The notes beneath the pieces are model-generated. The model was given only the letters and a program-made list of their open reading frames with translations, searched no databases and had not been told where the DNA came from. Source: Escherichia phage vB-Eco-KMB39. Taken from it: DNA of 64,000 nucleotides. Positions 1 to 64,000 of this stretch are shown piece by piece. The DNA lies in the sequence record OR539219.1. One strand, written 5' to 3'. A program made the position numbers and the translations under genes. How positions within the stretch are numbered: the first letter of the stretch is position 1; each line of letters begins with the position of its first letter.

Positions 1-502
1 CATCAATAATAGTCAAGATATTCCTTTTATTAAGAATACGCTTATTTTCATATTCTGTTTCAGAGTCAACTATAAGAGTAAAGAAATATTTCTTTCCCTG
101 AAATTTTACCGTAGTATCAATATAGAACAAATTTGACTTTTGTAAATTACGTTTAAACCATGCGTCACTTAAACTATAAACGCCAAGATAATCATAATCG
201 TCATTTAAATAACAAACTGTCCATTCAGGAGAAATGAAATCAGTAAATTCAACATCAAAATCACACGTCAATGAATGAATTGATTCAATACTGTTAATGA
301 GTATTCCAGGACGTATTAAAGACTTTTTACCTCTAGAAAATCTTCCAGAAAGACTTTCATCAGTTTCATATGAAGACCCCCAATAGTAATTACGTCCTTC
401 TGCCATACGTTTAAGAGCATTTAATAATTGGTCTGGAACATCAACTCGTCTTTGGAACTCTTCAAACATTGAATTGAAATCACTTTGCATTTTCATTTTC
501 AT
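1..502 (-). CDS. hypothetical protein, N-terminal part only (gene runs off the window start)
   Basis: Minus-strand frame open from the ATGAAAATGAAAATG cluster at 488-502 (GGAG upstream) to position 1, hand-translated with no stop seen; absent from ORF track because no stop lies in the window. Confidence 0.4.
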   Translation of the reverse strand, partial: MKMKMQSDFNSMFEEFQRRVDVPDQLLNALKRMAEGRNYYWGSSYETDESLSGRFSRGKKSLIRPGILINSIESIHSLTCDFDVEFTDFISPEWTVCYLNDDYDYLGVYSLSDAWFKRNLQKSNLFYIDTTVKFQGKKYFFTLIVDSETEYENKRILNKRNILTIID

Positions 503-522
503 TCCTATTTACTCCAAATATA

Positions 523-538
523 AGGGGCCGAAGCCCCT
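523..538 (-). terminator. GC-rich tetraloop hairpin (GGGGC-CGAA-GCCCC type) downstream of the 544..1137 gene
   Basis: Inverted repeat aggggccgaagcccct read directly; member of a hairpin family recurring at gene ends in this window. Confidence 0.35.
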
Positions 539-543
539 TATCA

Positions 544-1137
544 TTATTTCAGAGAATTAATGTATTCCTGAACATCGGCAGAGGTAGTTTCAACCCCGGA
601 AATATTACCGTTAAAGGTTTCAACTCGAGCAAGAGTATCTTCAATATCAACCTTAGTTAGCGCTGCGATTTCAACTACATCATCAGCAGTACTAATTCCA
701 AGGGCATTTGCCGCACGAGTTTCACGGATATATTCCAATTTAACTGCAAGTTCTTGGCGAGCATCATCTAACTCAACTACTTTCTTGGCGATTTCAATTC
801 GCATTTCAGCATAACCGTCAGCCTTAGTAGTCAGCTGCTCAGCTGTTCGACGATATAGCAAACCGAGTTTAGCGTGCATTGTTACATCTTGACCTTCGGA
901 AAGAAGTTTACGAATTTCACGCTCTTTTGATTCGGCTTGTCGATTCTTTTCGATAACAAGTTCACGAATACGTTTTTCTTCATTAATAGATTTAACAGAA
1001 GCAGTTTTTAGATCTTTAATTTTATCAAGTAGTTTTGCTGCTGCAGCAGTATACTGTTCTTCAACAGATAAATTTTTAGCCATAGCAGAACCAAGTTTAG
1101 TGCGAATAAACTCAACAATTTTCTTCAGTGTGTTCAT
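544..1137 (-). CDS. hypothetical coiled-coil protein (possible PspA/IM30-like fold, unverified)
   Basis: 197-aa ORF, AAGGAAA RBS before ATG at 1137; charged heptad-rich sequence; resemblance to PspA family is by eye only. Confidence 0.6.
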
Positions 1138-1180
1138 AGTATTTCCTTAGGTTGATTAAAAATTAAAATCTGTGAAAGAA

Positions 1181-1711
1181 TTATATCATGCTATTTAAGA
1201 GATGTAAACTATTTTTAATTTTACAAATTCGTTCAGCTTCTTCAACAGCGGCGGCGATAATGCTTTTAGCTATAGGAGTACTAATACTAGTAGCTTTTAC
1301 ACTTAACACGATTTCTTTATCTTTACCAGGCCAACCCCACGATTTTTCACTGTGAGTGCCTTTAATTACAGCAGACACCTCAAGTGAGCATCCATTATCA
1401 TATGTTTTTACATTGACAACCCAAGGTTCACTTTTCTCAATCGGTTTCTCAATCGGTTTATCCCAGTAAATATTAAGAATACGTGGGACATCAAATTTGG
1501 CAGGACAAATCTTAACCGTAAGACCTTCGCTTTCTAGCCAATTAATAAGAGGGCGTTCATACAGGCGACGATGTGGGCTTGGGATTCGACAAGCCTTATG
1601 TCCGTTGCTTGCGGCTTCACTAAGCTGTTCTAATACCTGCTTTTGCATTATTGATAAGATACCATCAAAAGATTTTTCGGAAGTTTCATTCAGTTCGGTA
1701 TAAAGAGACAT
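1181..1711 (-). CDS. hypothetical protein
   Basis: 176-aa ORF starting MSLYTEL, GAGGAAA RBS upstream, early-promoter-like motif immediately upstream. Confidence 0.6.
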   Translation of the reverse strand: MSLYTELNETSEKSFDGILSIMQKQVLEQLSEAASNGHKACRIPSPHRRLYERPLINWLESEGLTVKICPAKFDVPRILNIYWDKPIEKPIEKSEPWVVNVKTYDNGCSLEVSAVIKGTHSEKSWGWPGKDKEIVLSVKATSISTPIAKSIIAAAVEEAERICKIKNSLHLLNSMI

Positions 1712-1736
1712 AACAGTTTCCTCAAATTATAGGCTC

Positions 1737-1766
1737 ATAATATCTCAATCATGAGCCTATGTAAAC
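1737..1766 (-). promoter_or_regulatory. T4-early-type promoter candidate (GTTTAC-N18-TATTAT) for the 1181..1711 gene
   Basis: Minus strand GTTTAC (plus 1761-1766) and TATTAT (plus 1737-1742); a 10-bp inverted repeat ataggctcat/atgagcctat sits in the spacer. Confidence 0.35.
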
Positions 1767-2030
1767 TTATTTCATATTATTAAAATATTCTTCTGCGATT
1801 TCGTCGTTATCATGGTAAACTTTAGAAGACAGTTTAACATAACCTTCAGCAATGAACATGTTAATCACAACCTTTACAGTATACCACTGACCATCTTCAT
1901 TACCCATTACTGCGTAAGTTTCAAACATCGGATGATCAGGACCGATAACTTTAATATCATTCACTGTACGACCGAAATCTTCTGAAACGCATTTCATAAA
2001 GAAGTTGAACAGTTCGCCGTAATTATCCAT
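1767..2030 (-). CDS. hypothetical small protein
   Basis: ORF track gives 1767..2084; start moved to ATG at 2030 (MDNYGELF, GGAGA RBS) because the 2084 ATG lies inside the predicted promoter spacer. Confidence 0.5.
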   Translation of the reverse strand: MDNYGELFNFFMKCVSEDFGRTVNDIKVIGPDHPMFETYAVMGNEDGQWYTVKVVINMFIAEGYVKLSSKVYHDNDEIAEEYFNNMK

Positions 2031-2074
2031 TTCATTCTCCAAGTTGTTTTTCTGTATCAGTAGTTGATAGTTGT

Positions 2075-2104
2075 ATAGTACCATGGAAGAACGGGGATGT
2101 AAAC
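2075..2104 (-). promoter_or_regulatory. T4-early-type promoter candidate (GTTTAC-N18-TACTAT)
   Basis: Minus strand GTTTAC (plus 2099-2104), TACTAT (plus 2075-2080), A/T-rich upstream tract; shares leader motif TATCAACTACTGA with the 6039..6068 copy. Confidence 0.4.
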
Positions 2105-2236
2105 CGTTTTGTGAAAAAATTTTTAAAAAGTTTTAGGGAATTCTAGGGCAGGGATGGGCAATTAAAGGATAGGATAATATATTATAAAGGGTATAAACTA
2201 AATGATGCCTAGAGAGGTCCAGAAAGGCCTAGATAT

Positions 2237-2265
2237 CAAAAAGCCCCAACCTTTCGGTCGGGGCT
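2237..2265 (-). terminator. intrinsic terminator: 10-bp stem, GAAA loop, T-run
   Basis: Minus strand AGCCCCGACC-GAAA-GGTTGGGGCT followed by TTTTT, just downstream of the 2272..2745 gene. Confidence 0.55.
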
Positions 2266-2271
2266 AAAATG

Positions 2272-2745
2272 TTATTTGATTTGTTTAGCAGACCAAATGC
2301 GGTCTTTGATGATTTTTTGGATGTCTTCAACATACTCAAGAGAGTGAGCATGTGGGTTATCTTTGAAACTATAAGCACGAGCTAGCTTTTGGCCTTCGGT
2401 TTTGATTACTAAAAGCTCTTTAAGGATAGCTTCATATTTGGAGATAATTCCTTTAACAATATTTTTCTCTTGTGCGACTTTAGGATCTGCTTTAGGAGCA
2501 GGTTTACCCGAAGCCTTTGCAAAAGCAGCGCCAGTAGCAACTAAACTTTTCCAGGCCATACTAACCGCATTTCCTGTAAATCCTTCTGCTTTCATGTCGC
2601 GAGCAAATTGGAATCGCGATTCGTCAGAAGCATCTTTATAAGAATATTTACCCGCTGCAATGGCTGCTTTTGCGACAGCTTGAATTTCGGTGCTAGATGC
2701 TTCATTTAACACCGCTTCATTTAAAAATTGAGTATATGATTTCAT
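2272..2745 (-). CDS. phage internal protein (head-packaged) with capsid-targeting N-terminus
   Basis: ORF track 2272..2922 trimmed to ATG 2745 (AGGAAA RBS); N-terminus MKSYTQFLNE-AVLNE has the MK(T/S)(Y/F)xxF motif and L-x-E prohead-protease sites; basic Ala/Lys-rich body. Confidence 0.6.
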   Translation of the reverse strand: MKSYTQFLNEAVLNEASSTEIQAVAKAAIAAGKYSYKDASDESRFQFARDMKAEGFTGNAVSMAWKSLVATGAAFAKASGKPAPKADPKVAQEKNIVKGIISKYEAILKELLVIKTEGQKLARAYSFKDNPHAHSLEYVEDIQKIIKDRIWSAKQIK

Positions 2746-2783
2746 CTTATTTCCTGTTTTAATTCGTGGATTTAATATACTAA

Positions 2784-2791
2784 TATTTATA
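2784..2791 (-). promoter_or_regulatory. late promoter TATAAATA
   Basis: Exact TATAAATA on minus strand 39 nt upstream of the internal-protein ATG. Confidence 0.45.
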
Positions 2792-2793
2792 CT

Positions 2794-2822
2794 AAAAAGC
2801 CCCAACCTTTCGGTCGGGGCTA
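2794..2822 (-). terminator. intrinsic terminator, identical copy of the 2237..2265 hairpin
   Basis: Same 24-nt AGCCCCGACC-GAAA-GGTTGGGGCT plus T-run; lies at the 3' end of the tRNA/stable-RNA transcription unit. Confidence 0.55.
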
Positions 2823-2829
2823 AGCCTTG

Positions 2830-3137
2830 CGGCAACCTTGTCGGGGTTCCACCTGCTAAGGCAAGTGTTTGTACGAAACGCCGGGATTCGAACCCGGTTA
2901 TTAAGTAGTTGACGCTACTCAATATTTTTAAAAGGCCATATCTCGACCATATCCGAACGTTCCGTCAAAAACGCTACTCGGCTTATGGCAAAGATATTTC
3001 CTCGAATCGATAATTCGGTGCGCCGTTTCTGCTGTGATATAAGGGGACATTAACAAAACATAAAGATTTATTAATGCCAGTCCTTAAACAGGGAACATCA
3101 GTCCGACGACTTGCCGGTAGCGACCCGGCTTCTTGTC
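2830..3137 (-). ncRNA. candidate small stable RNA(s), tRNA-like 3' module
   Basis: No ORF; minus strand contains CCGGG-TTCGAAT-CCCGG (T-arm-like) with pairing CGGAACG/CGTTTCG but no CCA and no standard cloverleaf; position recalls T4 species 1/2 RNAs (memory only). Confidence 0.25.
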
Positions 3138-3215
3138 TGGTCGAGGCAGTAGGGATCGAACCTACGACCCAGGACTTAGAAGGTCCTTGCTCTTCCTTCT
3201 GAGCTATGCCTCGTA
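3138..3215 (-). tRNA. tRNA-Arg (anticodon TCT)
   Basis: Hand-folded cloverleaf: acceptor CGAGGCA/TGCCTCG, anticodon loop CTTCTAA, T-arm GTAGG-TTCGATC-CCTAC, encoded CCA. Confidence 0.75.
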
Positions 3216-3217
3216 TT

Positions 3218-3292
3218 TGGCGGACGTGATAGGATTCGAACCTATAACCAATCGCTTAACAGGCGATCGCTCTGCCATTGAGCTACACATCC
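3218..3292 (-). tRNA. tRNA-Asn (anticodon GTT)
   Basis: Acceptor GGATGTG/CACGTCC, anticodon stem ATCGC/GCGAT, loop CTGTTAA, T-arm TAGG-TTCGAAT-CCTA, encoded CCA. Confidence 0.7.
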
Positions 3293-3296
3293 AAAT

Positions 3297-3383
3297 TGGT
3301 GGGGAGTGGTGGAGTCGAACCACCCGAGTCGCAATGACAATGAATTTACAGTCCACACCGCTACCCCTACGGGATAACTCCCC
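3297..3383 (-). tRNA. tRNA-Tyr (anticodon GTA), type II with long variable arm
   Basis: 87 nt; acceptor GGGGAGT/ACTCCCC, anticodon loop CTGTAAA, variable arm GTC-ATTGC-GAC, T-arm GGTGG-TTCGACT-CCACC, CCA; anticodon stem needs two G-U pairs. Confidence 0.55.
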
Positions 3384-3392
3384 AAATTAATT

Positions 3393-3467
3393 TGGTGGCC
3401 CTGGGTGGAATTGAACCACCATCTGGCGATTATGAGTCGCTTGCTTGAACCTTCCAGCTACAGGGCC
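3393..3467 (-). tRNA. tRNA with CAT anticodon (Ile-lysidine or Met)
   Basis: Acceptor GGCCCTG/CAGGGCC, anticodon loop CTCATAA, T-arm GGTGG-TTCAATT-CCACC, encoded CCA. Confidence 0.7.
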
Positions 3468-3468
3468 T

Positions 3469-3545
3469 TGGTGCTGATTGACGGAATCGAACCGCCGACA
3501 TCCTCATTACAAGTGAGGTGCTCTACCTACTGAGCTAAATCAGCA
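3469..3545 (-). tRNA. tRNA-Thr (anticodon TGT)
   Basis: Acceptor TGCTGAT/ATCAGCA, anticodon stem CCTCA/TGAGG, loop CTTGTAA, T-arm GGCGG-TTCGATT-CCGTC, CCA. Confidence 0.8.
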
Positions 3546-3549
3546 AAAC

Positions 3550-3639
3550 TGGCGGAGGCGATAGGATTTGAACCTATGAGTCGCCGGAGCGACTGCCGGT
3601 TTTCAAGACCGGTGCATTCAACCACTCTGCCACGCCTCC
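3550..3639 (-). tRNA. tRNA-Ser (anticodon TGA), type II
   Basis: 90 nt; acceptor GGAGGCG/CGCCTCC, anticodon stem CCGGT/ACCGG, loop CTTGAAA, long variable arm, T-arm TAGG-TTCAAAT-CCTA, CCA. Confidence 0.8.
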
Positions 3640-3642
3640 AAA

Positions 3643-3658
3643 TATTTATATATTTATA
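3643..3658 (-). promoter_or_regulatory. two tandem TATAAATA late-promoter motifs just upstream of tRNA-Ser
   Basis: Plus-strand tatttata at 3643-3650 and 3651-3658 (TATAAATA on minus), between segB stop and tRNA-Ser 5' end; very close to the tRNA 5' end, so function uncertain. Confidence 0.3.
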
Positions 3659-4262
3659 TATTGTTAATTTGATTTAGAATTCTTTTTGCTTGAGTATGAC
3701 TTACGCCAATATGCTTAGCATATTTAGATAATTCGCCGCGTTTAGAAAAATCATATAATTTAGAAATTTCTATTCTTCTTTTTCTTTCATCCGCAGAAAC
3801 TTTTGCTTCGTTTGCTTTTGCTATTTTACGTTTAGCTTCTTGAGAATGAGTTTTACCAGCAAAGCCATTCTTCATTAATCCATTTGAAGACCATCCTTTT
3901 AATTTTCCGTTAGAATGTGCCTTTTTAACACCCAATGAAATTAATTCGCGTTGCTGATCTGTCATAGGATAATTATTTATATGATCCCATCCACCTTCAC
4001 CTCCAAGTTTTAAATTATACACATCTGGTCTATTTAAAAACTCTTCTGTGACAATATTTTTCTCGGCTTCAAGCATAGATTCTTTATCATCAAAATACTC
4101 TAATATTTCTTTAGAAAAATTTTCTATACCATATTTATCTTGGGCTCTTTTTAATAATTTACCAGAACCCATATATCCATCATCTAAATTTTCGGTAGAA
4201 TGCACACCAATATAAATTTTATTATTAATTTTATTTGTTATTTTATAAAGATAAAAATGCAT
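3654..4262 (-). CDS. segB: GIY-YIG homing endonuclease embedded in the tRNA cluster
   Basis: GIY-YIG motifs FYLYKITNKINNKIYIG and YMGSG; start moved from 4304 to ATG 4262 to avoid overlapping tRNA-Gly; segB-like position by memory of T4. Confidence 0.75.
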   Translation of the reverse strand: MHFYLYKITNKINNKIYIGVHSTENLDDGYMGSGKLLKRAQDKYGIENFSKEILEYFDDKESMLEAEKNIVTEEFLNRPDVYNLKLGGEGGWDHINNYPMTDQQRELISLGVKKAHSNGKLKGWSSNGLMKNGFAGKTHSQEAKRKIAKANEAKVSADERKRRIEISKLYDFSKRGELSKYAKHIGVSHTQAKRILNQINNI

Positions 4263-4308
4263 ATCAGTCCCTAATAAAGAACTGAGCGTCTCACGACGAG
4301 TCATAAAT

Positions 4309-4382
<74 letters not shown>

Positions 4383-4387
4383 AAATT

Positions 4388-4474
4388 TGGTGCGAGAAGT
4401 GGGACTCGAACCCACAAGGAAATAATTCCGCAGCATTTTAAGTGCTGTGCCTTTACCAATTTGACCATTCTCGC
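4388..4474 (-). tRNA. tRNA-Leu (anticodon TAA), type II
   Basis: 87 nt; anticodon loop CTTAAAA, long variable arm, T-arm GTGGG-TTCGAGT-CCCAC, CCA; matches my recollection of T4 tRNA-Leu. Confidence 0.85.
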
Positions 4475-4475
4475 G

Positions 4476-4548
4476 CTGGGAATAAAGGACTCGAACCTTT
4501 GCATCCTGGAATCAAAATCCAGTGCCTTACCAACTTGGCTAATTCCCA
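4476..4548 (-). tRNA. tRNA-Gln (anticodon TTG), CCA not encoded, 1-nt spacer to tRNA-Leu
   Basis: Acceptor TGGGAAT/ATTCCCA plus discriminator G, anticodon stem CTGGA/TCCAG, loop TTTTGAT, T-arm AAAGG-TTCGAGT-CCTTT. Confidence 0.8.
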
Positions 4549-4634
4549 ATTATTAACAAAGGCTCTTTAGCAAGAACCCTTGATGATAGAGGGTATTAAT
4601 CAGTGCGGTATGAGTTAATAATAACAAATAATTC

Positions 4635-5150
4635 TTAAAGCAAATTAATCATTTTAACGGTCGGCAAAACAATTTCTTCTTCAATATAAGCGAATTCGAC
4701 GCTTTCAACTACACGTAGGAAATCATAGTCATAGTATTCAGAAGCATGACCAAGAATATCAATGAGGCCTTCAGATATCTTATTACCATTCACAAAGAAT
4801 AAGTCAAATACACGTTCTTCGTCTTCTTCGGATTTATTACCAAGGTCAACTTCTATATCAAAGACCTTTTTAATGAATTCTGGATAAAGCTGGTCTGAGA
4901 ACAGTCCTTCAACCAAGTATTCATAAATAAAAAGCGATTGCTCGCTGAACAAGCCATTACCACAATAACGTTCAGCTTTAGTACTAGAATGTCTACTTTT
5001 AAACTTCTTTAAAAGATATTGAAATTGTAAGATTTCATGCTCTTCTACGCCAAACAGTGTTTTAGTTTTATAGTTGTCACCATCATTTTCCCATGTAGTT
5101 ACATCAATCACATAACCCTGCGGAATTGTAGTACCTAAACAAACATTCAT
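4635..5150 (-). CDS. hypothetical strongly acidic protein
   Basis: 171-aa ORF; about one residue in five is D or E; start overlaps the stop of the upstream gene. Confidence 0.6.
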   Translation of the reverse strand: MNVCLGTTIPQGYVIDVTTWENDGDNYKTKTLFGVEEHEILQFQYLLKKFKSRHSSTKAERYCGNGLFSEQSLFIYEYLVEGLFSDQLYPEFIKKVFDIEVDLGNKSEEDEERVFDLFFVNGNKISEGLIDILGHASEYYDYDFLRVVESVEFAYIEEEIVLPTVKMINLL

Positions 5151-5440
5151 TTGCTCACCATATTAATGTAAGTATATTCAATACATTCAAGACCCAAAGG
5201 ATTCTTGAAAATATCATATTCAAGAGGACCTTTTTCCGTTTCAATAAAGAAATCAAAATTTACTGTATTAAATTTACGGTCTTCCTTCACTAATTTAACC
5301 TGAGAAGATGAACGGTCAATGTAAACCTTTTCAACTTCAAAACACGTTAAAATGCCATAATCATCAATCAAGGCTTTAGCTGCTTCTTGATCATATTTAT
5401 ATCCATTTTCAACGGACGATACTTTAGCATAAAGAATCAT
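5147..5440 (-). CDS. hypothetical protein
   Basis: 97-aa ORF tightly packed in the same minus-strand operon. Confidence 0.55.
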   Translation of the reverse strand: MILYAKVSSVENGYKYDQEAAKALIDDYGILTCFEVEKVYIDRSSSQVKLVKEDRKFNTVNFDFFIETEKGPLEYDIFKNPLGLECIEYTYINMVSK

Positions 5441-5442
5441 TA

Positions 5443-5832
5443 TCAGCCTTCATCAACAATAGTATGAGTGTGAGCATTTACAATTTGCCACCAATCAAAG
5501 CGATTAGAACCATACATCGGTTTGTTTTCATTTTCTTTGATAATATCACGGAGTTCATCTTCGGTAGCGGCTTTCGCGATTAAATCAGCATATCCACCAC
5601 GAGGATAATAATTATCACCTGCAAAAAGTAAAAAGTTTGGTTTAATGTTATTGAACTCTTCAAGAGTAATAACTTTTCCTGACGGTTGAACAATCTCTAC
5701 ATATTTATATCCCAATTTTTGAGCAGCATCTACTGCTTCAAGCAAAGTATCATGAGCCCATCCAATTTGACAACCTGGCTTTTCAGATGGATTAGCCTGA
5801 TAATCCGCATACACTTTATACATTCTATTCAC
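5443..5832 (-). CDS. hypothetical protein
   Basis: 129-aa ORF; its start overlaps the upstream small ORF by 8 nt. Confidence 0.55.
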   Translation of the reverse strand: MNRMYKVYADYQANPSEKPGCQIGWAHDTLLEAVDAAQKLGYKYVEIVQPSGKVITLEEFNNIKPNFLLFAGDNYYPRGGYADLIAKAATEDELRDIIKENENKPMYGSNRFDWWQIVNAHTHTIVDEG

Positions 5833-6010
5833 CTTTAGAAATTTTATCCATAACGATAGCGATTAAACCAATTAAAAATGCTACTACAAGTGAAAAAACG
5901 TTTTCTGCTGTAGTCAATAATCCGCATATAAATCCAACAAACATTGAAAAACTAAAAGCAGAAGCAGAAATTGCAATAGCAACATTTCGAATTAATTCAC
6001 AACGTTTCAT
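5825..6010 (-). CDS. small hydrophobic (likely membrane) protein
   Basis: 61 aa with two hydrophobic stretches; GAGGAG RBS and early-type promoter directly upstream. Confidence 0.5.
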   Translation of the reverse strand: MKRCELIRNVAIAISASAFSFSMFVGFICGLLTTAENVFSLVVAFLIGLIAIVMDKISKGE

Positions 6011-6038
6011 TTTATTCTCCTCAGTAGTTGATAGGGTA

Positions 6039-6068
6039 ATAGTATCACAACTAAAACCCTATGTAAAC
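6039..6068 (-). promoter_or_regulatory. T4-early-type promoter candidate (GTTTAC-N18-TACTAT)
   Basis: Minus strand GTTTAC (plus 6063-6068), TACTAT (plus 6039-6044), A/T-rich upstream; overlaps the 3' end of the internal-protein gene. Confidence 0.45.
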
Positions 6069-6080
6069 AACTTTGTGAAA

Positions 6081-6338
6081 TTATTTTAAATCTTCTAATC
6101 GTTTCTTCATCTTAGAACCATTTTTAGCAATTTCTCCTGCATCGGAGCATAACGCTAAAAGTGCTTTAACTTTAGTTTGGTCTCCTTTAAAAGACGAAGG
6201 ATCGACCGCAGCAGCAAGTTCTTTAATACGAGAGAAAAGACGCTCAGCTTCAGCTAAAGCCATTCCAAGCTTTACTTCCATACCGTGGGAAGATTCGGTG
6301 ATAGTAGTTTTTGTAGCAAACTCTTTGAAAGTTTTCAT
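6081..6338 (-). CDS. internal protein (IPI-locus type) with capsid-targeting N-terminus
   Basis: 85 aa; N-terminus MKTFKEFATKTTITE with I-T-E protease site; sits next to 57B as ipI does in T4 (memory). Confidence 0.6.
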   Translation of the reverse strand: MKTFKEFATKTTITESSHGMEVKLGMALAEAERLFSRIKELAAAVDPSSFKGDQTKVKALLALCSDAGEIAKNGSKMKKRLEDLK

Positions 6339-6368
6339 TTTATTTTCCTAATTAATTTTGATGAGGTA

Positions 6369-6398
6369 ATAGTATCACTACCTCATCAGCATGTAAAC
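6369..6398 (-). promoter_or_regulatory. T4-early-type promoter candidate (GTTTAC-N18-TACTAT), near-identical repeat of 6039..6068
   Basis: 33-nt block atgtaaacaactttgtgaaattattttaaatc is identical at 6061-6093 and 6391-6423. Confidence 0.45.
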
Positions 6399-6410
6399 AA
6401 CTTTGTGAAA

Positions 6411-7095
<685 letters not shown>

Positions 7096-7096
<1 letters not shown>

Positions 7097-7821
7097 TATA
7101 GTACCTTTAGTGTATTTTTAATTTTAGAAAAAAGTTCTTCAAGAGAACCATCGTTTGTAATTACTAAATCGCCATCACGAATTGGCAATCCAGCTTCTGT
7201 AATATGTGTATCATTGGATTTTTGACCAGGACGAACTACATGAATTACTGTAGCACCCATCGCCCTAGCCGCATCCATTTCATGATCTTGACGGGTATCA
7301 GGAACGATATAATAATCATAACCTGAGTTAAATTTATCAAGATAATCTAAAGCAAATAATTTTACCCAATACATGCGGTCGAAGTTATTAACAATCAAAT
7401 CCGTACCTAGGGCTTGCATCAGACGACGGACTGACCATTGATCTTCAATATTATTTATAACGTCAATAATCTTGTTAAATGCTACGGAATTAACTGATTC
7501 TTGTCCTTCGTCATCAAAAACAAACACACCTTTAATTGGGCTTTTACCGTTAAGATAGCAAAATGCTTGTTCCATAATCGTGATTACTTCTAATTTAGTC
7601 AGATTTAAATTAGTCTCACGATCATAGTCAATTCCTTCAAACTCTTTACGAGTTAAGCAAGGATAGTCAGTGTTTGCTGCAAATACTCCCCATGCATAAG
7701 CCAATGCATCCTTAATAGGACCAGCAAGTTGGTATTTAACTGCAGAATAATTGCTCATGATAAAATCAGCAGTAGTATCTTTTCCACTACGCTTTACACC
7801 GCTTAAAAAGATTAGTTTCAT
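7096..7821 (-). CDS. 1: deoxynucleoside monophosphate kinase gp1
   Basis: Start set to ATG 7821 (MKLIFLSGVKRSGKDT, P-loop GxxxxGK(S/T)); track ORF begins 13 codons upstream; GAGGAG RBS. Confidence 0.9.
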
Positions 7822-7846
7822 GTGTTTCTCCTCAAATTTAATTAAG

Positions 7847-7876
7847 ATTATAACACACAAAACTGAAGCATTAAAC
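7847..7876 (-). promoter_or_regulatory. middle-type promoter candidate: MotA box TGCTTCA plus extended -10 TGtTATAAT
   Basis: Minus strand GTTTAATGCTTCA-N10-TATAAT; MotA-box-like element 11 nt upstream of the -10 hexamer. Confidence 0.4.
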
Positions 7877-8401
7877 TTCTGCTATAATTTTTCCATCTTT
7901 TTCTACTTGAAAATAGGTGTAAGGAATCGTAGCTGTACATACTAAAGCCGGGTCTGAATCTTCTGTGTAGCTAAATTCTACTTCAGACAGGTCAGAAACC
8001 CAAGGCTTATAAAAATTTATTGACATCACGATTTCAGTTTTACTATTATCTAAAATGTAAAGCGTAATGTATTCAGGACCTGTTTTTTGGGCAGTATTTT
8101 CGCCTGTAAGATAGTTACTAGTTCCTAGCATCCATTCATACATTCCTATCCATGACTTAAGCTCTTCATCAACTATAAATCTCACGATGAGTGGGTCGTA
8201 CTCAAATGTAACACCTGGACGTTGTGCTCGGCCTAGTCCAAACGGCCCAGTCACGGTATCAGTAACAGGTATCCTAATTCCCGGAATAGGAACTGACTGA
8301 GCATTTAAAGTAAAAGCAGATGTAGTATTACTATGCGGTATTGATACTACAAAGTTAGTTGTATTTGCTTGGTTAAAAATTTGTTGTAGTGCTTGCGACA
8401 T
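7871..8401 (-). CDS. 3: tail completion / sheath stabiliser protein gp3
   Basis: Start moved to ATG 8401 (MSQALQQIF...); synteny 1-3-2-4. Confidence 0.7.
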   Translation of the reverse strand: MSQALQQIFNQANTTNFVVSIPHSNTTSAFTLNAQSVPIPGIRIPVTDTVTGPFGLGRAQRPGVTFEYDPLIVRFIVDEELKSWIGMYEWMLGTSNYLTGENTAQKTGPEYITLYILDNSKTEIVMSINFYKPWVSDLSEVEFSYTEDSDPALVCTATIPYTYFQVEKDGKIIAEV

Positions 8402-8507
8402 ATATTCCTCATAATGCTTCATAAATGTTGGTGGTATAATGGGTCTAAGTCCCTTCCATTCAATTCCAATTAGAACAAACAACAGAAAAGAATGGAAGAT
8501 AATAGAA

Positions 8508-9167
8508 TTAATTTATTAGACTTCTTAAACGAGCAGAAGTCATAAATGGAAATTTTTCTAAAGTTGGCTTTCGCCAATATCTTGGATGACAAGTTGATTT
8601 AAAATCAAGAACAATTTTCTTTGCTTCATCAATAGTGTTAACTCCAAAGTTATCTAACATTATTTTCTTTTCTTTTTCCCACCGTTTATTAGCTAAAGCA
8701 GATTGAAGCTTTTTGTTTTTAAATGTGTCATTTTTTCTAGAATGAGTTGTGCCTTGTGTCGGACTCCATCCTCTTCCTAAAATAAATCCCTCAGGAATTA
8801 TATCTCCATCATGTAATTTTATACATCTTTTACCATTATTATAATATTTTCGTCCAGTTTGTGTATTTGAAATATTATTTACATGTTTTCTTTTTAACCA
8901 ACCATAAACTTTATTATTTCTCCTAACATATTTAGTTGAAACCGTCATTTTTATGGCTGCATAAGATAATTTTAAAGAATTTGGGTGTATTTTTACTAAT
9001 AGCTGATGTGCAACATAATGCTCTTCTGGAGTTAAATCAACCAAGTTAGAAGCATCATTACTACCGCCTAAACATTTCGGAATAATATGATGTCTTTCTT
9101 TATATCCAGTAAGGGCTCTATTGCGAGCCCTATCAATTAGTGAATTATAAATTTTTTCATAATTCAT
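8508..9167 (-). CDS. HNH homing endonuclease with NUMOD-like C-terminal repeats, inserted between genes 3 and 2
   Basis: Motif [29 protein letters not shown]; ATG 9167 overlaps the gp2 stop (ATGA); paralogue of 46927..47619. Confidence 0.75.
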
Positions 9168-9991
9168 CGTACATTGCTCCAAACTTTGTTTGCAGAGAAA
9201 CGTTTTCCTTTGGAGTAGAAGCTTTGGAGTGGCATCAACACAACGTTCGCCCAGTCTTTCGGGGCGATTTCAACAAGGCTACCCATAATATTACCGGGTA
9301 TATATGCCTTAATCATTTGGTCTGCACCCCTAAATCCTTTCACTTGACTCCAATCAATTTTTAATTTCGTTTTATTAGTAATAGTAGGTGTATTTGAATA
9401 TTGCTTTAAAAGCTCTTCTAGAAATTGCTGACGAGCTTTAGGTGGAATATAGTGCAAGTTTAATCCGTACATTAAATTGTGCTTACCTAAACCAAGGTAA
9501 ATTATCAAAGGAAATTTATCCCAGTAAGGAAGAGTTTCCTTGTGTTTAGCATCATAAGCAAAAGCATATATTCGTCCCGGTTGCGGGCGAACAACTTTAT
9601 GTCCTTTTACTTGCTTAATAGTTTCAGCAAACCACTTTCTGGTTTTATTATTAATTGCTGCACCTTCATTACGAATTTTATCACGCAATGTTTGTCTGAA
9701 TGAATTTATCATAAGCAGTTGTCTTTCTTGCTTATTGAGTTTATTCATTGGTTTTGATTCAAGCTTTTGAATCTTTTCAGCCGTTTTAATTCCTGAAGCA
9801 TATTTTGACATTGCTGAAGTAAACGTAGAGTATTTGATTCCTCTTTCTTCAGCAAATTGCTTTCCTGTCATTCCTTTTGCTTTGGCCTTTTTATATTCAA
9901 GACCTATCTGAATCCATTTCTTTTCGTTTAATGATTGCTTAACCTTTGGAACTTGGGGAGTGCTTTCATTAATTATTTGAAAAATAGCCAT
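9164..9991 (-). CDS. 2: DNA end protector protein gp2
   Basis: 275-aa ORF between genes 3 and 4; assigned by synteny and size. Confidence 0.7.
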
Positions 9992-10443
9992 TATGCCCCC
10001 TTAAAGCCAAGAGCTCGTAATCCATCTTCTGTTAGAATTCTAAATTTTATTCCACGCTTTTCAGCTAAAGATTGTGCTGCTTTCCATTTGTCAGTGTTCA
10101 CAGACCAGGTATAAATTTCATTCATAAATCTTTTCTTCGCTGCGGTTGTTAGATGTGCTGGTTTAACTGGTGGTTGTGTTTCTTTTTTAGGTTTTATTTC
10201 AATAAAAAATTCTTGTCCAGAAGAATCTTTCATCCAAATATCCATGAAGTATCTACGTTTTTTCCCTTCGGCATTACAAAAATAAGGAATTACTGCTGTT
10301 TCACTACCCCATGCAATAATTTCTGGATTTTTATCTAACCATTCAAAAAAGAATTTTTCCCAATTTGATCTATACGTAATTTTTTTAGGGTCACCTCTAT
10401 ATTTTGATATATTTTTAGGAACCCATTTTCCAGAATATGCCAT
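9991..10443 (-). CDS. 4: head completion protein gp4
   Basis: 150-aa ORF divergent from gene 53. Confidence 0.75.
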
Positions 10444-10454
10444 TGGATTCTCCT

Positions 10455-10462
10455 TATAAATA
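10455..10462 (+). promoter_or_regulatory. late promoter TATAAATA for gene 53
   Basis: Exact TATAAATA 28 nt upstream of the gene 53 ATG. Confidence 0.55.
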
Positions 10463-10469
10463 GATAATA

Positions 10470-10477
10470 TATTTATA
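10470..10477 (-). promoter_or_regulatory. late promoter TATAAATA for gene 4
   Basis: Exact TATAAATA on minus strand 26 nt upstream of the gene 4 ATG; crossed with the plus-strand promoter. Confidence 0.5.
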
Positions 10478-10490
10478 AACAGGAGGGCCC

Positions 10491-11081
10491 ATGCTCTTTA
10501 CATTTTTTGATCCGATTGAATATGCGGCCAAAACGGTGAATAAAAACGCGCCGACTATTCCTATGACAGATATTTTTAGAAACTATAAAGACTATTTTAA
10601 ACGCGCTCTTGCGGGATACCGCTTACGTACTTATTATATCAAAGGTTCACCACGCCCGGAAGAATTAGCAAATACTATATATGGAAATCCACAGCTGTAT
10701 TGGGTTTTATTGATGTGTAATGATAATTATGATCCATATTATGGATGGATTACTTCACAAGAAGCAGCTTATCAAGCATCTATACAAAAATACAAAAATG
10801 TAGGTGGAGACCAAATAGTATATCACGTGAATGAGAACGGTGAAAAATTTTATAATTTAATATCATACGATGATAATCCATATGTTTGGTATGATAAAGG
10901 CGATAAAGCTAGAAAATATCCTCAATATGAAGGAGCGCTTGCTGCGGTCGATACGTATGAAGCGGCTGTTCTTGAAAATGAAAAACTTCGTCAAATAAAA
11001 ATAATAGCAAAATCAGACATCAATTCATTTATGAACGACCTTATACGTATAATGGAGAAATCTTATGGAAATGATAAGTAA
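10491..11081 (+). CDS. 53: baseplate wedge protein gp53
   Basis: 196-aa protein recognised as gp53. Confidence 0.85.
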   Translation: MLFTFFDPIEYAAKTVNKNAPTIPMTDIFRNYKDYFKRALAGYRLRTYYIKGSPRPEELANTIYGNPQLYWVLLMCNDNYDPYYGWITSQEAAYQASIQKYKNVGGDQIVYHVNENGEKFYNLISYDDNPYVWYDKGDKARKYPQYEGALAAVDTYEAAVLENEKLRQIKIIAKSDINSFMNDLIRIMEKSYGNDK

Positions 11082-12792
11082 TAACCTTAATTGGTTTGTT
11101 GGTGTTGTTGAAGATAGAATGGACCCATTAAAATTAGGTCGTGTTCGTGTTCGTGTGGTTGGTCTGCATCCACCTCAAAGAGCACAAGGTGATGTAATGG
11201 GTATTCCAACTGAAAAATTACCATGGATGTCAGTTATTCAACCTATAACTTCTGCAGCAATGTCAGGAATTGGAGGTTCTGTTACTGGACCGGTAGAAGG
11301 AACTAGAGTTTATGGTCATTTTTTAGACAAATGGAAAACTAACGGAATTGTCCTTGGCACGTATGGTGGAATAGTTCGCGAAAAACCGAATAGACTTGAA
11401 GGATTTTCTGACCCAACTGGGCAATATCCTAGACGTTTAGGAAATGATACTAACGTATTAAACCAAGGCGGAGAAGTAGGATATGATTCGTCTTCTAATA
11501 TTATCCAAGATAGTAATCTAGACACTGCAATAAATCCCGATGATAGACCACTATCAGAAATTCCAACTGATGATAATCCAAATATGTCAATGGCTGAAAT
11601 GCTTCGCCGTGATGAAGGATTAAGACTAAAAGTTTATTGGGATACCGAAGGATATCCGACAATTGGTATTGGTCATCTTATCATGAAGCAGCCAGTTCGT
11701 GATATGGCTCAAATTAATAAAGTTTTATCAAAACAAGTTGGTCGTGAAATTACAGGAAATCCAGGTTCTATTACAATGGAAGAAGCGACAGCTTTATTTG
11801 AGCGTGATTTGGCTGATATGCAACGTGACATTAAATCACATTCTAAAGTAGGACCAGTCTGGCAAGCTGTCAACCGTTCTCGTCAAATGGCATTAGAAAA
11901 TATGGCATTTCAGATGGGTGTTGGCGGTGTAGCTAAATTTAACACAATGTTAACTGCTATGTTAGCCGGAGATTGGGAAAAAGCATATAAAGCTGGTCGT
12001 GATTCATTGTGGTATCAACAAACAAAAGGCCGTGCATCCCGTGTTACCATGATTATTCTTACAGGTAATTTGGAATCATACGGTATTGAAGTGAAAACAC
12101 CGGCTAGGTCTTTGTCAGCAATGGCTGCTGCTGTAACAAAGTCTTCTGATCCAGCTGACCCTCCTATTCCGAATGATTCGAGAATTTTATTTAAAGAACC
12201 TGTTTCTTCATATAAAGGTGAATATCCGTATGTTCACACAATGGAAACTGAAAGCGGTCATATTCAGGAATTTGACGATACCCCGGGACAAGAACGATAC
12301 AGATTAGTTCATCCGACTGGAACATATGAGGAAGTATCACCGTCAGGAAGAAGAACAAGAAAAACTGTTGATAATTTGTATGATATAACAAATGCTGATG
12401 GTAATTTTTTGGTAGCTGGCGATAAAAAGACTAACGTCGGTGGATCAGAAATTTATTACAACATGGATAATCGTCTTCACCAAATAGATGGAAGCAATAC
12501 GATATTTGTGCGTGGCGATGAAACTAAGACGGTTGAAGGTAATGGAACTCTCCTAGTCAAAGGTAATGTTACTATTGTAGTTGAAGGTAATGCTGACATT
12601 ACAGTTAAAGGAGATGCTACCACTTTAGTTGAAGGAAATCAGACTAATACAGTAAATGGAAATCTTTCTTGGAAAGTTGCTGGGACAGTTGATTGGGACG
12701 TTGGTGGTGATTGGACAGAAAAAATGGCATCTATGAGTTCTATTTCATCTGGTCAATACACAATTGATGGATCGAGGATTGACATTGGCTAA
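11065..12792 (+). CDS. 5: baseplate hub / tail lysozyme gp5
   Basis: 575 aa; N-terminal OB domain, central lysozyme domain, C-terminal VxGxxxxx beta-helix repeats. Confidence 0.9.
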   Translation: MEMISNNLNWFVGVVEDRMDPLKLGRVRVRVVGLHPPQRAQGDVMGIPTEKLPWMSVIQPITSAAMSGIGGSVTGPVEGTRVYGHFLDKWKTNGIVLGTYGGIVREKPNRLEGFSDPTGQYPRRLGNDTNVLNQGGEVGYDSSSNIIQDSNLDTAINPDDRPLSEIPTDDNPNMSMAEMLRRDEGLRLKVYWDTEGYPTIGIGHLIMKQPVRDMAQINKVLSKQVGREITGNPGSITMEEATALFERDLADMQRDIKSHSKVGPVWQAVNRSRQMALENMAFQMGVGGVAKFNTMLTAMLAGDWEKAYKAGRDSLWYQQTKGRASRVTMIILTGNLESYGIEVKTPARSLSAMAAAVTKSSDPADPPIPNDSRILFKEPVSSYKGEYPYVHTMETESGHIQEFDDTPGQERYRLVHPTGTYEEVSPSGRRTRKTVDNLYDITNADGNFLVAGDKKTNVGGSEIYYNMDNRLHQIDGSNTIFVRGDETKTVEGNGTLLVKGNVTIVVEGNADITVKGDATTLVEGNQTNTVNGNLSWKVAGTVDWDVGGDWTEKMASMSSISSGQYTIDGSRIDIG

Positions 12793-12826
12793 TATACTTC
12801 CAATGAGCGCTGATTTAGGAGAATCC

Positions 12827-13321
12827 ATGGAAGGTTCTTCTATCGACGTCACCTTTACTGCTCAATTAGAAACAGGTGAAACGTTAGTATCTATAAATAT
12901 AACTAGTTACGAAGAAACTCCTGGGGTTTTAGTAGAAGAAAATCGTTTATATGGAACGTATGAATCTGTATTTGGATTTGGAAATGATGCGTTGAAATAT
13001 CGTTTAGATAATGAATTTAAAACTGCTGCTTCATGGGAAGACCTTCCAACTGATTCTAATACTCAGTTATATTTATGGAAAGCTCCTCAAAACCTCCAGA
13101 AGACATTCACTTACGAAGTAACATTAATATATGACTACCAAGAACAAGGTGAATCTGGAGGTTCTGGCAGTAATTCTAGGTCATCTTCTGATACTACTGA
13201 ACCAACGAATCCTCCAGCTCCAATAAGAAAAACTCTTGTTAAAAATTACACAAAAACTATAGTTGGAAATTGGAGTCGTTGGGCTAATAAATTGAGAAGC
13301 TATGTGTATGAGAGGCAATAA
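12827..13321 (+). CDS. 5.1: gp5.1-like hypothetical protein
   Basis: Start chosen at ATG 12827 with AGGAG RBS; track ORF starts at TTG 12764 inside gene 5. Confidence 0.55.
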
Positions 13322-13614
13322 TGTCAGGATTAAGTTATGATAAGTGTGTTACTGCCGGCCATGAAGCATGGCCTCCAACAGTTGTGAATGCTACACAAAG
13401 TAAAGTATTCACTGGAGGAATTGCTGTTCTCGTAGCAGGTGATCCAATTACAGAACATACAGAAATTAAAAAGCCATATGAAACACATGGCGGAGTGACA
13501 CAACCTAGAACTTCTAAGGTATATGTCACTGGAAAGAAAGCTGTTCAAATGGCTGATCCAATATCATGCGGTGATACTGTGGCTCAGGCATCATCTAAAG
13601 TATTCATTAAATAG
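13321..13614 (+). CDS. 5.4: PAAR-repeat spike tip protein gp5.4
   Basis: 97-aa ORF between 5.1 and 6. Confidence 0.8.
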
Positions 13615-13622
13615 GATTTAAA

Positions 13623-15605
13623 ATGGCAAATACCCCTGTAAATTATCAATTAACAAGAACAGCAAATGCTATTCCCGAGATATTCGTCGGGGGTACATTT
13701 GCTGAAATAAAACAAAACCTCATTGAATGGCTTAATGGCCAAAATGAATTTTTGGATTATGATTTTGAAGGCTCAAGATTAAACGTTCTGTGTGACCTTT
13801 TAGCTTATAATACATTATACATTCAGCAGTTTGGTAATGCTGCCGTATATGAAAGCTTTATGCGTACTGCTAACTTACGTAGTTCAGTAGTTCAAGCGGC
13901 GCAAGATAATGGATATTTACCTACTTCAAAATCAGCTGCTCAAACTGAAATTATGCTAACTTGTACAGACGCATTGAATAGAAATTACATTACTATTCCT
14001 CGTGGTACTCGCTTTTTAGCATATGCAAAAGATACTTCTGTTAATCCTTATAACTTTGTCTCTACCGAAGATGTTATTGCTATTCGTGATAAAAATAACC
14101 AGTATTTTCCACGTTTAAAATTAGCCCAGGGACGTATAGTAAGAACTGAAATCATTTATGATAAATTAACACCTATTATCATTTATGACAAAAATATAGA
14201 TAGAAACCAAGTTAAACTATACGTTGATGGAGCAGAATGGATTAACTGGACAAGAAAGTCAATGGTTCATGCTGGTTCTACATCAACAATTTACTACATG
14301 CGTGAAACTATTGATGGAAATACTGAATTTTATTTTGGTGAAGGTGAGATTTCCGTTAATGCGGCAGAAGGAGCATTGACTGCTAATTATATTGGAGGTC
14401 TTAAACCTACCCAGAACTCTACGATTGTTATTGAGTACATCAGTACTAACGGTGCAGATGCGAATGGTGCAGTCGGATTTTCATACGCAGATACATTAAC
14501 AAATATAACTGTCATCAATATTAACGAAAATCCAAATGATGACCCAGATTTTGTTGGGGCAGATGGCGGCGGCGATCCAGAAGATATTGAGCGTATTCGC
14601 GAATTGGGTACTATTAAACGCGAAACCCAGCAACGCTGCGTAACTGCAACCGACTATGATACATTCGTCTCAGAAAGATTCGGTTCTATTATTCAAGCGG
14701 TTCAGACTTTCACTGATTCTACCAAACCTGGTTATGCATTTATTGCTGCTAAACCTAAATCAGGTCTGTATTTAACTACCGTACAGCGCGAAGATATTAA
14801 AAATTATCTCAAAGATTATAATTTAGCGCCTATTACACCGTCAATTATTTCTCCTAATTATCTTTTTATTAAGACTAATTTAAAAGTCACATATGCTTTA
14901 AATAAACTACAAGAATCCGAACAGTGGCTTGAAGGTCAAATAATTGATAAAATTGATCGCTATTATACCGAAGATGTAGAAATTTTTAACTCATCTTTTG
15001 CCAAGTCTAAGATGTTAACTTACGTAGATGATGCAGATCATTCTATCATTGGTTCATCAGCGACTATTCAAATTGTTCGTGAAGTACAAAACTTCTATAA
15101 AACGCCTGAAGCAGGTATTAAATACAATAATCAAATAAAAGATCGTTCTATGGAATCTAATACGTTTTCATTTAATTCTGGACGAAAGGTTGTAAATCCT
15201 GATACCGGTTTAGAAGAAGATGTATTATATGACGTTCGTATAGTATCAACAGACCGAGATTCTAAAGGAATTGGTAAAGTTATTATTGGTCCATTTGCTT
15301 CTGGCGATGTTACAGAAAATGAAAACATTCAGCCGTATACAGGCAACGATTTTAACAAATTAGCAAATTCTGATGGACGCGACAAATACTATGTTATCGG
15401 TGAAATAAATTATCCAGCTGACATGATTTATTGGAATATCGCTAAAATTAATTTAACATCTGAAAAATTTGAAGTTCAGACTATTGAATTATATTCTGAC
15501 CCAACCGATGATGTTATCTTTACTCGCGATGGTTCACTGATTGTATTTGAAAATGACTTACGTCCACAATACTTAACTATCGATTTGGAGCCTATATCAC
15601 AATGA
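13623..15605 (+). CDS. 6: baseplate wedge protein gp6
   Basis: 660 aa; synteny 5-6-7-8. Confidence 0.85.
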   Translation: MANTPVNYQLTRTANAIPEIFVGGTFAEIKQNLIEWLNGQNEFLDYDFEGSRLNVLCDLLAYNTLYIQQFGNAAVYESFMRTANLRSSVVQAAQDNGYLPTSKSAAQTEIMLTCTDALNRNYITIPRGTRFLAYAKDTSVNPYNFVSTEDVIAIRDKNNQYFPRLKLAQGRIVRTEIIYDKLTPIIIYDKNIDRNQVKLYVDGAEWINWTRKSMVHAGSTSTIYYMRETIDGNTEFYFGEGEISVNAAEGALTANYIGGLKPTQNSTIVIEYISTNGADANGAVGFSYADTLTNITVININENPNDDPDFVGADGGGDPEDIERIRELGTIKRETQQRCVTATDYDTFVSERFGSIIQAVQTFTDSTKPGYAFIAAKPKSGLYLTTVQREDIKNYLKDYNLAPITPSIISPNYLFIKTNLKVTYALNKLQESEQWLEGQIIDKIDRYYTEDVEIFNSSFAKSKMLTYVDDADHSIIGSSATIQIVREVQNFYKTPEAGIKYNNQIKDRSMESNTFSFNSGRKVVNPDTGLEEDVLYDVRIVSTDRDSKGIGKVIIGPFASGDVTENENIQPYTGNDFNKLANSDGRDKYYVIGEINYPADMIYWNIAKINLTSEKFEVQTIELYSDPTDDVIFTRDGSLIVFENDLRPQYLTIDLEPISQ

Positions 15606-18600
15606 CAGTAAAAGCACCTTCAGTCACTAGTCTCAGAATTTCCAAGTTATCCGCTAATCAGGTGCAAGTACGCTGGGATGACGTTGGTGCTAATTTCTAC
15701 TATTTTGTAGAAATCGCTGAGACAAAATCAAACTCGGGAAAAAATCTCCCGAGTAATCAATATCGTTGGATTAATTTAGGATATACAGCAAATAATAGTT
15801 TCTTTTTTGATGATGCTGATCCATTGACATCATATGTTATTAGAGTAGCTACAGCTGCGCAAGATTTTGAGCAGTCTGATTGGATTTATACCGAAGAGTT
15901 TGAAACTTTTGCTACAAATGCTTATACATTTCAAAACATGATTGAAATGCAATTAGCCAATAAATTCATTCAGGAAAAATTTACTCTTAATAATTCTGAT
16001 TATGTTAATTTCAATAATGACACAATAATGGCTGCGTTGATGAATGAATCATTTCAGTTCAGCCCATCGTATGCTGATGTCTCATCAATCAGTAATTTTA
16101 TTATTGGTGAAAACGAGTATCATGAAATACAAGGTTCTATCCAGCAAGTATGTAAGGATATTAACCGAGTTTATTTGATGGAATCAGAAGGGATTCTATA
16201 TCTTTTTGAGCGTTATCAACCCGTAGTTAAAGTATCAAATGATAAAGGACAAACTTGGAAAGCTGTAAAGCTCTTCAATGACCGTGTAGGATATCCTTTA
16301 TCTAAGACTGTATATTACCAATCTGCAAACACAACATACGTTCTAGGATACGATAAGATTTTCTATGGCCGTAAATCGACTGACGTTAGATGGTCAGCAG
16401 ATGATGTCAGATTCAGTTCACAGGATATAACATTTGCTAAATTAGGAGACCAACTTCATTTAGGATTCGATGTTGAAATCTTCGCTACTTATGCGACTTT
16501 ACCAGCGAATGTATATCGTATAGCTGAAGCCATTACTTGTACGGATGATTATATCTATGTTGTTGCCAGAGATAAAGTTAGATATATAAAAACGAGTAAT
16601 GCACCTATAGATTCTGACCCGTTATCACCAACATACTCGGAAAGACTTTTTGAACCTGATACAATGACTATAACTGGAAATCCTAAAGCTGTATGCTATA
16701 AAATGGATTCTATTGGTGATAAAGTTTTTGCTCTTATTATTGGTGAAGTTGAAACATTAAATGCTAATCCTAGAACATCAAAAATAATTGATTCCGCTGA
16801 TAAAGGAATATATGTTTTAAATCATGACGAAAAAACATGGAAAAGAGTTTTTGGTAATACCGAAGAAGAAAGAAGACGTATTCAACCCGGATATGCGAAT
16901 ATGTCAACTGATGGTAAATTAGTTTCTCTGTCTTCGAGTAATTTTAAATTTTTAAGTGATAACGTTGTTAATGACCCTGAAACTGCTGTAAAATACCAGT
17001 TAATCGGTGCTGTCAAATATGAATTTCCTCGCGAATGGTTAGCTGATAAACATTATCATATGATGGCGTTTATAGCGGATGAAAAATCTGATTGGGAGAC
17101 TTTTACTCCTCAGCCGATGAAATACTATGCAGAACCATTCTTTAACTGGTCTAAAAAATCTAACACACGCTGTTGGATAAACAACTCTGATAGAGCTGTA
17201 GTAGTTTATGCTGATTTAAAATACACCAAAGTTATAGAAAATATTCCGGAAACATCACCAGATAGATTAGTTCATGAATACTGGGATGATGGTGATTGTA
17301 CGATAGTAATGCCAAATGTTAAATTCACTGGATTTAAAAAATACGCATCAGGAATGCTTTTTTATAAGTCTTCTGGTGAAATAATTTCTTACTATGATTT
17401 TAACTATCGAGTGAGAGACACGGTTGAAATAATTTGGAAGCCAACTGAAGTATTTTTAAAAGCATTTTTACAAAACCAAGAGCGTGAAACTCCTTGGTCC
17501 CCGGAAGAAGAGCATGGATTAGCTGATCCTGATTTAAGACCATTAATTGGCACAATGATGCCTGATTCTTATTTGCTACAGGATTCTAATTTTGAGGCAT
17601 TCTGCGAAGCATATATTCAGTATCTTTCTGATGGATATGGAACTCAGTATAATAATTTACGAAATTTAATTCGTAACCAATATCCGCGAGAAGAGCACGC
17701 GTGGGAATATTTGTGGTCAGAGATATATAAAAGAAACATTTATTTAAATGCTGATAAACGTGATGCTGTTGCAAGATTTTTTGAATCACGTAGCTATGAT
17801 TTTTATTCTACTAAAGGAATTGAAGCATCATACAAGTTTCTTTTTAAAGTTCTTTATAATGAAGAAGTTGAAATTGAAATTGAATCTGGAGCTGGTACTG
17901 AATATGATATAATCGTTCAATCTGATTCTTTGACCGAAGACTTAGTAGGACAAACGATTTATACAGCTACAGGAAGATGTAATGTTACTTATATAGAAAG
18001 AAGCTATTCTAATGGTAAATTGCAATGGACCGTAACTATTCATAATCTTTTAGGAAGATTAATTGCCGGTCAAGAAGTTAAAGCAGAAAGACTCCCTAGT
18101 TTCGAAGGCGAAATTATTCGCGGGGTTAAAGGAAAGGATTTGCTTCAAAATAATATAGACTATATTAATAGAAGTAGATCATATTATGTAATGAAAATTA
18201 AATCCAATTTACCTTCTTCCCGCTGGAAATCTGACGTTATTCGTTTTGTTCATCCAGTAGGATTTGGATTTATAGCAATTACTCTTTTAACAATGTTTAT
18301 TAATGTTGGTTTAACTCTTAAACATACAGAGACTATAATTAATAAATACAAAAACTATAAATGGGATTCTGGATTGCCTACTGAATACGCTGATAGAGTA
18401 GCTAAATTGACTCCAACCGGTGAAATTGAGCATGATTCAGTAACAGGCGAAGCAATTTATGAACCTGGCCCAATGGCTGGCGTAGAATATCCTCTTCCTG
18501 ATGACTATAATGCTGAAAATAATAATTCAATATTTCAAGGTCAATTGCCTTCTGAACGACGTAAATTAATGAGTCCTCTATTTGATGCATCTGGAACAAC

Positions 18601-18700
18601 ATTTGCACAATTTAGGGATTTAGTTAATAAACGTCTAAAAGATAATATAGGAAATCCAAGAGACCCTGAAAATCCAACACAGGTTAAAATAGATGAATGA
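15602..18700 (+). CDS. 7: baseplate wedge initiator gp7
   Basis: 1032 aa; start overlaps gp6 stop. Confidence 0.85.
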   Translation: MTVKAPSVTSLRISKLSANQVQVRWDDVGANFYYFVEIAETKSNSGKNLPSNQYRWINLGYTANNSFFFDDADPLTSYVIRVATAAQDFEQSDWIYTEEFETFATNAYTFQNMIEMQLANKFIQEKFTLNNSDYVNFNNDTIMAALMNESFQFSPSYADVSSISNFIIGENEYHEIQGSIQQVCKDINRVYLMESEGILYLFERYQPVVKVSNDKGQTWKAVKLFNDRVGYPLSKTVYYQSANTTYVLGYDKIFYGRKSTDVRWSADDVRFSSQDITFAKLGDQLHLGFDVEIFATYATLPANVYRIAEAITCTDDYIYVVARDKVRYIKTSNAPIDSDPLSPTYSERLFEPDTMTITGNPKAVCYKMDSIGDKVFALIIGEVETLNANPRTSKIIDSADKGIYVLNHDEKTWKRVFGNTEEERRRIQPGYANMSTDGKLVSLSSSNFKFLSDNVVNDPETAVKYQLIGAVKYEFPREWLADKHYHMMAFIADEKSDWETFTPQPMKYYAEPFFNWSKKSNTRCWINNSDRAVVVYADLKYTKVIENIPETSPDRLVHEYWDDGDCTIVMPNVKFTGFKKYASGMLFYKSSGEIISYYDFNYRVRDTVEIIWKPTEVFLKAFLQNQERETPWSPEEEHGLADPDLRPLIGTMMPDSYLLQDSNFEAFCEAYIQYLSDGYGTQYNNLRNLIRNQYPREEHAWEYLWSEIYKRNIYLNADKRDAVARFFESRSYDFYSTKGIEASYKFLFKVLYNEEVEIEIESGAGTEYDIIVQSDSLTEDLVGQTIYTATGRCNVTYIERSYSNGKLQWTVTIHNLLGRLIAGQEVKAERLPSFEGEIIRGVKGKDLLQNNIDYINRSRSYYVMKIKSNLPSSRWKSDVIRFVHPVGFGFIAITLLTMFINVGLTLKHTETIINKYKNYKWDSGLPTEYADRVAKLTPTGEIEHDSVTGEAIYEPGPMAGVEYPLPDDYNAENNNSIFQGQLPSERRKLMSPLFDASGTTFAQFRDLVNKRLKDNIGNPRDPENPTQVKIDE

Positions 18701-19697
18701 TTCAAGTGTTATCTATCGTGCGATAGTTACTTCAAAATTTAGAACAGAAAAAATGTTGAATTTTTATAATTCAATTGGAAGTGGTCCGGATAAAAACACT
18801 ATCTTTATTACATTTGGAAGATCAGAACCGTGGTCATCAAACGAAAATGAGGTGGGATTTGCCCCACCTTATCCCACTGATTCTGTGTTAGGTGTAACTG
18901 ACATGTGGACTCATATGATGGGAACCGTGAAGGTTCTTCCATCTATGCTTGATGCAGTTATTCCTCGTCGTGATTGGGGAGATACTAGATATCCGGATCC
19001 ATACACATTTAGAATTAACGATATTGTAGTGTGTAACTCAGCTCCTTACAACGCTACCGAATCAGGCGCAGGCTGGTTAGTATATCGTTGTTTAGATGTT
19101 CCTGATACCGGAATGTGTTCAATTGAGTCTTTAACTAATAAGGATGAATGCCTTAAGTTAGGTGGAAAATGGACTCCTTCTGTTAGGTCAATGACTCCTC
19201 CTGAAGGTCGAGGAGACGCGGAAGGAACAATCGAACCTGGAGACGGGTATGTATGGGAATATCTTTTTGAGATTCCGCCTGATGTATCTATAAACAGATG
19301 CACGAATGAATATATCGTGGTTCCTTGGCCTGAGGAATTAAAAGAAGATCCGACTAGATGGGGGTATGAAGATAACCTCACTTGGCAGCAAGATGATTTT
19401 GGATTAATTTACCGGGTTAAGGCAAATACTATTCGTTTTAAAGCATACTTAGATTCAGTTTATTTTCCTGAAGCTGCATTGCCAGGAAATAAAGGATTTA
19501 GACAAATATCGATAATCACGAATCCTCTTGAAGCTAAAGTTCATCCAAATGACCCAAACGTTAAAGCTGAAAAGGATTACTATGATCCGGAAGATTTAAT
19601 GAGGCATTCGGGCGAAATGATTTATATGGAAAATAGGCCACCTATTATTATGGCAATGGATCAAACGGAAGAAATCAATATTCTGTTTACATTTTAA
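18693..19697 (+). CDS. 8: baseplate wedge protein gp8
   Basis: 334 aa; synteny. Confidence 0.85.
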   Translation: MNDSSVIYRAIVTSKFRTEKMLNFYNSIGSGPDKNTIFITFGRSEPWSSNENEVGFAPPYPTDSVLGVTDMWTHMMGTVKVLPSMLDAVIPRRDWGDTRYPDPYTFRINDIVVCNSAPYNATESGAGWLVYRCLDVPDTGMCSIESLTNKDECLKLGGKWTPSVRSMTPPEGRGDAEGTIEPGDGYVWEYLFEIPPDVSINRCTNEYIVVPWPEELKEDPTRWGYEDNLTWQQDDFGLIYRVKANTIRFKAYLDSVYFPEAALPGNKGFRQISIITNPLEAKVHPNDPNVKAEKDYYDPEDLMRHSGEMIYMENRPPIIMAMDQTEEINILFTF

Positions 19698-19702
19698 ATT
19701 AA

Positions 19703-19729
19703 GGGAGCCCATGGGCTCCCTTTTTCTTT
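19703..19729 (+). terminator. intrinsic terminator after gene 8
   Basis: GGGAGCCC-AT-GGGCTCCC hairpin followed by TTTTTCTTT. Confidence 0.5.
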
Positions 19730-19736
19730 ATAAATA
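19729..19736 (+). promoter_or_regulatory. late promoter TATAAATA for gene 9
   Basis: Exact TATAAATA 25 nt upstream of the gene 9 ATG. Confidence 0.55.
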
Positions 19737-19760
19737 CTATAAACTCATAAGGAAACCGCT

Positions 19761-20627
19761 ATGTTCATTCAAGAACCAAAGAAATTGATTGATACCGGCG
19801 AAATTGGTAACGCTTCTACTGGTGATATCTTATTCGACGGTGGTAATAAAATTAATAGTGATTTTAATGCAATTTATAACGCGTTTGGCGATCAGCGTAA
19901 AATGGCAGTAGCAAATGGTACTGGTGCTGACGGCCAAATTATCCATGCTACTGGATATTATCAAAAGCATTCTATCACAGAGTACGCAACTCCGGTGAAA
20001 GTTGGTACTAGACATGATATTGATACCTCTGCTGTAGGTGTTAAAGTTATCATTGAAAGAGGCGAACTTGGTGATTGCGTTGAATTTATTAACTCAAATG
20101 GATCTATATCAGTTACCAATCCTTTAACGATTCAAGCGATTGATTCAATTAAAGGTGTTTCAGGTAATTTGGTAGTAACTAGCCCATATAGTAAAGTTAC
20201 TTTACGTTGTATTTCATCTGATAATTCTACGTCAGTTTGGAATTATTCTATTGAAAGTATGTTTGGCCAAAAGGAATCACCGGCTGAAGGTACATGGAAT
20301 ATTTCTACATCCGGATCAGTTGACATTCCATTATTTCATCGTACTGAATATAACATGGCTAAATTGTTAGTTACTTGCCAATCGGTAGATGGAAGAAAAA
20401 TTAAAACAGCAGAAATAAATATTCTTGTAGATACTGTTAATTCAACGGTCATTTCTTCTGAATATGCTGTCATGCGGGTTGGGAATGAAACCGAAGAAGA
20501 CGAAATCGCTAATATTGCATTTAGTATTAAAGAAAATTATGTAACGGCGACTATAAGTTCTTCAACTGTCGGTATGAGAGCAGCAGTTAAAGTTATCGCT
20601 ACGCAGAAAATCGGGGTGGCTCAATAA
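19761..20627 (+). CDS. 9: baseplate wedge / long-tail-fibre socket gp9
   Basis: 288 aa; synteny. Confidence 0.85.
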   Translation: MFIQEPKKLIDTGEIGNASTGDILFDGGNKINSDFNAIYNAFGDQRKMAVANGTGADGQIIHATGYYQKHSITEYATPVKVGTRHDIDTSAVGVKVIIERGELGDCVEFINSNGSISVTNPLTIQAIDSIKGVSGNLVVTSPYSKVTLRCISSDNSTSVWNYSIESMFGQKESPAEGTWNISTSGSVDIPLFHRTEYNMAKLLVTCQSVDGRKIKTAEINILVDTVNSTVISSEYAVMRVGNETEEDEIANIAFSIKENYVTATISSSTVGMRAAVKVIATQKIGVAQ

Positions 20628-22432
20628 TGAAACAAAATATTAATATCGGTAATGTTGTAGATGATGGTACCGGTGACTACCTGCGTAAAGGTGGTATAAA
20701 AATAAATGAAAACTTTGATGAGCTTTATTATGAACTCGGTGATGGTAATGTTCCATATTCAGCCGGTGCCTGGAAAACTTATAATGCTTCATCTGGGCAA
20801 ACATTAAAAGCTGAATGGGGAAAATCATACGCTATTAATACTTCGTCTGGAAGAGTAACACTGCAACTTCCTAAAGGAACTGTTAATGATTATAATAAAG
20901 TAATTAGAGCTAGGGATGTATTTGCAACATGGAATGTTAATCCAGTTACTTTAGTAGCCGCTTCTGGTGATACTATCAAAGGATCATCGTCATCGGTTGA
21001 AATTAACGTTCAATTTAGTGATTTAGAGCTAGTTTATTGCGCTCCGGGTCGTTGGGAATATGTCAAAAATAAACAAATTGACAAAATTATTAGTTCAGAC
21101 ATTAGCAATGTAGCTCGTAAAGAATTTTTAGTCGAAGTTCAAGGACAAACAGACTTTTTAGATATTTTCCGTGGAACTAGTTATAATGTTAATAACATCA
21201 GAGTAAAACACCGCGGTAACGAATTGTATTACGGCGATGTTTTTAGCGAAAACAGTGACTTTGGCTCTCCAGGGGAAAATGAAGGAGAATTGGTTCCTCT
21301 TGATGGATTTAATATTAGATTAAGACAGCCTTGTAATATTGGTGACACTGTTCAAATTGAAACATTTATGGATGGTGTATCGCAGTGGAGAAGTTCATAC
21401 ACAAGACGTCAAATAAAAGTATTAGATTCAAAATTAACATCAAAAACTTCTTTGGAAGGAAGTATTTACGTTACTGATTTATCGACAATGAAATCAATTC
21501 CATTCTCCGCATTTGGATTAATTCCAGGAGAACCTATTAATCCTAATTCTCTTGAAGTTCGTTTTAATGGAATTTTACAACAACAAGCTGGAACAGCAGG
21601 ATATCCTCTGTTTTTATGTGAAGGCGCTAATTCAGATACACAAGAAGGATGTATATCTCTTGGTGGTGAATGGAAAGAATCAAACACAGATTATTCTATA
21701 GAATATGAAGATGGAAAACCGATCAGTCTTTTATTTGATAGAAAATTTGAATCAGGTGATATAATCGTTATAACATGGTTCAATAATGATTTAGGAACTC
21801 TTTTGGAAAAAGATGACATTATTGAATTAACTGATGAACGCTATGTTAGCAAAGGATCATCTACTGAAGTTACTGGTGATGTAGCCTTAACTGATTTTGA
21901 TAAAATCGGTTGGCCAAATGTTGAAAAAGTTGATTCTTATACTAGAACATATAATTCAATATCATCTATTTTCGATAGCATTTATCCCATTGGTTCAATT
22001 TATGAAAATGCTATAAACCCAAATAATCCGGTGACTTATATGGGATTTGGTTCATGGAAATTATTTGGTAAAGGACAAGTTTTAGTAGGATGGAATGATG
22101 ATGTTACGGATCCAAACTTTGCATTAAATAACAATGATTTAGATTCTAGCGGAAATCCTTCGCATACTGCCGGTGGAACAGTTGGAACAACATCAGTGAC
22201 ACTTGAGAACGCAAATCTTCCTGCAACTAAAACTGATGAAAAAGTTTTAATTGAAGATGAAAACGGATCAGTTATTATTGGAGGTTGCCAATATGACCCA
22301 GATGAAACTGGTCCTATATATACAAAATACCGTGAAGACTACGCAACAACAAACTCTTCACATACTCCTCCTGCTAATATTAGTAATATTCAACCGTCTA
22401 TTACTGTATACCGTTGGATAAGGATTGCATAA
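20627..22432 (+). CDS. 10: baseplate wedge / short-tail-fibre attachment gp10
   Basis: 601 aa; synteny. Confidence 0.85.
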
Positions 22433-23091
22433 TGAGTTTACTTAATAATAAAGCGGGAGTTATTTCCCGCTTAGCAGATTTTCTTGGTTTTAGAACTAAG
22501 AAAAATGATATTTCGGTTATGAATAATCAGCCAGTAGGTGCTGTAACAATTTCACAAATAGCAAAAGGTTTTTATGACCCAAATGTAGAATCTGCTATCA
22601 ATGATGTTAGAAATATGGCAGAGCAACAGGTTGGAGCTGTATTAGTTAATATAAGTGGCGTATCTCCTACTGGCGTGCAGCAAACAGACTATTGGTCATT
22701 TGAAGGAACTGTTACTGATACTTCAGCCAAACCAGGTGACCCAGTTATTGTTAATATGTTTGGCATTCCTGTTAAAGCTACTAATGGAATGACTTCAATC
22801 GAATTTACCAGTGCCGTTAGAACAGCTCTACAGGAAATGGTTGCAAAATTTATTGCAATTGATTCATTTGAAGACCATCCTACCATAGGAAATAAAATAC
22901 AAGTTAAGTATTTAGATAACCAAGAACATATCTTAGAACAATACTCTGATAAAGGAATTACTTTCAAACAGGAAATAATTTCTCCTTCTAAACCTGGGTA
23001 TGGAACTTGGCAATTATTAGGTGCGCAAACTGTTACGCTAGATAGTCACACCCAACCTACAGTATTTTATTATTTTGAGAGAATAGCATGA
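22432..23091 (+). CDS. 11: baseplate wedge protein gp11
   Basis: Start moved to ATG 22432 (TAATG overlap with gp10 stop), giving 219 aa. Confidence 0.85.
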
Positions 23092-24638
23092 GTAACAATA
23101 CATATCAGCACGTATCAAATGAATCGAAATACGTTAAATTCGATCCTGCAGGATCGAATTTTCCTGACACTGTCACGACAGTGCAGTCAGCATTATCAAA
23201 AATAAGTAATATCGGCGTAAATGGTATTCCTGATGCAACTATGGAAGTTAAAGGAATAGCAATGATTGCATCGGAGCAAGAGGTTTTAGATGGAACTAAT
23301 AATTCTAAAATCGTTACACCAGCTACATTAGCAACAAGATTATTGTATCCAAATGCTACTGAAACTAAATATGGGTTAACGCGCTATTCAACAAATGAAG
23401 AAACTTTAGAAGGCTCAGATAATAATTCATCAATAACGCCGCAAAAACTGAAATACCATACTGACGATGTATTCCAAAATAGGTATTCATCTGAATCATC
23501 AAATGGAGTTATTAAAATATCATCTACTCCTGCGGCTTTGGCTGGTATAGATGATACTACGGCGATGACTCCGTTGAAAACCCAAAAACTCGCAATAAAA
23601 TTAATTTCGCAAATAGCTCCTTCAGAAGACACAGCATCAGAATCTGTTAGAGGTGTAGTTCAGTTATCAACTGTCGCTCAAACTCGTCAAGGAACTCTCC
23701 GCGAAGGATATGCAATTTCTCCGTATACCTTTATGAATTCTGTTGCAACACAAGAATATAAGGGTGTTATACGTTTAGGAACACAATCAGAAATTAACAG
23801 TAATTTGGGAGATGTTGCAGTAACAGGTGAAACACTAAATGGTCGAGGAGCTACCGGTTCTATGCGTGGGGTAGTAAAATTAACGACGCAAGCCGGTATT
23901 GCCCCTGAAGGTGATAGCTCTGGGGCATTAGCCTGGAACGCAGATGTAATTAATACTCGTGGTGGACAAACTATTAATGGTTCTTTAAATTTAGACCATC
24001 TCACGGCAAATGGAATTTGGTCGCGCGGCGGAATGTGGAAAAATGGCGATCAGCCTGTTGCCACTGAAAGATATGCGTCCGAACGGGTTCCGGTTGGAAC
24101 TATTATGATGTTTGCGGGTGATTCAGCACCTCCAGGTTGGATTATGTGTCATGGTGGAACTGTGTCAGGAGATCAATATCCTGATTATAGAAACACAGTT
24201 GGAACAAGATTTGGTGGGGATTGGAATAATCCAGGGATTCCTGATATGCGAGGTCTTTTCGTCAGAGGAGCGGGCACAGGTGGTCATATTTTAAATCAAC
24301 GAGGACAAGATGGTTATGGGAAGGATAGACTTGGTGTAGGATGTGATGGAATGCATGTTGGTGGTGTTCAAGCGCAACAAATGTCATACCATAAACACGC
24401 TGGTGGTTGGGGAGAATATAACAGAAGTGAAGGTCCATTTGGCGCGTCTGTTTATCAAGGATATCTTGGAACTAGAAAATATGCCGACTGGGATAACGCT
24501 TCATACTTCACCAATGATGGATTTGAATTAGGTGGACCGAGAGATGCCCTTGGTACACTTAATCGTGAAGGATTAATTGGTTATGAAACTAGACCATGGA
24601 ATATATCATTAAACTATATTATTAAAATTCATTACTAA
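23088..24638 (+). CDS. 12: short tail fibre gp12
   Basis: 516 aa; repetitive N-terminal shaft and C-terminal receptor-binding region. Confidence 0.85.
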
Positions 24639-24647
24639 GGATTACAA

Positions 24648-26105
24648 ATGATTGAATTAAAAGAGTTACCTTTTGTTGATAGCGTTCCTGGCGAAGGTCA
24701 GGAGCGTATTTCATGGATTAAAAATGGTGAAGAAATATTAGGAGCTAGTACTAAGTATGGAAACGATGGATCAATGAATAGACCAACTGTTTCCGTGTTT
24801 AAAAATGTTGAGGTTCTTGACGAAAATATAGGAATTCTTAAAACAGCATTAGAAACATCCCAGGAAGATATTAAAACCATTCAGGGTATCTTAGATGTAT
24901 CTGGTGATATAGAAGCTTTATCGCAAATAAGTATCAATAAAAAGGATATCACTGATCTTAAAACGCTTACGAGTGAACATACCGAAATATTAAATGGAAC
25001 TAATAATACTGTCGATAGCATTCTTGCTGACATTGGTCCATTTAATTCGCAAGCAAATTCAGTTTATAGAACGATTAGAAATGATTTGTTATGGATTAAA
25101 AGGGAATTAGGACAATATGCTGGGCAAGACATTAACGGTCTTCCTGTTGTAGGAAATAGCAGCACGGGTATGAAGCACCGTATCATTAATAATACAGATG
25201 CTATAACTTCCCAAGGAATACGTCTAAGTGATTTGGAAGAAAAATTTATTGAATCTGATGTAGGTTCACTGACAATTGAAGTCGGAAATCTTAGACAAGA
25301 ACTTGGACAAAGACCATCTTCATTTAGTGAAAGCATATATTCACGTGTGCATAATTTAGATCAATCTCAAATTAATCTTAGTTCCGAAATTAAATCTATC
25401 AAAACTTCTATTGGATATCCAGGAAATACTTCAATAATCACAGATGTTAACACTAATACCCAAGAAATTTCAGCTTTAAATGATGAACTAAATAAAAGCG
25501 GAGGTATTAAACAGCGATTGACTGTCATTGAAACATCAATTGGCTCAGATGATATTCCTTCTAGTATTAAAGGTCGAATTAAAGATAATACAACATCTAT
25601 TGAGTTTTTAAATGGAATTGTTGGTGAAAACACTTCATCTGGACTACGAGCAAATGTTTCATGGCTAAACCAAATCGTTGGAACTGATTCTAGTGGAGGT
25701 CAGCCTTCTCCTCCTGGGTCTCTTTTAAATAGGGTTTCAACTATTGAAACTTCCGTTAATAGATTGAACAATGATGTTCAAAACTTACAAGTTGAAATTG
25801 GTAATAACAATTCCGGAATTAAAGGACAAGTTGTAGCATTAAATAAATTAGTAAATGGAACAAATCCAAATGGTTCAACTGTCGAAGAACGCGGATTGAC
25901 TAATTCAATAAAAGCTAATGAGACTAACATTGCTTCAATTAATCAAGAAATGCGTAGTATTAAAAGTAATGTATCTTCGTTACAGGGGGATGTTCAGACT
26001 TTGCAGGAAGCAGGTTATATTCCTGAAGCTCCAAAAGATGGTCAAGCTTACGTTCGTAAAGACGGCGAATGGGTATTACTTTCTACCTTTTTATCACCAG
26101 CATAA
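24648..26105 (+). CDS. wac: fibritin (whisker) Wac
   Basis: 485 aa coiled coil ending in the foldon [27 protein letters not shown]. Confidence 0.9.
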
Positions 26106-26107
26106 CA

Positions 26108-26123
26108 TGGGGCCGCAAGGCCC
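26108..26123 (+). terminator. GC-rich tetraloop hairpin after wac
   Basis: GGGGCC-GCAA-GGCCCC; no clear T-run, so may be an RNA-stability element rather than a terminator. Confidence 0.35.
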
Positions 26124-26136
26124 CAAAGGATTTTAA

Positions 26137-27839
<1,703 letters not shown>

Positions 27840-27881
27840 TAAATATTAATAAACTAATTAAAGCCCAGATTAGGAGAAATC

Positions 27882-31022
<3,141 letters not shown>

Positions 31023-31050
31023 TATTAAAGCATATTAAAGAGGATTAAAA

Positions 31051-33030
31051 ATGACTTTATTATCTCCGGGCATTGAGCTCAAAGAAACTACGGTTCAAAG
31101 CACCGTTGTTAATAACTCTACTGGTACAGCAGCTTTGGCCGGTAAATTCCAGTGGGGTCCTGCTTTTCAGATTAAACAGGTTACAAATGAAGTAGATTTA
31201 GTTAATACTTTTGGTCAACCTACAGCTGAAACTGCTGATTATTTTATGTCTGCAATGAATTTCTTACAATATGGAAATGATTTGCGAGTTGTGCGTGCTG
31301 TCGATAGAGATACCGCTAAAAACTCATCTCCGATTGCTGGTAATATTGAATACACTATTTCAGCCCCAGGTAGTAACTACGCGGTTGGAGATAAAATCAC
31401 GGTTAAGTATGTTTCAGAAAATGTTGAAACAGAGGGTAAAATTACTGAAGTAGACGCAGATGGAAAAATTAAGAAAATTAATATTCCTACTGCAAAAATT
31501 ATTGCTAAAGCGAAAGAAGTCGGTGAATATCCAGCATTAGGTTCTAACTGGACTGCAGAAATTTCTTCATCTTCTTCCGGTTTAGCTGCAGTAATAACTC
31601 TTGGAAAAATTATTACTGATTCCGGTATTTTATTAGCTGAAATCGAGAGCGCTGAAACTGCTATGACAGCAGTTGATTTTCAGGCAAATCTTGAAAAATA
31701 TGGAATTCCAGGAGTAGTAGCTCTCTATCCAGGCGAATTAGGCGATAAAATTGAAATTGAAATCGTATCTAAAGCTGACTACGCAAAAGGTGCTTCTGCA
31801 TTACTCCCAATTTATCCAGGTGGTGGAACACGCGCATCTACTGCCAAGGCAGTGTTTGGATATGGACCACAAACTGATTCACAATACGCTATTATAGTTC
31901 GTCGTAATGATGCTATTGTTCAAAGCGTTGTTCTTTCAACAAAGCGTGGTGAAAAAGATATTTACGATAGTAACATCTATATTGATGACTTTTTCGCAAA
32001 AGGTGGTTCAGAATATATTTTTGCAACTGCACAAAACTGGCCAGAAGGCTTCTCTGGAATTTTAACTCTGTCTGGTGGATTATCATCAAATGCTGAAGTA
32101 ACAGCAGGAGATTTGATGGAAGCCTGGGACTTCTTTGCTGACCGTGAATCTGTTGACGTTCAACTGTTTATTGCGGGTTCTTGTGCTGGTGAATCTTTAG
32201 AAACAGCATCTACTGTCCAAAAACACGTCGTTTCAATTGGTGATGCTCGCCAGGATTGCTTAGTATTGTGCTCACCACCGCGTGAAACTGTAGTTGGAAT
32301 TCCTGTAACCCGTGCTGTTGATAACTTAGTCAATTGGAGAACTGCAGCAGGTTCATACACTGATAATAACTTTAATATCAGTTCAACCTACGCAGCAATT
32401 GATGGCAACTACAAATATCAGTATGACAAATATAATGATGTGAATCGTTGGGTCCCATTAGCAGCTGATATTGCTGGATTGTGTGCAAGAACTGATAACG
32501 TATCTCAGACTTGGATGTCTCCAGCTGGTTATAATCGTGGCCAGATTCTTAACGTTATTAAACTTGCTATTGAAACTCGCCAGGCTCAGCGCGACCGTTT
32601 ATACCAAGAAGCTATCAACCCGGTAACTGGTACAGGTGGTGATGGTTACGTATTGTATGGTGATAAAACAGCTACTTCTGTTCCTTCTCCATTTGATCGT
32701 ATTAACGTTCGTCGTCTGTTTAATATGTTGAAAACGAATATCGGACGTAGTTCAAAATATCGTTTGTTCGAATTAAACAATGCGTTTACTCGTTCATCAT
32801 TCCGCACAGAAACTGCCCAGTACTTACAGGGAATTAAAGCTCTCGGTGGAATTTATGAATATCGTGTAGTTTGCGATACAACAAATAACACTCCGTCAGT
32901 AATTGATAGAAATGAGTTTGTTGCAACATTCTACATCCAACCGGCTCGTAGTATAAATTATATCCAACTTAATTTCGTCGCAACTGCTACTGGTGCAGAT
33001 TTCGATGAGTTAACTGGTCTTGCAGGTTAA
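31051..33030 (+). CDS. 18: tail sheath protein gp18
   Basis: 659 aa; recognised tail sheath sequence. Confidence 0.9.
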   Translation: MTLLSPGIELKETTVQSTVVNNSTGTAALAGKFQWGPAFQIKQVTNEVDLVNTFGQPTAETADYFMSAMNFLQYGNDLRVVRAVDRDTAKNSSPIAGNIEYTISAPGSNYAVGDKITVKYVSENVETEGKITEVDADGKIKKINIPTAKIIAKAKEVGEYPALGSNWTAEISSSSSGLAAVITLGKIITDSGILLAEIESAETAMTAVDFQANLEKYGIPGVVALYPGELGDKIEIEIVSKADYAKGASALLPIYPGGGTRASTAKAVFGYGPQTDSQYAIIVRRNDAIVQSVVLSTKRGEKDIYDSNIYIDDFFAKGGSEYIFATAQNWPEGFSGILTLSGGLSSNAEVTAGDLMEAWDFFADRESVDVQLFIAGSCAGESLETASTVQKHVVSIGDARQDCLVLCSPPRETVVGIPVTRAVDNLVNWRTAAGSYTDNNFNISSTYAAIDGNYKYQYDKYNDVNRWVPLAADIAGLCARTDNVSQTWMSPAGYNRGQILNVIKLAIETRQAQRDRLYQEAINPVTGTGGDGYVLYGDKTATSVPSPFDRINVRRLFNMLKTNIGRSSKYRLFELNNAFTRSSFRTETAQYLQGIKALGGIYEYRVVCDTTNNTPSVIDRNEFVATFYIQPARSINYIQLNFVATATGADFDELTGLAG

Positions 33031-33038
33031 TTGATTGT

Positions 33039-33052
33039 GGGGCTTCGGCCCC
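33039..33052 (+). terminator. GC-rich UUCG-type hairpin after gene 18
   Basis: GGGGC-TTCG-GCCCC; weak T-run. Confidence 0.35.
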
Positions 33053-33069
33053 TATTCTCGAGGAAACAA

Positions 33070-33675
33070 GTGATTATTTCTAAGTTTGTTACAATAAAAC
33101 CAAGAAATCATTCAAAAATGTGGTCGGCAATTCTAGGATATGAAGTATCATATCATGATACAGTATCTGTTCCAATAGAATTAATGCCAAAGAATAGTAA
33201 TAAAATAGTTGACGCTAAATGTGATTTGTGCGGTATTAAATTTAGTAGAAGCATTCAGCTTTTAAATAGAACACCCACACATGCGTGTAGAAAATGCAGT
33301 ATTAAACAAGTTGCTATTAAAAATTCGGAAGTTCAATCCGGAATAAGCAGACCATGGCAAAGAGGCGATAAACATCCTCGATGGACTGGTAAAAGAAAAG
33401 AGTTTGCATTATATGCTAGTAGAGTTCATTCTATAACTAAGTCAGCTAAAATAAGAAAAATTTGGTCAAAATGGCCGAATGCTGATAAAATAGGAGTGTG
33501 CGGTGTAGAAGGTGCTTATCAACTCGATCATAAAGTATCTATCAAATATGGATTTGATAATTTAATTCCGCCGGAAATTATAGCAAGCGTAAAAAATTTA
33601 GAAATAATCACTTGGGAATCTAACCGAGAAAAGTCAAAAAGAAATAGCGTAGATCTTTGGGATTTACTAGAATGA
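33070..33675 (+). CDS. HNH homing endonuclease with zinc-finger, inserted between genes 18 and 19
   Basis: Cys pairs CDLCG...CRKC and HNH-like AYQLDHKVSIKYGF...NLEIITWESNREK; GTG start at 33070 after GAGGAAA chosen instead of track TTG 33031. Confidence 0.65.
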   Translation: MIISKFVTIKPRNHSKMWSAILGYEVSYHDTVSVPIELMPKNSNKIVDAKCDLCGIKFSRSIQLLNRTPTHACRKCSIKQVAIKNSEVQSGISRPWQRGDKHPRWTGKRKEFALYASRVHSITKSAKIRKIWSKWPNADKIGVCGVEGAYQLDHKVSIKYGFDNLIPPEIIASVKNLEIITWESNREKSKRNSVDLWDLLE

Positions 33676-33682
33676 TTCTAAA

Positions 33683-33700
33683 GGCCTGTTTCGGCAGGCC
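33683..33700 (+). terminator. hairpin after the HNH gene
   Basis: GGCCTG-TTTCGG-CAGGCC inverted repeat. Confidence 0.35.
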
Positions 33701-33701
33701 A

Positions 33702-33709
33702 TATAAATA
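33702..33709 (+). promoter_or_regulatory. late promoter TATAAATA (distal copy) upstream of gene 19
   Basis: Exact TATAAATA. Confidence 0.5.
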
Positions 33710-33760
33710 CACTATATCCTTAATTCTTTAATTCTATATGCCCTAGGTTAAACATAGGGA

Positions 33761-33768
33761 TATAAATA
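33761..33768 (+). promoter_or_regulatory. late promoter TATAAATA (proximal copy) for gene 19
   Basis: Exact TATAAATA 15 nt upstream of the gene 19 ATG. Confidence 0.55.
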
Positions 33769-33782
33769 CTACAGAGGCTAAT

Positions 33783-34274
33783 ATGTTTGTAGATGATGTA
33801 ACACGAGCGTTTGAATCTGGTGATTTTGCTCGACCTAACTTATTCCAAGTAGAAATTTCTTATCTTGGACAAAATTTTACGTTCCAATGTAAAGCCACTG
33901 CTTTACCAGCTGGTATTGTAGAAAAAATTCCAGTCGGATTTATGAACCGTAAAATTAACGTGGCAGGCGATCGTACATTCGATGACTGGACTGTTACAGT
34001 AATGAACGATGAAGCTCATGATGCTCGCCAGAAGTTTGTTGATTGGCAAAGCATTGCTGCTGGTCAAGGAAACGAAATTACTGGTGGAAAACCTGCAGAG
34101 TATAAAAAGAGCGCTATTGTTCGTCAATATGCTCGTGATGCTAAAACAGTAACAAAAGAAATTGAAATTAAAGGTCTGTGGCCTACTAACGTGGGTGAAC
34201 TTCAATTAGATTGGGATTCAAACAATGAAATCCAAACCTTTGAAGTAACTCTTGCTCTCGATTATTGGGAATAA
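33783..34274 (+). CDS. 19: tail tube protein gp19
   Basis: 163 aa; recognised. Confidence 0.9.
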   Translation: MFVDDVTRAFESGDFARPNLFQVEISYLGQNFTFQCKATALPAGIVEKIPVGFMNRKINVAGDRTFDDWTVTVMNDEAHDARQKFVDWQSIAAGQGNEITGGKPAEYKKSAIVRQYARDAKTVTKEIEIKGLWPTNVGELQLDWDSNNEIQTFEVTLALDYWE

Positions 34275-34306
34275 AATGAATGGGGAGAAATCCCCATCCT
34301 GCTTAA

Positions 34307-35931
<1,625 letters not shown>

Positions 35932-35932
<1 letters not shown>

Positions 35933-36177
35933 TGGAAGGTTTAATTGAAGCTATTAAATCAAACGACCTCGTAGCCGCTCGTAAATTATTTGCTGAAGCC
36001 ATGGCTGCAAGAACGATTGATTTAATTAAAGAAGAAAAAATCGCTATCGCTCGTAATTTCTTAATCGAAGGTGAAGAACCTGAAGACGAGGATGATGAAG
36101 ACGAAGATAGTGATGATAAAGAAGACAAAAAAGACAAAGACTCTGATGAAGATGACGAAGACGAGGATGATGAATAA
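35932..36177 (+). CDS. 67: prohead core protein gp67
   Basis: 81 aa with acidic D/E-rich C-terminal half. Confidence 0.8.
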
Positions 36178-36602
36178 TGCTTCTGATCCCTGAAACTCAT
36201 GAATTAGTTCTCGAGAATGTCGAAGCACTTATTCCTGAAGCACAGGGTCGCTTTGACGAATTGTCTTCTGCTTTAAATAAAGACGATATAAATACAATTA
36301 TCGAGAATATGCTTGATGATGAAACTGATTTAGCAGTTGCATTAGCTTCTATTAATGAAAATATGCCGTTAAATGAATTCATTGTTAAGCATGTTTCAGC
36401 TCGTGGTGAAATTACACGTACTAAAGACCGCAAAACACGCGAACGTAATGCATTTCAAACCACTGGGCTGTCTAAAGCAAAACGTAGACAAATTGCTCGC
36501 AAAGCTACCAAAACGAAGATTGCCAATCCAGCAGGTCAATCTCGTGCTCAGCGTAAGCGTAAAAAAGCTCTTAAACGCCGTAAAGCATTAGGATTAAGCT
36601 AA
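36177..36602 (+). CDS. 68: prohead core protein gp68
   Basis: 141 aa; synteny. Confidence 0.8.
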
Positions 36603-37240
36603 TGAATGAACCCCAATTACTAATTGAAACTTGGGGTCAACCTGGCGAAATTATTGATGGTGTGCCAATGCTTGAATCCCACGATGGAAAAGACTTAGGT
36701 TTAAAACCTGGTTTATACATCGAAGGAATATTCATGCAAGCAGAAGTCGTCAATAGAAATAAACGTCTTTATCCAAAACGCATATTAGAAAAAGCGGTAA
36801 AAGACTATATTAATGAGCAAGTTTTAACTAAACAAGCTCTCGGAGAATTAAATCATCCTCCACGCGCTAATGTTGACCCGATGCAAGCCGCTATCATTAT
36901 AGAAGATATGTGGTGGAAAGGAAATGACGTATACGGACGAGCTCGTGTTATTGAAGGTGACCATGGTCCTGGAGATAAATTAGCAGCTAATATTCGTGCC
37001 GGATGGATTCCAGGAGTTTCTTCTCGTGGATTAGGTTCATTGACTGACACAAATAAAGGTTATCGTATCGTAAACGAAGGATTCAAATTAACTGTAGGTG
37101 TTGATGCAGTATGGGGTCCAAGTGCTCCAGATGCATGGGTAACTCCTAAGGAAATTACCGAATCACAGACGGCGGAAGCCGATACAAGTGCCGATGACGC
37201 CTATATGGCTCTCGCAGAGGCCATGAAAAAAGCGTTATAA
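36602..37240 (+). CDS. 21: prohead core protease gp21
   Basis: 212 aa; synteny 20-67-68-21-22-23. Confidence 0.9.
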   Translation: MNEPQLLIETWGQPGEIIDGVPMLESHDGKDLGLKPGLYIEGIFMQAEVVNRNKRLYPKRILEKAVKDYINEQVLTKQALGELNHPPRANVDPMQAAIIIEDMWWKGNDVYGRARVIEGDHGPGDKLAANIRAGWIPGVSSRGLGSLTDTNKGYRIVNEGFKLTVGVDAVWGPSAPDAWVTPKEITESQTAEADTSADDAYMALAEAMKKAL

Positions 37241-37243
37241 ATA
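37236..37243 (+). promoter_or_regulatory. late promoter TATAAATA for gene 22
   Basis: Exact TATAAATA overlapping the gp21 stop. Confidence 0.5.
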
Positions 37244-37270
37244 TTATTATCTAAACAACAGGACTACAAA

Positions 37271-38080
37271 ATGCTTAAAGAACAACTGATTGCCGAAGCG
37301 CAGAAAATTGATGCTTCCGTTGCTCTTGATAGTATTTTCGAATCAGTTAATATTTCTCCGGAAGCAAAAGAAACTTTCGGCACTGTATTCGAAGCTACCG
37401 TCAAGCAGCACGCCGTTAAATTAGCTGAATCTCATATCGCTAAAATTGCTGAAAAAGCAGAAGAAGAAGTAGAAAAAAATAAAGAAGAAGCCGAAGAAAA
37501 AGCTGAGAAGAAAATCGCTGAGCAAGCTTCTAAATTCATTGACCATCTTGCAAAAGAATGGCTCGCTGAAAATAAATTAGCAGTTGATAAAGGCATCAAA
37601 GCCGAACTGTTTGAATCCATGCTTGGTGGATTAAAAGAGCTCTTTGTTGAACACAACGTTGTTGTTCCAGAAGAATCAGTTGATGTTGTAGCTGAAATGG
37701 AAGAAGAGCTGCAAGAACATAAAGAAGAATCAGCTCGTCTGTTCGAAGAACTCAATATGCGCGACGCATATATCAATTATGTGCAGCGTGAAGTGGCATT
37801 GAGCGAAAGTACTAAAGATCTGACTGAGTCTCAAAAAGAAAAAGTCTCTGCTCTGGTCGAAGGTATGGATTATTCAGATGAATTCTCAAATAAATTGAGT
37901 GCCATCGTAGAAATGGTGAAGAAGTCTAATAAAGATGAAAGCACTATTACTGAGGGTATAAATACTCCTGATACTGAAGCAGCCGGACTGAATTTCGTCA
38001 CTGAAGCTGTAGAAGATAAAGCTGCACAGGGTGCAGAAGATATTGTAAGTGTATATGCGAAAGTCGCATCTCGTTTCTAA
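37271..38080 (+). CDS. 22: prohead scaffold core protein gp22
   Basis: 269 aa acidic coiled-coil protein. Confidence 0.85.
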   Translation: MLKEQLIAEAQKIDASVALDSIFESVNISPEAKETFGTVFEATVKQHAVKLAESHIAKIAEKAEEEVEKNKEEAEEKAEKKIAEQASKFIDHLAKEWLAENKLAVDKGIKAELFESMLGGLKELFVEHNVVVPEESVDVVAEMEEELQEHKEESARLFEELNMRDAYINYVQREVALSESTKDLTESQKEKVSALVEGMDYSDEFSNKLSAIVEMVKKSNKDESTITEGINTPDTEAAGLNFVTEAVEDKAAQGAEDIVSVYAKVASRF

Positions 38081-38098
38081 TTTTAAAGGTTAACACAA

Positions 38099-39664
38099 AT
38101 GACTATCAAAACTAAAGCTGAACTTTTGAACAAATGGAAGCCATTACTGGAAGGTGAAGGTTTACCGGAAATTGCTAATAGCAAACAAGCGATTATCGCT
38201 AAAATCTTTGAAAACCAGGAAAAAGATTTCCAGACAGCTCCGGAATATAAAGACGAAAAAATTGCTCAGGCATTCGGTTCTTTCTTAACAGAAGCTGAAA
38301 TCGGTGGTGACCACGGTTACAATGCTACCAACATCGCTGCAGGTCAGACTTCTGGCGCAGTAACTCAGATTGGCCCAGCTGTTATGGGTATGGTACGTCG
38401 TGCTATTCCTAACCTGATTGCTTTCGATATTTGCGGTGTTCAGCCGATGAACAGCCCAACTGGTCAGGTATTCGCACTGCGCGCAGTATATGGTAAAGAC
38501 CCAATCGCTGCCGGCGCTAAAGAAGCATTCCACCCAATGTATGGTCCAGATGCAATGTTCTCTGGTCAGGGTGCTGCTAAGAAATTCCCAGCTCTGGCTG
38601 CTAGCACACAAACCGTTGTAGGTGATATCTATACTCACTTCTTCCAGGAAACTGGTACTGTGTATCTGCAGGCTTCTGCTGTAGTAACAATCGATGCTGG
38701 TGCATCTGACGCAGCTAAATTAGATGCAGAAATTAAGAAACAAATGGAAGCTGGTGTACTGGTAGAAATCGCTGAAGGTATGGCTACTTCTATCGCTGAA
38801 CTCCAGGAAGGTTTCAACGGTTCTACCGATAACCCATGGAATGAAATGGGCTTCCGTATCGATAAACAAGTTATCGAAGCTAAATCTCGCCAGCTGAAAG
38901 CTGCTTACTCTATCGAATTAGCACAAGACCTCCGCGCTGTTCACGGTATGGATGCTGATGCTGAACTGTCTGGTATTCTGGCTACCGAAATCATGCTGGA
39001 AATCAACCGTGAAGTTGTTGATTGGATTAACTACTCAGCTCAGGTTGGTAAATCTGGTATGACCCTGACTCCAGGTTCTAAAGCTGGTGTATTTGACTTC
39101 CAGGATCCGATTGATATTCGTGGTGCTCGCTGGGCGGGTGAATCCTTTAAAGCTCTGTTGTTCCAGATTGACAAAGAAGCAGTTGAAATTGCTCGTCAGA
39201 CCGGTCGTGGTGAAGGTAACTTCATTATCGCTTCCCGTAACGTAGTTAACGTTCTGGCTTCAGTTGATACCGGCATTTCTTATGCTGCACAGGGTCTGGC
39301 TACCGGCTTTAACACTGATACTACCAAGTCAGTATTTGCTGGTGTTCTGGGTGGTAAATACCGTGTATATATCGACCAGTATGCTAAACAGGATTATTTC
39401 ACTGTAGGTTATAAAGGTCCGAACGAAATGGATGCTGGTATTTACTATGCTCCATATGTAGCTCTGACTCCGCTGCGTGGTTCCGATCCGAAGAACTTCC
39501 AACCAGTAATGGGATTCAAAACTCGTTACGGTATCGGTATCAACCCATTTGCAGAATCCGCTGCTCAGGCTCCGGCTTCTCGCATCCAGAGCGGTATGCC
39601 TTCTATTCTGAATAGCCTTGGTAAAAACGCTTACTTCCGCCGTGTATATGTTAAAGGTATCTAA
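38099..39664 (+). CDS. 23: major capsid protein gp23
   Basis: 521 aa beginning MTIKTKAELLNKWKPLLEGEG, recognised as T4-type gp23. Confidence 0.95.
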   Translation: MTIKTKAELLNKWKPLLEGEGLPEIANSKQAIIAKIFENQEKDFQTAPEYKDEKIAQAFGSFLTEAEIGGDHGYNATNIAAGQTSGAVTQIGPAVMGMVRRAIPNLIAFDICGVQPMNSPTGQVFALRAVYGKDPIAAGAKEAFHPMYGPDAMFSGQGAAKKFPALAASTQTVVGDIYTHFFQETGTVYLQASAVVTIDAGASDAAKLDAEIKKQMEAGVLVEIAEGMATSIAELQEGFNGSTDNPWNEMGFRIDKQVIEAKSRQLKAAYSIELAQDLRAVHGMDADAELSGILATEIMLEINREVVDWINYSAQVGKSGMTLTPGSKAGVFDFQDPIDIRGARWAGESFKALLFQIDKEAVEIARQTGRGEGNFIIASRNVVNVLASVDTGISYAAQGLATGFNTDTTKSVFAGVLGGKYRVYIDQYAKQDYFTVGYKGPNEMDAGIYYAPYVALTPLRGSDPKNFQPVMGFKTRYGIGINPFAESAAQAPASRIQSGMPSILNSLGKNAYFRRVYVKGI

Positions 39665-39679
39665 TCTTTGACGATTTAA

Positions 39680-39695
39680 GGGACCTTCGGGTCCC
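39680..39695 (+). terminator. hairpin plus T-run after gene 23
   Basis: GGGACC-TTCG-GGTCCC followed by TTTAGTTGTTTTTA. Confidence 0.5.
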
Positions 39696-39712
39696 TTTAG
39701 TTGTTTTTATGG

Positions 39713-39720
39713 TATAAATA
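39713..39720 (+). promoter_or_regulatory. late promoter TATAAATA for gene 24
   Basis: Exact TATAAATA 28 nt upstream of the gene 24 ATG. Confidence 0.55.
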
Positions 39721-39747
39721 AATCATATAAACCAAAAGGAAAGCGCA

Positions 39748-41031
39748 ATGGCTAAAATCAACGAACTTCTGCGCGAATCAACCACAACGAATAGCAACTC
39801 AATCGGTCGCCCAAATCTCGTTGCTTTGACTCGCGCTACCACTAAATTAATATATTCTGACATTGTAGCAACGCAAAGAACTAATCAACCTGTTGCTGCT
39901 TTTTATGGTATTAAATACCTTAACCCAGATAACGAATTTACATTTAAAACTGGTGCTACTTACGCTGGCGAAGCTGGGTATGTAGACCGAGAACAAATCA
40001 CAGAATTAACAGAAGAGTCTAAATTAACTCTCAATAAAGGCGATTTATTCAAATATAATAATATCGTTTATAAAGTATTAGAAGATACACCATTTGATAC
40101 CATTGAAGAAAGCGATTTAGAATTAGCTCTTCAGATTGCAATTGTTCTTTTAAAGGTTCGTCTATTTTCTGACGCAGCGTCAACGAGCAAATTTGAAAGC
40201 TCTGATAGTGAAATTGCGGATGCTAGATTCCAGATTAATAAATGGCAAACTGCAGTTAAATCTCGTAAACTTAAAACTGGCATCACAGTTGAATTAGCAC
40301 AAGATTTAGAAGCAAATGGATTCGATGCTCCTAATTTCCTGGAAGATTTGCTTGCAACTGAAATGGCGGATGAAATCAATAAAGATATTTTACAGTCTTT
40401 GATTACAGTATCAAAACGCTATAAAGTTACAGGAATTACTGATACTGGATTCATTGATTTGAGTTATGCATCTGCACCTGAAGCTGGTCGTTCATTATAC
40501 CGAATGGTATGTGAAATGGTTTCACATATCCAAAAAGAATCAACTTATACAGCAACGTTCTGCGTTGCTTCAGCTCGTGCCGCTGCGATTCTTGCTGCAT
40601 CAGGTTGGTTAAAACATAAACCAGAAGATGACAAATATCTTTCACAAAATGCCTACGGGTTCTTAGCTAATGGTTTACCACTTTATTGTGATACTAACAG
40701 CCCATTAGATTATGTAATCGTTGGTGTGGTAGAAAATATTGGCGAAAAAGAAATTGTTGGATCAATTTTCTATGCTCCGTATACAGAAGGTCTTGATTTA
40801 GATGACCCTGAACATGTAGGTGCATTTAAAGTTGTAGTTGATCCAGAAAGTTTGCAGCCATCTATCGGTTTATTGGTTAGATATGCTTTATCTGCAAATC
40901 CTTACACTGTAGCAAAAGATGAAAAAGAAGCAAGAATAATTGATGGTGGAGACATGGATAAAATGGCGGGTCGTTCAGATTTGTCTGTTTTATTAGGTGT
41001 TAAGCTACCAAAAATTATCGTTGATGAATAA
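39748..41031 (+). CDS. 24: capsid vertex protein gp24
   Basis: 427 aa; gp23 paralogue fold, follows gene 23. Confidence 0.9.
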   Translation: MAKINELLRESTTTNSNSIGRPNLVALTRATTKLIYSDIVATQRTNQPVAAFYGIKYLNPDNEFTFKTGATYAGEAGYVDREQITELTEESKLTLNKGDLFKYNNIVYKVLEDTPFDTIEESDLELALQIAIVLLKVRLFSDAASTSKFESSDSEIADARFQINKWQTAVKSRKLKTGITVELAQDLEANGFDAPNFLEDLLATEMADEINKDILQSLITVSKRYKVTGITDTGFIDLSYASAPEAGRSLYRMVCEMVSHIQKESTYTATFCVASARAAAILAASGWLKHKPEDDKYLSQNAYGFLANGLPLYCDTNSPLDYVIVGVVENIGEKEIVGSIFYAPYTEGLDLDDPEHVGAFKVVVDPESLQPSIGLLVRYALSANPYTVAKDEKEARIIDGGDMDKMAGRSDLSVLLGVKLPKIIVDE

Positions 41032-41037
41032 AACAAA

Positions 41038-41053
41038 GGGACCGAAAGGTCCC
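41038..41053. terminator. bidirectional terminator between convergent genes 24 and rnlB
   Basis: GGGACC-GAAA-GGTCCC with T-runs on both strands. Confidence 0.5.
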
Positions 41054-41060
41054 TTTTTAT

Positions 41061-42065
41061 TTAGCTTACCAATTCAATCCAAGCCGGACGAAGTACATCT
41101 TGTACCATTTTAACTAATTCCTTTTTAATCAAAGAAGGATTATCCGCTTGAGTTAGAGTAATACCTTCACGAGAAGTTTCTTCCAAAATATCTTGAACAG
41201 TTAGTCCCATCACTTTTCCAAAATCCTTCGGACCAATTTCGCCAATTTTAGAAATAACGTTATTTACTCGGTTCAGTGTAACGTAACAAGCTAAAATTCC
41301 CAGCAATTTATTATCAGCTTCTGACAGTTCAACTTTAGCTTTAATAGGCTTATCAGACTTTTTCTTTTCACTAAATTTAGAGTTCTTGCATTTAATCGCT
41401 ACGCGATTGCCATTAGGCATCCAAGAAGGATAACAAGGTTTCAATACATATCCTTCAGCAGTAAATACTTCGCCTTTTGCTTCGGCATTCCAAACGCATT
41501 TATTTGCATCAACTAATCCAGCATGGTCTACTGTAAAATTATAATCTTGAACGACAGAATCTAAATCGTTTGGCAATTTAATAAGCTCTTCAAATTTACC
41601 GCGACCCAAAAGTGGAGCCATTTTAAATTTAAATGTATTACAGAATGATTCCATCATATAATCATCGACATAAGTCACATCACCACTTTCGGTAGTAACA
41701 ATAATGTCAAATACATAAAAATCTTTATCACCATAATCGACATTCTTCTGAATGCCAGGTCCAGCAAATTCGCCAAAGACTTGATAAGATACAACTGCCG
41801 AAGTTTCCATAATATCTTGTACTGCTTTAATGGAATCAGCGTAATTTTTTAGAATAATTTCATACCCAAAGAAATCTTCAGCAGGAAGAATAGGACCAGT
41901 ACGTTTAGCACAAGTTGCTTTATCGCGTTCAATAATCAGTGAGAAATTTGTGCCATGAATCTTTTCACGAGCTACCCATTCGCCGCCAGTCAATCCTAAA
42001 CTGTAAAGTTTTTCAATGAATTTAGAATTGTAATGATTTTCAAGACTGCTATACTTTTTAAACAT
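41061..42065 (-). CDS. rnlB: RNA ligase 2
   Basis: 334 aa; nucleotidyltransferase motif KIHGTN. Confidence 0.85.
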
Positions 42066-42074
42066 AATTAATCC

Positions 42075-42353
42075 TCAAAATGTAATTTCTAACCAATCAC
42101 CATCACGCTGGTCACTATTGACTTTAAAGCTAAATCCTTCTTTTCTCAGCCAATCACCAATTTCTTCAGTAATCAATTTATCGCGAGCAGTGCAATAATA
42201 ACTAAAATATGTTTTACCTTGTTCAGCTGCTTTATTAGCAAGTTCCGAAAAATCTTTAATAAAACACTCTAGCTTAAACTGTTTGCTTTTAAGTGCTTTT
42301 TCGCGTAATTGATTAGCAAAAGATTCATTTTCATAAAGATCATACTGTTCCAT
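42075..42353 (-). CDS. hypothetical protein
   Basis: 92-aa ORF between rnlB and hoc. Confidence 0.55.
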   Translation of the reverse strand: MEQYDLYENESFANQLREKALKSKQFKLECFIKDFSELANKAAEQGKTYFSYYCTARDKLITEEIGDWLRKEGFSFKVNSDQRDGDWLEITF

Positions 42354-42555
42354 TTTTCACCTTCTTATTAATATGTCTTTTTCTATAGACAACTTTTTCT
42401 CGAGTCTCAAATTTATTCTTAGCAGTCATAGCTCGAGCCCATAATACAGCCACTTCCTTTGCCTGTAAGTTCAATTCACGAGCAATTTCAATGAATGACT
42501 TTCCAGACTCATGGAGTGTAAACACCACAACCTCAGTTCTCATAATCAATCTCAT
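42340..42555 (-). CDS. hypothetical small protein, possible helix-turn-helix
   Basis: 71-aa ORF with HTH-like segment SFIEIARELNLQAKEV; no convincing RBS. Confidence 0.45.
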   Translation of the reverse strand: MRLIMRTEVVVFTLHESGKSFIEIARELNLQAKEVAVLWARAMTAKNKFETREKVVYRKRHINKKVKNGTV

Positions 42556-42623
42556 GTTATCGAGTTGGTGCCATTATATACATCGTTTTCTGATTGTGTT
42601 TTGTGTGCTTTCAAAATGAAGAA

Positions 42624-42639
42624 AGGGGCCGAAGCCCCT
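42624..42639 (-). terminator. hairpin plus T-run after hoc
   Basis: AGGGGC-TTCG-GCCCCT on minus strand followed by TTTCTTCATTTT. Confidence 0.45.
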
Positions 42640-42643
42640 GAGA

Positions 42644-44062
42644 TTATGGATAGGTATAGATGATACCAGTTTCTAAAGCAGTTTTATGAATGATGTATCC
42701 ATTACGCGATTCTTGAACATCAACTTCTGGATAGTCTTTCATCATCTTCTGAAGAGTGTAACGATGCAAGTAGTACTTACTATCTGGATCGTCAGTTTTC
42801 CAATCTTTACCTTCTTCAGTCATTTTTTGGATTTCATCCATAACCCACCAACCGCACCAGATATAAGCTGAAGTACGATGTGGAAGAGGATGAACATAAG
42901 GCAATTCACCTTCTGGTTCCGGAGCAACTTTATCAGTTACCTGAACTTGACCAGTCGCTTTAACTGTTTTACTATCATAGTCAGTTGCTGTAACGACAGC
43001 AGTAACTTCAATAGTTTGGCTTCCAATAGATGAGGTATCAACAGTATATACGTTAGTTGACCCTTCTACAGGAGAAGAATCTTTCTTCCATGAATACGTA
43101 ATTTGTGCTTCTTCCGGAGCATCCGTAACATTAGCGGTAAATGTAGCCGAAGCATCTTGCTGAACATTAATAGAAGGAGGAGTCAATGTAACCTGTGGAT
43201 TCATTGTCTTCTTATTAACCGTTAATGATACTTCATTAGAAGTAACTGTTTTTGCGTCGTAATCCGTTGCTGTTACTTGGGCTATGCATTTAATTTTTTT
43301 AACTCCAGCCACAGTTGGAGTATAGTTAAATGTAGAGTTAGTTTCTCCATCAACTTGTGAATCATCTACATACCACTGATACGTGGCAGACGCTCCATCA
43401 GGTTGAGAAGCTAAGGCAGCAGTAAATTGAACCGGGGTTCCAATTACTCCAGCAGCAGGACTATCAGGAGTTACTGCCAAGGTAGTTGTCTGCGTCTTTT
43501 TATTAACAGTCAGTGACACTTCATTAGAAGTAACTTCCTTTGTATCATAATCTGCCGCGGTTACTTGAGCTACACACTTAATTGTTTTAACTCCGCTTGT
43601 GGAAGGAGTGTAATTAAATGTAGCAGAAGTTGCTTCGCCCACAGGAGAACCGTCAACGTACCATTGATATGTAGCAGTTGCGCCCGATGGCTGCGAAGCT
43701 AAAGCAGCAGTAAATTCAACAGCTGTTCCAATTACTCCTTCTGGAGGACTATTAGGAGTTACAGCTAAAGTAGTTGTCTGTGTCTTATTTTGAACTGTGA
43801 TAGTTGTAGTAGCTTCTGCTGTTTCAGCATCAGTATCTGGAACTGGGTTTGTTGCAACTACTTTAATAGTTTTTTGACCGGCAGGTCCTTTTAATACATA
43901 ACTAAAAGTTGCAGATGTTTCTTCCTGTGGAACATCATCTACAGTCCAAGCATATGTAATAGGTCCATCTCCAGTTTGACCACTGGGTGTAGCAGTAAAC
44001 TGCTGAGTCTGATCTATAACTCCAGTAGGTGTTTTAGGAGTTATATCAACTGTAAAAGCCAT
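42644..44062 (-). CDS. hoc: outer capsid protein Hoc, four Ig-like repeats plus capsid-binding C-terminus
   Basis: 472 aa; two near-identical ~96-aa Ig-like repeats in tandem plus two diverged ones; position between rnlB and inh. Confidence 0.8.
   Translation of the reverse strand: MAFTVDITPKTPTGVIDQTQQFTATPSGQTGDGPITYAWTVDDVPQEETSATFSYVLKGPAGQKTIKVVATNPVPDTDAETAEATTTITVQNKTQTTTLAVTPNSPPEGVIGTAVEFTAALASQPSGATATYQWYVDGSPVGEATSATFNYTPSTSGVKTIKCVAQVTAADYDTKEVTSNEVSLTVNKKTQTTTLAVTPDSPAAGVIGTPVQFTAALASQPDGASATYQWYVDDSQVDGETNSTFNYTPTVAGVKKIKCIAQVTATDYDAKTVTSNEVSLTVNKKTMNPQVTLTPPSINVQQDASATFTANVTDAPEEAQITYSWKKDSSPVEGSTNVYTVDTSSIGSQTIEVTAVVTATDYDSKTVKATGQVQVTDKVAPEPEGELPYVHPLPHRTSAYIWCGWWVMDEIQKMTEEGKDWKTDDPDSKYYLHRYTLQKMMKDYPEVDVQESRNGYIIHKTALETGIIYTYP
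43205..43780 (-). repeat. tandem duplication of a 288-bp Ig-like domain unit inside hoc
   Basis: Units 43493..43780 and 43205..43492 encode QTTTLAVTP...SNEVSLTVNKKT twice, with high identity at DNA level. Confidence 0.65.
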
Positions 44063-44071
44063 AAGTTATCC

Positions 44072-44752
44072 TTATTTTAATGTTACGAAAGAAGAGTTGC
44101 GTGTTTCACGAATTAAAACTGATCCGTCACGGTTAATGTAGTAAATTAAGCTAAATAAAGTTTGGTGTGCCGACGCGTGTTCAAAACTAGTTGGGTGAGA
44201 TTTCCAATCCGGAGTTTCAGCGATCCATTGATAAATCCACCAAGGAACCGTGCAAAATCCTGGATTTTTTCCAATCAGCTGAAGATTCGGACTAAAGTTT
44301 TCCGGAAGAGTAAATACAGACGGCTTTTCAGATTCAATAATCTCAGCTACAGCCTGTTCGAATTTTTCTTCAACAAAAGGAGTATCTTCAATCAAAACGT
44401 CAGTATTTTCGGGAATTTTATCCGTTTCTACTACTTCAATTTTAATGTCAGATTTAACCGGAGAATCAATCAGAAGTGCTGCTTCTGGATTGACTTCTTC
44501 ATCGTCATATTTTAACCCCTCTGCGGCATCAGCAGCATTGATTAAGTCTTTAATAGATAACCCATCAGTCTCTGGCATAGGTTCACTAGCGAGCTTCTGG
44601 AGGGCTTCTTCAATATCAATAACGATATTATCAAAAGATTTATTCTTTTTGACCTTTATACCAAACTGTTCAGCATATTCAGCTAATTTAGCTTTAGCTT
44701 CTTTATTATCATCAAGAGCCTTCAGCTCTGCAATATAATCTTTATCTATCAT
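44072..44752 (-). CDS. inh: prohead protease inhibitor Inh
   Basis: 226 aa; assigned by synteny hoc-inh-segE-uvsW. Confidence 0.7.
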   Translation of the reverse strand: MIDKDYIAELKALDDNKEAKAKLAEYAEQFGIKVKKNKSFDNIVIDIEEALQKLASEPMPETDGLSIKDLINAADAAEGLKYDDEEVNPEAALLIDSPVKSDIKIEVVETDKIPENTDVLIEDTPFVEEKFEQAVAEIIESEKPSVFTLPENFSPNLQLIGKNPGFCTVPWWIYQWIAETPDWKSHPTSFEHASAHQTLFSLIYYINRDGSVLIRETRNSSFVTLK

Positions 44753-44765
44753 AATATTTCCTCAG

Positions 44766-44773
44766 TATAAATA
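44766..44773 (+). promoter_or_regulatory. late promoter TATAAATA upstream of segE
   Basis: Exact TATAAATA 29 nt upstream of the segE ATG. Confidence 0.45.
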
Positions 44774-44801
44774 TAGATATATTTATTACTCGGAAAATAG
44801 T

Positions 44802-45419
44802 ATGTACCACTTTGTATATGAAACAACAAATCTAATAAACGGTAAAAAGTATATAGGAAAACACTCTACTGATGACTTGAATGATGGTTACCTTGGTTCC
44901 GGTAAGGCAATTCAGCAGGCTATAAAGAAATATGGTGAAAACAATTTCTCTAGAACAATACTAAAAGAGTTTAAAACTTCCGAAGAAGCGTACATGTATG
45001 AAGAAGAAATTATAACTCCTGAAATAATAAAAAGCAAAAATTATTATAATATGAAACCTGGTGGAATTGGTGGAATTGTTATGACTACAGAGGTTATAGC
45101 AAAGATGAAAGAATCTTCCGCTAAGAGATTTGAAAACTCACCGGGCACGGTATTAGGTACAACTTGTTACACCAATGGAACTAAAAATATTTTTATTAAA
45201 CCTGGAGAACTTGTTCCAGAAGGATTTGTAAAAGGGATGGTTCATCCTAATAGAAAGTCCAGAAAAGGATGTAAAGTCAAACCGACTACCACAGGAACTT
45301 TTTGGGTCAATAATGGCGCAATAAATAAATTAATACAACCAGACGGTATTATTCCCGACGGATTTATTAAAGGTCGTCTCATGAAAAGAGATTCTAAAGG
45401 CAAATTTAGTAAGGCATAA
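44802..45419 (+). CDS. segE: GIY-YIG homing endonuclease
   Basis: GIY-YIG motifs FVYETTNLINGKKYIGKH and YLGSG; position before uvsW as in T4 (memory). Confidence 0.75.
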   Translation: MYHFVYETTNLINGKKYIGKHSTDDLNDGYLGSGKAIQQAIKKYGENNFSRTILKEFKTSEEAYMYEEEIITPEIIKSKNYYNMKPGGIGGIVMTTEVIAKMKESSAKRFENSPGTVLGTTCYTNGTKNIFIKPGELVPEGFVKGMVHPNRKSRKGCKVKPTTTGTFWVNNGAINKLIQPDGIIPDGFIKGRLMKRDSKGKFSKA

Positions 45420-45421
45420 TT

Positions 45422-46930
45422 ATGGATATTAAAGTACATTTTCACGACTTCAGTCATGTACGCATCGATTGTGAAGAGAGCACGTTCCACGAATTAAGAG
45501 ATTTCTTTTCGTTTGAGGCAGATGGATATAGGTTTAATCCTCGCTTCAGATATGGCAACTGGGATGGACGAATCCGTCTTTTAGATTATAATCGTCTTCT
45601 TCCGTTCGGCTTAGTCGGGCAAATTAAAAAGTTCTGCGATAACTTTGGCTATAAAGCCTGGATTGACCCTCAAATTAATGAAAAAGAAGAATTATCAAGA
45701 AAAGATTTTGATGAATGGCTTTCTAAATTAGAAATCTATTCAGGAAATAAAAGAATTGAACCACACTGGTATCAAAAAGATGCAGTGTTCGAAGGATTAG
45801 TTAATCGTCGCAGAATTCTTAATCTTCCAACATCCGCAGGTAAATCTTTAATTCAAGCTTTGCTTGCACGTTATTATTTGGAAAATTATGAAGGTAAAAT
45901 TCTTATCATTGTTCCAACAACTGCTCTGACAACTCAGATGGCTGATGACTTTGTTGACTATCGTTTATTCAGTCATGCAATGATAAAGAAAATCGGCGGC
46001 GGAGCATCAAAAGATGATAAATATAAAAATGATGCACCAGTCGTCGTTGGTACATGGCAAACTGTAGTTAAACAACCGAAAGAATGGTTCTCACAGTTTG
46101 GAATGATGATGAATGATGAATGTCATCTTGCTACAGGAAAAAGTATTTCATCTATCATATCAGGATTAAATAACTGTATGTTTAAATTTGGTCTATCAGG
46201 TTCATTACGTGATGGCAAAGCCAATATCATGCAGTATGTTGGAATGTTTGGTGAAATATTTAAACCAGTAACGACTTCTAAATTAATGGAAGATGGACAA
46301 GTAACTGAGCTAAAAATTAATAGTATTTTTCTTCGCTATCCCGATGAGTTCACTACTAAATTAAAGGGAAAAACTTACCAAGAAGAAATAAAAATTATTA
46401 CTGGACTCAGTAAAAGAAATAAATGGATTGCTAAATTAGCTATTAAACTTGCACAAAAAGATGAAAACGCTTTTGTCATGTTTAAGCATGTATCACATGG
46501 TAAAGCTATTTTCGATTTAATTAAAAATGAATACGATAAAGTTTATTACGTATCAGGGGAAGTTGATACCGAAACACGCAACGTAATGAAAACCCTAGCT
46601 GAAAACGGTAAAGGAATAATTATAGTAGCTAGTTATGGTGTATTTTCTACTGGTATTTCAGTTAAAAATCTGCATCACGTTGTTTTAGCGCACGGTGTTA
46701 AATCAAAAATCATTGTATTACAAACAATCGGTCGTGTATTACGTAAGCATGGTTCTAAGACAATAGCAACAGTCTGGGATCTTATAGATGACGCGGGCGT
46801 AGTTTCTAAATCAAAAACATCTTCTAAAAAATACTCGCATTTAAACTATCTTTTAAAACATGGACTTGATCGTATTCAGCGTTATGCTGATGAAAAGTTT
46901 AATTATGTGATGAAAGAGGTTAAACTTTGA
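45422..46930 (+). CDS. uvsW: UvsW helicase (SF2, DECH box)
   Basis: 502 aa; Walker A PTSAGKS, DECH at MMMNDECHL. Confidence 0.9.
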   Translation: MDIKVHFHDFSHVRIDCEESTFHELRDFFSFEADGYRFNPRFRYGNWDGRIRLLDYNRLLPFGLVGQIKKFCDNFGYKAWIDPQINEKEELSRKDFDEWLSKLEIYSGNKRIEPHWYQKDAVFEGLVNRRRILNLPTSAGKSLIQALLARYYLENYEGKILIIVPTTALTTQMADDFVDYRLFSHAMIKKIGGGASKDDKYKNDAPVVVGTWQTVVKQPKEWFSQFGMMMNDECHLATGKSISSIISGLNNCMFKFGLSGSLRDGKANIMQYVGMFGEIFKPVTTSKLMEDGQVTELKINSIFLRYPDEFTTKLKGKTYQEEIKIITGLSKRNKWIAKLAIKLAQKDENAFVMFKHVSHGKAIFDLIKNEYDKVYYVSGEVDTETRNVMKTLAENGKGIIIVASYGVFSTGISVKNLHHVVLAHGVKSKIIVLQTIGRVLRKHGSKTIATVWDLIDDAGVVSKSKTSSKKYSHLNYLLKHGLDRIQRYADEKFNYVMKEVKL

Positions 46931-47619
46931 ATTATAAATTAATATATGATAATTTAATTAATAGAGCCCAGAATCGGGCTCGCCTTAATGGATACACTGA
47001 AACACATCATATAATTCCTAGATGTATGGGTGGTACAAATGATAAGTGTAATTTAGTAGAACTAACGGCTGAAGAACATTTTATAGCCCATAAACTTTTA
47101 GCTAAAATTCATCCAAACCATTACGGTATAATTAAAGCTGTTATATGTATGGGGATGAATTCAAATACTCATGAAAGACACGTCAATAAATCTTACGCAT
47201 GGGAACGTCGTAAAATGGCAGAACTTCAATCCGGCGAAGGTAATCCATTTTACGGAAAACACCATACGGAAGAACATAAACAATATATGTCAAAACTCAT
47301 GAAAAGTCGTCCAATTACATGGGGAAATAAAATTAGTAAAACTAAAAGAATGAACCCAACGAAATGGACTGAAGAAGCTAAAAGATTACATTCAATCAAT
47401 CAATCGGGTAAAAATAACGGCATGTATGGAAGGAAACATTCCGCTAAATCTATTCAGAAAATTAAAGATAACATGCCAGATAATTCAGGAGCTAATAACC
47501 CAGCTGCTAAACCTATAGAAGTAAATGGTGTTAAGTATAAATGTATGAAAGATGCTTCTAAAGCTACTGGATTATCAATGTACAAACTAAGAATACTTAG
47601 AAAAACAGTTAATTTATAA
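46927..47619 (+). CDS. HNH homing endonuclease with NUMOD-like repeats, inserted between uvsW and uvsW.1
   Basis: Motif HHIIPRCMGGTNDKCNLVELTAEEHFIAH; apparent TTG start overlapping the uvsW stop (TTGA); paralogue of 8508..9167. Confidence 0.7.
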   Translation: MNYKLIYDNLINRAQNRARLNGYTETHHIIPRCMGGTNDKCNLVELTAEEHFIAHKLLAKIHPNHYGIIKAVICMGMNSNTHERHVNKSYAWERRKMAELQSGEGNPFYGKHHTEEHKQYMSKLMKSRPITWGNKISKTKRMNPTKWTEEAKRLHSINQSGKNNGMYGRKHSAKSIQKIKDNMPDNSGANNPAAKPIEVNGVKYKCMKDASKATGLSMYKLRILRKTVNL

Positions 47620-47631
47620 GGGCTTCGGCCC
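47620..47631 (+). terminator. UUCG-type hairpin after the HNH gene
   Basis: GGGC-TTCG-GCCC followed by TTTGG; weak. Confidence 0.3.
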
Positions 47632-47644
47632 TTTGGAGAAAAAG

Positions 47645-47875
47645 ATGTTACTAGAATTTAAACAATTTCTTTATGAAGCTTCTATTGATGAATTTATGGG
47701 TAAAATTGCCTCTTGTCAAACATTAGAAGGTTTAGAAGAACTTGAAGCTTATTATAAGAAAAGAGTTAAAGAAACTGAATTAAAAGATACTGATGACATC
47801 TCTGTGAGAGATGCTTTGGCAGGAAAAAGAGCTGAATTAGAAGATTCAGATGATGAAGTAGAAGAAAGCTTTTAA
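47645..47875 (+). CDS. uvsW.1: UvsW.1, small acidic helicase-associated protein
   Basis: Start moved from track 47633 to ATG 47645 (MLLEFKQFLYEA..., GGAGAAAAAG RBS); acidic C-terminus. Confidence 0.7.
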   Translation: MLLEFKQFLYEASIDEFMGKIASCQTLEGLEELEAYYKKRVKETELKDTDDISVRDALAGKRAELEDSDDEVEESF

Positions 47876-47930
47876 ATTAAAAAAGGCCCAACCAAAAAGG
47901 AAGGGCCAAAACTATAGACTAAAGGTCACA

Positions 47931-48098
47931 CTATAGCAAAAGTTGTGTTTCATTTAATTGTTCTTCCGAACTTTCTGAAACTGGTAGTTCTTTAATGTAA
48001 TTATAACAAGGCCCAGGATGTACAGGACCTTTGTCTGTTTCAACAACCAATGCAGAATCGATTGGAGTTTTACAGACAACACAAATCTTATCTGACAT
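47931..48098 (-). CDS. small zinc-ribbon protein, not in ORF track (55 aa)
   Basis: Hand translation MSDKICVVCKTPIDSALVVETDKGPVHPGPCYNY... with AGGAG RBS; CxxC plus second Cys; uvsY.-1-like position. Confidence 0.45.
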   Translation of the reverse strand: MSDKICVVCKTPIDSALVVETDKGPVHPGPCYNYIKELPVSESSEEQLNETQLLL

Positions 48099-48126
48099 GA
48101 TTGTCTCCTCTAAATTATATATCTAT

Positions 48127-48351
48127 TTATATAACTCTCATATGCATATCAATACCCATATCTTTAGAATAAAAATATTCATCAAGATATCCAGCAAATT
48201 TTCCTTTAATATAAAGGACATCTTCACCACACGGGTGGTCGGCCAGGATACGAATATCCTGACGCTTAAGATTATACTTTTTCATTAAGAATTGAATCTC
48301 AGTTTCAAATTCTTCTTCATAATTAAAAGCATCATCAATGCTATATCTCAT
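48127..48351 (-). CDS. hypothetical protein (uvsY.-2-like position)
   Basis: 74-aa ORF whose stop overlaps the uvsY start. Confidence 0.55.
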   Translation of the reverse strand: MRYSIDDAFNYEEEFETEIQFLMKKYNLKRQDIRILADHPCGEDVLYIKGKFAGYLDEYFYSKDMGIDMHMRVI

Positions 48352-48764
48352 TATTTTCCAGCCTCAAATGCTCGCATGTCTTGAATGTGCTTAATAGCAA
48401 ATCCACGTGATTTAATAGCATCAAGAGCTCCGCTACAGAAATCTAATAAAATCCCCCAATACTGTAACGAGGTATCAACCTTTAAAACATCCTTATCAGC
48501 TGATAGAACTGTCTTCATTTCTGATTTCTCGTAACGATCCATACTAAATTCATCACCATCTCCTCGTCCCGAGTAGTAGTCTAATTTAGCTTTAAGAGCA
48601 ACTTTCTTTTGCGCGTCAATTCTAAGCATTTCCTTTTTAATACTTGAATGCTTATTAAGCCATTTACTATATAACATCACATTATTAGCTGCTTCATACT
48701 GTAATTTAGTCGAATCTATAAACACATCTTTCTTCAATTCTTCTTGAAGATCTTCTAATCTCAT
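48351..48764 (-). CDS. uvsY: recombination mediator UvsY
   Basis: 137 aa MRLEDLQEELKKDVFIDSTKLQYEAANN..., recognised. Confidence 0.9.
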   Translation of the reverse strand: MRLEDLQEELKKDVFIDSTKLQYEAANNVMLYSKWLNKHSSIKKEMLRIDAQKKVALKAKLDYYSGRGDGDEFSMDRYEKSEMKTVLSADKDVLKVDTSLQYWGILLDFCSGALDAIKSRGFAIKHIQDMRAFEAGK

Positions 48765-48830
48765 ATTGTTCTCTATTCAATTGTTATTGGATGGACTTAG
48801 ATTCATTATACCACGTTTTAACGTGAAGCA

Positions 48831-49229
48831 TTATACTCTATTACTAGAAGCCAGTTGCAGTTTTATCTGCTCAATATCATCAGGGTTATCGATGACCGAA
48901 AAACGTATTTCTACTATCAGAGTATAATCATCATAAACGGGTATCACATTAACTGCTAATTTATCAATACGTGGCTCATAGTTTCTTACTGCGCTTTCGA
49001 TATTACGCTCAACTGTGTCAGCAGTAAGAGGAGTCATATTTTCAAAAAGCTGGTCTGATAAATCACATCCAAATTCAGGGTCAAACGGTCTTGAACCTTT
49101 TCTTGTTGTAATAATTCCCAAAAGACTGTTTTTAATTGACCTTAATCCAAGTGATCTGGAAACGTCTTTGTTCCAATCCATTTTCATTTCCGGGTCAATG
49201 TCAGAATAAAGCTTATTAATATTTGACAT
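48831..49229 (-). CDS. 25: baseplate wedge protein gp25
   Basis: 132 aa, GPW/gp25 family; synteny. Confidence 0.85.
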   Translation of the reverse strand: MSNINKLYSDIDPEMKMDWNKDVSRSLGLRSIKNSLLGIITTRKGSRPFDPEFGCDLSDQLFENMTPLTADTVERNIESAVRNYEPRIDKLAVNVIPVYDDYTLIVEIRFSVIDNPDDIEQIKLQLASSNRV

Positions 49230-49855
49230 TATAGTAACTCAAAGAACTCTTTGAGGCCTCTTATTACGTGAGCATGGGTTTTTCCACACTCTGGACACTT
49301 AATTGGAACAGCCAAATAAACAGTAGGCTTTAAAAGCATATCTTTTATAGCTACAATATCTGACTCTGTGATGATAGAATATAAATCTTCCAGTTCTTTT
49401 TCATTTAAGTCTTCAACTGGAATGCTTTCCCCGTTAGCATGAATCGTTTCTATACATGATACTATCATGTGGGCTATATTTTTATCATCAAAAATTTTAG
49501 GGTATCGGAATTTAATTTTAATGTCACCCAGTGTATACCAGAGGTCTTCTGGTGCATCTATTTGTGTATGTAATAGATTTATATGGGTTGGTATTTCAGT
49601 TCCACAGGTGCACTTCCAGGAGTTTTCGTGATTAACTTCACCGAGAGAATGTGCCCATAAATGAATCAACAATAGTTCTGATTCTTGGCGGTTTAAATCT
49701 TTTGCATTTGTGCAGTCTTTGATTAGCTTTTTAACAATTACTTCTACGGAACCATTATTTTTGGCAGTAATAAGTTCTAGATATTCTTTAAGCGTGAATG
49801 CGCGACAATTGATTATTTTAGAACCAACTCTCACATCAAATTTGTATTCATACAT
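49229..49855 (-). CDS. 26: baseplate hub protein gp26
   Basis: 208 aa; divergent from gene 51. Confidence 0.8.
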
Positions 49856-49876
49856 ATTTAGCTCCTTTATTTATCA

Positions 49877-49884
49877 TATTTATA
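49877..49884 (-). promoter_or_regulatory. late promoter TATAAATA for genes 26/25
   Basis: TATAAATA on minus strand 22 nt upstream of the gene 26 ATG; overlaps the plus-strand motif by 4 nt. Confidence 0.5.
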
Positions 49885-49888
49885 AATA
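49881..49888 (+). promoter_or_regulatory. late promoter TATAAATA for gene 51
   Basis: Exact TATAAATA 18 nt upstream of the gene 51 ATG. Confidence 0.5.
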
Positions 49889-49905
49889 GAATAAAAGGAG
49901 CATCT

Positions 49906-50655
49906 ATGGCAAACATTATTCGTTGTAAATTACCAGATGGTGTTCATCGTTTTAAACCATTTACGGTAGAAGATTATCGAGATTTTTTGTTAGTTCGAAA
50001 CGATATAGAACATCGGTCACCACAAGAACAGAAAGAAATAATTACTGATTTAATTGATGATTATTTTGGAGACTATCCGAAGACTTGGCAACCATTTATA
50101 TTTTTGCAGGTATTTGTAGGGTCAATAGGTAAAACAAAAGTACCGGTCACATTTGTATGTCCAAAATGTAAAAAAGAAAAGACAGTTCCATTTGAAATAT
50201 ATCAAAAAGAATTAAAGGAACCTGTTTTTGATGTAGCTAATGTTAAAATTAAATTAAAGTTTCCTTCTGAGTTTTATGAAAATAAAGCAAAGATGATTAC
50301 TGAAAATATTCATTCTGTTCAAGTAGATGAAATATGGTATGATTGGAAGGAAATTAGTGAATCCAGTCAAATAGAACTTGTTGATGCCATCGAGATAGAA
50401 ACATTAGAAAAAATTCTCGATGCAATGAATCCTATTAATTTAACTCTACATATGTCATGCTGTAATAAGTACATTAAAAAATACACTGATATAGTAGACG
50501 TGTTTAAGCTATTAGTTAACCCAGATGAGATATTTACTTTTTATCAAATTAATCACACACTCGTAAAAAGTAATTATAGCTTAAATTCAATAATGAAAAT
50601 GATTCCTGCCGAGCGCGGATTCGTATTAAAACTGATTGAGAAGGATAAACAATAA
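49906..50655 (+). CDS. 51: baseplate hub assembly catalyst gp51
   Basis: 249 aa; synteny. Confidence 0.8.
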
Positions 50656-51827
50656 TGAGTATGTTGCAACGCCCCGGATATCCAAATCTCAGCGTTAAAT
50701 TATTTGATAGCTACGACGCTTGGAGTAATAATAGATTTGTTGAATTAGCTGCTACTATTACTACATTAACTATGCGGGATTCTCTTTATGGCCGAAATGA
50801 AGGAATGCTGCAGTTTTATGATTCTAAAAACATCCATACAAAAATGGATGGAAATGAAATAATTCAGATTTCTGTAGCTAATGCAAATGATATTAATAAT
50901 GTTAAAACACGAATTTATGGATGTAAGCATTTTTCCGTGTCAGTAGATTCAAAAGGTGATAACATCATTGCTATTGAATTGGGAACTATTCATTCTATAG
51001 AAAATCTTAAATTTGGTAGACCATTTTTCCCTGATGCGGGTGAATCAATAAAAGAAATGCTTGGTGTCATTTATCAAGACCGTACACTATTAACTCCAGC
51101 AATAAATGCTATAAATGCTTATGTTCCTGATATTCCATGGACTAGCACATTTGAAAACTATTTGTCATATGTAAGAGAAGTTGCTCTAGCTGTAGGAAGT
51201 GACAAATTTGTATTTGTGTGGCAAGACATCATGGGAGTTAACATGATGGACTATGATATGATGATAAACCAAGAACCATATCCAATGATTGTCGGCGAGC
51301 CATCTTTAATAGGTCAATTCATCCAAGAATTAAAATACCCATTAGCATATGATTTCGTTTGGTTGACTAAATCGAATCCTCACAAACGTGACCCAATGAA
51401 AAATGCTACTATCTATGCTCATTCATTTTTAGATTCTTCATTGCCAATGATTACTACGGGAAAGGGCGAAAACTCTATTGTAGTGTCAAGGTCAGGTGCT
51501 TATTCTGAAATGACTTATAGGAATGGTTATGAAGAAGCTATTCGTCTTCAAACTATGGCACAATATGACGGCTATGCTAAATGTTCTACTGTTGGTAATT
51601 TTAACTTGACTCCTGGTGTTAAAATTATTTTTAATGATAGTAAAAACCAATTTAAAACAGAATTTTACGTTGATGAAGTTATCCATGAATTATCCAATAA
51701 TAACTCAGTAACTCATCTATATATGTTCACTAATGCAACGAAACTGGAAACAATAGACCCAGTTAAGGTTAAAAATGAATTTAAATCTGATACTACCACT
51801 GAAGAAAGTAGTTCTTCCAATAAGTAA
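50655..51827 (+). CDS. 27: baseplate hub protein gp27
   Basis: 390 aa; synteny. Confidence 0.85.
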
Positions 51828-52308
51828 TAAAGAAGTTTCTATTCCTAAAATGGGTCTTAAACATTATAACATTTTAAAAGATGTTAAAGGCCCTGATGAA
51901 AATTTAAAACTTCTTATTGATTCTATTTGTCCGAATTTGTCACCAGCAGAAGTTGATTTCGTTTCTATTCATTTATTGGAATTTAATGGAAAGATTAAAT
52001 CTCGTAAAGAAATAGATGGTTATACTTATGACATTAATGATGTTTATGTGTGCCAAAGATTAGAATTTCAATACCAAGGAAATACATTTTATTTTAGACC
52101 TCCTGGAAAATTTGAACAATTTTTAACGGTGAGCGATATGTTATCTAAATGCTTACTTAAGGTCAACGATGAAGTTAAAGAAATTAATTTTCTTGAGATG
52201 CCAGCATTCGTTTTAAAATGGGCAAATGATATTTTTACAACTTTAGCAATTCCTGGCCCTAATGGTCCAATAACTGGAATTGGCAATATTATTGGATTAT
52301 TTGAATGA
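51775..52308 (+). CDS. 28: baseplate hub distal protein gp28
   Basis: 177 aa; ATG lies inside the 3' end of gene 27. Confidence 0.75.
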
Positions 52309-54077
52309 AAAAGCCACAAGAAATGCAAACGATGCGTAGAAAAGTTATTTCAGATAATAAACCAACACAGGAAGCGGCTAAATCCGCTTCTAACACTTTA
52401 TCTGGACTTAATGATATATCTACGAAATTGGATGATGCTCAAGCTGCTTCTGAATTAATAGCTCAAACTGTCGAAGAAAAATCGAATGAAATAGTTGGAG
52501 CAATTGGTAACGTAGAAAGCGCAGTGAGTGATACTACTGCCGGTTCTGAGTTAATTGCTGAAACTGTCGAAATTGGCAACAATATTAATAAAGAAATCGG
52601 TGAATCACTCGGAAGCAAATTAGATAAATTAACAAGTTTACTGGAACAAAAAATTCAGACAGCTGGAATTCAGCAAACTGGAACGAGTTTAGCTACGGTT
52701 GAAAGCGCTATTCCCGTTAAAGTCGTTGAGGATGGTACTGCTGAATCTGTGGGTCCTTTATTACCAGCTCCTGAAGCAGTTAATAATGATCCTGACGCTG
52801 ATTTTTTCCCTACCCCTCAGCCAGTTGAGCCAAAGCAAGAATCACCAGAAGAAAAACAGAAAAAAGAAGCATTTAACTTAAAATTATCTCAAGCTTTAGA
52901 TAAATTAACAAAGACAGTTGATTTTGGATTTAAGAAATCCATTTCAATTACTGATAAAATATCAAGCATGCTATTTAAGTATACCGTCAGTGCTGCTATT
53001 GAAGCTGCTAAAATGACTGCAATGATATTGGCTGTTGTTGTTGGAATAGACCTGTTGATGGTTCATTTTAAATACTGGTCAGATAAATTTTCAAAAGCCT
53101 GGGATTTATTTAATACTGACTTTACTAAATTCTCTAGCGAAACCGGAACATGGGGTCCTTTATTACAGAGCATCTTTGATTCTATTGATAAAATTAAACA
53201 ACTTTGGGAAGCGGGAGATTGGGGTGGATTGACAGCAGCTATTGTTGAAGGACTCGGAAGTGTTCTTTTTAATTTAGGTGAACTTATTCAATTAGGTATG
53301 GCTAAATTATCTGCAGCAATTCTTCGAGTCATTCCTGGTATGAAGGATACTGCTGATGAAGTAGAAGGAAGAGCATTAGAAAATTTCCAAAATTCTACTG
53401 GAGCATCTCTCAATAAAGAAGACCAGGAAAAAGTTGCAAATTATCAAGATAAACGAATGAATGGAGACCTTGGTCCGATAGCAAAAGGATTAGATAAAAT
53501 TGCTAATTGGAAAACTCGTGCATCTAATTGGATTCGTGGGGTTGATAATAAAGAAGCACTAACTACCGACGAAGAACGCGCAGCAGAAGAAGAAAAATTA
53601 AAGCAACTTTCACCTGAAGAAAGAAAAAATGCTTTAATGAAGGCTAATGAAGCCCGTGCCGCAATGATTCGCTTTGAAAAATATGCTGATTCAGCTGATA
53701 TGAGTAAAGACTCAACGGTTAAATCAGTTGAAGCTGCCTATGAAGACCTTAAAAAACGGATGGATGACCCGGATTTAAATAATTCGCCGGCAGTTAAAAA
53801 AGAACTTGCTGCTAGATTTTCTAAAATTGATGCTACTTATCAAGAGCTCAAGAAAAATCAGCCTAATGCCAAACCTGAAACTTCTGCTAAATCGCCAGAA
53901 GCAAAACAAGTCCAGGTAATAGAAAAGAACAAAGCACAGCAAGCTCCTGTTCAACAAGCATCTCCTTCAATCAATAATACTAATAATGTTATTAAGAAAA
54001 ATACTGTCGTTCATAATATGACACCCGTAACGAGCACGACTGCTCCTGGTGTATTTGATGCGACTGGAGTTAATTAA
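52305..54077 (+). CDS. 29: baseplate hub / tail length determinator gp29
   Basis: 590 aa, long helical tape-measure-like protein. Confidence 0.85.
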   Translation: MKKPQEMQTMRRKVISDNKPTQEAAKSASNTLSGLNDISTKLDDAQAASELIAQTVEEKSNEIVGAIGNVESAVSDTTAGSELIAETVEIGNNINKEIGESLGSKLDKLTSLLEQKIQTAGIQQTGTSLATVESAIPVKVVEDGTAESVGPLLPAPEAVNNDPDADFFPTPQPVEPKQESPEEKQKKEAFNLKLSQALDKLTKTVDFGFKKSISITDKISSMLFKYTVSAAIEAAKMTAMILAVVVGIDLLMVHFKYWSDKFSKAWDLFNTDFTKFSSETGTWGPLLQSIFDSIDKIKQLWEAGDWGGLTAAIVEGLGSVLFNLGELIQLGMAKLSAAILRVIPGMKDTADEVEGRALENFQNSTGASLNKEDQEKVANYQDKRMNGDLGPIAKGLDKIANWKTRASNWIRGVDNKEALTTDEERAAEEEKLKQLSPEERKNALMKANEARAAMIRFEKYADSADMSKDSTVKSVEAAYEDLKKRMDDPDLNNSPAVKKELAARFSKIDATYQELKKNQPNAKPETSAKSPEAKQVQVIEKNKAQQAPVQQASPSINNTNNVIKKNTVVHNMTPVTSTTAPGVFDATGVN

Positions 54078-54085
54078 GGAATAAT

Positions 54086-55180
54086 ATGGCAATTGTTAAA
54101 GAAATAACTGCTGATTTAATTAAAAAGTCCGGTGAGAAAATTTCAGCCGGACAGAGTACTAAATCAGAAGTAGGAACTAAAACATACACTGCCCAGTTTC
54201 CAACTGGGCGTGCTAGTGGTAATGACACTACAGGGGACTTCCAGGTAACAGATCTATATAAGAATGGATTATTATTTACTGCATACAATATGTCATCTAG
54301 GGATTCTGGAAGTCTTAGATCGATGAGATCTAACTACTCTTCTTCATCTTCGAGTATTTTACGTACAGCCAGAAACACTATTAGTAGTACAGTATCAAAA
54401 CTATCAAATGGATTAATATCAGATAATAATTCAGGAACAATAAGTAAAGCTCCTATCGCAAACATTCTTTTACCGAGATCTAAATCTGATGTTGATACAT
54501 CATCACACAGATTTAATGATGTTCAAGAAAGCCTTATCAGTAGAGGCGGAGGTACTGCTACTGGTGTGCTAAGTAATATTGCTTCAACCGCAGTATTTGG
54601 GGCGCTGGAAAGTATAACACAAGGTATAATGGCTGATAATAATGAACAGATTTATACGACAGCCAGAAGTATGTATGGTGGTGCTGAAAATAGAACTAAA
54701 GTGTTTACATGGGATTTGACTCCACGTTCAACAGAAGATTTAATGGCTATTATTAATATCTATCAATATTTTAACTATTTTTCTTATGGTGAAACGGGTA
54801 AATCTCAATATGCTGCTGAAATAAAGGGGTATTTAGATGATTGGTATCGTTCTACGTTAATTGAACCTTTATCTCCGGAAGACGCAGCTAAAAATAAAAC
54901 ACTATTTGAGAAAATGACATCGAGTTTAACTAACGTTCTAGTGGTTTCAAACCCGACAATTTGGATGGTGAAAAACTTTGGTGCAACATCTAAGTTTGAT
55001 GGAAAAACGGAAATATTTGGTCCATGTCAAATACAGAGTATCAGATTTGATAAAACACCTAATGGTAACTTTAACGGATTAGCTATTGCTCCAAACCTCC
55101 CTAGTACATTTACTCTTGAGATTACTATGAGAGAAATTATCACGTTAAACCGTGCTTCTTTATATGCGGGGACTTTTTAA
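54086..55180 (+). CDS. 48: baseplate tail-tube cap gp48
   Basis: 364 aa; synteny. Confidence 0.85.
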   Translation: MAIVKEITADLIKKSGEKISAGQSTKSEVGTKTYTAQFPTGRASGNDTTGDFQVTDLYKNGLLFTAYNMSSRDSGSLRSMRSNYSSSSSSILRTARNTISSTVSKLSNGLISDNNSGTISKAPIANILLPRSKSDVDTSSHRFNDVQESLISRGGGTATGVLSNIASTAVFGALESITQGIMADNNEQIYTTARSMYGGAENRTKVFTWDLTPRSTEDLMAIINIYQYFNYFSYGETGKSQYAAEIKGYLDDWYRSTLIEPLSPEDAAKNKTLFEKMTSSLTNVLVVSNPTIWMVKNFGATSKFDGKTEIFGPCQIQSIRFDKTPNGNFNGLAIAPNLPSTFTLEITMREIITLNRASLYAGTF

Positions 55181-56145
55181 TGTATTCTTTAGAGGAATTT
55201 AATAATCAAGCAATAAACGCAGATTTCCAACGTAATAATATGTTTAGCTGCGTTTTTGCGACAACTCCATCAACTAAAAGCTCTTCGTTGATAAGTTCAA
55301 TTAGCAACTTTTCTTATAATAACTTGGGTCTAAATTCAGATTGGTTAGGATTGACTCAAGGCGATATTAATCAGGGAATTACCGCGCTAATTACAGCTGG
55401 CACACAAAAACTGATAAGAAAATCAGGAGTTAGTAAATATCTTATTGGTGCCATGAGTCAACGTACAGTTCAAAGTTTATTAGGCTCATTTACAGTTGGT
55501 ACATATTTAATTGACTTCTTTAACATGGCATATAACTCATCTGGATTGATGATATATTCTGTAAAAATGCCAGAGAATAGATTATCCTATGAAACTGACT
55601 GGAACTATAATTCTCCTAATATTCGTATAACTGGGAGAGAATTAGACCCTTTGGTTATTTCATTTAGAATGGATTCAGAAGCTTGTAACTATCGTGCAAT
55701 GCAAGACTGGGTTAACGCTGTTCAAGACCCAGTAACTGGACTGCGTGCTTTGCCACAAGATGTCGAGGCAGATATTCAGGTTAATCTTCATTCTCGCAAT
55801 GGATTACCTCATACTGCGGTAATGTTCACCGGATGCATTCCAATGTCAGTGAGCGCTCCTGAATTATCATATGATGGAGATAACCAAATAACTACATTTG
55901 ATGTTACTTTTGCGTATAGAGTCATGCAGGCTGGAGCAGTTGATAGGCAAGCTGCGCTTGAATGGCTTGAATCTGCTGCTATAAATGGTATTCAAAGCGT
56001 TCTCGGAAATAGTGGAGGTGTTACTGGACTATCTAATTCGCTTTCACGACTCAGTAGATTAGGTGGAACTGCAGGAAGCATTTCAAACATTAATACTATG
56101 ACAGGAATTGTCAATTCGCAAAGTAAAATATTAGGAGCAATATAA
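55180..56145 (+). CDS. 54: baseplate tail-tube initiator gp54
   Basis: 321 aa; synteny. Confidence 0.85.
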   Translation: MYSLEEFNNQAINADFQRNNMFSCVFATTPSTKSSSLISSISNFSYNNLGLNSDWLGLTQGDINQGITALITAGTQKLIRKSGVSKYLIGAMSQRTVQSLLGSFTVGTYLIDFFNMAYNSSGLMIYSVKMPENRLSYETDWNYNSPNIRITGRELDPLVISFRMDSEACNYRAMQDWVNAVQDPVTGLRALPQDVEADIQVNLHSRNGLPHTAVMFTGCIPMSVSAPELSYDGDNQITTFDVTFAYRVMQAGAVDRQAALEWLESAAINGIQSVLGNSGGVTGLSNSLSRLSRLGGTAGSISNINTMTGIVNSQSKILGAI

Positions 56146-56149
56146 CAAT

Positions 56150-56167
56150 GGGGACCTTTCGGTCCCC
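56150..56167. terminator. bidirectional terminator between gene 54 and the convergent minus-strand genes
   Basis: GGGGACC-TTTC-GGTCCCC followed by ATATTTTTATTTA. Confidence 0.5.
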
Positions 56168-56173
56168 ATATTT

Positions 56174-56464
56174 TTATTTACGGAATGAAATGAAAGCAGC
56201 AACTGAAGCAACTAAACTGTCTTCAATATAAACTTCAATTTTTACCGGAGCTTCTGACTCAAATTTACCTGTTACTACACCCTGAAAAATACTTTCAGTC
56301 TGTTTTGGCTTTGAAAAATTTTCAGAAGGAAAAATTCCGAACTTTTTATCTGTTCCAAAAATTTTGATAAATTCATCGTAAACTGCTTCATTAAAAGCGT
56401 TATCAGCAGGAATAACGCCTTCAACTACAAGTTCTTGACCTAAAAAGCGCAAAGAAGATTTCAT
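56174..56464 (-). CDS. hypothetical protein
   Basis: 96-aa ORF with GAGGA RBS and an early-type promoter upstream. Confidence 0.55.
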   Translation of the reverse strand: MKSSLRFLGQELVVEGVIPADNAFNEAVYDEFIKIFGTDKKFGIFPSENFSKPKQTESIFQGVVTGKFESEAPVKIEVYIEDSLVASVAAFISFRK

Positions 56465-56495
56465 TTTGTGTTCCTCATGTTATGTCAGTAAGACT

Positions 56496-56525
56496 ACTAT
56501 AACACAACATAAGGAACTTGTAAAC
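56496..56525 (-). promoter_or_regulatory. T4-early-type promoter candidate (GTTTAC-N18-TGtTATAGT)
   Basis: Minus strand GTTTAC (plus 56520-56525) overlapping the Alt-like stop; extended -10 at plus 56496-56501. Confidence 0.4.
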
Positions 56526-58582
56526 TACATTTTGAACTTTTTAGACATTCCGTTGATGTTAACCAAAGAAGCCAAGATTTGAGAAACTTCGTTTTCCTCT
56601 TCTTTTGATTCTTCTACAAGAAATTGATTAAATCCAGCCATTGGACGAACTTCACCAGTTTCCATTAGATGGTCTCCATCATATACTGATTCTTCTAATT
56701 GTTCAGAAGGAGGAACGATTGTACCTTCAATTAGATACTTGTTATAAGCAGTTTCTTTCATAAAGTACGTACTTACTTTATTAATCTTCAGTAAAATTCC
56801 ACGCGGTAGAATAACTTCAGCTTCTGATGGAAATCCTGATAAATGACCTGGAACGATAACTTTGATTCGCTCAGCTCCTTTAATTACCATACCCACGCTA
56901 GTTTCAGCATCTTCATTAGCATATGTAGAATGACTACCCATATGCATCAAATCTTCTGCATCAACGGAATCTTCTCCTTCACCGGAAAATACTGCGCCGG
57001 AATCATCTAGAGCCATATAGTTTTTACCATGCTCACCGAAGATATTTGGTTTAAGCGATGTGGATACGAAGTTCTTGAAATAAAACATTTTATTTTCAAT
57101 GTTATGACGCAAAGTTTTAAAGGTAACTTCTTGTCCACGGTAAAGCGTAGTTCCTGGAGGAAGAACTGAACCTTTAGCGAATGCAGAATCCAACGTCTCG
57201 ATGTGCTTAATAGCACGTTCCATATATTCTTCACGGGTAGAATCTGGTTTACCCAAAAGGAACGAGTTCATTTCAACATATGAATCTGCACAATAATCTT
57301 CAATTACATCAGACTCAGCCTGAGTCAGTCCTTTTGGAGTTACTTCAGTGCTTGCGTATTCATATGCCTGAGCAGCAGATTCATTAATCAATTTATAAAT
57401 GCCATTCATGACAAATTGAATAATAGCTGTCTTTTCATCTGGCGTAGCTTTAGAACCTTTAACCAAATCATTGATAATTTTCTTAATAACATCAAAGCTA
57501 TTAGAAATATTAATGTCAGCAAGATCGCTTAAAATTTTATCGGTTTTATAATCAAAGAATTCTTTATTCTTTAAATATTCTTGAGAACCTTGATATGTTA
57601 TATCGCTCTGCAGCTTGATAGATGGATCACGTAAACGCGCATGGGCCAATGCGATATGATTTCGGAAGTTTTCTAGTTCATAATCGCTAGATTTAAAACG
57701 AGAAGCACTCCTCATACCACCAATAGCTCCTTTGCTGAAGTTTGAACCAATCTGGATAACGCCAGAGTTCATTGGTCCTTCTGCTTTATATACCGGAACT
57801 TTAGATTCAAACTCTTGATATTTCTTGGCAGCGAAGCTATCACCCTGAAGTGAAGCATCAACAGTAGAATATTGAGCTTGTGCTGCTAATCGACGACTGA
57901 TTTTAGTTTTCTGAATAACAGCTTGGTCCGTGCGTTTATCATTTTCTAAAGCAATAGAAGCAGCAACAGCGACAGCTTTAGGAACAGCATTTCCTGTTTT
58001 AACGTCTACATAAACATCACCGACCTTTGATTCAACTTTTGTGAATAACTCAGTTGAAATAGGAGGTACACCTGGAATGTCTTCTAAATTGGCATTTTTA
58101 CGGTAAACCATAATATATGCATACTTTTTATCATAGTCCCAGATTTCCTTTAAAAGAACATATCGACCTGCTCCTTTAGTACGTACTAAACGGTCAGCAA
58201 TAACTTGCATTTGACGAGCTGCGCCATTTGTTTTACTCTTTAGTACACGGAATAAGCACGCGTCAATTTTGTACTGCTTCATTGTTTGAAGAGCAGTATC
58301 AAAAACAGCATTAATGACGCCAATTGGATTTCCACCCAAGTTTCTAAGCTTAACCAGCGATAATTTCTCGTTGACACCTATCATTACGATATGCATCATT
58401 TTATCGCCTAGTTTAACGTTTTTATTTGTATCACCACCAGAGGTGTATGTACAAAATCTAAATCCAGGAAGCACGCTTTCTTCGCCGGCTTGGATAGCAA
58501 AAATTTGAGGTATTTTATGCTTAGGATTTAAGTTAACAACCGGCGCCGAAGCGCCGTCAAATAATTCTGTAATAAGTTCCAT
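56525..58582 (-). CDS. Alt-like ADP-ribosyltransferase, paralogue A
   Basis: 685 aa; N-terminal ~230 aa closely match the upstream paralogue; C-terminal R...STS...ExE motifs (YRGQ, FVSTSL, SEAEV); AGGA RBS. Confidence 0.8.
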   Translation of the reverse strand: MELITELFDGASAPVVNLNPKHKIPQIFAIQAGEESVLPGFRFCTYTSGGDTNKNVKLGDKMMHIVMIGVNEKLSLVKLRNLGGNPIGVINAVFDTALQTMKQYKIDACLFRVLKSKTNGAARQMQVIADRLVRTKGAGRYVLLKEIWDYDKKYAYIMVYRKNANLEDIPGVPPISTELFTKVESKVGDVYVDVKTGNAVPKAVAVAASIALENDKRTDQAVIQKTKISRRLAAQAQYSTVDASLQGDSFAAKKYQEFESKVPVYKAEGPMNSGVIQIGSNFSKGAIGGMRSASRFKSSDYELENFRNHIALAHARLRDPSIKLQSDITYQGSQEYLKNKEFFDYKTDKILSDLADINISNSFDVIKKIINDLVKGSKATPDEKTAIIQFVMNGIYKLINESAAQAYEYASTEVTPKGLTQAESDVIEDYCADSYVEMNSFLLGKPDSTREEYMERAIKHIETLDSAFAKGSVLPPGTTLYRGQEVTFKTLRHNIENKMFYFKNFVSTSLKPNIFGEHGKNYMALDDSGAVFSGEGEDSVDAEDLMHMGSHSTYANEDAETSVGMVIKGAERIKVIVPGHLSGFPSEAEVILPRGILLKINKVSTYFMKETAYNKYLIEGTIVPPSEQLEESVYDGDHLMETGEVRPMAGFNQFLVEESKEEENEVSQILASLVNINGMSKKFKM

Positions 58583-58585
58583 GAT

Positions 58586-60679
58586 TTATCCTTGAACGAA
58601 CTTGTAAGGCATGTTTGTAATATCTATGCAAGACGCAATAATTCCAAGAGATGATTCTACTTTCTGTTTAACATTTGATGAAACAAATGATGCAAAGTCA
58701 ACTTTGTCTTCTATTTCAATATCACCTGTCATTGCAACTACTTCGCCGGTTTCCATTAAACGGTCACCGTCATAAATTACCGATTCGGTGAGTTCTTCTG
58801 TGGTCATAACTTCAGCTTGAATGAGTTTTGTATTATTAGACGTGATTCCGTCATTATTAGAAGCATCAGTTATTTTATTAACTTTGACCATCAATCCACG
58901 CGGTAGAATAACTTCAGCTTCTGTTGCTATTCCGAGACTTCCTGGATATACAACATTAACTTTATGAGCTCCATCAATTGCCCATCCTATTTGAACTTTA
59001 ACGTATTCAGGATTTTCTTTATACGCTCTTATTTCGTTTGGATTAATAGTTATTCCTTCTTCATTTTTATCAACTGTTAATTCATTGCGAGCTTCTGGTT
59101 CTAAAAGACCAATACCAGCATGTGTAATTCCAAAACGTCCAAAAATGATAGGAGTTAAAGAAGTAGATACAAAATTTCTGAAATAGAACACTTTATTTTT
59201 AACTAGTGCTTCGTATATAGGAGCAGTCATACTTTGAGCACGATAAACTGTAATGCCTTCTGGTATACGGTCACCATTTTCAAAAGCTGAATCTAAATTA
59301 TTTATAGCAGATTCAATTTCTTTTTCACTCATTATATCATATCGTTCTGGATTGTAACGACCTAAAAGAAGATTATTGATGTCTGTATATCCTGAACCAC
59401 AATACTCTCTAATGCCGCGCTTTTGTGATGGAGTATATTTAGAACCATCACGGGCAATAGTAATATCAATCATTGGACCTGCACCAATTCCGGAAAAGCT
59501 ATAAATCATTCGTTTGAGGAATTTAGTTTTTGCTGCATTCCAGGCATTTTTAGTTATTTCTCCCCAGACTTCATCTGGCTGCCCTTTACGAGTTTTATTA
59601 TGTTTATCAAGCCAATTATCTTTATATTCTTCAAATAATTGATTAACAGCTGCTGCGTATTTCTCTAAACATTTTATTGAAGTAGTTGGTTCATTTTTAA
59701 TCGCATTAAGAATTACATCTTTAATTTTTTCTGAAACTTCACCGACTTGACTCATTGGAAAGAATTTATAATCATAGTGAAGTTCATCTGCCGTTCCTTC
59801 AGCAATAATTTTTGCTGCCTTAGTTTTAGAAGCTAATGAATTAATTCCAAGCTTCATTTCTTCTGCTTCGGGAATTAAAGGTGCAGTAGCAGGTTTATTG
59901 AAATTAGCTGCGGTAGATTCATACTTCTGGAATAATTCACTTTCAAATCTAGAAGATTCCAATGACTGACTTTGTGCAATTGCTCTACGGGAAATTTTAA
60001 CTTTAACGATTACGGCTTGGTCAGAACGTTTATCGTTTTCTTGTGCAATAGATGCAGCAATTGCCTCATTTTTGGTTACTTGAGCTCCAGTATCTTTATT
60101 AATATAAACATCACCGACCTTCGATTCAACTTTAGTAAAGAGCTCGGTACTAATTTCCGGAACTCCTGGAATGTCTTCTAGTGATACATTTTTGCGATGT
60201 ATAAGAATATATGCATACTTTTTATCATAATCCCAGAGTTCCTTAAGAAGGACGTATCTGCCACCTGAACGACTACGGATAAGTCTATCAGCAATAACTT
60301 GAATTTGTCGAGCTTGGCCAGCAGTTTTAGACTTAAGAATACGAAGCATACAAGCATCAATTTTATACTGACGCATTGTTTGCATTGCAACAGTAAAAAC
60401 TGAATTGATATAATTAATTGGGCTTGGACCAAGACCTTTTAATTTAGCAATTGAACCTTTAGCAGTTAATGTAAAAGGAACAATATGCATCATTTTGTCG
60501 CCCATTTTTAAATCGCGATTAGTATCACCTCCAGATGTATAGGTACATAAACGAAAGCCTGGTTGTTCAATTGCATCATCAACATGAACTGAAAAAATTT
60601 GTGGTATTTTCTTCTTTGGATTTAAGTTTGTAATCGGAAGAGTAGTATCTTCGTCAAATAATTCTGTAATAAGTTCCAT
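58586..60679 (-). CDS. alt: Alt ADP-ribosyltransferase, paralogue B
   Basis: 697 aa beginning MELITELFDEDTTLPITNL; ART motifs YRAQ, FVSTSL, TEAEV; late promoter directly upstream; which paralogue is orthologous to T4 alt is not resolved. Confidence 0.8.
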   Translation of the reverse strand: MELITELFDEDTTLPITNLNPKKKIPQIFSVHVDDAIEQPGFRLCTYTSGGDTNRDLKMGDKMMHIVPFTLTAKGSIAKLKGLGPSPINYINSVFTVAMQTMRQYKIDACMLRILKSKTAGQARQIQVIADRLIRSRSGGRYVLLKELWDYDKKYAYILIHRKNVSLEDIPGVPEISTELFTKVESKVGDVYINKDTGAQVTKNEAIAASIAQENDKRSDQAVIVKVKISRRAIAQSQSLESSRFESELFQKYESTAANFNKPATAPLIPEAEEMKLGINSLASKTKAAKIIAEGTADELHYDYKFFPMSQVGEVSEKIKDVILNAIKNEPTTSIKCLEKYAAAVNQLFEEYKDNWLDKHNKTRKGQPDEVWGEITKNAWNAAKTKFLKRMIYSFSGIGAGPMIDITIARDGSKYTPSQKRGIREYCGSGYTDINNLLLGRYNPERYDIMSEKEIESAINNLDSAFENGDRIPEGITVYRAQSMTAPIYEALVKNKVFYFRNFVSTSLTPIIFGRFGITHAGIGLLEPEARNELTVDKNEEGITINPNEIRAYKENPEYVKVQIGWAIDGAHKVNVVYPGSLGIATEAEVILPRGLMVKVNKITDASNNDGITSNNTKLIQAEVMTTEELTESVIYDGDRLMETGEVVAMTGDIEIEDKVDFASFVSSNVKQKVESSLGIIASCIDITNMPYKFVQG

Positions 60680-60702
60680 GTTATCCTCTCTAGTGTTTAT
60701 TC

Positions 60703-60710
60703 TATTTATA
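60703..60710 (-). promoter_or_regulatory. late promoter TATAAATA for the alt pair
   Basis: Exact TATAAATA on minus strand 24 nt upstream of the 60679 ATG. Confidence 0.5.
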
Positions 60711-60718
60711 AAATTAAA

Positions 60719-60730
60719 GGCCCGAAGGCC
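60719..60730 (-). terminator. GC hairpin after the 60736..60921 gene
   Basis: GGCC-TTCG-GGCC flanked by A/T triplets. Confidence 0.35.
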
Positions 60731-60735
60731 TTTAA

Positions 60736-60921
60736 TTAATAGAGAGCTAAAAGAGTACGATATACTTCAAACTTTGGACCTTTTTCATATGGATCAAATC
60801 TTTCCATGAATTCATCATATGCTAGTTTATCTGGGAATTCAAGAATAACCTGCGATACCGCAGTGGAAACATCTCCACCTTCTTTTTGAGCCACGACAAT
60901 TGTTTCTAAGTAAGCTTTCAT
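60736..60921 (-). CDS. hypothetical small protein
   Basis: 61-aa ORF whose start overlaps the gene 30 stop. Confidence 0.5.
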   Translation of the reverse strand: MKAYLETIVVAQKEGGDVSTAVSQVILEFPDKLAYDEFMERFDPYEKGPKFEVYRTLLALY

Positions 60922-62381
60922 AAACCAGTTACCTCATGAAAATCGCCAAATACATCTTCGAACGTATTAGCTTTAGTTTTATCTTCACGTAAACGAATTG
61001 CAATTGGAAGAAATAGCTTAACGTAATCAGTACGTCCATCTAATTTTACCCAGCCGTTGCATTCGCACTCTAGAATTTTTCCAATATAATAATTTTGGTT
61101 TTCCATAATGCGAGTACGATCAAGTTCATGCGATTTTATACCGGCTTTATCTTTTAAGCCTGAACCAGCATTTACTTTAATTTTTCCACACTCTGATTCA
61201 AGAATGAAACCACCTGCTTTAGTAGGGTCTTTACGGTGAGGATAAATTCCTACAATTTTTAAATCAACATCAATTACTTCTTTAAATTTATAAAGATTTT
61301 TTGAACGAGCATTTTCCCATAATCCATCGATATTTTTAAGAATAATACCTTCAAGACCTTGGTCAATATACTTTTTATAAATTACCTTAGCTTCATCTAG
61401 GTTATTTACTACTTGGTTTTCAATTAAAATTACTTTATCATAGCCTGATGTCATTTGTTCTAGTTTAGAAAAACGTACATCATATTTTAAACGAAATGCT
61501 GGAAGACCATATATTTCTACTAATGGAACATAGTCCCAGACCTGAAACTTCATGCATTGTGCTTCTTTTTCAGAAATGGTTCCCTTTAAAGATTTATTAG
61601 CGATTCCATTAGAAGTAGTACGTGATTCAGCTACTTCGGCGAATTCTTTAGCTTTACTAATTTCAGGATAAGCATCAAAAAGAAAATCTAGGCCTTCTGG
61701 TTCCTTTTTAACTTGCTCATGGTATACCAATTCGCCATCAATTAACACACCTTCTGGATGAATCTGGCGAGCTTCTGCAGTCATTTTGATTAACTCTTCC
61801 TTGAGAAGATCTAATCCTAGATATTCATTACCAGCTCGTGATAAAAGACGAACATCATCTAATTCATCACCTCTGACTTCAGCAAAACAGCGAGCTCCAT
61901 CAGCTTTTAGCTGTGCAAAGGCTGGAAATTTGATATTCTTATTAATGCCTTTTTCGTCATAAGAACTTGCTAGCATTTGAGGTTGTTCAGGAATTAAACC
62001 TGGCCAAACTTTGTTTGCAATAGATACTGATGCACCGCATTCAAGGTCTCGCATCATCACCCGACGCAAAACTTCAACATCATCTTTTTTACCGTCAGTA
62101 ATATATCCAGTTAATTCCTCAATTGCCGCATTTCCAGTCAATTTCCGAGTAGCTAACGTGAATTCAATGAAGTCAAGCATATCGGTAAGAGTCAACATTC
62201 CAAAACTCTGGGTAGTAATACCCGGTTTAGGCCATTTCTTGATATAATACTGTAACCCACGAGAATAAGTCAGACGATATACTCGTTTAAGCAATTCATT
62301 ATCTTTATTCTTTTCAAGAATTGCTTGCTTCTGCTTAGTTGAACCAATAGATGCTATTTCGTTCAGAATTTTAAGAATCAT
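60918..62381 (-). CDS. 30: ATP-dependent DNA ligase gp30
   Basis: 487 aa MILKILNEIASIGSTKQKQAILEK..., recognised as T4 DNA ligase. Confidence 0.9.
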   Translation of the reverse strand: MILKILNEIASIGSTKQKQAILEKNKDNELLKRVYRLTYSRGLQYYIKKWPKPGITTQSFGMLTLTDMLDFIEFTLATRKLTGNAAIEELTGYITDGKKDDVEVLRRVMMRDLECGASVSIANKVWPGLIPEQPQMLASSYDEKGINKNIKFPAFAQLKADGARCFAEVRGDELDDVRLLSRAGNEYLGLDLLKEELIKMTAEARQIHPEGVLIDGELVYHEQVKKEPEGLDFLFDAYPEISKAKEFAEVAESRTTSNGIANKSLKGTISEKEAQCMKFQVWDYVPLVEIYGLPAFRLKYDVRFSKLEQMTSGYDKVILIENQVVNNLDEAKVIYKKYIDQGLEGIILKNIDGLWENARSKNLYKFKEVIDVDLKIVGIYPHRKDPTKAGGFILESECGKIKVNAGSGLKDKAGIKSHELDRTRIMENQNYYIGKILECECNGWVKLDGRTDYVKLFLPIAIRLREDKTKANTFEDVFGDFHEVTGL

Positions 62382-62647
62382 TGTTCATCCTTTAGAGTTT
62401 GGTTTACAGCTCTATTATAAATCAATTCATCATTAAGCTCAGTCAAAGACCTGTGATACGTGGTTCTAACTTTATTTCCTTGCATCCAGTGCTTGACATA
62501 AATGAAACCTTGCTCTACACATTTTTTAAAAATTCGTTCGTCTTTTTGAGCTCGGAATTCTGGATTGCATCTAAAAAATTGATTTACGTGACCGTAATCA
62601 CGTGTAGTATTACCTTCATTTTCATAAATAGTGTGAACGACAAACAT
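62378..62647 (-). CDS. hypothetical protein
   Basis: 89-aa ORF in the gene 30 operon, overlapping start/stop. Confidence 0.55.
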   Translation of the reverse strand: MFVVHTIYENEGNTTRDYGHVNQFFRCNPEFRAQKDERIFKKCVEQGFIYVKHWMQGNKVRTTYHRSLTELNDELIYNRAVNQTLKDEQ

Positions 62648-63483
62648 TAGAATGCTCCTTGGAAAATATTATCACCACTAGTAGGTCTATTATACAAATA
62701 CTCTATGCCACCGGGTTTAATATAGTTCCATGTCTGAAACGGATGCGTCTGATATGGATGATATAGATTATAAGGATTAAATCCAGGAGTTCTCCAGGTA
62801 GTGTTCCAAGGAAAAGAATCGTTTTTAATCATCTTTTCAATTACATCTTTTATAGCTTTTTCACTATCAAAACTTTCTTTATTTTCATTCGATGGAAAAA
62901 GCTTATTCTCTACATCATTCCATGTATAAACTCGCTGTGCAGCTTTTGGAATATTGTCACGCTCTCCTCGAGCCATCCAATAAACAGGAACATTTAATAT
63001 TTCACTCGCATGATCGCAGTGGTGAGCGAGATCGTCAATATAACAAATTACGTTATATTTCTCTTTTGCCTTTTTGAACAACTCTTCTTTTGAAGAATCA
63101 TGACCACACATCAATACTTCTGAGAAGGCATCAGGAAAAAGAGCATTCAAATTAAATTGACGATTCAGCAGAGCGTCAATAGAATCACCCAGTGCTGTAA
63201 CAGCTACAAAATTATAATCTTCTTTTAATTTGTTAATTACACACAGGGCATCTTTATATGGAGACAAATAGCGAATAAAATCTGAACGATTATACTTTTC
63301 GATTAATTTAACACCAAGTTCTTCATCGCAATTAAAGAGCTTACCAGGAGAAATAAATTTTTCGTCCTGAATCATTTTTAAAATATGTTCCAACGGAAGA
63401 TTATATTTTTGGGCAAAATAAGGAAGGCCTGATTGCCAGCTTAAACATACTCCATCAATATCAGTTAAAATAGTAGGCTTCAT
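62647..63483 (-). CDS. hypothetical protein
   Basis: 278-aa ORF in the same operon. Confidence 0.6.
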   Translation of the reverse strand: MKPTILTDIDGVCLSWQSGLPYFAQKYNLPLEHILKMIQDEKFISPGKLFNCDEELGVKLIEKYNRSDFIRYLSPYKDALCVINKLKEDYNFVAVTALGDSIDALLNRQFNLNALFPDAFSEVLMCGHDSSKEELFKKAKEKYNVICYIDDLAHHCDHASEILNVPVYWMARGERDNIPKAAQRVYTWNDVENKLFPSNENKESFDSEKAIKDVIEKMIKNDSFPWNTTWRTPGFNPYNLYHPYQTHPFQTWNYIKPGGIEYLYNRPTSGDNIFQGAF

Positions 63484-63938
63484 AGAGAGTCTCTTAATAG
63501 GTTTAACACATCAATAAATTCAGCTTCGGTTAGTATTGTATCATCTTTTGTTAGACCACTAGCCATGCTATGCTTCAAAATTTTTCCTTTTGAGGCTTGT
63601 AAGGCATCACGAAACCCCTTGTTTTGGATCGCTGCTTCAAAATATGCATTTGTATACAATTCTTTCCACGCTGGAGAGTATCTTGAAAACGGAACTCCAA
63701 GCCAGAAGAGGGTCCCACGGTCTTGAGCTCTAGCATAAGACCTTCCAGCTTGTTGGGCGGCAAGCCCGGATAACCCAAATATACGACGTTGTTGTTCAGC
63801 ATTTTTCACCTTACATCCTTGAAGGAATCCTTCGAGACCTCCAAATTGGATACCATCCATAACGAAAGGCCATTGGGCGAAATTGCTTAATGCACATGAT
63901 GGCCATCTAAAATTGCTTCTTATTTCTAGCTCAGACAT
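63480..63938 (-). CDS. hypothetical protein
   Basis: Start moved from track TTG 63944 to ATG 63938 (MSELEIRS...). Confidence 0.55.
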   Translation of the reverse strand: MSELEIRSNFRWPSCALSNFAQWPFVMDGIQFGGLEGFLQGCKVKNAEQQRRIFGLSGLAAQQAGRSYARAQDRGTLFWLGVPFSRYSPAWKELYTNAYFEAAIQNKGFRDALQASKGKILKHSMASGLTKDDTILTEAEFIDVLNLLRDSL

Positions 63939-64000
63939 TTTCAATACTTATAATTTCAACATCAGCCCAATGACCATAGCAAGGAAGACGAAATTCAACT

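What the first reader, a model, noticed from the sequence alone, without database searches (positions are those of the whole stretch)
2237..2822. Internal-protein gene bracketed by two identical 24-nt terminator hairpins and fed by a late promoter
The same AGCCCCGACC-GAAA-GGTTGGGGCT hairpin plus T-run occurs at 2794-2822 (end of the tRNA unit) and 2237-2265 (end of the gene), with TATAAATA at 2784-2791 between the first hairpin and the ORF. The protein has a capsid-targeting N-terminus with L-N-E protease sites. This looks like a self-contained late-expressed cassette whose flanking repeats could mediate exchange.
Basis: partly seen in the sequence, partly recalled or inferred. Interest (0 to 1): 0.45.

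Follow-up and report, generated by a model that had tools for sequence, protein, structure and literature searches.

The report
Late-expressed internal-protein cassette, T4-like phage
In this T4-like phage, a small late gene for a probable capsid-packaged, injected protein sits between two identical copies of the terminator hairpin that ends the tRNA operon; it is a common, gain-and-loss accessory cassette of an already known kind, although this protein family and this locus are unannotated and phage T4 itself lacks the gene.

Summary
An identical 24-nt hairpin (AGCCCCGACC-GAAA-GGTTGGGGCT plus a T-run, minus strand) occurs at 2242-2265 and 2798-2821. It lies inside a 35-nt direct repeat, and no such match is expected by chance. 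TATAAATA lies at 2784-2791, and the 157-aa ORF is 2272-2745(-).

The window is a Tequatrovirus. The gene lies between rnaC (the end of the tRNA operon) and e.8, which is neither of the two classical internal-protein loci. T4, T2, T6, PST and RB3 have this site empty, with one hairpin. Other relatives carry one gene with two hairpins, or two genes with three.

The protein belongs to phrog_2280 (unknown function). It starts MKSYTQFLNE|AVLNE|A, a capsid-targeting-type leader with two protease-type sites, and this leader is the best-conserved part of the family. dN/dS is 0.05-0.09. A 99%-identical orthologue was detected in phage fD1 virions, in a low-specificity proteome.

The two flanks give incongruent trees, and the 0/1/2-cassette states are interspersed on them, which indicates recurrent exchange.

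The RB32 GenBank record already notes the "34 bp imperfect direct repeat". Cassette shuffling at internal-protein loci has been known since 1994.

Verdict: real, mostly correctly interpreted, and a new member of a known kind. Interest is modest.

The parts
3017..3136 (-). rnaD (species 2 stable RNA), next-to-last gene of the tRNA transcription unit
   Evidence: Alignment to the T4 annotation (T4 rnaD is at L001 3054-3172). No Rfam family matches it.
2872..3010 (-). rnaC (species 1 stable RNA), last gene of the tRNA unit; its 3' end is 50 nt before the hairpin
   Evidence: Alignment to the T4 annotation (T4 rnaC is at L001 2909-3047), 95% mean column identity.
2789..2823 (-). Upstream copy of the 35-nt direct repeat (TTAGCCCC...GGGGCTTTTT-AG-TAT)
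   Evidence: In T4 this is the only copy at the empty site.
2793..2821 (-). Upstream intrinsic-terminator-type hairpin (stem-loop 2798-2821, T5 run 2793-2797). It is the resident terminator of the tRNA/rnaC unit.
   Evidence: Annotators of other records predicted it as a terminator.
2784..2791 (-). T4 late-promoter consensus TATAAATA, 38 nt upstream of the ATG
   Evidence: It is at the same position in 12 of 14 cassette-bearing loci; the other two have AATAAATA. It also follows a different hairpin in Jiaodavirus KEN39.
2750..2755 (-). Shine-Dalgarno-like AGGAAA, 4 nt before the ATG
   Evidence: Read directly from the sequence. Conserved as aggaaa in related loci.
2272..2745 (-). CDS of 157 aa, phrog_2280. 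Probable internal (capsid-packaged, injected) protein. Predicted mature forms are 147 or 142 aa, pI about 9.5.
   Evidence: dN/dS 0.05-0.09. Orthologues are RB32ORF133c, RB68_138 and fD1 g140.
2701..2745 (-). Coding region for the capsid-targeting-type leader MKSYTQFLNE|AVLNE|A, with two L-N-E|A sites (after E10 and E15). The second site arises from a 15-nt tandem duplication, TTAAATGAAGC(N4) x2.
   Evidence: Sequence. Compared with T4 IPII and IPIII, MKTYQEFIAE|A. The motif is conserved in distant family members.
2237..2265 (-). Downstream intrinsic-terminator-type hairpin (stem-loop 2242-2265, T5 run 2237-2241), 6 nt after the stop codon
2233..2267 (-). Downstream copy of the 35-nt direct repeat
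   Evidence: The sequence after it (GATATCTAGGCCTTTCTGG...) is collinear with the sequence after T4's single hairpin.
2075..2103 (-). Sigma-70/early-type promoter-like site (TTTACA-17-TACTAT, with an extended-10 TG) in front of e.8. It marks the downstream boundary of the insertion 'safe harbour'.
   Evidence: a consensus match only. The same sequence is present in T4.
1767..2030 (-). e.8 (87 aa), the conserved downstream neighbour used as an anchor

Best explanation
This is a self-contained late-gene cassette, a 'moron', inserted at the terminator of the T-even tRNA/rnaD/rnaC operon. It lies between that terminator and the early promoter of e.8.

How it most likely works:
- Transcription of the tRNA unit stops at the first GC-rich hairpin plus U-run.
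- Two bases later, a T4 late promoter (TATAAATA) starts a roughly 0.5-kb monocistronic late mRNA, which ends at the second, identical hairpin.
- The product is a 157-aa basic, all-helical protein of family phrog_2280. It carries the 10-residue capsid-targeting leader of T4 internal proteins.
- It is therefore most likely carried into the prohead core, trimmed by the prohead protease after E10 and/or E15, and injected with the DNA.
- By analogy with Ip1, Ip2, Ip3 and Bas37_0260, it would then probably neutralise a host first-line defence such as a type IV restriction enzyme.

Because the cassette ends in a copy of the very hairpin it follows, recombination between hairpin copies deletes, inserts or swaps cassettes. 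This can happen within one genome or between co-infecting phages. It produces the 0-, 1- and 2-gene arrays seen among relatives.

Shown: the sequence elements, their conservation, purifying selection, and the locus polymorphism with junctions at the hairpin. Inferred: termination, late transcription, packaging, processing and injection, the anti-defence role, and the hairpin as the actual crossover site.
For: Elements.

Locus identity: T4 has rnaC, a single identical hairpin, then e.8, with no gene between. T2, T6, PST, RB3, G2540-3 and SHFML-11 are also empty.

Arrays: one gene with two hairpins in the window, RB68, RB32, fD1, L005 and L007. Two genes with three hairpins in sb3, VIPECOOM01, G4500, L006, L008 and L014. 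In more distant phages (L010-L013) a different hairpin plus TATAAATA is repeated before each gene, and the gene order is shuffled. A spread sample of 60 of 682 records gave about 7 empty, about 29 with one cassette and about 10 with two.

The hairpin element occurs 1079 times in 682 genomes. The 40 sampled records hold at most 2 places each, and the positions checked lie at this locus.

The up and down flanks give incongruent NJ trees, with the cassette states interspersed.

Hairpin stem: 93% of cells paired, and 2 pairs with changes on both sides.

Protein: the leader matches T4 IPII and IPIII. The 157-, 187- and 205-aa proteins of this locus are all phrog_2280 but share little beyond the leader at BLASTP level. 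FLxE|[AG] is retained in the most distant members. dN/dS is 0.05-0.09. fD1 g140, 99% identical, was scored PPAP (phage-particle-associated protein) while its neighbours g138 and g139 were not.

Anti-restriction roles of other leader-bearing proteins: PMC12373910, the HIDEN-SEQ preprint, and PMC9391042.

A terminator followed at once by a late promoter is a general design in this window: 5-6 of the 25 TATAAATA sit right after such a hairpin.
Against: - There is no direct evidence for this protein's N-terminal processing or injection.
- The fD1 virion proteome also lists DenV, lysozyme e, NudE and a SegB-like protein, so its specificity is low.
- The classical internal-protein genes sit at two other loci and are flanked by a different element: an early-type TTTACA-N17-TACTAT promoter with an AT-rich stem-loop, and no TATAAATA within 110 nt. 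Arbiol et al. stated that internal-protein genes are absent elsewhere in T-even genomes.
- No fold or family gives a functional hint: AF2 pLDDT is 74, and there are no Foldseek, PDB, Pfam or PADLOC hits.
- The direction of events (insertion or deletion) and the exact crossover point cannot be told from sequence.
- Some downstream hairpins are unrelated in sequence (CCCTATC-TAAAT-GATAGGG). Homology there is limited to about AAAAAGCCC plus the flank.
Confidence: 0.65

Rival explanations
1. The protein is not a packaged or injected internal protein. The N-terminal MK(S/T)YxxFLxE motif would be kept for another reason, for example as a translation-initiation region or as homology shared through recombination. 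The protein would then act inside the infected cell late in infection.
For: All public records seen call it a hypothetical protein, and phrog_2280 has no function. It is not at either named internal-protein locus and has different flanking elements. The only proteomic support comes from a data set that scores about half of all phage proteins as particle-associated.
Against: The motif, including the (L/I)xE|(A/G) cleavage context, persists at the protein level in members whose remaining sequence has diverged to 35-40% identity, and in other genera. Three mutually very divergent proteins at this locus keep it. The gene has a late promoter, matching the time of prohead assembly. fD1 g140 passed the strict threshold, while the adjacent small proteins g138 and g139 were not detected.
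Confidence: 0.15
2. The hairpin repeats are only terminators that were duplicated along with the cassette. Gain, loss and exchange of the cassette would be driven by ordinary homologous recombination in the long conserved flanks, or by co-conversion from double-strand breaks made by the neighbouring homing endonuclease SegB (3654-4304). The 35-nt repeat itself would play no part.
For: SegB (GIY-YIG) lies about 0.9 kb away, inside the tRNA cluster. The flanks are 90-99% identical among T-evens, which gives ample homology. Downstream hairpins of second cassettes are unrelated in sequence. A 35-nt repeat is short for efficient homologous recombination (my own assessment, not from a tool result).
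Against: The empty sites in T4, T2, T6, PST and RB3 are exactly the one-copy product of the repeat, with the breakpoint inside TTTTT-RR-TAT. Copies within one genome are often more alike than orthologous copies between genomes; they are identical in the window, and L010 has a lineage-specific variant repeated. This suggests conversion or recombination between copies. Analogous stem-loop/promoter elements in RB49 and phi1 were shown experimentally to recombine, some within the loop, and to form mini-circles (PMC2839356). T4 deletions often end at GGGC/GCCC inverted repeats, a motif present in this stem (Mosig 1998, as cited). The two mechanisms are not mutually exclusive.
Confidence: 0.3
3. The hairpins act mainly as RNA 3'-end stabilisers or processing signals for the stable RNAs and the late mRNA, not as efficient transcription terminators.
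For: rnaC and the tRNAs are processed from longer precursors (established T4 knowledge, from memory). A strong GNRA-capped stem would protect 3' ends. No termination assay is available.
Against: The anatomy is the textbook intrinsic terminator: a 10-bp GC-rich stem, a tetraloop and U5. A U-run follows the stem on the minus strand only. The two roles are compatible.
Confidence: 0.1

Closest known systems
T-even internal proteins (T4 Ip1/IPI, Ip2, Ip3; Ip4-Ip9 and others in relatives) and their two hyper-polymorphic loci (Repoila et al. 1994, EMBO J 13:4181; cited)
   Same: These are small, non-essential, highly variable genes. They share an N-terminal capsid-targeting leader of about 10 residues ending in (L/I)xE|A. 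Gene number differs between close relatives. Each gene is bracketed by conserved short repeats made of regulatory signals. RB32's annotators noted direct repeats both at Ip7/Ip9 (43 bp) and at this ORF (34 bp).
   Different: This is a third locus (rnaC to e.8), not ipI (57B to tRNA.4) or ipII/ipIII (e to denV). The flanking element is a GC-rich intrinsic terminator plus a late promoter, not an early-type promoter with an AT-rich stem-loop. The family (phrog_2280) is not annotated as an internal protein anywhere I looked. The protein (157-205 aa) shares no similarity with named internal proteins beyond the leader.
PeSL / PmSL mobile regulatory cassettes of T4-type phages (Arbiol et al. 2010, PMC2839356; Comeau et al. 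2014, PMC4122927)
   Same: A composite terminator stem-loop plus promoter is repeated on both sides of an accessory ORF. Relatives lacking the ORF have a single element at the same place. The proposed mechanism is recombination between the elements.
   Different: PeSL and PmSL carry sigma-70-like early or Mot-dependent middle promoters and are spread through hyperplastic regions. Here the promoter is the late TATAAATA, and the repeated hairpin is confined to one locus, with at most two copies in each genome sampled. Mini-circles and promoter or terminator activity were not tested here.
Morons of lambdoid phages (Hendrix and colleagues; described)
   Same: A single gene with its own promoter and terminator is inserted between two genes that are adjacent in related phages.
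   Different: Morons are not thought to move by means of their regulatory sequences, and they lack conserved flanking repeats. This cassette is bracketed by a duplicated terminator.
Terminator of the T4 tRNA / species 1 RNA transcription unit
   Same: The upstream hairpin is the same sequence, at the same position relative to rnaC, as in T4.
   Different: In this window it is duplicated, and a late gene lies between the two copies.

Membership tests
T4-type internal (capsid-packaged, injected) proteins | N-terminal capsid-targeting sequence of about 10 residues resembling MKTYQEFIAE (Mullaney & Black 1996, cited) | tested here: met
   MKSYTQFLNE against T4 IPII and IPIII MKTYQEFIAE: M, K, Y, F and E are identical, and S/T and L/I are conservative. 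It is the only match to the motif in six-frame translations of the 64-kb window.
T4-type internal (capsid-packaged, injected) proteins | Prohead-protease (gp21) cleavage context (L/I)-x-E|(A/G/S) at the end of the leader (consensus recalled from the T4 literature) | tested here: met
   L8-N-E10|A11 and L13-N-E15|A16. FLxE|[AG] is conserved in distant family members. This is a sequence-level test only.
T4-type internal (capsid-packaged, injected) proteins | Physical presence in purified virions | tested here: inconclusive
   The 99%-identical fD1 g140 is listed as PPAP in Table S3 of PMC8309999. The same table lists DenV, lysozyme, NudE and a SegB-like protein as PPAP.
T4-type internal (capsid-packaged, injected) proteins | Removal of the leader in mature heads and injection into the host with the DNA | not testable with these tools
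   This needs N-terminal or semi-tryptic mass spectrometry and injection assays. The public data set PXD026812 could be re-searched.
T4-type internal (capsid-packaged, injected) proteins | Non-essential, with presence varying among close relatives | tested here: met
   Absent from T4, T2, T6, PST and RB3. Present in 511 of about 680-750 related records. Paralogue number is 0 to 2.
T4-type internal (capsid-packaged, injected) proteins | Location in one of the two described internal-protein loci, with early-promoter/AT-rich stem-loop flanks (a typical feature, not strictly defining) | tested here: not met
   The gene lies between rnaC and e.8 and is flanked by a GC-rich terminator plus a late promoter.
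PeSL-type mobile regulatory cassettes | Composite stem-loop plus sigma-70-like EARLY promoter repeated in intergenic regions | tested here: not met
   A stem-loop is present, but the adjoining promoter is the late TATAAATA. No -35/-10 pair lies between hairpin and ATG.
PeSL-type mobile regulatory cassettes | The elements flank an accessory ORF that is an indel between close relatives, with one element left at the empty site | tested here: met
   T4-type empty sites keep exactly one hairpin. Arrays of n genes have n+1 hairpins.
PeSL-type mobile regulatory cassettes | Recombination between the elements demonstrated (mini-circles, mapped crossovers) | not testable with these tools
   Only indirect support: breakpoints fall within TTTTT-RR-TAT, and the flank trees are incongruent.
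Intrinsic (rho-independent) terminator | GC-rich stem, short loop, and a U-run of at least 4-5 immediately 3' of the stem | tested here: met
   10-bp stem with 7 G-C pairs, GAAA loop, U5, about -20 kcal/mol, for both copies. The stem is conserved through wobble and compensatory changes.
Intrinsic (rho-independent) terminator | Measured termination of transcription | not testable with these tools
   Only annotators' predictions exist in MK327944, MK327945 and NC_024794.
T4 late promoter | TATAAATA at a suitable distance upstream of a late gene | tested here: met
   An exact match lies 38 nt before the ATG. The ATAAATA core is kept in all 14 cassette-bearing loci. The 187-aa paralogue has AATAAATA, also 38 nt before its ATG.
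T4 late promoter | gp55/gp33/gp45-dependent initiation late in infection | not testable with these tools
   No transcript data are available for a carrier phage.
Moron | Promoter-gene-terminator unit inserted between genes that are adjacent in relatives | tested here: met
   The rnaC terminator and the e.8 promoter are contiguous in T4. Here they are separated by 556 bp of promoter, gene and terminator.

The most novel reading that the evidence does not exclude
phrog_2280 is an unrecognised family of injected anti-defence proteins encoded at a third internal-protein locus of T-even phages (rnaC to e.8). Earlier work, centred on T2, T4 and T6, missed this locus because those phages have it empty. 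Its divergent paralogues (157, 187 and 205 aa) would each disarm a different host first-line defence, for example GmrSD or McrBC-type type IV restriction variants. Their gain and loss through the duplicated terminator hairpin would tune host range.
Probability: 0.3. Interest if true: 0.55.

Novelty: new member of a known kind. Interest (0 to 1): 0.3.

Why it matters
Every T4 internal protein tested so far (Ip1, Ip2, Ip3, and Bas37_0260) turned out to be a specific inhibitor of a type IV restriction system. Each new leader-bearing family is therefore a ready-made candidate anti-defence factor and host-range determinant for therapeutic T4-like phages.

This family is carried by about 500 sequenced phages, yet it is labelled "hypothetical" in every record seen. 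It also sits outside the two loci to which internal-protein genes were thought to be confined.

The practical gain is an annotation and a short list of testable genes. The concept (cassettes shuffled through repeated regulatory signals) is not new.

Tried and rejected
- Rfam, permissive search on 1-6000: only tRNAs. Nothing for the hairpins, rnaC or rnaD.
- Pfam, PADLOC and a PDB profile search with the protein or family: no meaningful hit. The one PDB hit is a 22-residue stretch of a designed PPR protein.
- AlphaFold2 on a 9-sequence alignment: all-helical, pLDDT 74, pTM 0.41. Foldseek against PDB and BFVD returned only its own orthologue. The fold gives no functional lead.
- Exhaustive HMMER profile search of 1.84 billion representatives: only 13 clusters, all short phage-like proteins. 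The family is narrow, and no annotated remote relative was found.
- I considered that PST 'IpIV' (also 157 aa) was the same cassette at the ipII locus. Rejected: the sequence is unrelated beyond the leader.
- I first assumed from memory that this was the ipI locus. Rejected after reading the T4 annotation. The window's real ipI-locus gene is 6081-6338(-), which is Ip5-like.
- I considered that a hairpin followed by a late promoter might be a special new class of element. Tempered: 5-6 of the 25 late promoters in the window sit right after a GC-rich hairpin, so the junction is a general T4 design.
- Repoila 1994 (PMC395341) and Miller 2003 (PMC150520) are not held. Their content is cited only through other papers.
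- Two literature searches were malformed or too broad.
Full report
**What is in the sequence**

All relevant genes in window 1-6000 are on the minus strand. Read 5' to 3' on that strand, the order is:
- a tRNA cluster interrupted by a GIY-YIG segB gene (3654-4304);
- tRNA-Arg (3138-3213);
- rnaD (about 3017-3136) and rnaC (about 2872-3010), placed by alignment to the T4 annotation;
- the hairpin AGCCCCGACC-GAAA-GGTTGGGGCT (2798-2821) with a T5 run (2793-2797);
- two bases later, TATAAATA (2784-2791);
- 38 nt further on, after an AGGAAA Shine-Dalgarno-like site, the ATG of a 157-aa ORF (2272-2745);
- six bases after its stop codon, the same 24-mer again (2242-2265) with a T5 run (2237-2241);
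- an early-type promoter-like site (2075-2103) and e.8 (1767-2030).

The 24-mer occurs exactly twice in 64 kb, even with 3 mismatches allowed, against 0 in 100 shuffles. It is part of a 35-nt direct repeat. Each copy folds at about -20 kcal/mol, z about -3.7, and passes the terminator scan.

**Where this is in the genome**

The window is a mosaic Tequatrovirus. Its best public matches are RB33 and RB32, at 96.5% identity over 94% of the first 12 kb.

I first assumed this was the ipI locus. The T4 annotation shows it is not. In T4 the order is 57B, ipI, tRNA.4-.2, the tRNAs, rnaD, rnaC, then e.8, and nothing is annotated between rnaC and e.8. T4 carries the identical hairpin once at that place.

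The window and T4 are collinear through rnaD, rnaC, the hairpin and the T-run. They diverge inside TTTTT-RR-TAT. The sequence after the window's second hairpin then rejoins the T4 sequence. The window therefore equals T4 plus 556 bp of late promoter, gene and a second hairpin copy.

The window's real ipI-locus gene is the Ip5-like ORF at 6081-6338.

**The locus across relatives**

- Empty site, one hairpin: T4, T2, T6, PST, RB3, G2540-3 and SHFML-11.
- One gene, two hairpins: the window, RB68, RB32, fD1, L005 and L007.
- Two genes, three hairpins: sb3, VIPECOOM01, G4500, L006, L008 and L014. The second gene encodes 187 aa starting MKTYAEFLTEA. The third hairpin is unrelated in sequence (CCCTATC-TAAAT-GATAGGG).
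- More distant contigs (L010-L013): a lineage-specific hairpin (GGCCCTTCC-GAAA-GGTTGGGCC) plus TATAAATA is repeated before each of two genes. A 184-aa membrane-like ORF changes place relative to the leader-bearing gene.

In a spread sample of 60 of 682 matching records, about 7 were empty, about 29 had one cassette and about 10 had two. The rest matched only in rnaC.

tblastn finds the 157-aa family in 511 phage records and the 187-aa protein in 165.

The hairpin element gives 1079 places in 682 genomes. The 40 sampled records hold at most two places each, and the positions checked lie at this locus.

NJ trees of the upstream flank (rnaD/rnaC) and the downstream flank (intergenic plus e.8) are incongruent. 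The 0-, 1- and 2-cassette states are interspersed on both trees. This indicates repeated exchange across the locus.

Two Klebsiella phages of other genera place their homologue just downstream of a tRNA cluster. One of them (KEN39) has the junction hairpin-TTTTTAG-TATAAATA with a different stem, AGCCCCGTC-TTCG-GACGGGGCT.

**The hairpin**

Ten distinct variants keep 93% of stem cells paired. Two pairs show changes on both sides, and several show G-U wobble changes.

The anatomy is that of an intrinsic terminator. A T-run follows the stem on the minus strand only.

Annotators of three public records predicted it as a terminator. Termination has not been measured for it, as far as I could find. 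That it terminates the T4 tRNA unit is my recollection of the older T4 literature, which I could not read here.

**The promoter**

TATAAATA is the T4 late-promoter consensus (established knowledge). The window has 25 copies against 10 expected. The ATAAATA core is kept upstream of every leader-bearing gene at this locus.

A GC-rich hairpin plus T-run immediately followed by TATAAATA also occurs at 5-6 other late promoters in the window. The junction is therefore ordinary T4 design. What is particular here is that the same hairpin is repeated at both ends of the gene.

**The protein**

- No Pfam or PADLOC hit; family phrog_2280, function unknown.
- It is a real gene. Orthologues 75-100% identical are widespread, and dN/dS is 0.05-0.09.
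- The N-terminus MKSYTQFLNE|AVLNE|A resembles the leaders of T4 IPII and IPIII (MKTYQEFIAE|A).
- It contains two L-x-E|A contexts of the kind cut by the prohead protease (consensus from memory). The second comes from a 15-nt tandem duplication.
- In the family alignment, and in the most distant members recovered by an exhaustive profile search (only 13 clusters among 1.84 billion representatives), FLxE|[AG] at residues 7-11 is retained while the rest diverges.
- The 157-, 187- and 205-aa proteins of this locus all match phrog_2280 over their full length, yet at BLASTP level they share little beyond the leader. This is the pattern described for internal proteins.
- The predicted mature protein is basic (pI about 9.5) and all-helical. 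It has a conserved N-terminal domain, a Lys/Pro/Ala-rich linker and a long C-terminal helical hairpin. The model is of moderate confidence, and no structural neighbour was found.

**Experimental hint**

Phage fD1 gene g140 differs from the window protein by two residues. In the LC-MS/MS analysis of purified fD1 virions it is listed as a particle-associated protein at the strict threshold, while the adjacent g138 and g139 (e.8) are not (PMC8309999 Table S3).

The same table marks DenV, lysozyme, NudE and a SegB-like protein as particle-associated. This is supportive evidence, not proof.

**What is already known**

- Repoila et al. 1994 described two hyper-polymorphic internal-protein loci whose ORFs share the leader and are bracketed by conserved regulatory sequences (as summarised).
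- Arbiol et al. 2010 and Comeau et al. 2014 generalised this to PeSL and PmSL elements, which combine an early or middle promoter with a stem-loop. They showed recombination between such elements and mini-circle formation.
- In my comparison, the named internal-protein genes (T4 ipI, ipII and ipIII; PST ipV and ipVI; T2 ip7) are flanked by TTTACA-N17-TACTAT promoters that enclose or adjoin an AT-rich stem-loop (PST ipIV shows only part of this element), and none of them has a TATAAATA within 110 nt. That differs from the element here.
- The RB32 GenBank record (2006) annotates the orthologue RB32ORF133c as [quoted passage not shown]. The same record names Ip5, Ip7 and Ip9 at the ipI locus. The repeat is thus on public record, but the internal-protein-like nature of the ORF is not.
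- Ip1, Ip2 and Ip3 each inhibit a distinct GmrSD-type type IV restriction enzyme, and Bas37_0260 inhibits McrBC.

**Conclusion**

The feature is a late-expressed moron-like cassette for a probable internal protein, inserted at, and ending in a copy of, the tRNA-operon terminator. The duplicated terminator offers a simple route to loss, gain and swapping.

It belongs to a known kind: internal-protein genes shuffled through repeated regulatory signals. It adds a third locus, a different flanking element and an unannotated family.

I rate it a new member of a known kind, with modest interest. Its main value is as a candidate anti-defence gene family that could be tested directly.

Noticed in passing
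L004 (VIPECOOM01) middle hairpin; L008 third hairpin: Hairpin loops are inverted relative to other phages while the stems are kept. GAAA becomes TTTC, with a perfectly palindromic stem AGCCCCGACC/GGTCGGGGCT. TAAAT becomes ATTTA in CCCTATC...GATAGGG. This looks like flip-flop inversion by recombination within the stem.
   Followed up: no
window 8508-9182 (-): A 224-aa ORF lies between gene 3 (7871-8482) and gene 2 (9164-9991). It has an HNH-like motif ([10 protein letters not shown]...N...LTPEEH) but no Pfam hit. T4 has no gene there. RB32 and RB33 list a 'putative site-specific intron-like DNA endonuclease' among the features under the 12-kb match; I did not check that it is at this position.
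   Followed up: partly
window 6081-6338 (-) and 6411-6866 (-): The classical ipI locus here holds a single Ip5-like gene (85 aa, MKTFKEFATKTTITE|S, phrog_3499). Next to it is 57B, which matches Pfam Acb1, the anti-CBASS nuclease.
   Followed up: partly
window 3643-3658 (-): Two abutting TATAAATA motifs lie between the segB stop codon and tRNA-Ser. They could be late promoters feeding the distal tRNA sub-cluster and rnaC/rnaD.
   Followed up: no
window 1181-1711 (-) and 4635-5150 (-): Two other accessory ORFs differ from T4. A 176-aa gene (phrog_6869) replaces e.7, and a 171-aa ORF sits upstream of tRNA.2. RB32 annotates both as similar to RB69 ORFs.
   Followed up: no
L010-L013, between rnaC and e.8: A 184-aa ORF with a hydrophobic N-terminus (MKLLKYLSWILLVPLDF..., phrog_2143) and no capsid-targeting leader shares the cassette array. 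It lies before the leader-bearing gene in L010 and L012, and after it in L011 and probably L013 (the ORF caller there gave a longer ORF over that stretch).
   Followed up: partly
L023 (G4500) 1897-1990: The annotators' tRNA finder called the rnaC region a 94-nt 'tRNA-Lys(ttt)'. This suggests tRNA-like features in species 1 RNA. ARAGORN did not call it in the window, and Rfam has no family for rnaC or rnaD.
   Followed up: no
window 520-541: Another GC-rich GCCC/GGGC-type hairpin (ATAAGGGGCC-GAAG-CCCCTTAT) lies directly after the e.6 stop codon. Its stem motif is the same type that Mosig 1998 linked to T4 deletion endpoints.
   Followed up: no

Follow-up and report, generated by a model that had tools for sequence, protein, structure and literature searches.

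The 64-kb window (the whole stretch of DNA analyzed here) is T4-like Tequatrovirus DNA. A megablast search with positions 2700-3300 as query matched 737 phage records, nearly all of them T4-like phages of Escherichia, Shigella, and Yersinia, with Tequatrovirus NBG2 as the top match (99.8%). The tRNA genes in the region all lie on the minus strand, to which the feature coordinates below also refer, and ARAGORN and Rfam tRNA matches give their order as Gln-Leu-Gly and, after a gap, Ser-Thr-Met-Tyr-Asn-Arg. The final tRNA of the operon is tRNA-Arg (3138..3213; anticodon TCT, CCA encoded), which matches Rfam RF00005 at 65.8 bits. The stretch flagged in an earlier note is read on the minus strand and is therefore downstream of this tRNA. 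It begins with an orthologue of T4 rnaD (species 2 RNA; 120 nt, 3017..3136), which adjoins tRNA-Arg on its downstream side, starts 2 nt past the CCA, and has a 3′ terminus reading ...ACGGCGCACC. An A/U-rich spacer, GAAUUA (3011..3016), placed by alignment to T4 and presumed to be an endonucleolytic processing site, separates rnaD from an orthologue of T4 rnaC (species 1 RNA; 139 nt, 2872..3010). Both RNAs were delimited by alignment to the corresponding T4 misc_RNA features.

Beyond rnaC lies a conserved 3′ trailer (2822..2871) with a predicted hairpin, CACUUGC-CUUA-GCAGGUG (2867-2850), which is presumably lost in 3′ maturation. It is followed by the intrinsic terminator of the tRNA/rnaD/rnaC transcription unit (2793..2821), a hairpin (2821-2798) with a 10-bp stem (7 G-C pairs) and a 4-nt loop, and then a T run. 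Trailer and terminator together are identical to T4 at 75 of 79 positions and fold with an MFE z-score of -4.3, and the record of phage NBG2 annotates a terminator at the same element. The trailer still adjoins the terminator in phages without rnaC (CLB_P2, IME281, and EAWsc9). At the other end of the unit, just upstream of tRNA-Ser, a motif scan found two tandem TATAAATA motifs (3643..3658), the T4 late-promoter consensus. As consensus matches only, they mark a possible late promoter of the Ser-to-rnaC unit, and the pair fits the late class of T4 RNAC and RNAD (PMC9697503).

The earlier note had described an ORF-free, structured region between tRNA-Arg and a terminator, and the position (between tRNA-Arg at 3213-3138 and the intrinsic terminator hairpin at 2821-2798) and the want of coding potential were both borne out. 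From tRNA-Arg to the terminator, the mechanical ORF list holds frames of only 22-42 aa and one longer entry, in which the next gene, with its real start at the ATG at 2745, is extended upstream to a TTG. For practical purposes, then, the region contains no ORF. That the short frames (2838-3056, both strands) are real small protein-coding genes might be argued from the "hypothetical protein" annotated under the match in many GenBank records. This is hardly credible: the longest frame (minus strand, 2928-3056) starts at a TTG within rnaD and spans the spacer, this start is absent from Karamvirus phages since rnaC there directly follows a tRNA, variation across the region is of the paired-RNA type and not the codon type, and the T4 record has misc_RNA features here.

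Identity of the two RNAs

In the T4 record (NC_000866), tRNA-Arg is followed directly by two misc_RNA genes, rnaD ("species 2 RNA," 119 nt) and rnaC ("species 1 RNA," 139 nt), and the minus strand of the window from 3136 to 2872 aligns with them base for base. The rnaC sequence is identical to T4 (70908-71046) at 137 of 139 positions (98.6%), and rnaD (T4 71053-71171) in 102 of 121 aligned columns (84%). The conserved rnaD blocks AGAARCCGGGUCGCUACCGG, AAGUCGUCGGACUGA, and CACAGCWGAAACGGCGCAC are all found in the window copy, and the records of RB27, RB33, RB68, and T2L carry rnaC/rnaD annotation under the matching stretch. The alignment with T4, a check that the earlier note had proposed, settles the identity of the stretch, which, as judged from sequence, is made up of orthologues of rnaD and rnaC followed by the conserved trailer and the operon terminator. 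We are highly confident of this identity and of the architecture of both RNAs set out below. The stretch is thus a rediscovery of already known RNAs, recognized as small stable RNAs since the 1970s. T4 RNAC and RNAD were validated by Northern blot as late RNAs in a 2022 omics study, in which rnaC appeared as a discrete stable RNA of ~140 nt (PMC9697503).

The operon shares with T4 the location of the two RNAs after tRNA-Arg, the order rnaD-rnaC, the trailer, and the terminator. rnaC has the same length in both phages (139 nt), whereas rnaD has 120 nt here and 119 nt in T4. The upstream tRNA set also differs: Asn, Tyr, and Met are present here, Ile is missing, and no Pro was called. Within the two-RNA stretch, the rnaD ...CACC is followed by G here but by A in T4, and the apical hairpin of rnaD has diverged from that of T4.

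Rfam returned no family for rnaC or rnaD, either at the gathering threshold or at E ≤ 10; the best related match in the stretch was tRNA-Sec, whose 17 bits (E = 1.3) fall short of the gathering score of 47. ARAGORN called no tRNA and no tmRNA in the rnaD/rnaC stretch. The earlier note had proposed an Rfam scan and would have counted covariance models finding nothing against the RNAs; the scan did find nothing, yet this outcome would mislead because Rfam has no model for either RNA. A search of 5,426 complete E. coli genomes with rnaD plus rnaC gave no match and thus no hint that the RNAs came from the host.

Structure and distribution of rnaC

The rnaC data set comprised 30 distinct sequences from Tequatro-, Mosig-, Gapriver-, Karam-, Winkler-, and Marfavirus-type phages and from metagenomic contigs. 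In a single-sequence fold the window copy has an MFE of -50.6 kcal/mol (z = -5.2), and it scores 163 bits against the covariance model R1, whose alignment includes the window sequence. The ends of the RNA pair with each other in a terminal acceptor stem: the 5′ strand CGAUUCG (3003..3009) pairs with the 3′ strand CGUUUCG (2874..2880), which is contiguous with the T stem and is followed by UA (2873-2872) and then CAAA. This closure is also predicted by the single-sequence MFE fold. Five pairs of this stem are canonical throughout the 30 sequences, and the two U.U mismatches at its center never vary. At the third pair, 19 sequences have G-C and 11 have A-U; it is broken in none and G.U in none, and this covariation is probably a single evolutionary event.

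Adjoining the acceptor stem is the T arm, CCGGG-UUCGAAU-CCCGG (2881..2897), which occurs once in the window and is paired in 100% of cells across the 30 sequences, with a third pair that is U-A in 16, G-C in 13, and A-U in 1. Its presence had been pointed out in the earlier note, and the observation is real and non-random: the pattern CCNGGTTCGAATCCNGGCG has one occurrence in the window, compared with none in 100 shuffles. In some Karamvirus-like (L003, L023) and Winklervirus sequences the UUCGAAU loop is changed to UGCAUGC or UGCAUYC, and a tRNA-type T-loop is therefore not universally required. A pairing of the 5′ end with the T-loop (via the palindromic UUCGAA) was rejected, given that the loop changes in these sequences while the 5′ end stays. 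Pairing via a repeated GAGUAGCG motif was also rejected; its second copy changes in Karamvirus and its first does not.

Just before the T arm, at the position of an anticodon arm, is a 10-bp arm, UAUUGAGUAG-CGUCAA-CUACUUAAUA (2899..2924; loop 2914-2909), with compensatory changes in 8 of its 10 pairs and 94% of cells paired. The position of the D arm is taken by an expanded domain of 70 nt (2933..3002) with helices P2 to P5. P2, AGG/CCU, joins 3002-3000 with 2935-2933 and is invariant; P3, AUAUCU/AGAUAU, covaries (e.g., UGCCU/AGGCA in L004); P4 is GCC/GGU and P5 is CCGA/UCGG. The VPA32, KLB31, and Marfavirus types have another arrangement in place of P3-P5. At the apex of the domain is a local hairpin, CGUUU-UUGACG-GAACG (2958..2973), paired in 100% of cells in the 30 sequences and with both-side changes at all five pairs. 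Its loop, UUGACG (2963..2968), is complementary to the loop CGUCAA of the 10-bp arm, forming a kissing interaction whose six pairs are all canonical in every one of the 30 sequences. Marfavirus-type phages have UUGGCG with CGCCAA, a compensatory double change that makes the pair concerned A-U in 25 sequences and G-C in 5, and that is probably one evolutionary event; the covariation of the 10-bp arm, the local hairpin, and P3 involves several events. The distal loops of the D-position domain and of the 10-bp arm being paired with each other, no free anticodon-like loop is left.

The full model has 90.9% of its cells paired; the mean of the shuffles is 82.4%, and slid registers reach 37-47%. Both-side changes occur at 22 pairs, a number reached by 0 of 500 shuffles, although these statistics overstate the significance because sequences from related phages share ancestry. 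On this model rnaC resembles an oversized tRNA, a cloverleaf-like four-way junction, supported by covariation, of acceptor stem, 70-nt D-position domain, 10-bp anticodon-position arm, and T arm. By analogy with tRNA, the acceptor stem and T arm would be expected to stack coaxially.

This model revises the acceptor pairing that the earlier note had proposed between CGGAACG (2964-2958) and CGTTTCG. The two strands are indeed complementary in the window, but the pairing was rejected on comparison of the 30 homologues: 87.6% of cells are paired against a shuffled mean of 89.9%, which is below all 500 shuffles, compensatory changes are lacking, and half of the sequences (15 of 30) break the third pair. 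CGGAACG belongs instead to the local hairpin described above. The tRNA-like 3′ module that the note had recognized is real, but its partner is the RNA's own 5′ end, with which it makes up a complete acceptor/T minihelix. Other parts of the description hold: the stem runs into UACAAA with no CCA (...CGUUUCG-UACAAA), ARAGORN and the Rfam tRNA model are silent, canonical D and anticodon arms are absent, and the several other hairpins noticed are reflected in the MFE z-scores of rnaC, rnaD (-2.7), and the trailer with terminator.

Hundreds of phages of several genera carry rnaC, with 84-100% conservation along all 139 nt. In Karam- and Winklervirus phages it lies between tRNAs of the array, starting 3-6 nt after the preceding CCA, with the next tRNA starting about 6-11 nt past its stem. 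Some annotation pipelines label it variously as tRNA-Met (95 nt), tRNA-OTHER, tRNA-Lys, or tRNA-Phe. The acceptor stem is followed by U-ACAAA in T4- and Karam-type phages and by U-CCA-A in the Marfavirus type only. Dhakavirus phages have lost rnaC precisely, so that rnaD is joined to the trailer, and Gaprivervirus phage EAWsc9 has an ORF where rnaC would be; given these absences, rnaC is dispensable in nature. A search of IMG/VR with the pattern TTCGAGGA...CCNGGCGTTNCG gave 79 loci, and a near-identical pattern ending in ...NCGT occurred in at least 120 metagenome stretches, 80 of which were screened as loci. From these IMG/VR and metagenome loci R1 accepted just 5 new members, each of them from a T4-like phage, and the rest were chance matches.

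Of the two origins that the earlier note had offered for the stretch, small stable RNAs or a decayed tRNA, the alignment with T4 upholds the first. The second would make the T arm and acceptor strand a drifting, functionless remnant of a tRNA pseudogene. A perfect T arm beside an acceptor-like strand, the lack of a CCA, D arm, or anticodon arm, the weak tRNA-Sec match (17 bits), and the location within a tRNA cluster would all suit such a remnant. The conservation of rnaC over its full length in so many phages would not, nor would compensatory changes in helices that have no tRNA counterpart, and T4 produces rnaC as a discrete stable RNA (PMC9697503). A drifting pseudogene, moreover, would not hold a six-pair loop-loop complementarity through a double change. 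We consider decay from a tRNA to be exceedingly improbable.

Structure and distribution of rnaD

The window copy of rnaD has an MFE of -36.4 kcal/mol (z = -2.7), and a consensus fold was built from 14 sequences. It begins with hairpin 1, GCCGG-GUCGCUA-CCGGC (3113..3129), present in 14 of 14 sequences in the consensus fold. The consensus of this 5′ hairpin is RCCGG-GUCGCUA-CCGGY, in which the two outer pairs covary, and its stem reads AUAGG/CCUAU in the homologue of Pectobacterium phage PM2 and GUCGG/CCGAU in that of the Vequintavirinae phage A7_1. The remainder of the RNA is closed by a long-range helix found in both the MFE and the consensus folds, in which the 5′ strand GUCGUCG (3104..3110) pairs with CGGCG (3025-3021) and AC (3019-3018) of the 3′ strand CGGCGCAC (3018..3025). 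The GUCGUCG:CGGCG-AC helix is invariant among close relatives, and the same long-range closure appears in separate folds of the A7_1, Karamvirus, Jiaodavirus, and PM2 homologues. An inner helix has one covarying pair, U-A in 8 sequences and A-U in 5. The variable apical hairpin (3037..3089) is swapped wholesale in sequence between lineages while its pairing is kept, and its base covaries (alignment columns 50-57/101-109). Independent folds of five divergent homologues give the same architecture. rnaD is thus a separate, rod-like RNA, supported by covariation, with a 5′ hairpin and a long irregular hairpin closed by the long-range helix.

The terminal CC of rnaD is CA ("ACA") in three sequences (L014, L019, and L020), and the terminal "ACC" is largely base-paired; it is therefore not an acceptor end or a free NCCA tail. 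A hammerhead-like reading of CUGAUG...GAAAC in rnaD was rejected, with U and not A at core position 9, an unmatched stem II layout, and no Rfam match.

RNAs with the architecture of rnaD were found in Karamvirus, in Jiaodavirus, in Pectobacterium phage PM2, and in A7_1, where the RNA comes directly after a tRNA. The spread of rnaD is wider than that of rnaC and includes the Vequintavirinae. Each of the two RNAs occurs without the other, and they are thus independent modules.

Resemblance to known RNAs, biogenesis, and function

rnaC shares with tRNA (RF00005) a 7-bp terminal acceptor stem, a contiguous 5-bp T stem with no unpaired base in between, as in tRNA, and a 7-nt UUCGAAU loop. The four-way junction topology, the location in a tRNA operon, and, in Karam- and Winklervirus phages, the array spacing are also tRNA-like. 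Unlike tRNA, rnaC is 139 nt long, lacks a D arm and a CCA, has two U.U mismatches in its acceptor stem, and carries a 10-bp arm with a 6-nt, loop-paired loop where tRNA has a 5-bp anticodon stem with a 7-nt loop. It was not detected as a tRNA either by ARAGORN or, at E ≤ 10, by RF00005. No 3′ NCCA is encoded in the rnaC of this window, and the annotated mature end in T4 is UA. The tRNA-like domain of tmRNA (SsrA) offers a second comparison, as there too the termini form an acceptor stem beside a T arm and a large insertion replaces the anticodon region. rnaC differs from tmRNA in having no tag ORF, no G3.U70 pair, and, in T4-type phages, no CCA; the best match of the Rfam tmRNA_permuted model in the stretch has 10 bits (E = 8.4). 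YrlA, a bacterial Y RNA-like RNA with a tRNA-mimicking module that binds Rsr, resembles rnaC in being non-coding, in containing a T-arm-bearing tRNA-like module, and in presumably acting by protein binding. The termini of YrlA form a Ro-binding helix, however, and not an acceptor stem, and YrlA gave no Rfam match in the stretch at E ≤ 10.

The likeness to tmRNA, together with the U-CCA encoded after the stem in Marfavirus-type homologues, raises the question of whether rnaC is a chargeable tmRNA- or tRNA-like RNA acting in translation or amino-acid transfer. This is very unlikely. The stem is followed by UACAAA both here and in T4, whose annotated mature end is UA, there is neither an ARAGORN tmRNA call nor a tag reading frame, the third acceptor pair is A-U or G-C and never G.U in the 30 sequences, and the loop at the anticodon position is sequestered by the kissing interaction. 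Mature rnaC would accordingly not be expected to be chargeable, because it ends in UA and not CCA and has this loop tied up.

As for biogenesis, rnaD and rnaC would be the last genes transcribed in the tRNA operon, whose order is Ser-Thr-Met-Tyr-Asn-Arg-rnaD-rnaC. From what is known of tRNA processing, the host enzymes that mature the neighboring tRNAs would also cut both RNAs from the polycistronic precursor, with the A/U-rich spacer as the likely endonuclease site and the trailer hairpin being trimmed away. The acceptor/T minihelix of rnaC could serve as a handle for tRNA enzymes, for which RNase P or RNase E, 3′ exonucleases, and TruB/TrmA-type enzymes are candidates, and rnaC would then occupy a tRNA-binding protein rather than decode. 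We suggest, with low confidence, that uncharged rnaC may bind a tRNA-recognizing protein through this minihelix.

The main rival is that both RNAs are processing by-products, structured leftovers of tRNA-operon maturation and termination with no function in trans. T4 tRNA-region deletions are viable on laboratory strains, which can be counted for this reading, as can the absence of rnaC from Dhakavirus phages and EAWsc9. The literature also names no function for either RNA (PMC3014915). Against this, conservation of sequence and structure exceeds what a spacer would need, and rnaD is kept in differing genomic contexts, including that of a Vequintavirinae phage. A 2025 experimental-evolution study in which a T4-like phage was adapted to the host ECOR34 also tells against it, as every line acquired a single convergent SNP, and this SNP lies in rnaD (PMC12685909). 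We regard the by-product explanation as improbable, if a serious one. More speculatively, and at long odds in our estimation, rnaC might be a tRNA-shaped late decoy that titrates or redirects a tRNA-recognizing factor, and rnaD an independent host-interaction RNA that affects growth on particular hosts, as the convergent SNP suggests (PMC12685909). The target of such a decoy may be a host tRNA-targeting defense nuclease, a tRNA-modification or CCA-adding enzyme, or RNase P.

The practical value of these findings lies in annotation. The stretch is blank in most GenBank records of T4-like phages, others have unfounded "hypothetical protein" entries or odd tRNA annotations there, and Rfam is without a model for either RNA. 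As to biology, the question of what rnaC and rnaD do is about fifty years old, and the comparative model is testable and offers targets for mutagenesis: in rnaC, the terminal acceptor stem, the CGGAACG-containing local hairpin, and the covarying loop-loop pair, and in rnaD, the architecture that it has in common with the RNA of an unrelated phage subfamily.

Putative mobile genes around the tRNA/rnaD/rnaC unit

Downstream of rnaC, the terminator hairpin AGCCCCGACCGAAAGGTTGGGGCT occurs in two copies (2821-2798 and 2265-2242, minus strand), which flank a 157-aa ORF of family phrog_2280 on the same strand (2745-2272). A TATAAATA motif lies upstream of this ORF (2791-2784, minus strand). The same arrangement is found in the closely matching phage NBG2, and the T4 record with which the region was compared has no gene at the corresponding position. 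The stretch from 2242 to 2821 looks like an inserted gene cassette that carries a duplicated terminator.

A second gene, on the minus strand at 3654-4304 between tRNA-Gly and tRNA-Ser, encodes a Seg-like homing endonuclease of 216 aa with GIY-YIG and NUMOD3 domains (phrog_314, E = 1.5e-55). The site differs from that of T4 segB, which occupies the tRNA-Ile/tRNA-Arg interval. In T4 and NBG2 the Gly/Ser interval contains tRNA-Pro, whereas ARAGORN called no tRNA-Pro anywhere in the window.

Loss and variation of rnaC

Some related phages lack rnaC. In Dhakavirus phages (loci L006 and L219) the gene has been lost precisely, so that rnaD directly abuts the trailer, and in the Gaprivervirus EAWsc9 (L218) an ORF stands in place of rnaC; all three loci nevertheless retain the hairpin of the trailer and the terminator. 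The rnaC copies of Marfavirus-type Klebsiella phages (L026 340-400, L027, L031, L033, and L037) encode U-CCA 3′ of the acceptor stem. These phages also have an extra conserved element of ~60 nt, AAGGGGUGGAAAUAUCUUCAGGAC...CCCACUCCAAGG, between rnaC and the tRNA that precedes it. In Citrobacter phage Moon, the rnaC covariance model gives a second, weak hit (L016 1076-1188; 21.7 bits, E = 0.007), which was seen by eye to span portions of two neighboring tRNAs and is therefore probably not a paralogue.

Annotation and distribution

Among the public records under the match, most T4-like phages have rnaC and rnaD unannotated. In others, they are overlapped by CDSs labeled "hypothetical protein" or by unusual tRNA calls (tRNA-OTHER, tRNA-Lys, tRNA-Phe, and, in phage SonariX, a tRNA-Met of 95 nt); the tRNA-like module has probably given rise to these as annotation artefacts.

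An rnaD homologue is also present outside this group, directly 3′ of a tRNA in Escherichia phage A7_1 of the Vequintavirinae (L217 598-702). Its conserved blocks are almost the same as those of T4, and its hairpin-1 stem is compensated (GUCGG/CCGAU). Such near-identity in a phage of another subfamily, together with the compensated stem, points to either horizontal spread of rnaD or strong selection on it.

Follow-up and report, generated by a model that had tools for sequence, protein, structure and literature searches.

The early gene block upstream of the tRNA genes of Escherichia phage vB-Eco-KMB39 is a four-gene form of the T-even trna.4-trna.2 block

The best explanation overall for the four small genes ahead of the tRNA cluster in Escherichia phage vB-Eco-KMB39 is that they are a longer, ancestral version of the T-even trna.4-trna.3-trna.2 early accessory block, in which a fourth gene has been retained. 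We put the probability of the explanation as a whole, with the scenario proposed below, at roughly 0.6. We analyzed a stretch of 64,000 nucleotides of this phage (OR539219.1), called the window below, and the block with its promoter runs from 6068 down to 4635 on its minus strand. The products are probably early accessory factors for interaction with the host. The locus itself is already known. The T-even trna.4-trna.2 block, the PeSL-type cassette and the RB32ORF135c gene are all annotated in public genomes. What is new concerns the family of the fourth gene, PHROG 2290: its size, its invariant motif, its conserved acidity and its association with tRNA arrays. The interpretation given in a preliminary description of this DNA is partly supported.

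The identity of the genes is clear. A megablast search with the region returned 869 phage records, all of them T-even relatives. The annotations of AR1 and RB32 name the genes trna.4, trna.3 and trna.2, followed by an unnamed ORF. The 61-aa peptide is 100% identical to Trna.4 of T4 and RB32, and it matches PHROG 1692 from residue 1 to 61 (E=6e-35). It has two predicted transmembrane helices and a GRAVY of 1.22. It is therefore Trna.4 by its full-length match, its two hydrophobic helices, its early promoter and its place downstream of the ip gene. The 126-aa protein has 58% identity with T4 Trna.3 (E=1e-44) and belongs to PHROG 1411 (E=1.5e-55). Its C-terminal half is conserved and its N-terminal half has diverged. 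The C-terminal motif NFLLFAGDxYYPxGGY...FDWWQIVNA and the slot between trna.4 and trna.2 identify it as Trna.3; Pfam PF26894 is a precomputed label carried by its homologues only. The 97-aa protein shares 98% of its residues with T4 Trna.2 over 91 aa, and 99% with the RB32 protein. It falls in PHROG 2023 (E=1.5e-48), with PF27001 as the precomputed Pfam label on its homologues, and it is Trna.2 by its full-length match and its slot between trna.3 and the tRNA cluster. For the 171-aa protein, identity to RB32ORF135c is 94%, and its match to PHROG 2290 covers residues 1-170 (E=8.7e-69). The preliminary description had held that none of the four resembles a T4 protein, which is wrong for three of them. 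Homologues of Trna.4, Trna.3 and Trna.2 are confined to close relatives of T4. Kinship within the block was also considered. A BLAST match between Trna.2 and the 171-aa protein (E=0.6) was dismissed, and a profile-profile probability of 0.9% between Trna.3 and PHROG 2290 indicates no relationship.

On one side of the block are the tRNA genes (4548..3138) and on the other is an Ip5-type internal-protein gene (6338..6081), as had been described, and the promoter, the ribosome-binding site and the four packed ORFs of that description are all present on the minus strand. The early sigma-70-type promoter is at 6039..6068. Its -35 element is GTTTAC (6068..6063) or alternatively TTTACA (6067..6062), its -10 element is TACTAT (6044..6039) with a TG upstream, and the spacing is 17 or 18 nt. 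The Shine-Dalgarno sequence GAGGAG (6017..6022) stands 6 nt ahead of the ATG of trna.4 at 6010. Then follow trna.4 (5825..6010, 61 aa), trna.3 (5443..5823, 126 aa from the ATG at 5823, or 5832..5443, 129 aa from a GTG at 5832), trna.2 (5147..5440, 97 aa) and the gene for the acidic 171-aa protein (4635..5150), the orthologue of RB32ORF135c and AR1_142. The ATG is the likelier start of trna.3, since AGGTG is better placed for it and 126 aa is the length used in related annotations. Depending on this start, trna.4 and trna.3 either abut or overlap by 8 nt. There is a 2-nt gap between trna.3 and trna.2, and trna.2 overlaps the 171-aa gene by the 4 nt ATGA. Junctions of this kind are the usual signs of translational coupling.

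The promoter hexamers prove nothing alone, because generic sigma-70-like matches are as common in shuffled sequence (11 in the region, 10.7 expected from shuffles). The promoter is part of a repeated cassette. Copy 1 (6028..6096, minus strand, 69 nt) has an inverted repeat, ATAGGGT/ACCCTAT, around the -10 element. Copy 2 (6358..6426, minus strand) is ahead of the Ip5-type internal-protein gene. The copies are a direct repeat with 84% identity, and the 20-nt core TTTCACAAAGTTGTTTACAT occurs exactly twice, at 6061-6080 and 6391-6410, where 0.03 occurrences are expected by chance. The inverted repeat of copy 2, TGATGAGGTA/TACCTCATCA, is unlike that of copy 1 in sequence and is at the same position. 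The fold z-scores are -2.5 for copy 1 and -4.0 for copy 2. T4 keeps both cassettes at homologous positions, and the sequence ahead of T4 trna.4 is nearly identical. The consensus of the PeSL early promoters of T4 and PST is TTTACW-N17-TAYWAT (PMC4122927), which the window promoter fits. The annotation of RB32 likewise records 43-bp direct repeats flanking its Ip7 and Ip9 genes. The window thus has what defines a PeSL cassette: a repeated early promoter with a stem-loop, in copies that flank the ip gene slot.

The fourth gene is where T4 departs from the window. Direct protein comparison found no T4 counterpart of the 171-aa protein. An alignment of T4 with the window has a single indel of ~510 bp, which begins in the final codons of trna.2 and ends in those of the 171-aa gene; apart from it, the two sequences are nearly the same in the spacer before tRNA-Gln. 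The indel takes the fourth gene out of T4 and thereby gives T4 Trna.2 another C-terminus. Mosigvirus-type phages keep the order trna.4-trna.3-trna.2-ORF-tRNA, with an ORF of ~43% identity. We argue that the four-gene form is ancestral and that T4 carries a deletion, since the order is kept in the Mosigvirus-type phages despite the divergence of the ORF. In tblastn searches the 171-aa gene is found in 583 phage records (253 at >80% identity) and trna.2 in 803 (~650 at >80% identity). Only ~40% of close relatives have the fourth gene, T2 included, and T4 and the other ~60% are without it.

What is published on T4 bears on when these genes act. T4 trna.2, trna.3 and trna.4 and all eight tRNAs are early transcripts, and in T4 infection Trna.2 and Trna.3 were detected as early proteins while Trna.4 was not detected (PMC9697503 and supplement). 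Insertions in T4 trna.2, trna.3 and trna.4 are tolerated at 92-97.5% of TA sites and the genes are classed as 'Non-essential' (HIDEN-SEQ preprint supplement). They are 'Not Fit' in CRISPRi-ART (PMC11879866 supplement). Early timing and tolerated insertions make them early accessory genes that are dispensable on E. coli K-12. Comparison with AR1, RB32 and T4 shows purifying selection on all four genes. In these comparisons trna.4 has 4-7 synonymous changes and 0 non-synonymous changes. The dN/dS is 0.09-0.12 for the 171-aa gene and trna.3. For trna.2 it is 0.03-0.2 against RB32 and T4, and the value of 0.47 against AR1 is inflated by misalignment of the C-terminus. The proteins are selectively maintained yet dispensable on laboratory E. 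coli, so we argue that they are accessory factors specific to certain conditions or hosts.

It is worth considering how the block relates to the tRNA genes that follow it on the same strand. The first are tRNA-Gln, tRNA-Leu and tRNA-Gly (4309..4548). After tRNA-Gly comes a gene for a SegB-like GIY-YIG endonuclease (4304..3654), and then six more tRNAs (Ser, Thr, Met, Tyr, Asn, Arg) down to 3138. Rfam finds the tRNAs and nothing else within 2000-7500. Between the stop codon of the 171-aa gene and tRNA-Gln there is a conserved 11-bp hairpin on the minus strand (4557..4582) that no U-tract follows; T4, RB32 and AR1 share its stem exactly, and its loop varies. A terminator scan calls no site between 4635 and tRNA-Gln (4548), this hairpin included. 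By eye, the spacer before tRNA-Gln holds a partial MotA box, TGCTAAA, with no clean TAnnnT -10 for a middle promoter. Classical work on the T4 tRNA region reportedly placed a promoter ~1 kb upstream of the tRNA genes. There is good reason to think that the four ORFs form the protein-coding leader of a transcription unit that continues into the tRNAs, with which they are co-transcribed, because no terminator is called, the tRNAs are on the same strand, and early timing is common to the T4 ORFs and tRNAs. The 171-aa gene is not needed for tRNA expression itself, since T4 and ~60% of its close relatives do without it.

The preliminary description called the function of the operon unknown, and our searches agree: for none of the four proteins did they find a relative of known function, whether by sequence or by fold. 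Scans of all four against Pfam, NCBIfam and PADLOC gave no significant match. Their PHROGs (1692, 1411, 2023 and 2290) are four 'unknown function' families. Searches of PDB sequences with three of the proteins and with a profile of 68 family members gave nothing below E=0.05. A search of the literature by gene name, UniProt and PHROG identifier and motif found no functional study. The only experimental hint about these proteins in the literature is a pulldown of the defence reverse transcriptase DRT1, which enriched Trna.2 and Inh (PMC13275509).

The family of the fourth gene says more. An HMMER scan of 1.84 billion representative proteins found PHROG 2290 in 1,029 clusters at E<=1e-3 and 534 at E<=1e-10, counted as clusters at 50% identity. 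Nearly all matches are stand-alone proteins of 130-185 aa. In IMG/VR its members come from T4-like phages and from jumbo phages of 200-500 kb. We examined 68 diverse relatives, all 68 of them assigned to PHROG 2290 and sharing 22-46% identity with the window protein. E21, N22, D23 and D25 are 100% invariant among them, and G12, W20, G34, F50, G64, N65 and R146 are 96-99% conserved. The invariant residues are at the tip of a hairpin with the motif G-Y-x-x-x-(V/I)-T-(T/S)-W-E-N-D-(G/A)-D-x-Y-x-T, which in the window reads W20-E21-N22-D23-G24-D25. Membership was judged by an N-terminal G-Y-x-(I/L)-x-(V/I)-T-(T/S)-W-E-N-D-(G/A)-D, and the window protein has the N-terminal WENDGD hairpin, the G-N loop and the C-terminal R-V-x-E strand. 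The AF2 model has a pLDDT of 89. The protein had been described as strongly acidic, with D+E at about 20 percent. We find 18.7% D+E, a net charge of -17 and a pI of 4.43, and few of the window's ORFs (5.6%) have as much negative charge per residue. This acidity is a property of the family (D+E 18.5 +/- 1.8%, mean net charge -15, median pI 4.43, range 4.05-5.59), in which only 10 acidic columns are conserved.

PHROG 2290 is also associated with tRNA arrays. In 41 of 80 loci there are tRNA genes <=4 kb away, always on the same strand and often at <100 nt. After clustering at 40% identity, 19 of 35 clusters have a tRNA within 4 kb and about half do not; chance proximity is ~5-15%, an estimate from tRNA cluster sizes rather than from a matched control family. 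The association is partly inherited synteny among T4-like phages. About ten clusters that are not T4-like still have it. Outside the T4-like phages no protein-coding neighbour is conserved. In loci that are not T4-like, 90 large neighbouring ORFs include three nucleotidyltransferases of the CCA-adding type, two RNA ligases, one Thg1, one PNKP phosphatase and two DUF2828 proteins. In one phage of 343 kb a CCA-adding enzyme is encoded two ORFs upstream of the gene, and the next gene downstream encodes an RlaP-like nucleotidyltransferase. We found no published account of the size, motif, acidity or tRNA-array association of this family.

We propose the following scenario. The PeSL-type cassette would fire directly on infection, the four small ORFs would be translated as a coupled unit, and transcription would run past the conserved hairpin into the tRNA genes. 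Trna.4 would be a small inner-membrane hairpin peptide. Trna.3 would be a two-lobed alpha/beta protein whose N-terminal lobe evolves fast, and Trna.2 a small soluble protein, the one co-purified with DRT1 in T4. In the 171-aa protein the E-x-D-x-D hairpin loop, which is probably cation-binding, would make up one conserved site together with G64-N65 and R146. That site may engage a universally conserved, positively charged partner that handles nucleic acids, such as a tRNA-directed nuclease. Acting as a decoy, it would protect the supply that the neighbouring tRNA genes provide for translation. That the 171-aa protein is an acidic decoy or inhibitor of a tRNA- or RNA-linked partner is a tentative proposal, for which we infer the cation binding, the target and the mechanism. 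Two observations count against it. Three invariant carboxylates and an asparagine fit a catalytic metal site equally well, and the tRNA link is weakened by the half or so of the clusters that have no tRNA within 4 kb.

The main rival follows from the first of these observations. The 171-aa protein could be a small metal-dependent enzyme whose substrate is a nucleotide or the end of a tRNA or other RNA, as part of a phage toolkit for tRNA maturation and repair. At identities of only 22-46%, the relatives still keep E21, N22, D23 and D25 without exception, and G64-N65 and R146 at 97% or more. The pattern E-x-D-x-D-x-Y-x-T, and its E-x-D-x-D core in particular, seems to resemble acidic Mg2+/Ca2+-binding loops. 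The gene also sits within tRNA arrays and near CCA-adding enzymes, an RlaP-like nucleotidyltransferase, RNA ligases, Thg1 and PNKP. We still consider this enzyme unlikely. A statement about the whole family is possible as well, namely that PHROG 2290 is a widespread tRNA-array-linked family of either cation-loaded decoys against a host tRNA nuclease or decay enzyme, or tRNA repair or maturation enzymes. In this general form we consider it rather unlikely.

One can imagine instead that the block is an anti-defence cassette. Trna.2 would bind, inhibit or trigger a DRT-type reverse-transcriptase defence, with the remaining genes as unrelated cargo. In favor of this, trna.2 is an early, non-essential gene and adjoining genes are anti-defence genes. 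However, one pulldown is weak evidence, and the authors of the DRT1 study named Dda as the candidate determinant and left Trna.2 aside (PMC13275509). In the HIDEN-SEQ comparison considered, no conditional phenotype is reported for trna.2. Such a role for Trna.2 is improbable.

The preliminary description had compared the last protein with DNA-mimic anti-restriction proteins. On that view its carboxylates would stand in for the DNA backbone, as in Ocr, ArdA or Arn, and restriction enzymes of type I or other types would be blocked. The acidity conserved across the family, although below that of Ocr and ArdA, and a weak resemblance to phi29 p56 are in favor of this. No similarity to Ocr, ArdA or Arn was found, and neither sequence nor fold placed the protein in a known DNA-mimic family. 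The conservation is point-like and the neighbourhoods are centred on RNA, which both argue against a mimic, and we consider this improbable. The reading in which the ORFs have no function as proteins, so that their translation stabilizes or times a long tRNA precursor or they are degenerating filler within a hyperplastic region, draws on the non-essential T4 orthologues, a 171-aa gene that is present or absent within the genus and a leader position upstream of the tRNAs, but it is largely refuted and most improbable, since selection at the protein level (no non-synonymous change in trna.4, dN/dS ~0.1 elsewhere) contradicts a purely cis-acting leader, and it must also contend with the detection of Trna.2 and Trna.3 in T4 infection, the 171-aa family's invariant residues kept across very distant phages and two confident AF2 models.

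The early accessory block thus holds four early, conserved, non-essential proteins without an assigned function in the best-studied group of phages. PHROG 2290 has probably been overlooked because T4 lost the gene. If the link to tRNA arrays is functional, it bears on how phage translation fares against tRNA-targeting defences. If either the decoy or the enzyme is real, a protein component is added to the strategy of phage tRNAs against such defences.

Among known systems, the 171-aa protein can be compared with the DNA mimics. It has no sequence similarity to phi29 p56, Ugi, Ocr, ArdA or Arn (6-8% identity), and unlike p56 and the other mimics it has a helical insertion of ~95 residues and a WENDGD hairpin without a known counterpart. 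The cassette compares with the mobile PeSL (promoter-early stem-loop) cassettes that T4-type phages carry (Arbiol et al. 2010; Comeau et al. 2014). Like these it is a repeat of ~70 nt that has an early promoter and an inverted repeat, with copies that flank swappable small genes in a hyperplastic region. It differs in that its inverted repeat brackets the -10 element and there is no obviously separate terminator hairpin. The first three genes compare directly with T4 trna.4, trna.3 and trna.2 (T4p135, T4p134 and T4p133; UniProt P13322, P13323 and P13324). They share with T4 the order, the strand, the promoter cassette and the slot between the ip gene (ipI in T4) and tRNA-Gln, and the window has a different allele of the N-terminal half of Trna.3. 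The fourth gene compares with RB32ORF135c, AR1_142 and RB69ORF151c, all in PHROG 2290. RB32ORF135c occupies the same slot as the window gene, between trna.2 and tRNA-Gln, and nothing material differs.

Upstream of the four-gene block of trna.4, trna.3, trna.2 and the gene for the acidic 171-aa protein (minus strand, 4635-6068), gene 57B (6411-6866, minus) encodes a 151-aa product that matches the Pfam family Acb1, an anti-CBASS phosphodiesterase, with E=2.6e-60. Between this gene and the block, on the same strand, is an Ip5-type internal-protein gene (6081-6338) whose 85-aa product is 100% identical to Ip5 of the T-even phage RB32. T4 has IpI in this slot instead. The same slot in phage Bas37 holds a non-homologous gene that a 2025 preprint describes as a new McrBC inhibitor. 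Since a gene in this position inhibits McrBC, we consider the Ip5 protein of the window a candidate type IV restriction inhibitor. Given the Acb1 match and the candidacy of Ip5, the four-gene block therefore lies directly downstream of two genes whose anti-defence role is known or likely.

The 69-nt early-promoter cassettes before trna.4 (6028-6096) and before the Ip5-type gene (6358-6426), both on the minus strand, each have an inverted repeat around the -10 element. The repeats are ATAGGGT/ACCCTAT in the first copy versus TGATGAGGTA/TACCTCATCA in the second, so the sequence differs between copies and the base pairing is retained. T4 keeps both variants, each at its same site. The hairpin could form only in DNA or in RNA reading through from upstream.

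Trna.3 (5443-5823, minus) has at least two allelic forms of its N-terminal half. The window has MYKVYADYQANPS…, while T4 and RB32 have MSINEYYVYAGDYANPSHFEG…, and both alleles are attached to a near-invariant C-terminal domain. Such a mosaic is typical of a constant core bearing a variable recognition lobe.

The 171-aa gene is absent from T4, and the indel was compared between 4600-5230 of the window and the corresponding T4 stretch (L003, 3090-3210). Remnants of the gene's last codons are found at the start of the T4 spacer, and T4 trna.2 ends in …IVNTYHHKW, unlike its counterpart in the window. Because the ends of the T4 indel fall within short repeats of the AAATG(A/G) type, the T4 lineage may have lost this region by microhomology-mediated deletion.

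Other phages also carry members of the family of the 171-aa protein, PHROG 2290. One jumbo phage (a 343-kb IMG/VR contig) has two paralogues, at L035 3998-4456 and L061 3986-4450. A CCA-adding-type nucleotidyltransferase precedes one of these by two ORFs, and the gene directly after this paralogue encodes a protein that weakly matches RlaP, an RNA-repair nucleotidyltransferase. On a 139-kb cyanophage contig (L064) the locus is inside a tRNA array, with features at 3977-4399 and 4396-4713, and a permuted tmRNA-like gene predicted by ARAGORN begins where the PHROG 2290 gene has its stop codon. A 116-kb phage contig (L074) has a tRNA with anticodon CTA (3916-3992) 15 nt upstream of its PHROG 2290 gene. 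Although ARAGORN calls this tRNA Pyl, its decoding would be that of an amber suppressor.

The tRNA cluster of the window (3138-4548, minus) has 9 genes: Gln, Leu, Gly, Ser, Thr, Met(CAT), Tyr, Asn and Arg. Between tRNA-Gly and tRNA-Ser is a 216-aa GIY-YIG homing endonuclease (3654-4304, minus), 100% identical to an AR1 protein annotated 'segD'. It shares 83% identity with T4 SegB in the N-terminal 117 aa, whereas the DNA-binding C-terminal half is unrelated. The protein joins a catalytic domain of the SegB type to a targeting domain that has been swapped, and its slot within the cluster differs slightly. T4 has 8 tRNAs: Gln, Leu, Gly, Pro, Ser, Thr, Ile and Arg. Relative to T4, the window has Tyr and Asn but lacks Pro.

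Follow-up and report, generated by a model that had tools for sequence, protein, structure and literature searches.

Ip5, a T-even internal-protein candidate with a predicted capsid-targeting leader, and its suggested benefit to phage on Escherichia coli CFT073

The ip5 gene and its boundary elements

The window analyzed here is a 64,000-nt stretch of the genome of Escherichia phage vB-Eco-KMB39 (OR539219.1), a Tequatrovirus whose nearest relatives are RB32 and RB33 (96.4% identity over the first 24 kb). The open reading frame list places ip5 on the minus strand at 6081..6338 (85 codons plus stop; ATG at 6338-6336, stop at 6083-6081), exactly where the original prediction had put an 85-aa protein. 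The product has the N-terminus MKTFKEFATKTTITESSHGME / MKTFKEFATKTTITESSHGMEVKLG, and its first 15 residues are MKTFKEFATKTTITE. It matches the PHROG 3499 profile (“internal head protein”) with an E-value of 1.2e-49 over residues 1-85 of 85, and profile searches against Pfam and NCBIfam gave no match. The conserved upstream neighbor is 57B (6411..6866, minus strand), which encodes the anti-CBASS protein Acb1 (Pfam Acb1, E 2.6e-60) and is annotated as 57B in both RB51 and T4; the ip5 start lies 72 nt downstream of it. Upstream of 57B come 57A (6866-7096, minus strand; Pfam GP57) and then gene 1. On the downstream side the conserved neighbor is trna.4 (5825..6010, minus strand), which encodes a 61-aa predicted membrane protein (PHROG 1692, E 6e-35; annotated as tRNA.4 in RB51 and T4) and is followed by trna.3, trna.2 and the tRNA cluster. 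This gene order is that of T4 around ipI. The predicted adjacency to 57B was thus borne out, with ip5 between 57B and trna.4 at the ipI position.

Among database proteins, Ip5 of this phage is 100% identical to that of RB15 (a GenBank record of 1994), T6 and RB32, 98.8% identical to that of T2 and 96.5% identical to that of RB51, where the protein at the same position is annotated as “Ip5,” similar to Ip5 of T6, T2, RB15 and RB70 and to RB69ORF127c. Approximately 268 phage records carry ip5 at the 57B-trna.4 locus, and a diverged version is present at the second internal-protein (IP) locus of approximately 228 further phage genomes; among the carriers overall are T2, T6 and many candidates for therapy. 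Given the full identity to the RB15, T6 and RB32 proteins and the roughly 268 records at the same locus, Ip5 is no new variant. The gene is already known, as a named and long-catalogued member of the T-even complement, and the parts list gains nothing new from it. The original prediction had described a variant of open specificity: the openness stands, in that a full-text literature search for Ip5 retrieved nothing on the phage protein and no paper giving a target, but the protein is the named ip5 product and not an uncharacterized variant.

A word-indexed homology search and an exhaustive HMMER search both found Ip5 relatives in T-even phages only, the latter returning three clusters, all of the Ip5 family, from 1.84 billion representative proteins. 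On the evidence of these sequence searches, the family occurs nowhere outside T-even phages and, within them, only at two IP loci. The 57B-trna.4 locus varies among T-even phages by presence, absence and swapping of cassettes, in agreement with what had been predicted. In the window ip5 is the sole cassette, RB15 has four (ip5, ip9, ip7, and ip8), Bas37 and IME537 have two each, and T4 has no ip5 and carries ipI in that position. Diverged Ip5 homologues (48-54% identity) occur at the e-denV locus in Mosigvirus and Gaprivervirus, which indicates that the cassette has moved between the two IP loci. There (retrieved locus positions 3001-3282) the homologue begins inside the 3' end of the lysozyme gene e, with 4 nt shared in NR1 and 14 nt in VR25, and it therefore lacks an intergenic promoter element such as ip5 has at the 57B locus.

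Elsewhere in the window, the tRNA cluster (3138-4548, nine tRNA genes) is split by a GIY-YIG/NUMOD3 (SegB-like) endonuclease gene (3654-4304, minus strand), with Arg, Asn, Tyr, Met(CAT), Thr and Ser on one side and Gly, Leu and Gln on the other; compared with the T4 set, Asn and Tyr are present and Pro is absent. Genes 3 and 2, only about 100 bp apart in T4, are separated here by a 224-aa ORF (8508-9182, minus strand). It shows an HNH-like motif by eye, has no Pfam match at E <= 0.001, and is probably a homing-endonuclease insertion.

The original prediction had also given ip5 an early promoter of its own, and a consensus scan located a candidate. The predicted T4-type early promoter (6369..6398, minus strand, read from 6398 to 6369) has the form GTTTACAT-N13-TGATACTAT with a TG-extended -10, and is near-identical to the T4 57B-ipI intergenic sequence; in the phage Lutter record a promoter is annotated at the equivalent place. 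Over the whole window the motif was matched 8 times against 1.45 expected, and two of the exact matches flank ip5. As a consensus match, the element is best described as a putative promoter. Its -10 is enclosed by a stem-loop (6359..6388, minus strand) that forms a perfect inverted repeat with 10-bp arms at 6359-6368 and 6379-6388. The 92-nt intergenic stretch containing it (6339-6430) folds at -22.3 kcal/mol, with a z-score against shuffles, a single-sequence value only, of -3.98. Since no U-tract follows it, the stem-loop is not a canonical terminator. A Shine-Dalgarno sequence read from the sequence, AGGA (6346..6349, minus strand), lies 7 nt before the ip5 ATG. No late-promoter consensus (TATAAATA) is found beside ip5, the nearest one upstream on the minus strand being at 7452-7459, 1.1 kb away.

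These elements belong to a direct repeat of approximately 94 nt, made up of 69 nt (84%) and 25 nt (84%) at spacings of 330 and 328 nt, that brackets ip5. The upstream copy (6333..6426, minus strand) runs from the last codons of 57B, D-L-K-stop, through promoter, stem-loop and Shine-Dalgarno sequence to ATGAAA. The downstream copy (6005..6096, minus strand) comprises the last codons of ip5, again D-L-K-stop, a predicted early promoter (6068-6039), a stem-loop (6031-6062), a Shine-Dalgarno sequence and the trna.4 start; the fold of its intergenic stretch has a z-score against shuffles, likewise for the single sequence, of -2.52. The stems of both copies are AT-rich and lack a U-tract, their register differs between the two, and when nine intergenic elements from IP loci were aligned, their stems fell in no common register, so that counting paired positions for covariation would have no meaning. 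Both boundary elements flank ipI in T4 near base for base, and such elements also stand between neighboring IP genes in RB15 (four genes) and IME537 (two genes). The shared D-L-K-TAA ending of 57B (6411-6425) and ip5 (6081-6095) is part of the direct repeat, and T4 ipI does not have it. The C-terminus of Ip5 seems to be shaped by, or to hitch-hike on, a recombination element.

Leader, predicted cleavage and mature protein

The first 15 codons of ip5 (6294..6338, minus strand) encode a predicted propeptide, or capsid-targeting sequence (CTS), with a predicted gp21 cut after Glu15. As originally read, the leader combines a capsid-targeting motif with an I-T-E protease site: it reads MKTFKEF, thus following the MKT(F/Y)xEF type with its aromatic residues 4 and 7 (F4 and F7), and its (L/I)-x-E site is I13-T14-E15. 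When all six frames of the 64-kb window were scanned for M-[KQ]-T-[FY]-x-x-[FL], ip5 was the sole matching ORF, and the leader motif is beyond chance. The propeptides of T4 internal proteins have 10-19 residues and act as capsid-targeting sequences, targeting depends on propeptide residues 4 and 7, and gp21 cuts after the Glu of (L/I)-x-E (PMC9026906). In Ip5 homologues at 38-54% identity, F4, F7 and the (L/I)-x-E site (as ITE, LNE, LAE or LSE) are kept in all, and leader length is variable. That the site is always kept despite this variation argues for selection on processing. By analogy with the T4 proteins, we infer cleavage of Ip5 after Glu15 (I-T-E followed by S).

The predicted mature protein, Ip5* (6084..6293, minus strand), would have 70 aa and a mass of 7.5 kDa, and it is basic, with 13 Lys and Arg residues and a pI of 9.2. 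An AlphaFold2 model of Ip5, built on a 7-sequence alignment, has a mean pLDDT of 83.6, exceeding 90 over most of residues 21-80. It consists of three helices (residues 15-44, 54-63, and 67-84) and no strands, and the leader is of low pLDDT and disordered. A structure search of PDB and BFVD with this model found no relatives beyond the protein's own family. The literature search found no virion proteome or N-terminal sequence that includes Ip5, and its packaging and cleavage therefore rest on analogy. In all of its sequence-level characters Ip5 is a member of the CTS-bearing T-even internal-protein cassette class, and, by the same analogy, it is probably packed in the head and injected with the DNA.

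Fitness on CFT073 and the possible target of Ip5

A protein 100% identical to Ip5 of the window, bas37_0261 of phage Bas37 (KarlGJung, MZ501089), is covered by published Tn-seq data (Extended Data Table 7, 10.1101/2025.11.20.689424), in which log2 fold changes are given relative to K-12 BW25113. On the K-12 reference library the gene is non-essential, with 18 of 18 TA sites hit (10.1101/2025.11.20.689424). On CFT073, insertions in bas37_0261 were depleted approximately 4-fold (log2FC -2.09, adjusted p 0.00000, i.e., <1e-5) in what is one pooled screen, the gene being unmentioned in the preprint text and the effect unvalidated by its authors. No significant change was reported for the other clinical strains, CFE299 (-0.01), CFE303 (-0.01), CFE331 (-0.13) and CFE336 (+0.26) (10.1101/2025.11.20.689424). 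Insertions in the downstream genes 0257-0260 were not depleted on CFT073 (10.1101/2025.11.20.689424), so polarity does not explain the depletion of bas37_0261. The upstream gene 57B/Acb1 (bas37_0262) was depleted on CFT073 as well (log2FC -1.56, adjusted p 0.003), with values of -0.86 on CFE303 and -0.83 on CFE331, neither of them significant (10.1101/2025.11.20.689424). This depletion could be either a phenotype of 57B itself or an effect on ip5 expression, and because 57B is also depleted, a local effect on CFT073 is conceivable. Taken together, the data suggest that Ip5 benefits the phage when its host is the uropathogenic E. coli strain CFT073.

In the immigration control region of CFT073 (22680-24773 and 31397-33049 of the retrieved chromosome stretch), a DUF262 pseudogene precedes a distinct GmrSD-domain gene; a Type I restriction-modification system and a second DUF262 gene are also present. 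The split DUF262/GmrSD pair resembles the two-gene GmrSD systems of PMC12373910. Each of T4 Ip1, Ip2 and Ip3 inhibits a single Type IV restriction enzyme of the GmrSD type, and the authors of that study propose the same role, against other GmrSD variants, for all IP-locus proteins (PMC12373910). When ip4-10 were supplied in trans, no reproducible inhibition was seen across their GmrSD panel (Suppl. Fig. 9, PMC12373910), where we assume from the name that their ip5 is this protein. According to published data, T2 and T6, both of which bear Ip5, are restricted by GmrSD-ECOR21, GmrSD-ECOR17 and the “UT” enzyme of UTI89. T4 IPI inhibits a further enzyme, GmrSD-CT596, which restricts T2, with its 98.8% identical Ip5, unless IPI* is supplied; thus, the specificity of Ip5 probably differs from that of IPI*. 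RB15 is not restricted by GmrSD-CT596, but it carries three internal proteins besides Ip5. The published data argue against the four characterized GmrSD enzymes (ECOR21, ECOR17, UT, and CT596) as the target of Ip5.

We therefore consider a model in which transcription of ip5 would start at its own early promoter of the T4 type and translation would give an 85-aa precursor, the 15-residue leader would target this precursor to the prohead scaffolding core, and the prohead protease gp21 would cut it after Glu15. The 70-aa basic, three-helix Ip5* would then stay in the head with the DNA and enter the next host with it. Present from the onset of infection, Ip5* could neutralize a strain-specific host defense against incoming modified DNA, the likeliest target class being a modification-dependent Type IV, GmrSD-like nuclease that is present in CFT073 and unlike those blocked by Ip1, Ip2 and Ip3. 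The identity of the gene, its leader and cleavage motif, the promoter-like site, the cassette structure and the missing homology to IPI* are seen in the sequence analysis, and the conditional need on CFT073 comes from the published screen; that the protein is packaged, cleaved and injected, and what it targets, are parts that we infer. As a whole, this picture of an early-transcribed, targeted, cleaved, packaged and injected counter-defense protein, with a probable Type IV-like target, appears to us likely. More tentatively, Ip5 might be an injected, all-helical inhibitor of an uncharacterized CFT073 defense for which C_RS30460/C_RS30465 (the DUF262 pseudogene with its GmrSD neighbor) and C_RS25630 are candidates, a possibility that we would not favor on present data. 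If true, this would add a new pair of inhibitor and nuclease, the inhibitor having a fold that departs from IPI*, and it would account for ip5 being found at the 57B-trna.4 locus of T2/T6-type phages more often than any other gene.

The same injected protein could counter a CFT073 defense that is neither GmrSD nor otherwise Type IV, i.e., another immune system or a strain-specific host factor. The negative GmrSD panel for ip4-10, the restriction of Ip5-bearing T2/T6 by four different GmrSD enzymes, and the predicted all-helical fold, unlike that of IPI*, all point in this direction, as does the table of selected defense systems in the preprint, which lists only SanaTA for CFT073 (10.1101/2025.11.20.689424). 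However, every IP-locus protein with a known target (Ip1, Ip2, Ip3, and the Ip6-type bas37_0260) blocks a Type IV enzyme, and the known IP inhibitors share no sequence homology with each other anyway (PMC12373910). Moreover, the diversity of the GmrSD family extends far beyond the 15 groups that were tested (PMC12373910), and GmrSD-family genes are present in CFT073. We thus regard a target outside Type IV as rather unlikely. The basic character of Ip5* (pI 9.2, 13 Lys and Arg in 70 aa) would also suit a mainly structural, DNA-associated head filler that aids DNA condensing or ejection without a specific host target, as T4 internal proteins use lysines to contact DNA phosphates and have copy numbers in the hundreds (PMC3012670). 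Such a role seems improbable for a gene that is dispensable on K-12 (18 of 18 TA sites hit), affects fitness in just one of five clinical strains, is missing entirely from T4, and occupies a locus whose presence, absence and swapping are typical of accessory counter-defense genes. It is very improbable that Ip5 is an unpackaged, newly made early cytoplasmic protein with a leader left over from cassette recombination, an idea that the early-only adjacent promoter (with the late consensus not nearby) and the position of the leader start, ATGAAA, inside the repeat mediating cassette exchange would favor, since the key leader residues and the cleavage motif are kept at 38-54% identity and in another locus, which argues for functional selection, and since the product of T4 ipI, a gene with this very promoter layout, is packaged.

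Among internal proteins, targets are known only for Ip1, Ip2, Ip3 and one Ip6-type protein, and of the many that are not from T4, Ip5 is among the most widespread. The apparent strain-specific need for Ip5 on CFT073, which the public Tn-seq data show but their authors do not discuss, offers a concrete phage-host pair in which standard genetics could find the Ip5 target, and the effect bears on host-range prediction for T-even phages against uropathogenic E. coli.

Comparison with T4 IPI, bas37_0260 and repeat-bounded cassettes

T4 IPI resembles Ip5 in its locus, in the flanking promoter and stem-loop, and in its leader, MKTFKEFTSTTTPVSTITE (MKTFKEF...TITE). The two are also similar in mature size and charge (IPI*, 76 aa, pI 9.0; Ip5*, 70 aa, pI 9.2). 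Their mature sequences, on the other hand, are not alignable. The original prediction had called for alignment with T4 IPI, and in BLASTP the likeness was confined to the leader, with 14 of 26 identities, covering Ip5 residues 1-22 and nothing beyond IPI residue 26; the mature parts are unrelated, and the protein is not T4 IPI. Likewise, HMMER searches of 1.84 billion representatives gave no link between Ip5 and IPI. IPI* is built of two beta-sheets flanked by helices (PMC3012670), whereas Ip5 is predicted to be all-helical. By mature homology and by the modeled fold alike, Ip5 is therefore not a member of the IPI family. The ipI product is packaged in approximately 360 copies and injected (PMC9026906), and Ip5 may work like IPI as an injected inhibitor.

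Another small CTS-bearing protein of the same locus is bas37_0260, an Ip6-type protein of Bas37 whose gene lies directly downstream of the identical ip5 and has its own early promoter. The mature sequences of the two proteins are unrelated, and bas37_0260 is absent from the window. Its phenotype concerns McrBC of K-12, while ip5 insertions are neutral on K-12. The HIDEN-SEQ preprint reported bas37_0260 as a “previously unknown” McrBC inhibitor (10.1101/2025.11.20.689424). We considered Ip5 as the McrBC inhibitor of Bas37 and rejected it, the inhibitor being bas37_0260 and Ip5 being bas37_0261. The bas37_0260 family comprises 231 phage records, and bas37_0260 is 76% identical to the product of a gene annotated ip6 in VR26. 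Genes of this type lie directly downstream of ip5 in Bas37 (10554-10787 of the retrieved stretch) and in IME537 (870-1103 of the retrieved stretch).

The boundary elements of ip5 invite comparison with the PeSL (promoter-early stem-loop) cassettes of RB49 and phi1, in which small accessory genes are likewise flanked by a repeated early promoter and stem-loop. In both cases the repeats provide homology for insertion, deletion and swapping. A PeSL, however, combines a strong promoter with a G/C-rich stem-loop that terminates upstream transcription, whereas the ip5 elements combine a predicted promoter with a stable AT-rich hairpin. Arbiol et al. (2010) described the IP-locus elements as analogues, not homologues, of PeSL, with T4 early promoters and weaker AT-rich stems of variable size; the ip5 elements, with the stems of their two copies in different registers, match this description. 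The repeat arrangement of the IP locus was itself already in the literature (Arbiol et al., 2010, referring to Repoila et al.). The Ip5 of RB15, T6, RB32, T2 and RB51 is the same protein, in the same position and with the same flanking elements as in the window, and it differs in nothing of substance.

Follow-up and report, generated by a model that had tools for sequence, protein, structure and literature searches.

The genome of Escherichia phage vB-Eco-KMB39 (OR539219.1) holds an additional open reading frame (ORF) between genes 3 and 2, which raises the question of what this gene is, how it came to lie there and whether it acts on its neighbours. The window analysed here comprises 64,000 nucleotides of this record and is part of a Tequatrovirus (T4-like) genome. 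In T4, genes 2 and 3 adjoin, as a sequence-only reading of the window had stated, with a 106-bp spacer alone between them. The window keeps the same spacer, and the additional ORF stands directly before it. The sequence-only reading had described the ORF as an inserted HNH homing endonuclease gene with a NUMOD-like part, perhaps coupled in translation to the structural operon and paralogous to a second ORF of the window.

Gene context and insertion point

The ORF of 219 codons plus stop was found at positions 8508-9167, where the earlier reading had placed it; the minus strand, on which it lies, had been omitted there. Its extent was taken from the ORF list, the alignment with phages PE37 and RB32 and the match to PHROG 655. 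On this strand, the gene order is 4 (9991-10443), 2 (9164-9991), the additional ORF, the 106-bp spacer (8402-8507), 3 (7871-8401) and 1. The upstream gene 2, coding for the DNA end protector, was assigned by Pfam Phage_T4_gp2 on homologous genes; it is the presumed target of the endonuclease and the likely source of translational coupling. Gene 3, the downstream gene for the tail completion and sheath stabiliser, was assigned by Pfam Phage_T4_gp19, and its product in the window is 100% identical to annotated gp3 proteins. The ORF list and the sequence showed that the endonuclease ATG (9167-9165) overlaps the gene 2 TGA (9166-9164) in the ATGA at 9164-9167, as had been proposed. Overlapping or abutting start and stop codons are kept in divergent orthologous loci.

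Alignment with the empty sites of PE37, T4, teqhad and RPN226 placed a net gain of 659 bp precisely on the gene 2 stop codon. Where gene 2 used to stop there is now the stop codon of the endonuclease gene, and apart from this the two kinds of site are collinear base by base. Downstream of the insertion, the spacer is unaltered and without endonuclease-linked polymorphism. A search of positions 7800-10500 for introns and Rfam families yielded no group I or group II intron model and no other Rfam family. As no intron model matches the region, the endonuclease gene is considered free-standing.

Protein family and domain architecture

The protein matched PHROG 655, 'homing endonuclease', with an E value of 1e-58. 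Pfam HNH and HNH_5 were matched at E values of 0.003-0.01, which is below the gathering score for the window protein, and the HNH family matched 21 of 23 orthologues. In an alignment of 23 full-length homologues, residues Y22, E24, H26, H27, P30, C32, G35, N41, E49, H50 and H54 were invariant. The orthologue profile aligned the HH...N...H...H motif to McrA (6ghc) and to a group II intron maturase (6me0). The HNH label given earlier is borne out by these matches. Solved relatives were matched by profile through the HNH motifs alone. A solved endonuclease was not identified by direct sequence comparison, as phmmer against the PDB gave a chance match alone (5ukh, E 0.08).

In tblastn searches against T4, the N-terminal part of the protein matched all five Mob genes: MobB with 45% identity (residues 1-114, E 1e-26), MobA with 49% (1-88), MobD with 53% (1-70), MobE with 62% (1-62) and MobC with 34% (1-128). 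No match to the T4 Mob genes extended past about residue 128 of the window protein. 

The AlphaFold (AF2) model of the window protein reached a pLDDT of 86.6 and showed three parts. The first is the HNH catalytic core, residues 22-58 (8994-9104, minus strand), delimited by the invariant residues, a modelled strand-strand-helix fold with pLDDT > 90 and the MobA-E matches. It is followed by a linker module of a helix and a beta-hairpin, residues 84-132 (8772-8918, minus strand), seen in the alignment and in the AF2 secondary structure. Its pattern NK.YGWL.R.H...G..YYNNG..IKL....PEGF..GR is common to many other mob-like endonucleases. The third part is a C-terminal helical domain, residues 150-219 (8511-8720, minus strand), which is specific to this orthologous group and forms four helices in the model. 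It is a putative DNA-recognition domain, and a DNA-binding fold is weakly suggested. When collections were scanned with the C-terminal query, most non-orthologous matches covered query residues 1-49 alone. The metagenome scan with the C-terminal alignment returned partial linker-module matches alone and no more orthologues, and the viral-contig scan returned two orthologues, L117 and L118.

The NUMOD-like label did not hold. No NUMOD family was detected by Pfam at E values up to 1 in the window protein or its 22 orthologues; the NUMOD3 motif belongs to the paralogue at 46927-47619 instead. The gene was therefore not placed in the NUMOD-containing (I-HmuI-like) class, NUMOD1, NUMOD3 and NUMOD4 motifs all being missing. 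The Mob family is defined by a common HNH domain fused to a member-specific C-terminal region (PMC2988022, PMC2790892). Every feature of the family that can be read from a sequence was found, and these features place the ORF among the free-standing homing endonuclease genes of the Mob HNH type.

Distribution and decay of the insertion

The earlier reading had proposed a comparison of the 3-2 junction across relatives, with universal presence of the gene speaking against an insertion. The 3.5-kb region matched 741 phage records. The ORF matched 37 of them, all between genes 3 and 2, and the 36 full-length copies shared 98.6-99.8% identity. These 37 carrier records represent 33 distinct genomes once RefSeq/GenBank duplicates are removed. 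A junction survey with a 100-base probe of the gene 2 3' end recovered 510 records. The gene or a remnant was present in 37 of them (about 7%), and about 466 were empty, including T4, T2, RB18, PE37 and others. With this many empty junctions the gene is not universal, and an insertion between genes 3 and 2 is supported.

Some of the copies are decayed. In Shigella phage CT01, a remnant of 57 codons is left after a 486-bp in-frame deletion that takes out the HNH motif. The copies of FL23 and FL44 are frameshifted, and the CE1 copy misses 3 nt (one codon). Altogether, three or four of the 37 copies are broken.

Orthologues were also present in other genera. The protein database contained about 2900 relatives, of which roughly two dozen were full-length with 44-64% identity. 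The comparison of gene neighbourhoods took in nine further lineages, seven of them reached by protein look-up (P0005, P0009, P0010, P0016, P0020, P0022 and P0024) and two by the viral-contig scan (L117 and L118). They include two Kanagawavirus-like contigs, Serratia phages SP1 (P0020) and 4S (P0022), a QL01-like phage and four others. In all nine, the gene follows directly on the 3' end of gene 2. Its start overlaps the gene 2 stop as ATGA, TGATG, TAATG or TTGA in 8 of 10 divergent lineages, and another has a 2-nt gap. The locus of L136 has a different gene order, with a gp4-like downstream neighbour instead of gp3. Since this downstream gene is gp4-like, gene 2 rather than gene 3 is regarded as the constant partner.

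Apparent horizontal spread in Tequatrovirus

Diversity was calculated from a 5.7-kb alignment of 23 genomes, comprising 8 carriers, 5 empty genomes with the carrier-type form of a gene 2 stretch described below as block A and 10 empty genomes of T4 type. Among carriers, nucleotide diversity was 0.57% in the gene and 1.7-2.3% in the adjacent 270-1400 bp. The gene is thus 3-4 times less diverse than its flanks, and the flank values of the carriers equal those of the whole sample. Pairs of carriers differed at 0-8 sites in 652 bp of the gene, at 9-51 sites in 1.4 kb on the gene 3 side and at 8-25 sites in gene 2. Carriers were found in both major flank haplogroups. By flank comparison, RB32 is nearest T4, and CT01 and CE1 are nearest SG1 and Sso113. 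Within the gene, 7 synonymous and 4 non-synonymous sites were polymorphic. The gene appears to have spread recently and horizontally among T4-like coliphages, presumably by copying itself, along with the final ~60 bases of gene 2, into empty relatives. Recombination among T-even phages is so free that its ordinary course is indistinguishable from homing by sequence alone.

The decayed copies invite another explanation, that the gene is an inactive passenger relic, shuffled by homologous recombination among Tequatrovirus and slowly decaying. Besides the visible inactivations, the intense recombination in the region and the low gene frequency of about 7% agree with such a relic. It is at odds with the state of the window ORF, which is intact and has all invariant catalytic and C-terminal residues, and with the mostly synonymous polymorphism (7 vs 4). 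A diversity 3-4 times below that of the flanks is also unlike a long-resident neutral passenger, and in other genera orthologues of 44-64% identity have retained both the complete domain architecture and the position. A relic is therefore considered improbable.

Polymorphism at the end of gene 2

Alignments of carriers and empty sites identified two recoded stretches within the last 60 bp of gene 2, both on the minus strand. Block A (9212-9227) is a recoded stretch that we interpret as a probable immunity polymorphism at or next to the cleavage site. Block B (9168-9182) comprises the recoded last codons of gene 2 and is present in carriers alone. In block A, CAG is changed to AGC (Q to S) and GTT to TAC (V to Y), along with changes at three synonymous sites. 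The gp2 motif P-L-Q-Q-F-V-S-K-G, which is conserved in distant T4-like phages, is thereby turned into P-L-Q-S-F-Y-S-K-G. Block B gives the carrier ending V W S N V R stop, compared with V W S N I stop in empty sites. In the 23-genome alignment, substitutions fixed between carriers and T4-type empty genomes were confined to 9172-9182, in block B, and 9215-9223, the core of block A; position 8511, which was listed as well, is an artefact of aligning the stop codon.

Linkage to the gene was complete up to 9227 and gone at 9236, and on the other side it was gone at 8483. Block A was of carrier type in 37 of 37 carriers and of T4 type in none (0/37). Fifteen empty-site genomes, e.g., RPN226, FL12 and SG1, combined a carrier-type block A with a T4-type block B. 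From the gene-linked blocks, we infer that the enzyme would cut the empty allele at the tail of gene 2 and that this tail would be co-converted. The population pattern of low gene diversity, diverse flanks and a short linked tract is compatible with over-inheritance combined with co-conversion.

A similar tract was observed in Kanagawavirus, where the carriers L075, L073 and Kosakonia phage 305 were compared with the 96%-identical empty phages Entb_45 and Q7622. In gene 2, each 60 bp of the first 720 bp contained 0-4 differences, and in the final ~105 bp this figure rose to 8-14. The rise begins in L073 at the same Leu codon as in the window.

At the protein level, the carrier lineages were divided. 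Five have Q-S-F-[QY], and four have Q-Q-F-[VMF], as in empty sites. The tenth carrier lineage, L136, has a truncated, divergent gene 2 end (Q-Q-A-M), and the empty-site lineage L007 has Q-S-F-Q. A universal Q-S-F signature of carriers was rejected, as it fails in 4 of 10 carrier lineages and the L136 end is truncated and divergent. Because the signature is not universal, the argument for immunity rests on linkage at the DNA level and not on the protein motif.

These motifs bear on where the enzyme would cut. It might instead recognise the uninterrupted junction of gene 2 stop and spacer, immunity being given by the insertion together with block B and block A being a neutral hitch-hiker. Block A might have come in with the gene as flanking DNA of the donor and be linked still because only 45-60 bp lie between them; over so short a distance close linkage would be no surprise. 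Recognition of the junction would suit the exact coincidence of the insertion with the gene 2 stop codon, the loss of the empty-site sequence GTCTGGTCAAATATCTAATTC through block B and the insertion, and the Q-Q-F-[VMF] retained at block A in four carrier lineages. Linkage elsewhere decays within 9-25 bp (9236 and 8483), yet block A is present in every one of the 37 carriers. The combination of T4-type block A with the gene was never seen, while carrier-type block A without the gene was seen 15 times. Two codons changed at all three positions within a conserved motif are hard to call neutral, and the divergent tract of Kanagawavirus starts at or before the same codons. Moreover, the characterised free-standing endonucleases of T4 target the neighbouring gene and not the insertion point (Table 1, PMC2988022). 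Recognition of the junction is thus regarded as rather unlikely, and cleavage within the gene 2 tail is preferred.

Expression

A T4 late promoter, TATAAATA, was located upstream of gene 4 (10470-10477, minus strand). No other late promoter lies on this strand from 10500 to 8380, which makes this one the likely source of a 4-2-endonuclease-3 transcript. Neither a late promoter nor a terminator-like site was found between genes 2 and 3, and sigma-70-like promoter matches were at chance level (14 found vs 15.3 expected). A promoter or terminator of the endonuclease gene's own was rejected on these grounds. The endonuclease ATG is preceded at a distance of 9 nt by a GGAG Shine-Dalgarno sequence (9177-9180, minus strand). 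This sequence counts among the differences fixed between carriers and empty sites, and it arises in block B by a change of the gp2 serine codon TCA to AGC. The endonuclease gene is probably transcribed as part of the late 4-2-3 message, as the single late promoter and the lack of a terminator indicate, and its translation is probably coupled to that of gene 2. The coupling to the structural operon that had been suggested from the ATGA fits the conserved start/stop overlap together with the sole late promoter upstream of gene 4.

The ribosome-binding site (RBS) offers a further role for the two blocks, which might co-vary as an RNA hairpin that hides the RBS of the endonuclease gene and is melted by ribosomes translating gene 2. 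Such a hairpin would complement the homing explanation. In the Tequatrovirus carrier allele, CUCCAAA of block A, twice present as ACTCCAAAG, can pair with UUUGGAG, which contains the GGAG. The mean unpaired probability from -16 to +3 was 0.16, compared with 0.47 +/- 0.13 when the upstream sequence was shuffled; 3% of shuffles were as low, and the fold z-score was -2.2. RBS-sequestering hairpins are documented for mobE and T4 intron endonucleases (references in PMC2993671, PMC2790892). The nine other carrier lineages showed no comparable predicted sequestration, and after in silico reversion of block A the GGAG was still 85% paired via an alternative stem. In addition, 15 genomes keep block A without block B or the gene. 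As a conserved feature of the family, the hairpin was rejected, being predicted in the Tequatrovirus allele only. Co-variation as a hairpin is considered rather unlikely, and the RBS hairpin is treated as a minor, lineage-specific possibility.

The position in the operon also suggests that the protein might have been recruited for a phage function, either as a weapon against co-infecting relatives or, like the terminase-associated HNH protein of HK97, as an aid to gp2 or to DNA packaging. The gene is embedded in, and appears translationally coupled to, an essential late structural operon beside the DNA end protector. Homing endonucleases can act in T-even marker exclusion (PMC2790892), and domestication of their genes has been discussed (PMC10448857). 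Against such a recruitment, around 93% of close relatives are without the gene, among them T4, T2 and T6-like phages that make normal virions, and decayed copies are tolerated. The gene is never beside the terminase. The exclusion of competitors is a by-product of homing and not a distinct kind of system. Recruitment is the least probable of the explanations considered and is viewed as very improbable.

Proposed homing mechanism

The best explanation, which we hold to be likely, is a Mob-type free-standing homing endonuclease gene that is at home in the 3' end of gene 2 and spreads as follows. In the protein, the HNH nuclease at the N-terminus would be joined to a C-terminal region for DNA recognition that is particular to the lineage. 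The endonuclease gene, with no promoter of its own, would be transcribed late within the message of genes 4, 2 and 3. Ribosomes finishing gene 2 at its UGA would begin anew at the AUG that overlaps it, aided by the GGAG brought into gene 2 by the cassette. In mixed infections, the enzyme would nick or cut the gene 2 allele of the empty-site phage at or near the P-L-Q-Q-F-V codons, roughly 50-65 bp before the gene 2 stop codon. Recombination-dependent repair would copy the carrier genome over the break, so that the gene 2 tail is converted and the endonuclease gene gained. The carrier would be immune through the two whole codons rewritten at the cut site. This is the simplest reading of the blocks and follows a pattern established for SegF, SegG and MobE.

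A wider version of this explanation is put forward tentatively, with slightly less than even confidence. According to it, the gene is the Tequatrovirus member of an old Mob-type lineage that spans Tequatrovirus, Kanagawavirus, Serratia phages SP1 and 4S, QL01-like phages and others. Each member would travel as a cassette with a rewritten 60-100-bp gene 2 tail and cut at P-L-Q-Q-F-V. Self-immunity would have repeatedly forced the change to Q-S-F-Y or Q-S-F-Q, and the empty genomes with block A alone would be scars. If this is true, the gp2 replacements caused by self-immunity hit an essential virion protein at a near-invariant motif, and the empty genomes with the rewritten block alone represent resistant 'scars' of abortive homing.

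The 510 near-identical junctions form a natural data set with four states, namely occupied, decayed, empty of T4 type and empty with a carrier-type block. The occupied/empty pairs of other genera serve as replicates, and together they predict the cut site of a Mob endonuclease and six to nine protective bases. If the target prediction holds, a selfish element would be shown to impose amino-acid changes on a conserved structural protein.

Comparison with known systems

The gene is already known in kind and in instance, because RB32ORF146c (ABI94970.1) has been in GenBank since the RB32 deposit and is annotated as mob-like. It is the same gene in the same place with the same ATGA, at 99.5% nucleotide identity and 218 of 219 identical residues. 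The differences, A96V and two synonymous changes, are trivial; V96 is private to the window copy, and the seven other aligned Tequatrovirus copies have A. The annotation of RB32ORF146c reads 'putative site-specific intron-like DNA endonuclease; similar to mobB; not conserved from T4 position'. Table 5 of a 2010 review (PMC2993671) gives two mob-like HNH genes for RB32, and RB32ORF146c is presumably one of them. The literature searched contained no paper characterising RB32ORF146c or its copies. Copies of at least 98.6% identity were present in RB32, RB33, HY03, vB_EcoM_112, fPS-2, ESh26/30/32, CAM-21 and others; those of RB32, RB33, HY03, fPS-2 and others are annotated as homing endonuclease genes. 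For the flanks of the window, no record exceeds 98.7% identity. The kind of gene is textbook T4 biology and of little weight as a discovery, its modest value being that of the natural data set described above. The additions made here are the specificity of the lineage for gene 2 and a prediction, open to test, of which bases form the target and which give immunity.

MobA-MobE of T4 resemble the gene of the window in their homologous N-terminal HNH part (34-62%), and they too are free-standing between conserved genes, patchy in distribution and have unrelated C-terminal regions. The gene of the window differs from them in its C-terminal domain, its place in a late structural operon, its start/stop overlap and its absence from T4. 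The insertion site and the presumed target gene also differ, being gene 2 here and gene 39 or nrdB there. Nicking and over-inheritance were shown at the bench for MobE and MobA, while the gene of the window is known from its sequence. To our knowledge, MobE and MobA are the only Mob proteins studied at the bench. As in the case of mobE (PMC2790892), a promoter of the gene's own seems to be missing, and its expression would need transcription from upstream.

Paralogy with the HNH ORF at 46927-47619, between uvsW and uvsW.1, was upheld for the N-terminal 96 residues, which are 56% identical (E 5e-34); the C-terminal parts are unrelated, and the claim fails for them. This ORF is likewise free-standing and sporadic (48 of 694 records), its TTG start overlaps the upstream stop, and T4 is without it. 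It differs in its two NUMOD3 motifs, its unrelated C-terminal half, its site and its strand.

I-HmuI and other NUMOD-type HNH enzymes of phage introns have in common with the window protein the HNH chemistry and the modular design of nuclease and DNA-binding parts. Enzymes of the I-HmuI type are expected to nick and not to make a double-strand cut (PMC2790892). I-HmuI is intron-borne and contains NUMODs, whereas the gene of the window lies outside an intron and its product misses NUMOD1/3/4. Sequence and fold searches of the window protein gave no significant match to I-HmuI. The HK97-type terminase-associated HNH proteins do not correspond to this gene, which is absent from about 93% of relatives and has gp2 and gp3 as neighbours.

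The GIY-YIG endonucleases SegF and SegG of T4 appear to share with the window gene the logic of cutting a neighbouring essential gene away from the insertion. They are spread by repair with co-conversion, and their carrier alleles have protective polymorphisms (cited in PMC2993671, PMC2988022). Their nuclease is GIY-YIG as opposed to HNH, and their mode of spread is proven experimentally, while the converted tract proposed for the window gene is deduced from population data.

Carrier-type block A in genomes lacking the endonuclease gene

In genomes that carry the endonuclease gene, block A, the recoded gene 2 stretch at 9212-9227, contains a direct repeat. Two copies of ACTCCAAAG, 14 nt apart, were located on the minus strand at 9203-9232 of the window. 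Both are complementary to UUUGGAG, which contains the Shine-Dalgarno sequence of the endonuclease gene. Of the eight bases changed in block A, seven fall inside the two copies; the remaining one, the first base of the TAC codon, is immediately 5' of the second copy. The carrier-type block A was also present in 15 empty-site Tequatrovirus genomes without the endonuclease gene and without block B, the recoded last codons of gene 2 (9168-9182). RPN226, SG1, FL12, vB_SsoM_113, EC128 and T4_ev151 are among them, and loci L057, L060, L061, L062 and L063 were compared. The flank backgrounds of the 15 genomes were diverse. Such sites, holding block A only, might be explained as scars left by abortive homing, as resistant alleles or as recombinants.

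Altered endonuclease copies and unusual gene 2 ends

Several copies of the endonuclease gene were decayed or altered. Shigella phage CT01 retained a remnant of 57 codons (L002, 1501-1674), in which a 486-bp in-frame deletion had removed the HNH motif. A 1-nt frameshift was found in phage FL23 (L068, 1846-2504) and likewise in FL44, and the copy of phage CE1 had a 3-nt deletion (L067, 1848-2504). The most distant full-length homologue was P0024, carried by locus L136. Gene 2 of this locus (700-900) stops early with the divergent tail …PLQQAMINNNKA stop; the endonuclease start lies 25 nt past the gene 2 end, without overlap, and is followed downstream by a gp4-like gene, not gp3. At the empty site of L009 (3300-3358), gp2 was extended by about 16 codons and ended in …VWATCLMVMAWTSSGPFYFMD stop. 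In L010 and L011, which are closely related to L009, the end was …VWARA stop. The extension looks like an indel close to the stop codon.

Related junctions and other mob-like genes

The gene 2/gene 3 junction showed the same occupied/empty polymorphism in Kanagawavirus, where the empty sites of Enterobacter phages Entb_45 and Q7622 (L140, L141) were compared with the carriers L075, L073 and L142 (Kosakonia phage 305). Divergence was limited to the final ~105 bp of gene 2. Among these three carriers, two markedly different forms of the gene 2 tail occurred: L075 and Kosakonia phage 305 had QQF[MV], and L073 had QSFQ.

The window contains a second Mob-like HNH endonuclease gene, also free-standing (46927-47619, plus strand), which encodes 230 aa with two NUMOD3 motifs. 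It is flanked by uvsW and uvsW.1 and starts with a TTG that forms a TTGA overlap with the stop codon of uvsW. This gene is sporadic too, being present in about 48 of 694 matching records and absent from T4.

In distant T4-like phages, adjacent junctions of the 53-4-2-3 cluster around gene 2 hold other mob-like HNH genes. The gp4/gp2 junction is occupied in L016 (1611-2159), which was taken as Aeromonas phage 65, and a further such gene is found upstream of gp4 in L009 and L011 (about 1340-1860). For the mob-like HNH family, this cluster appears to be a hot spot.
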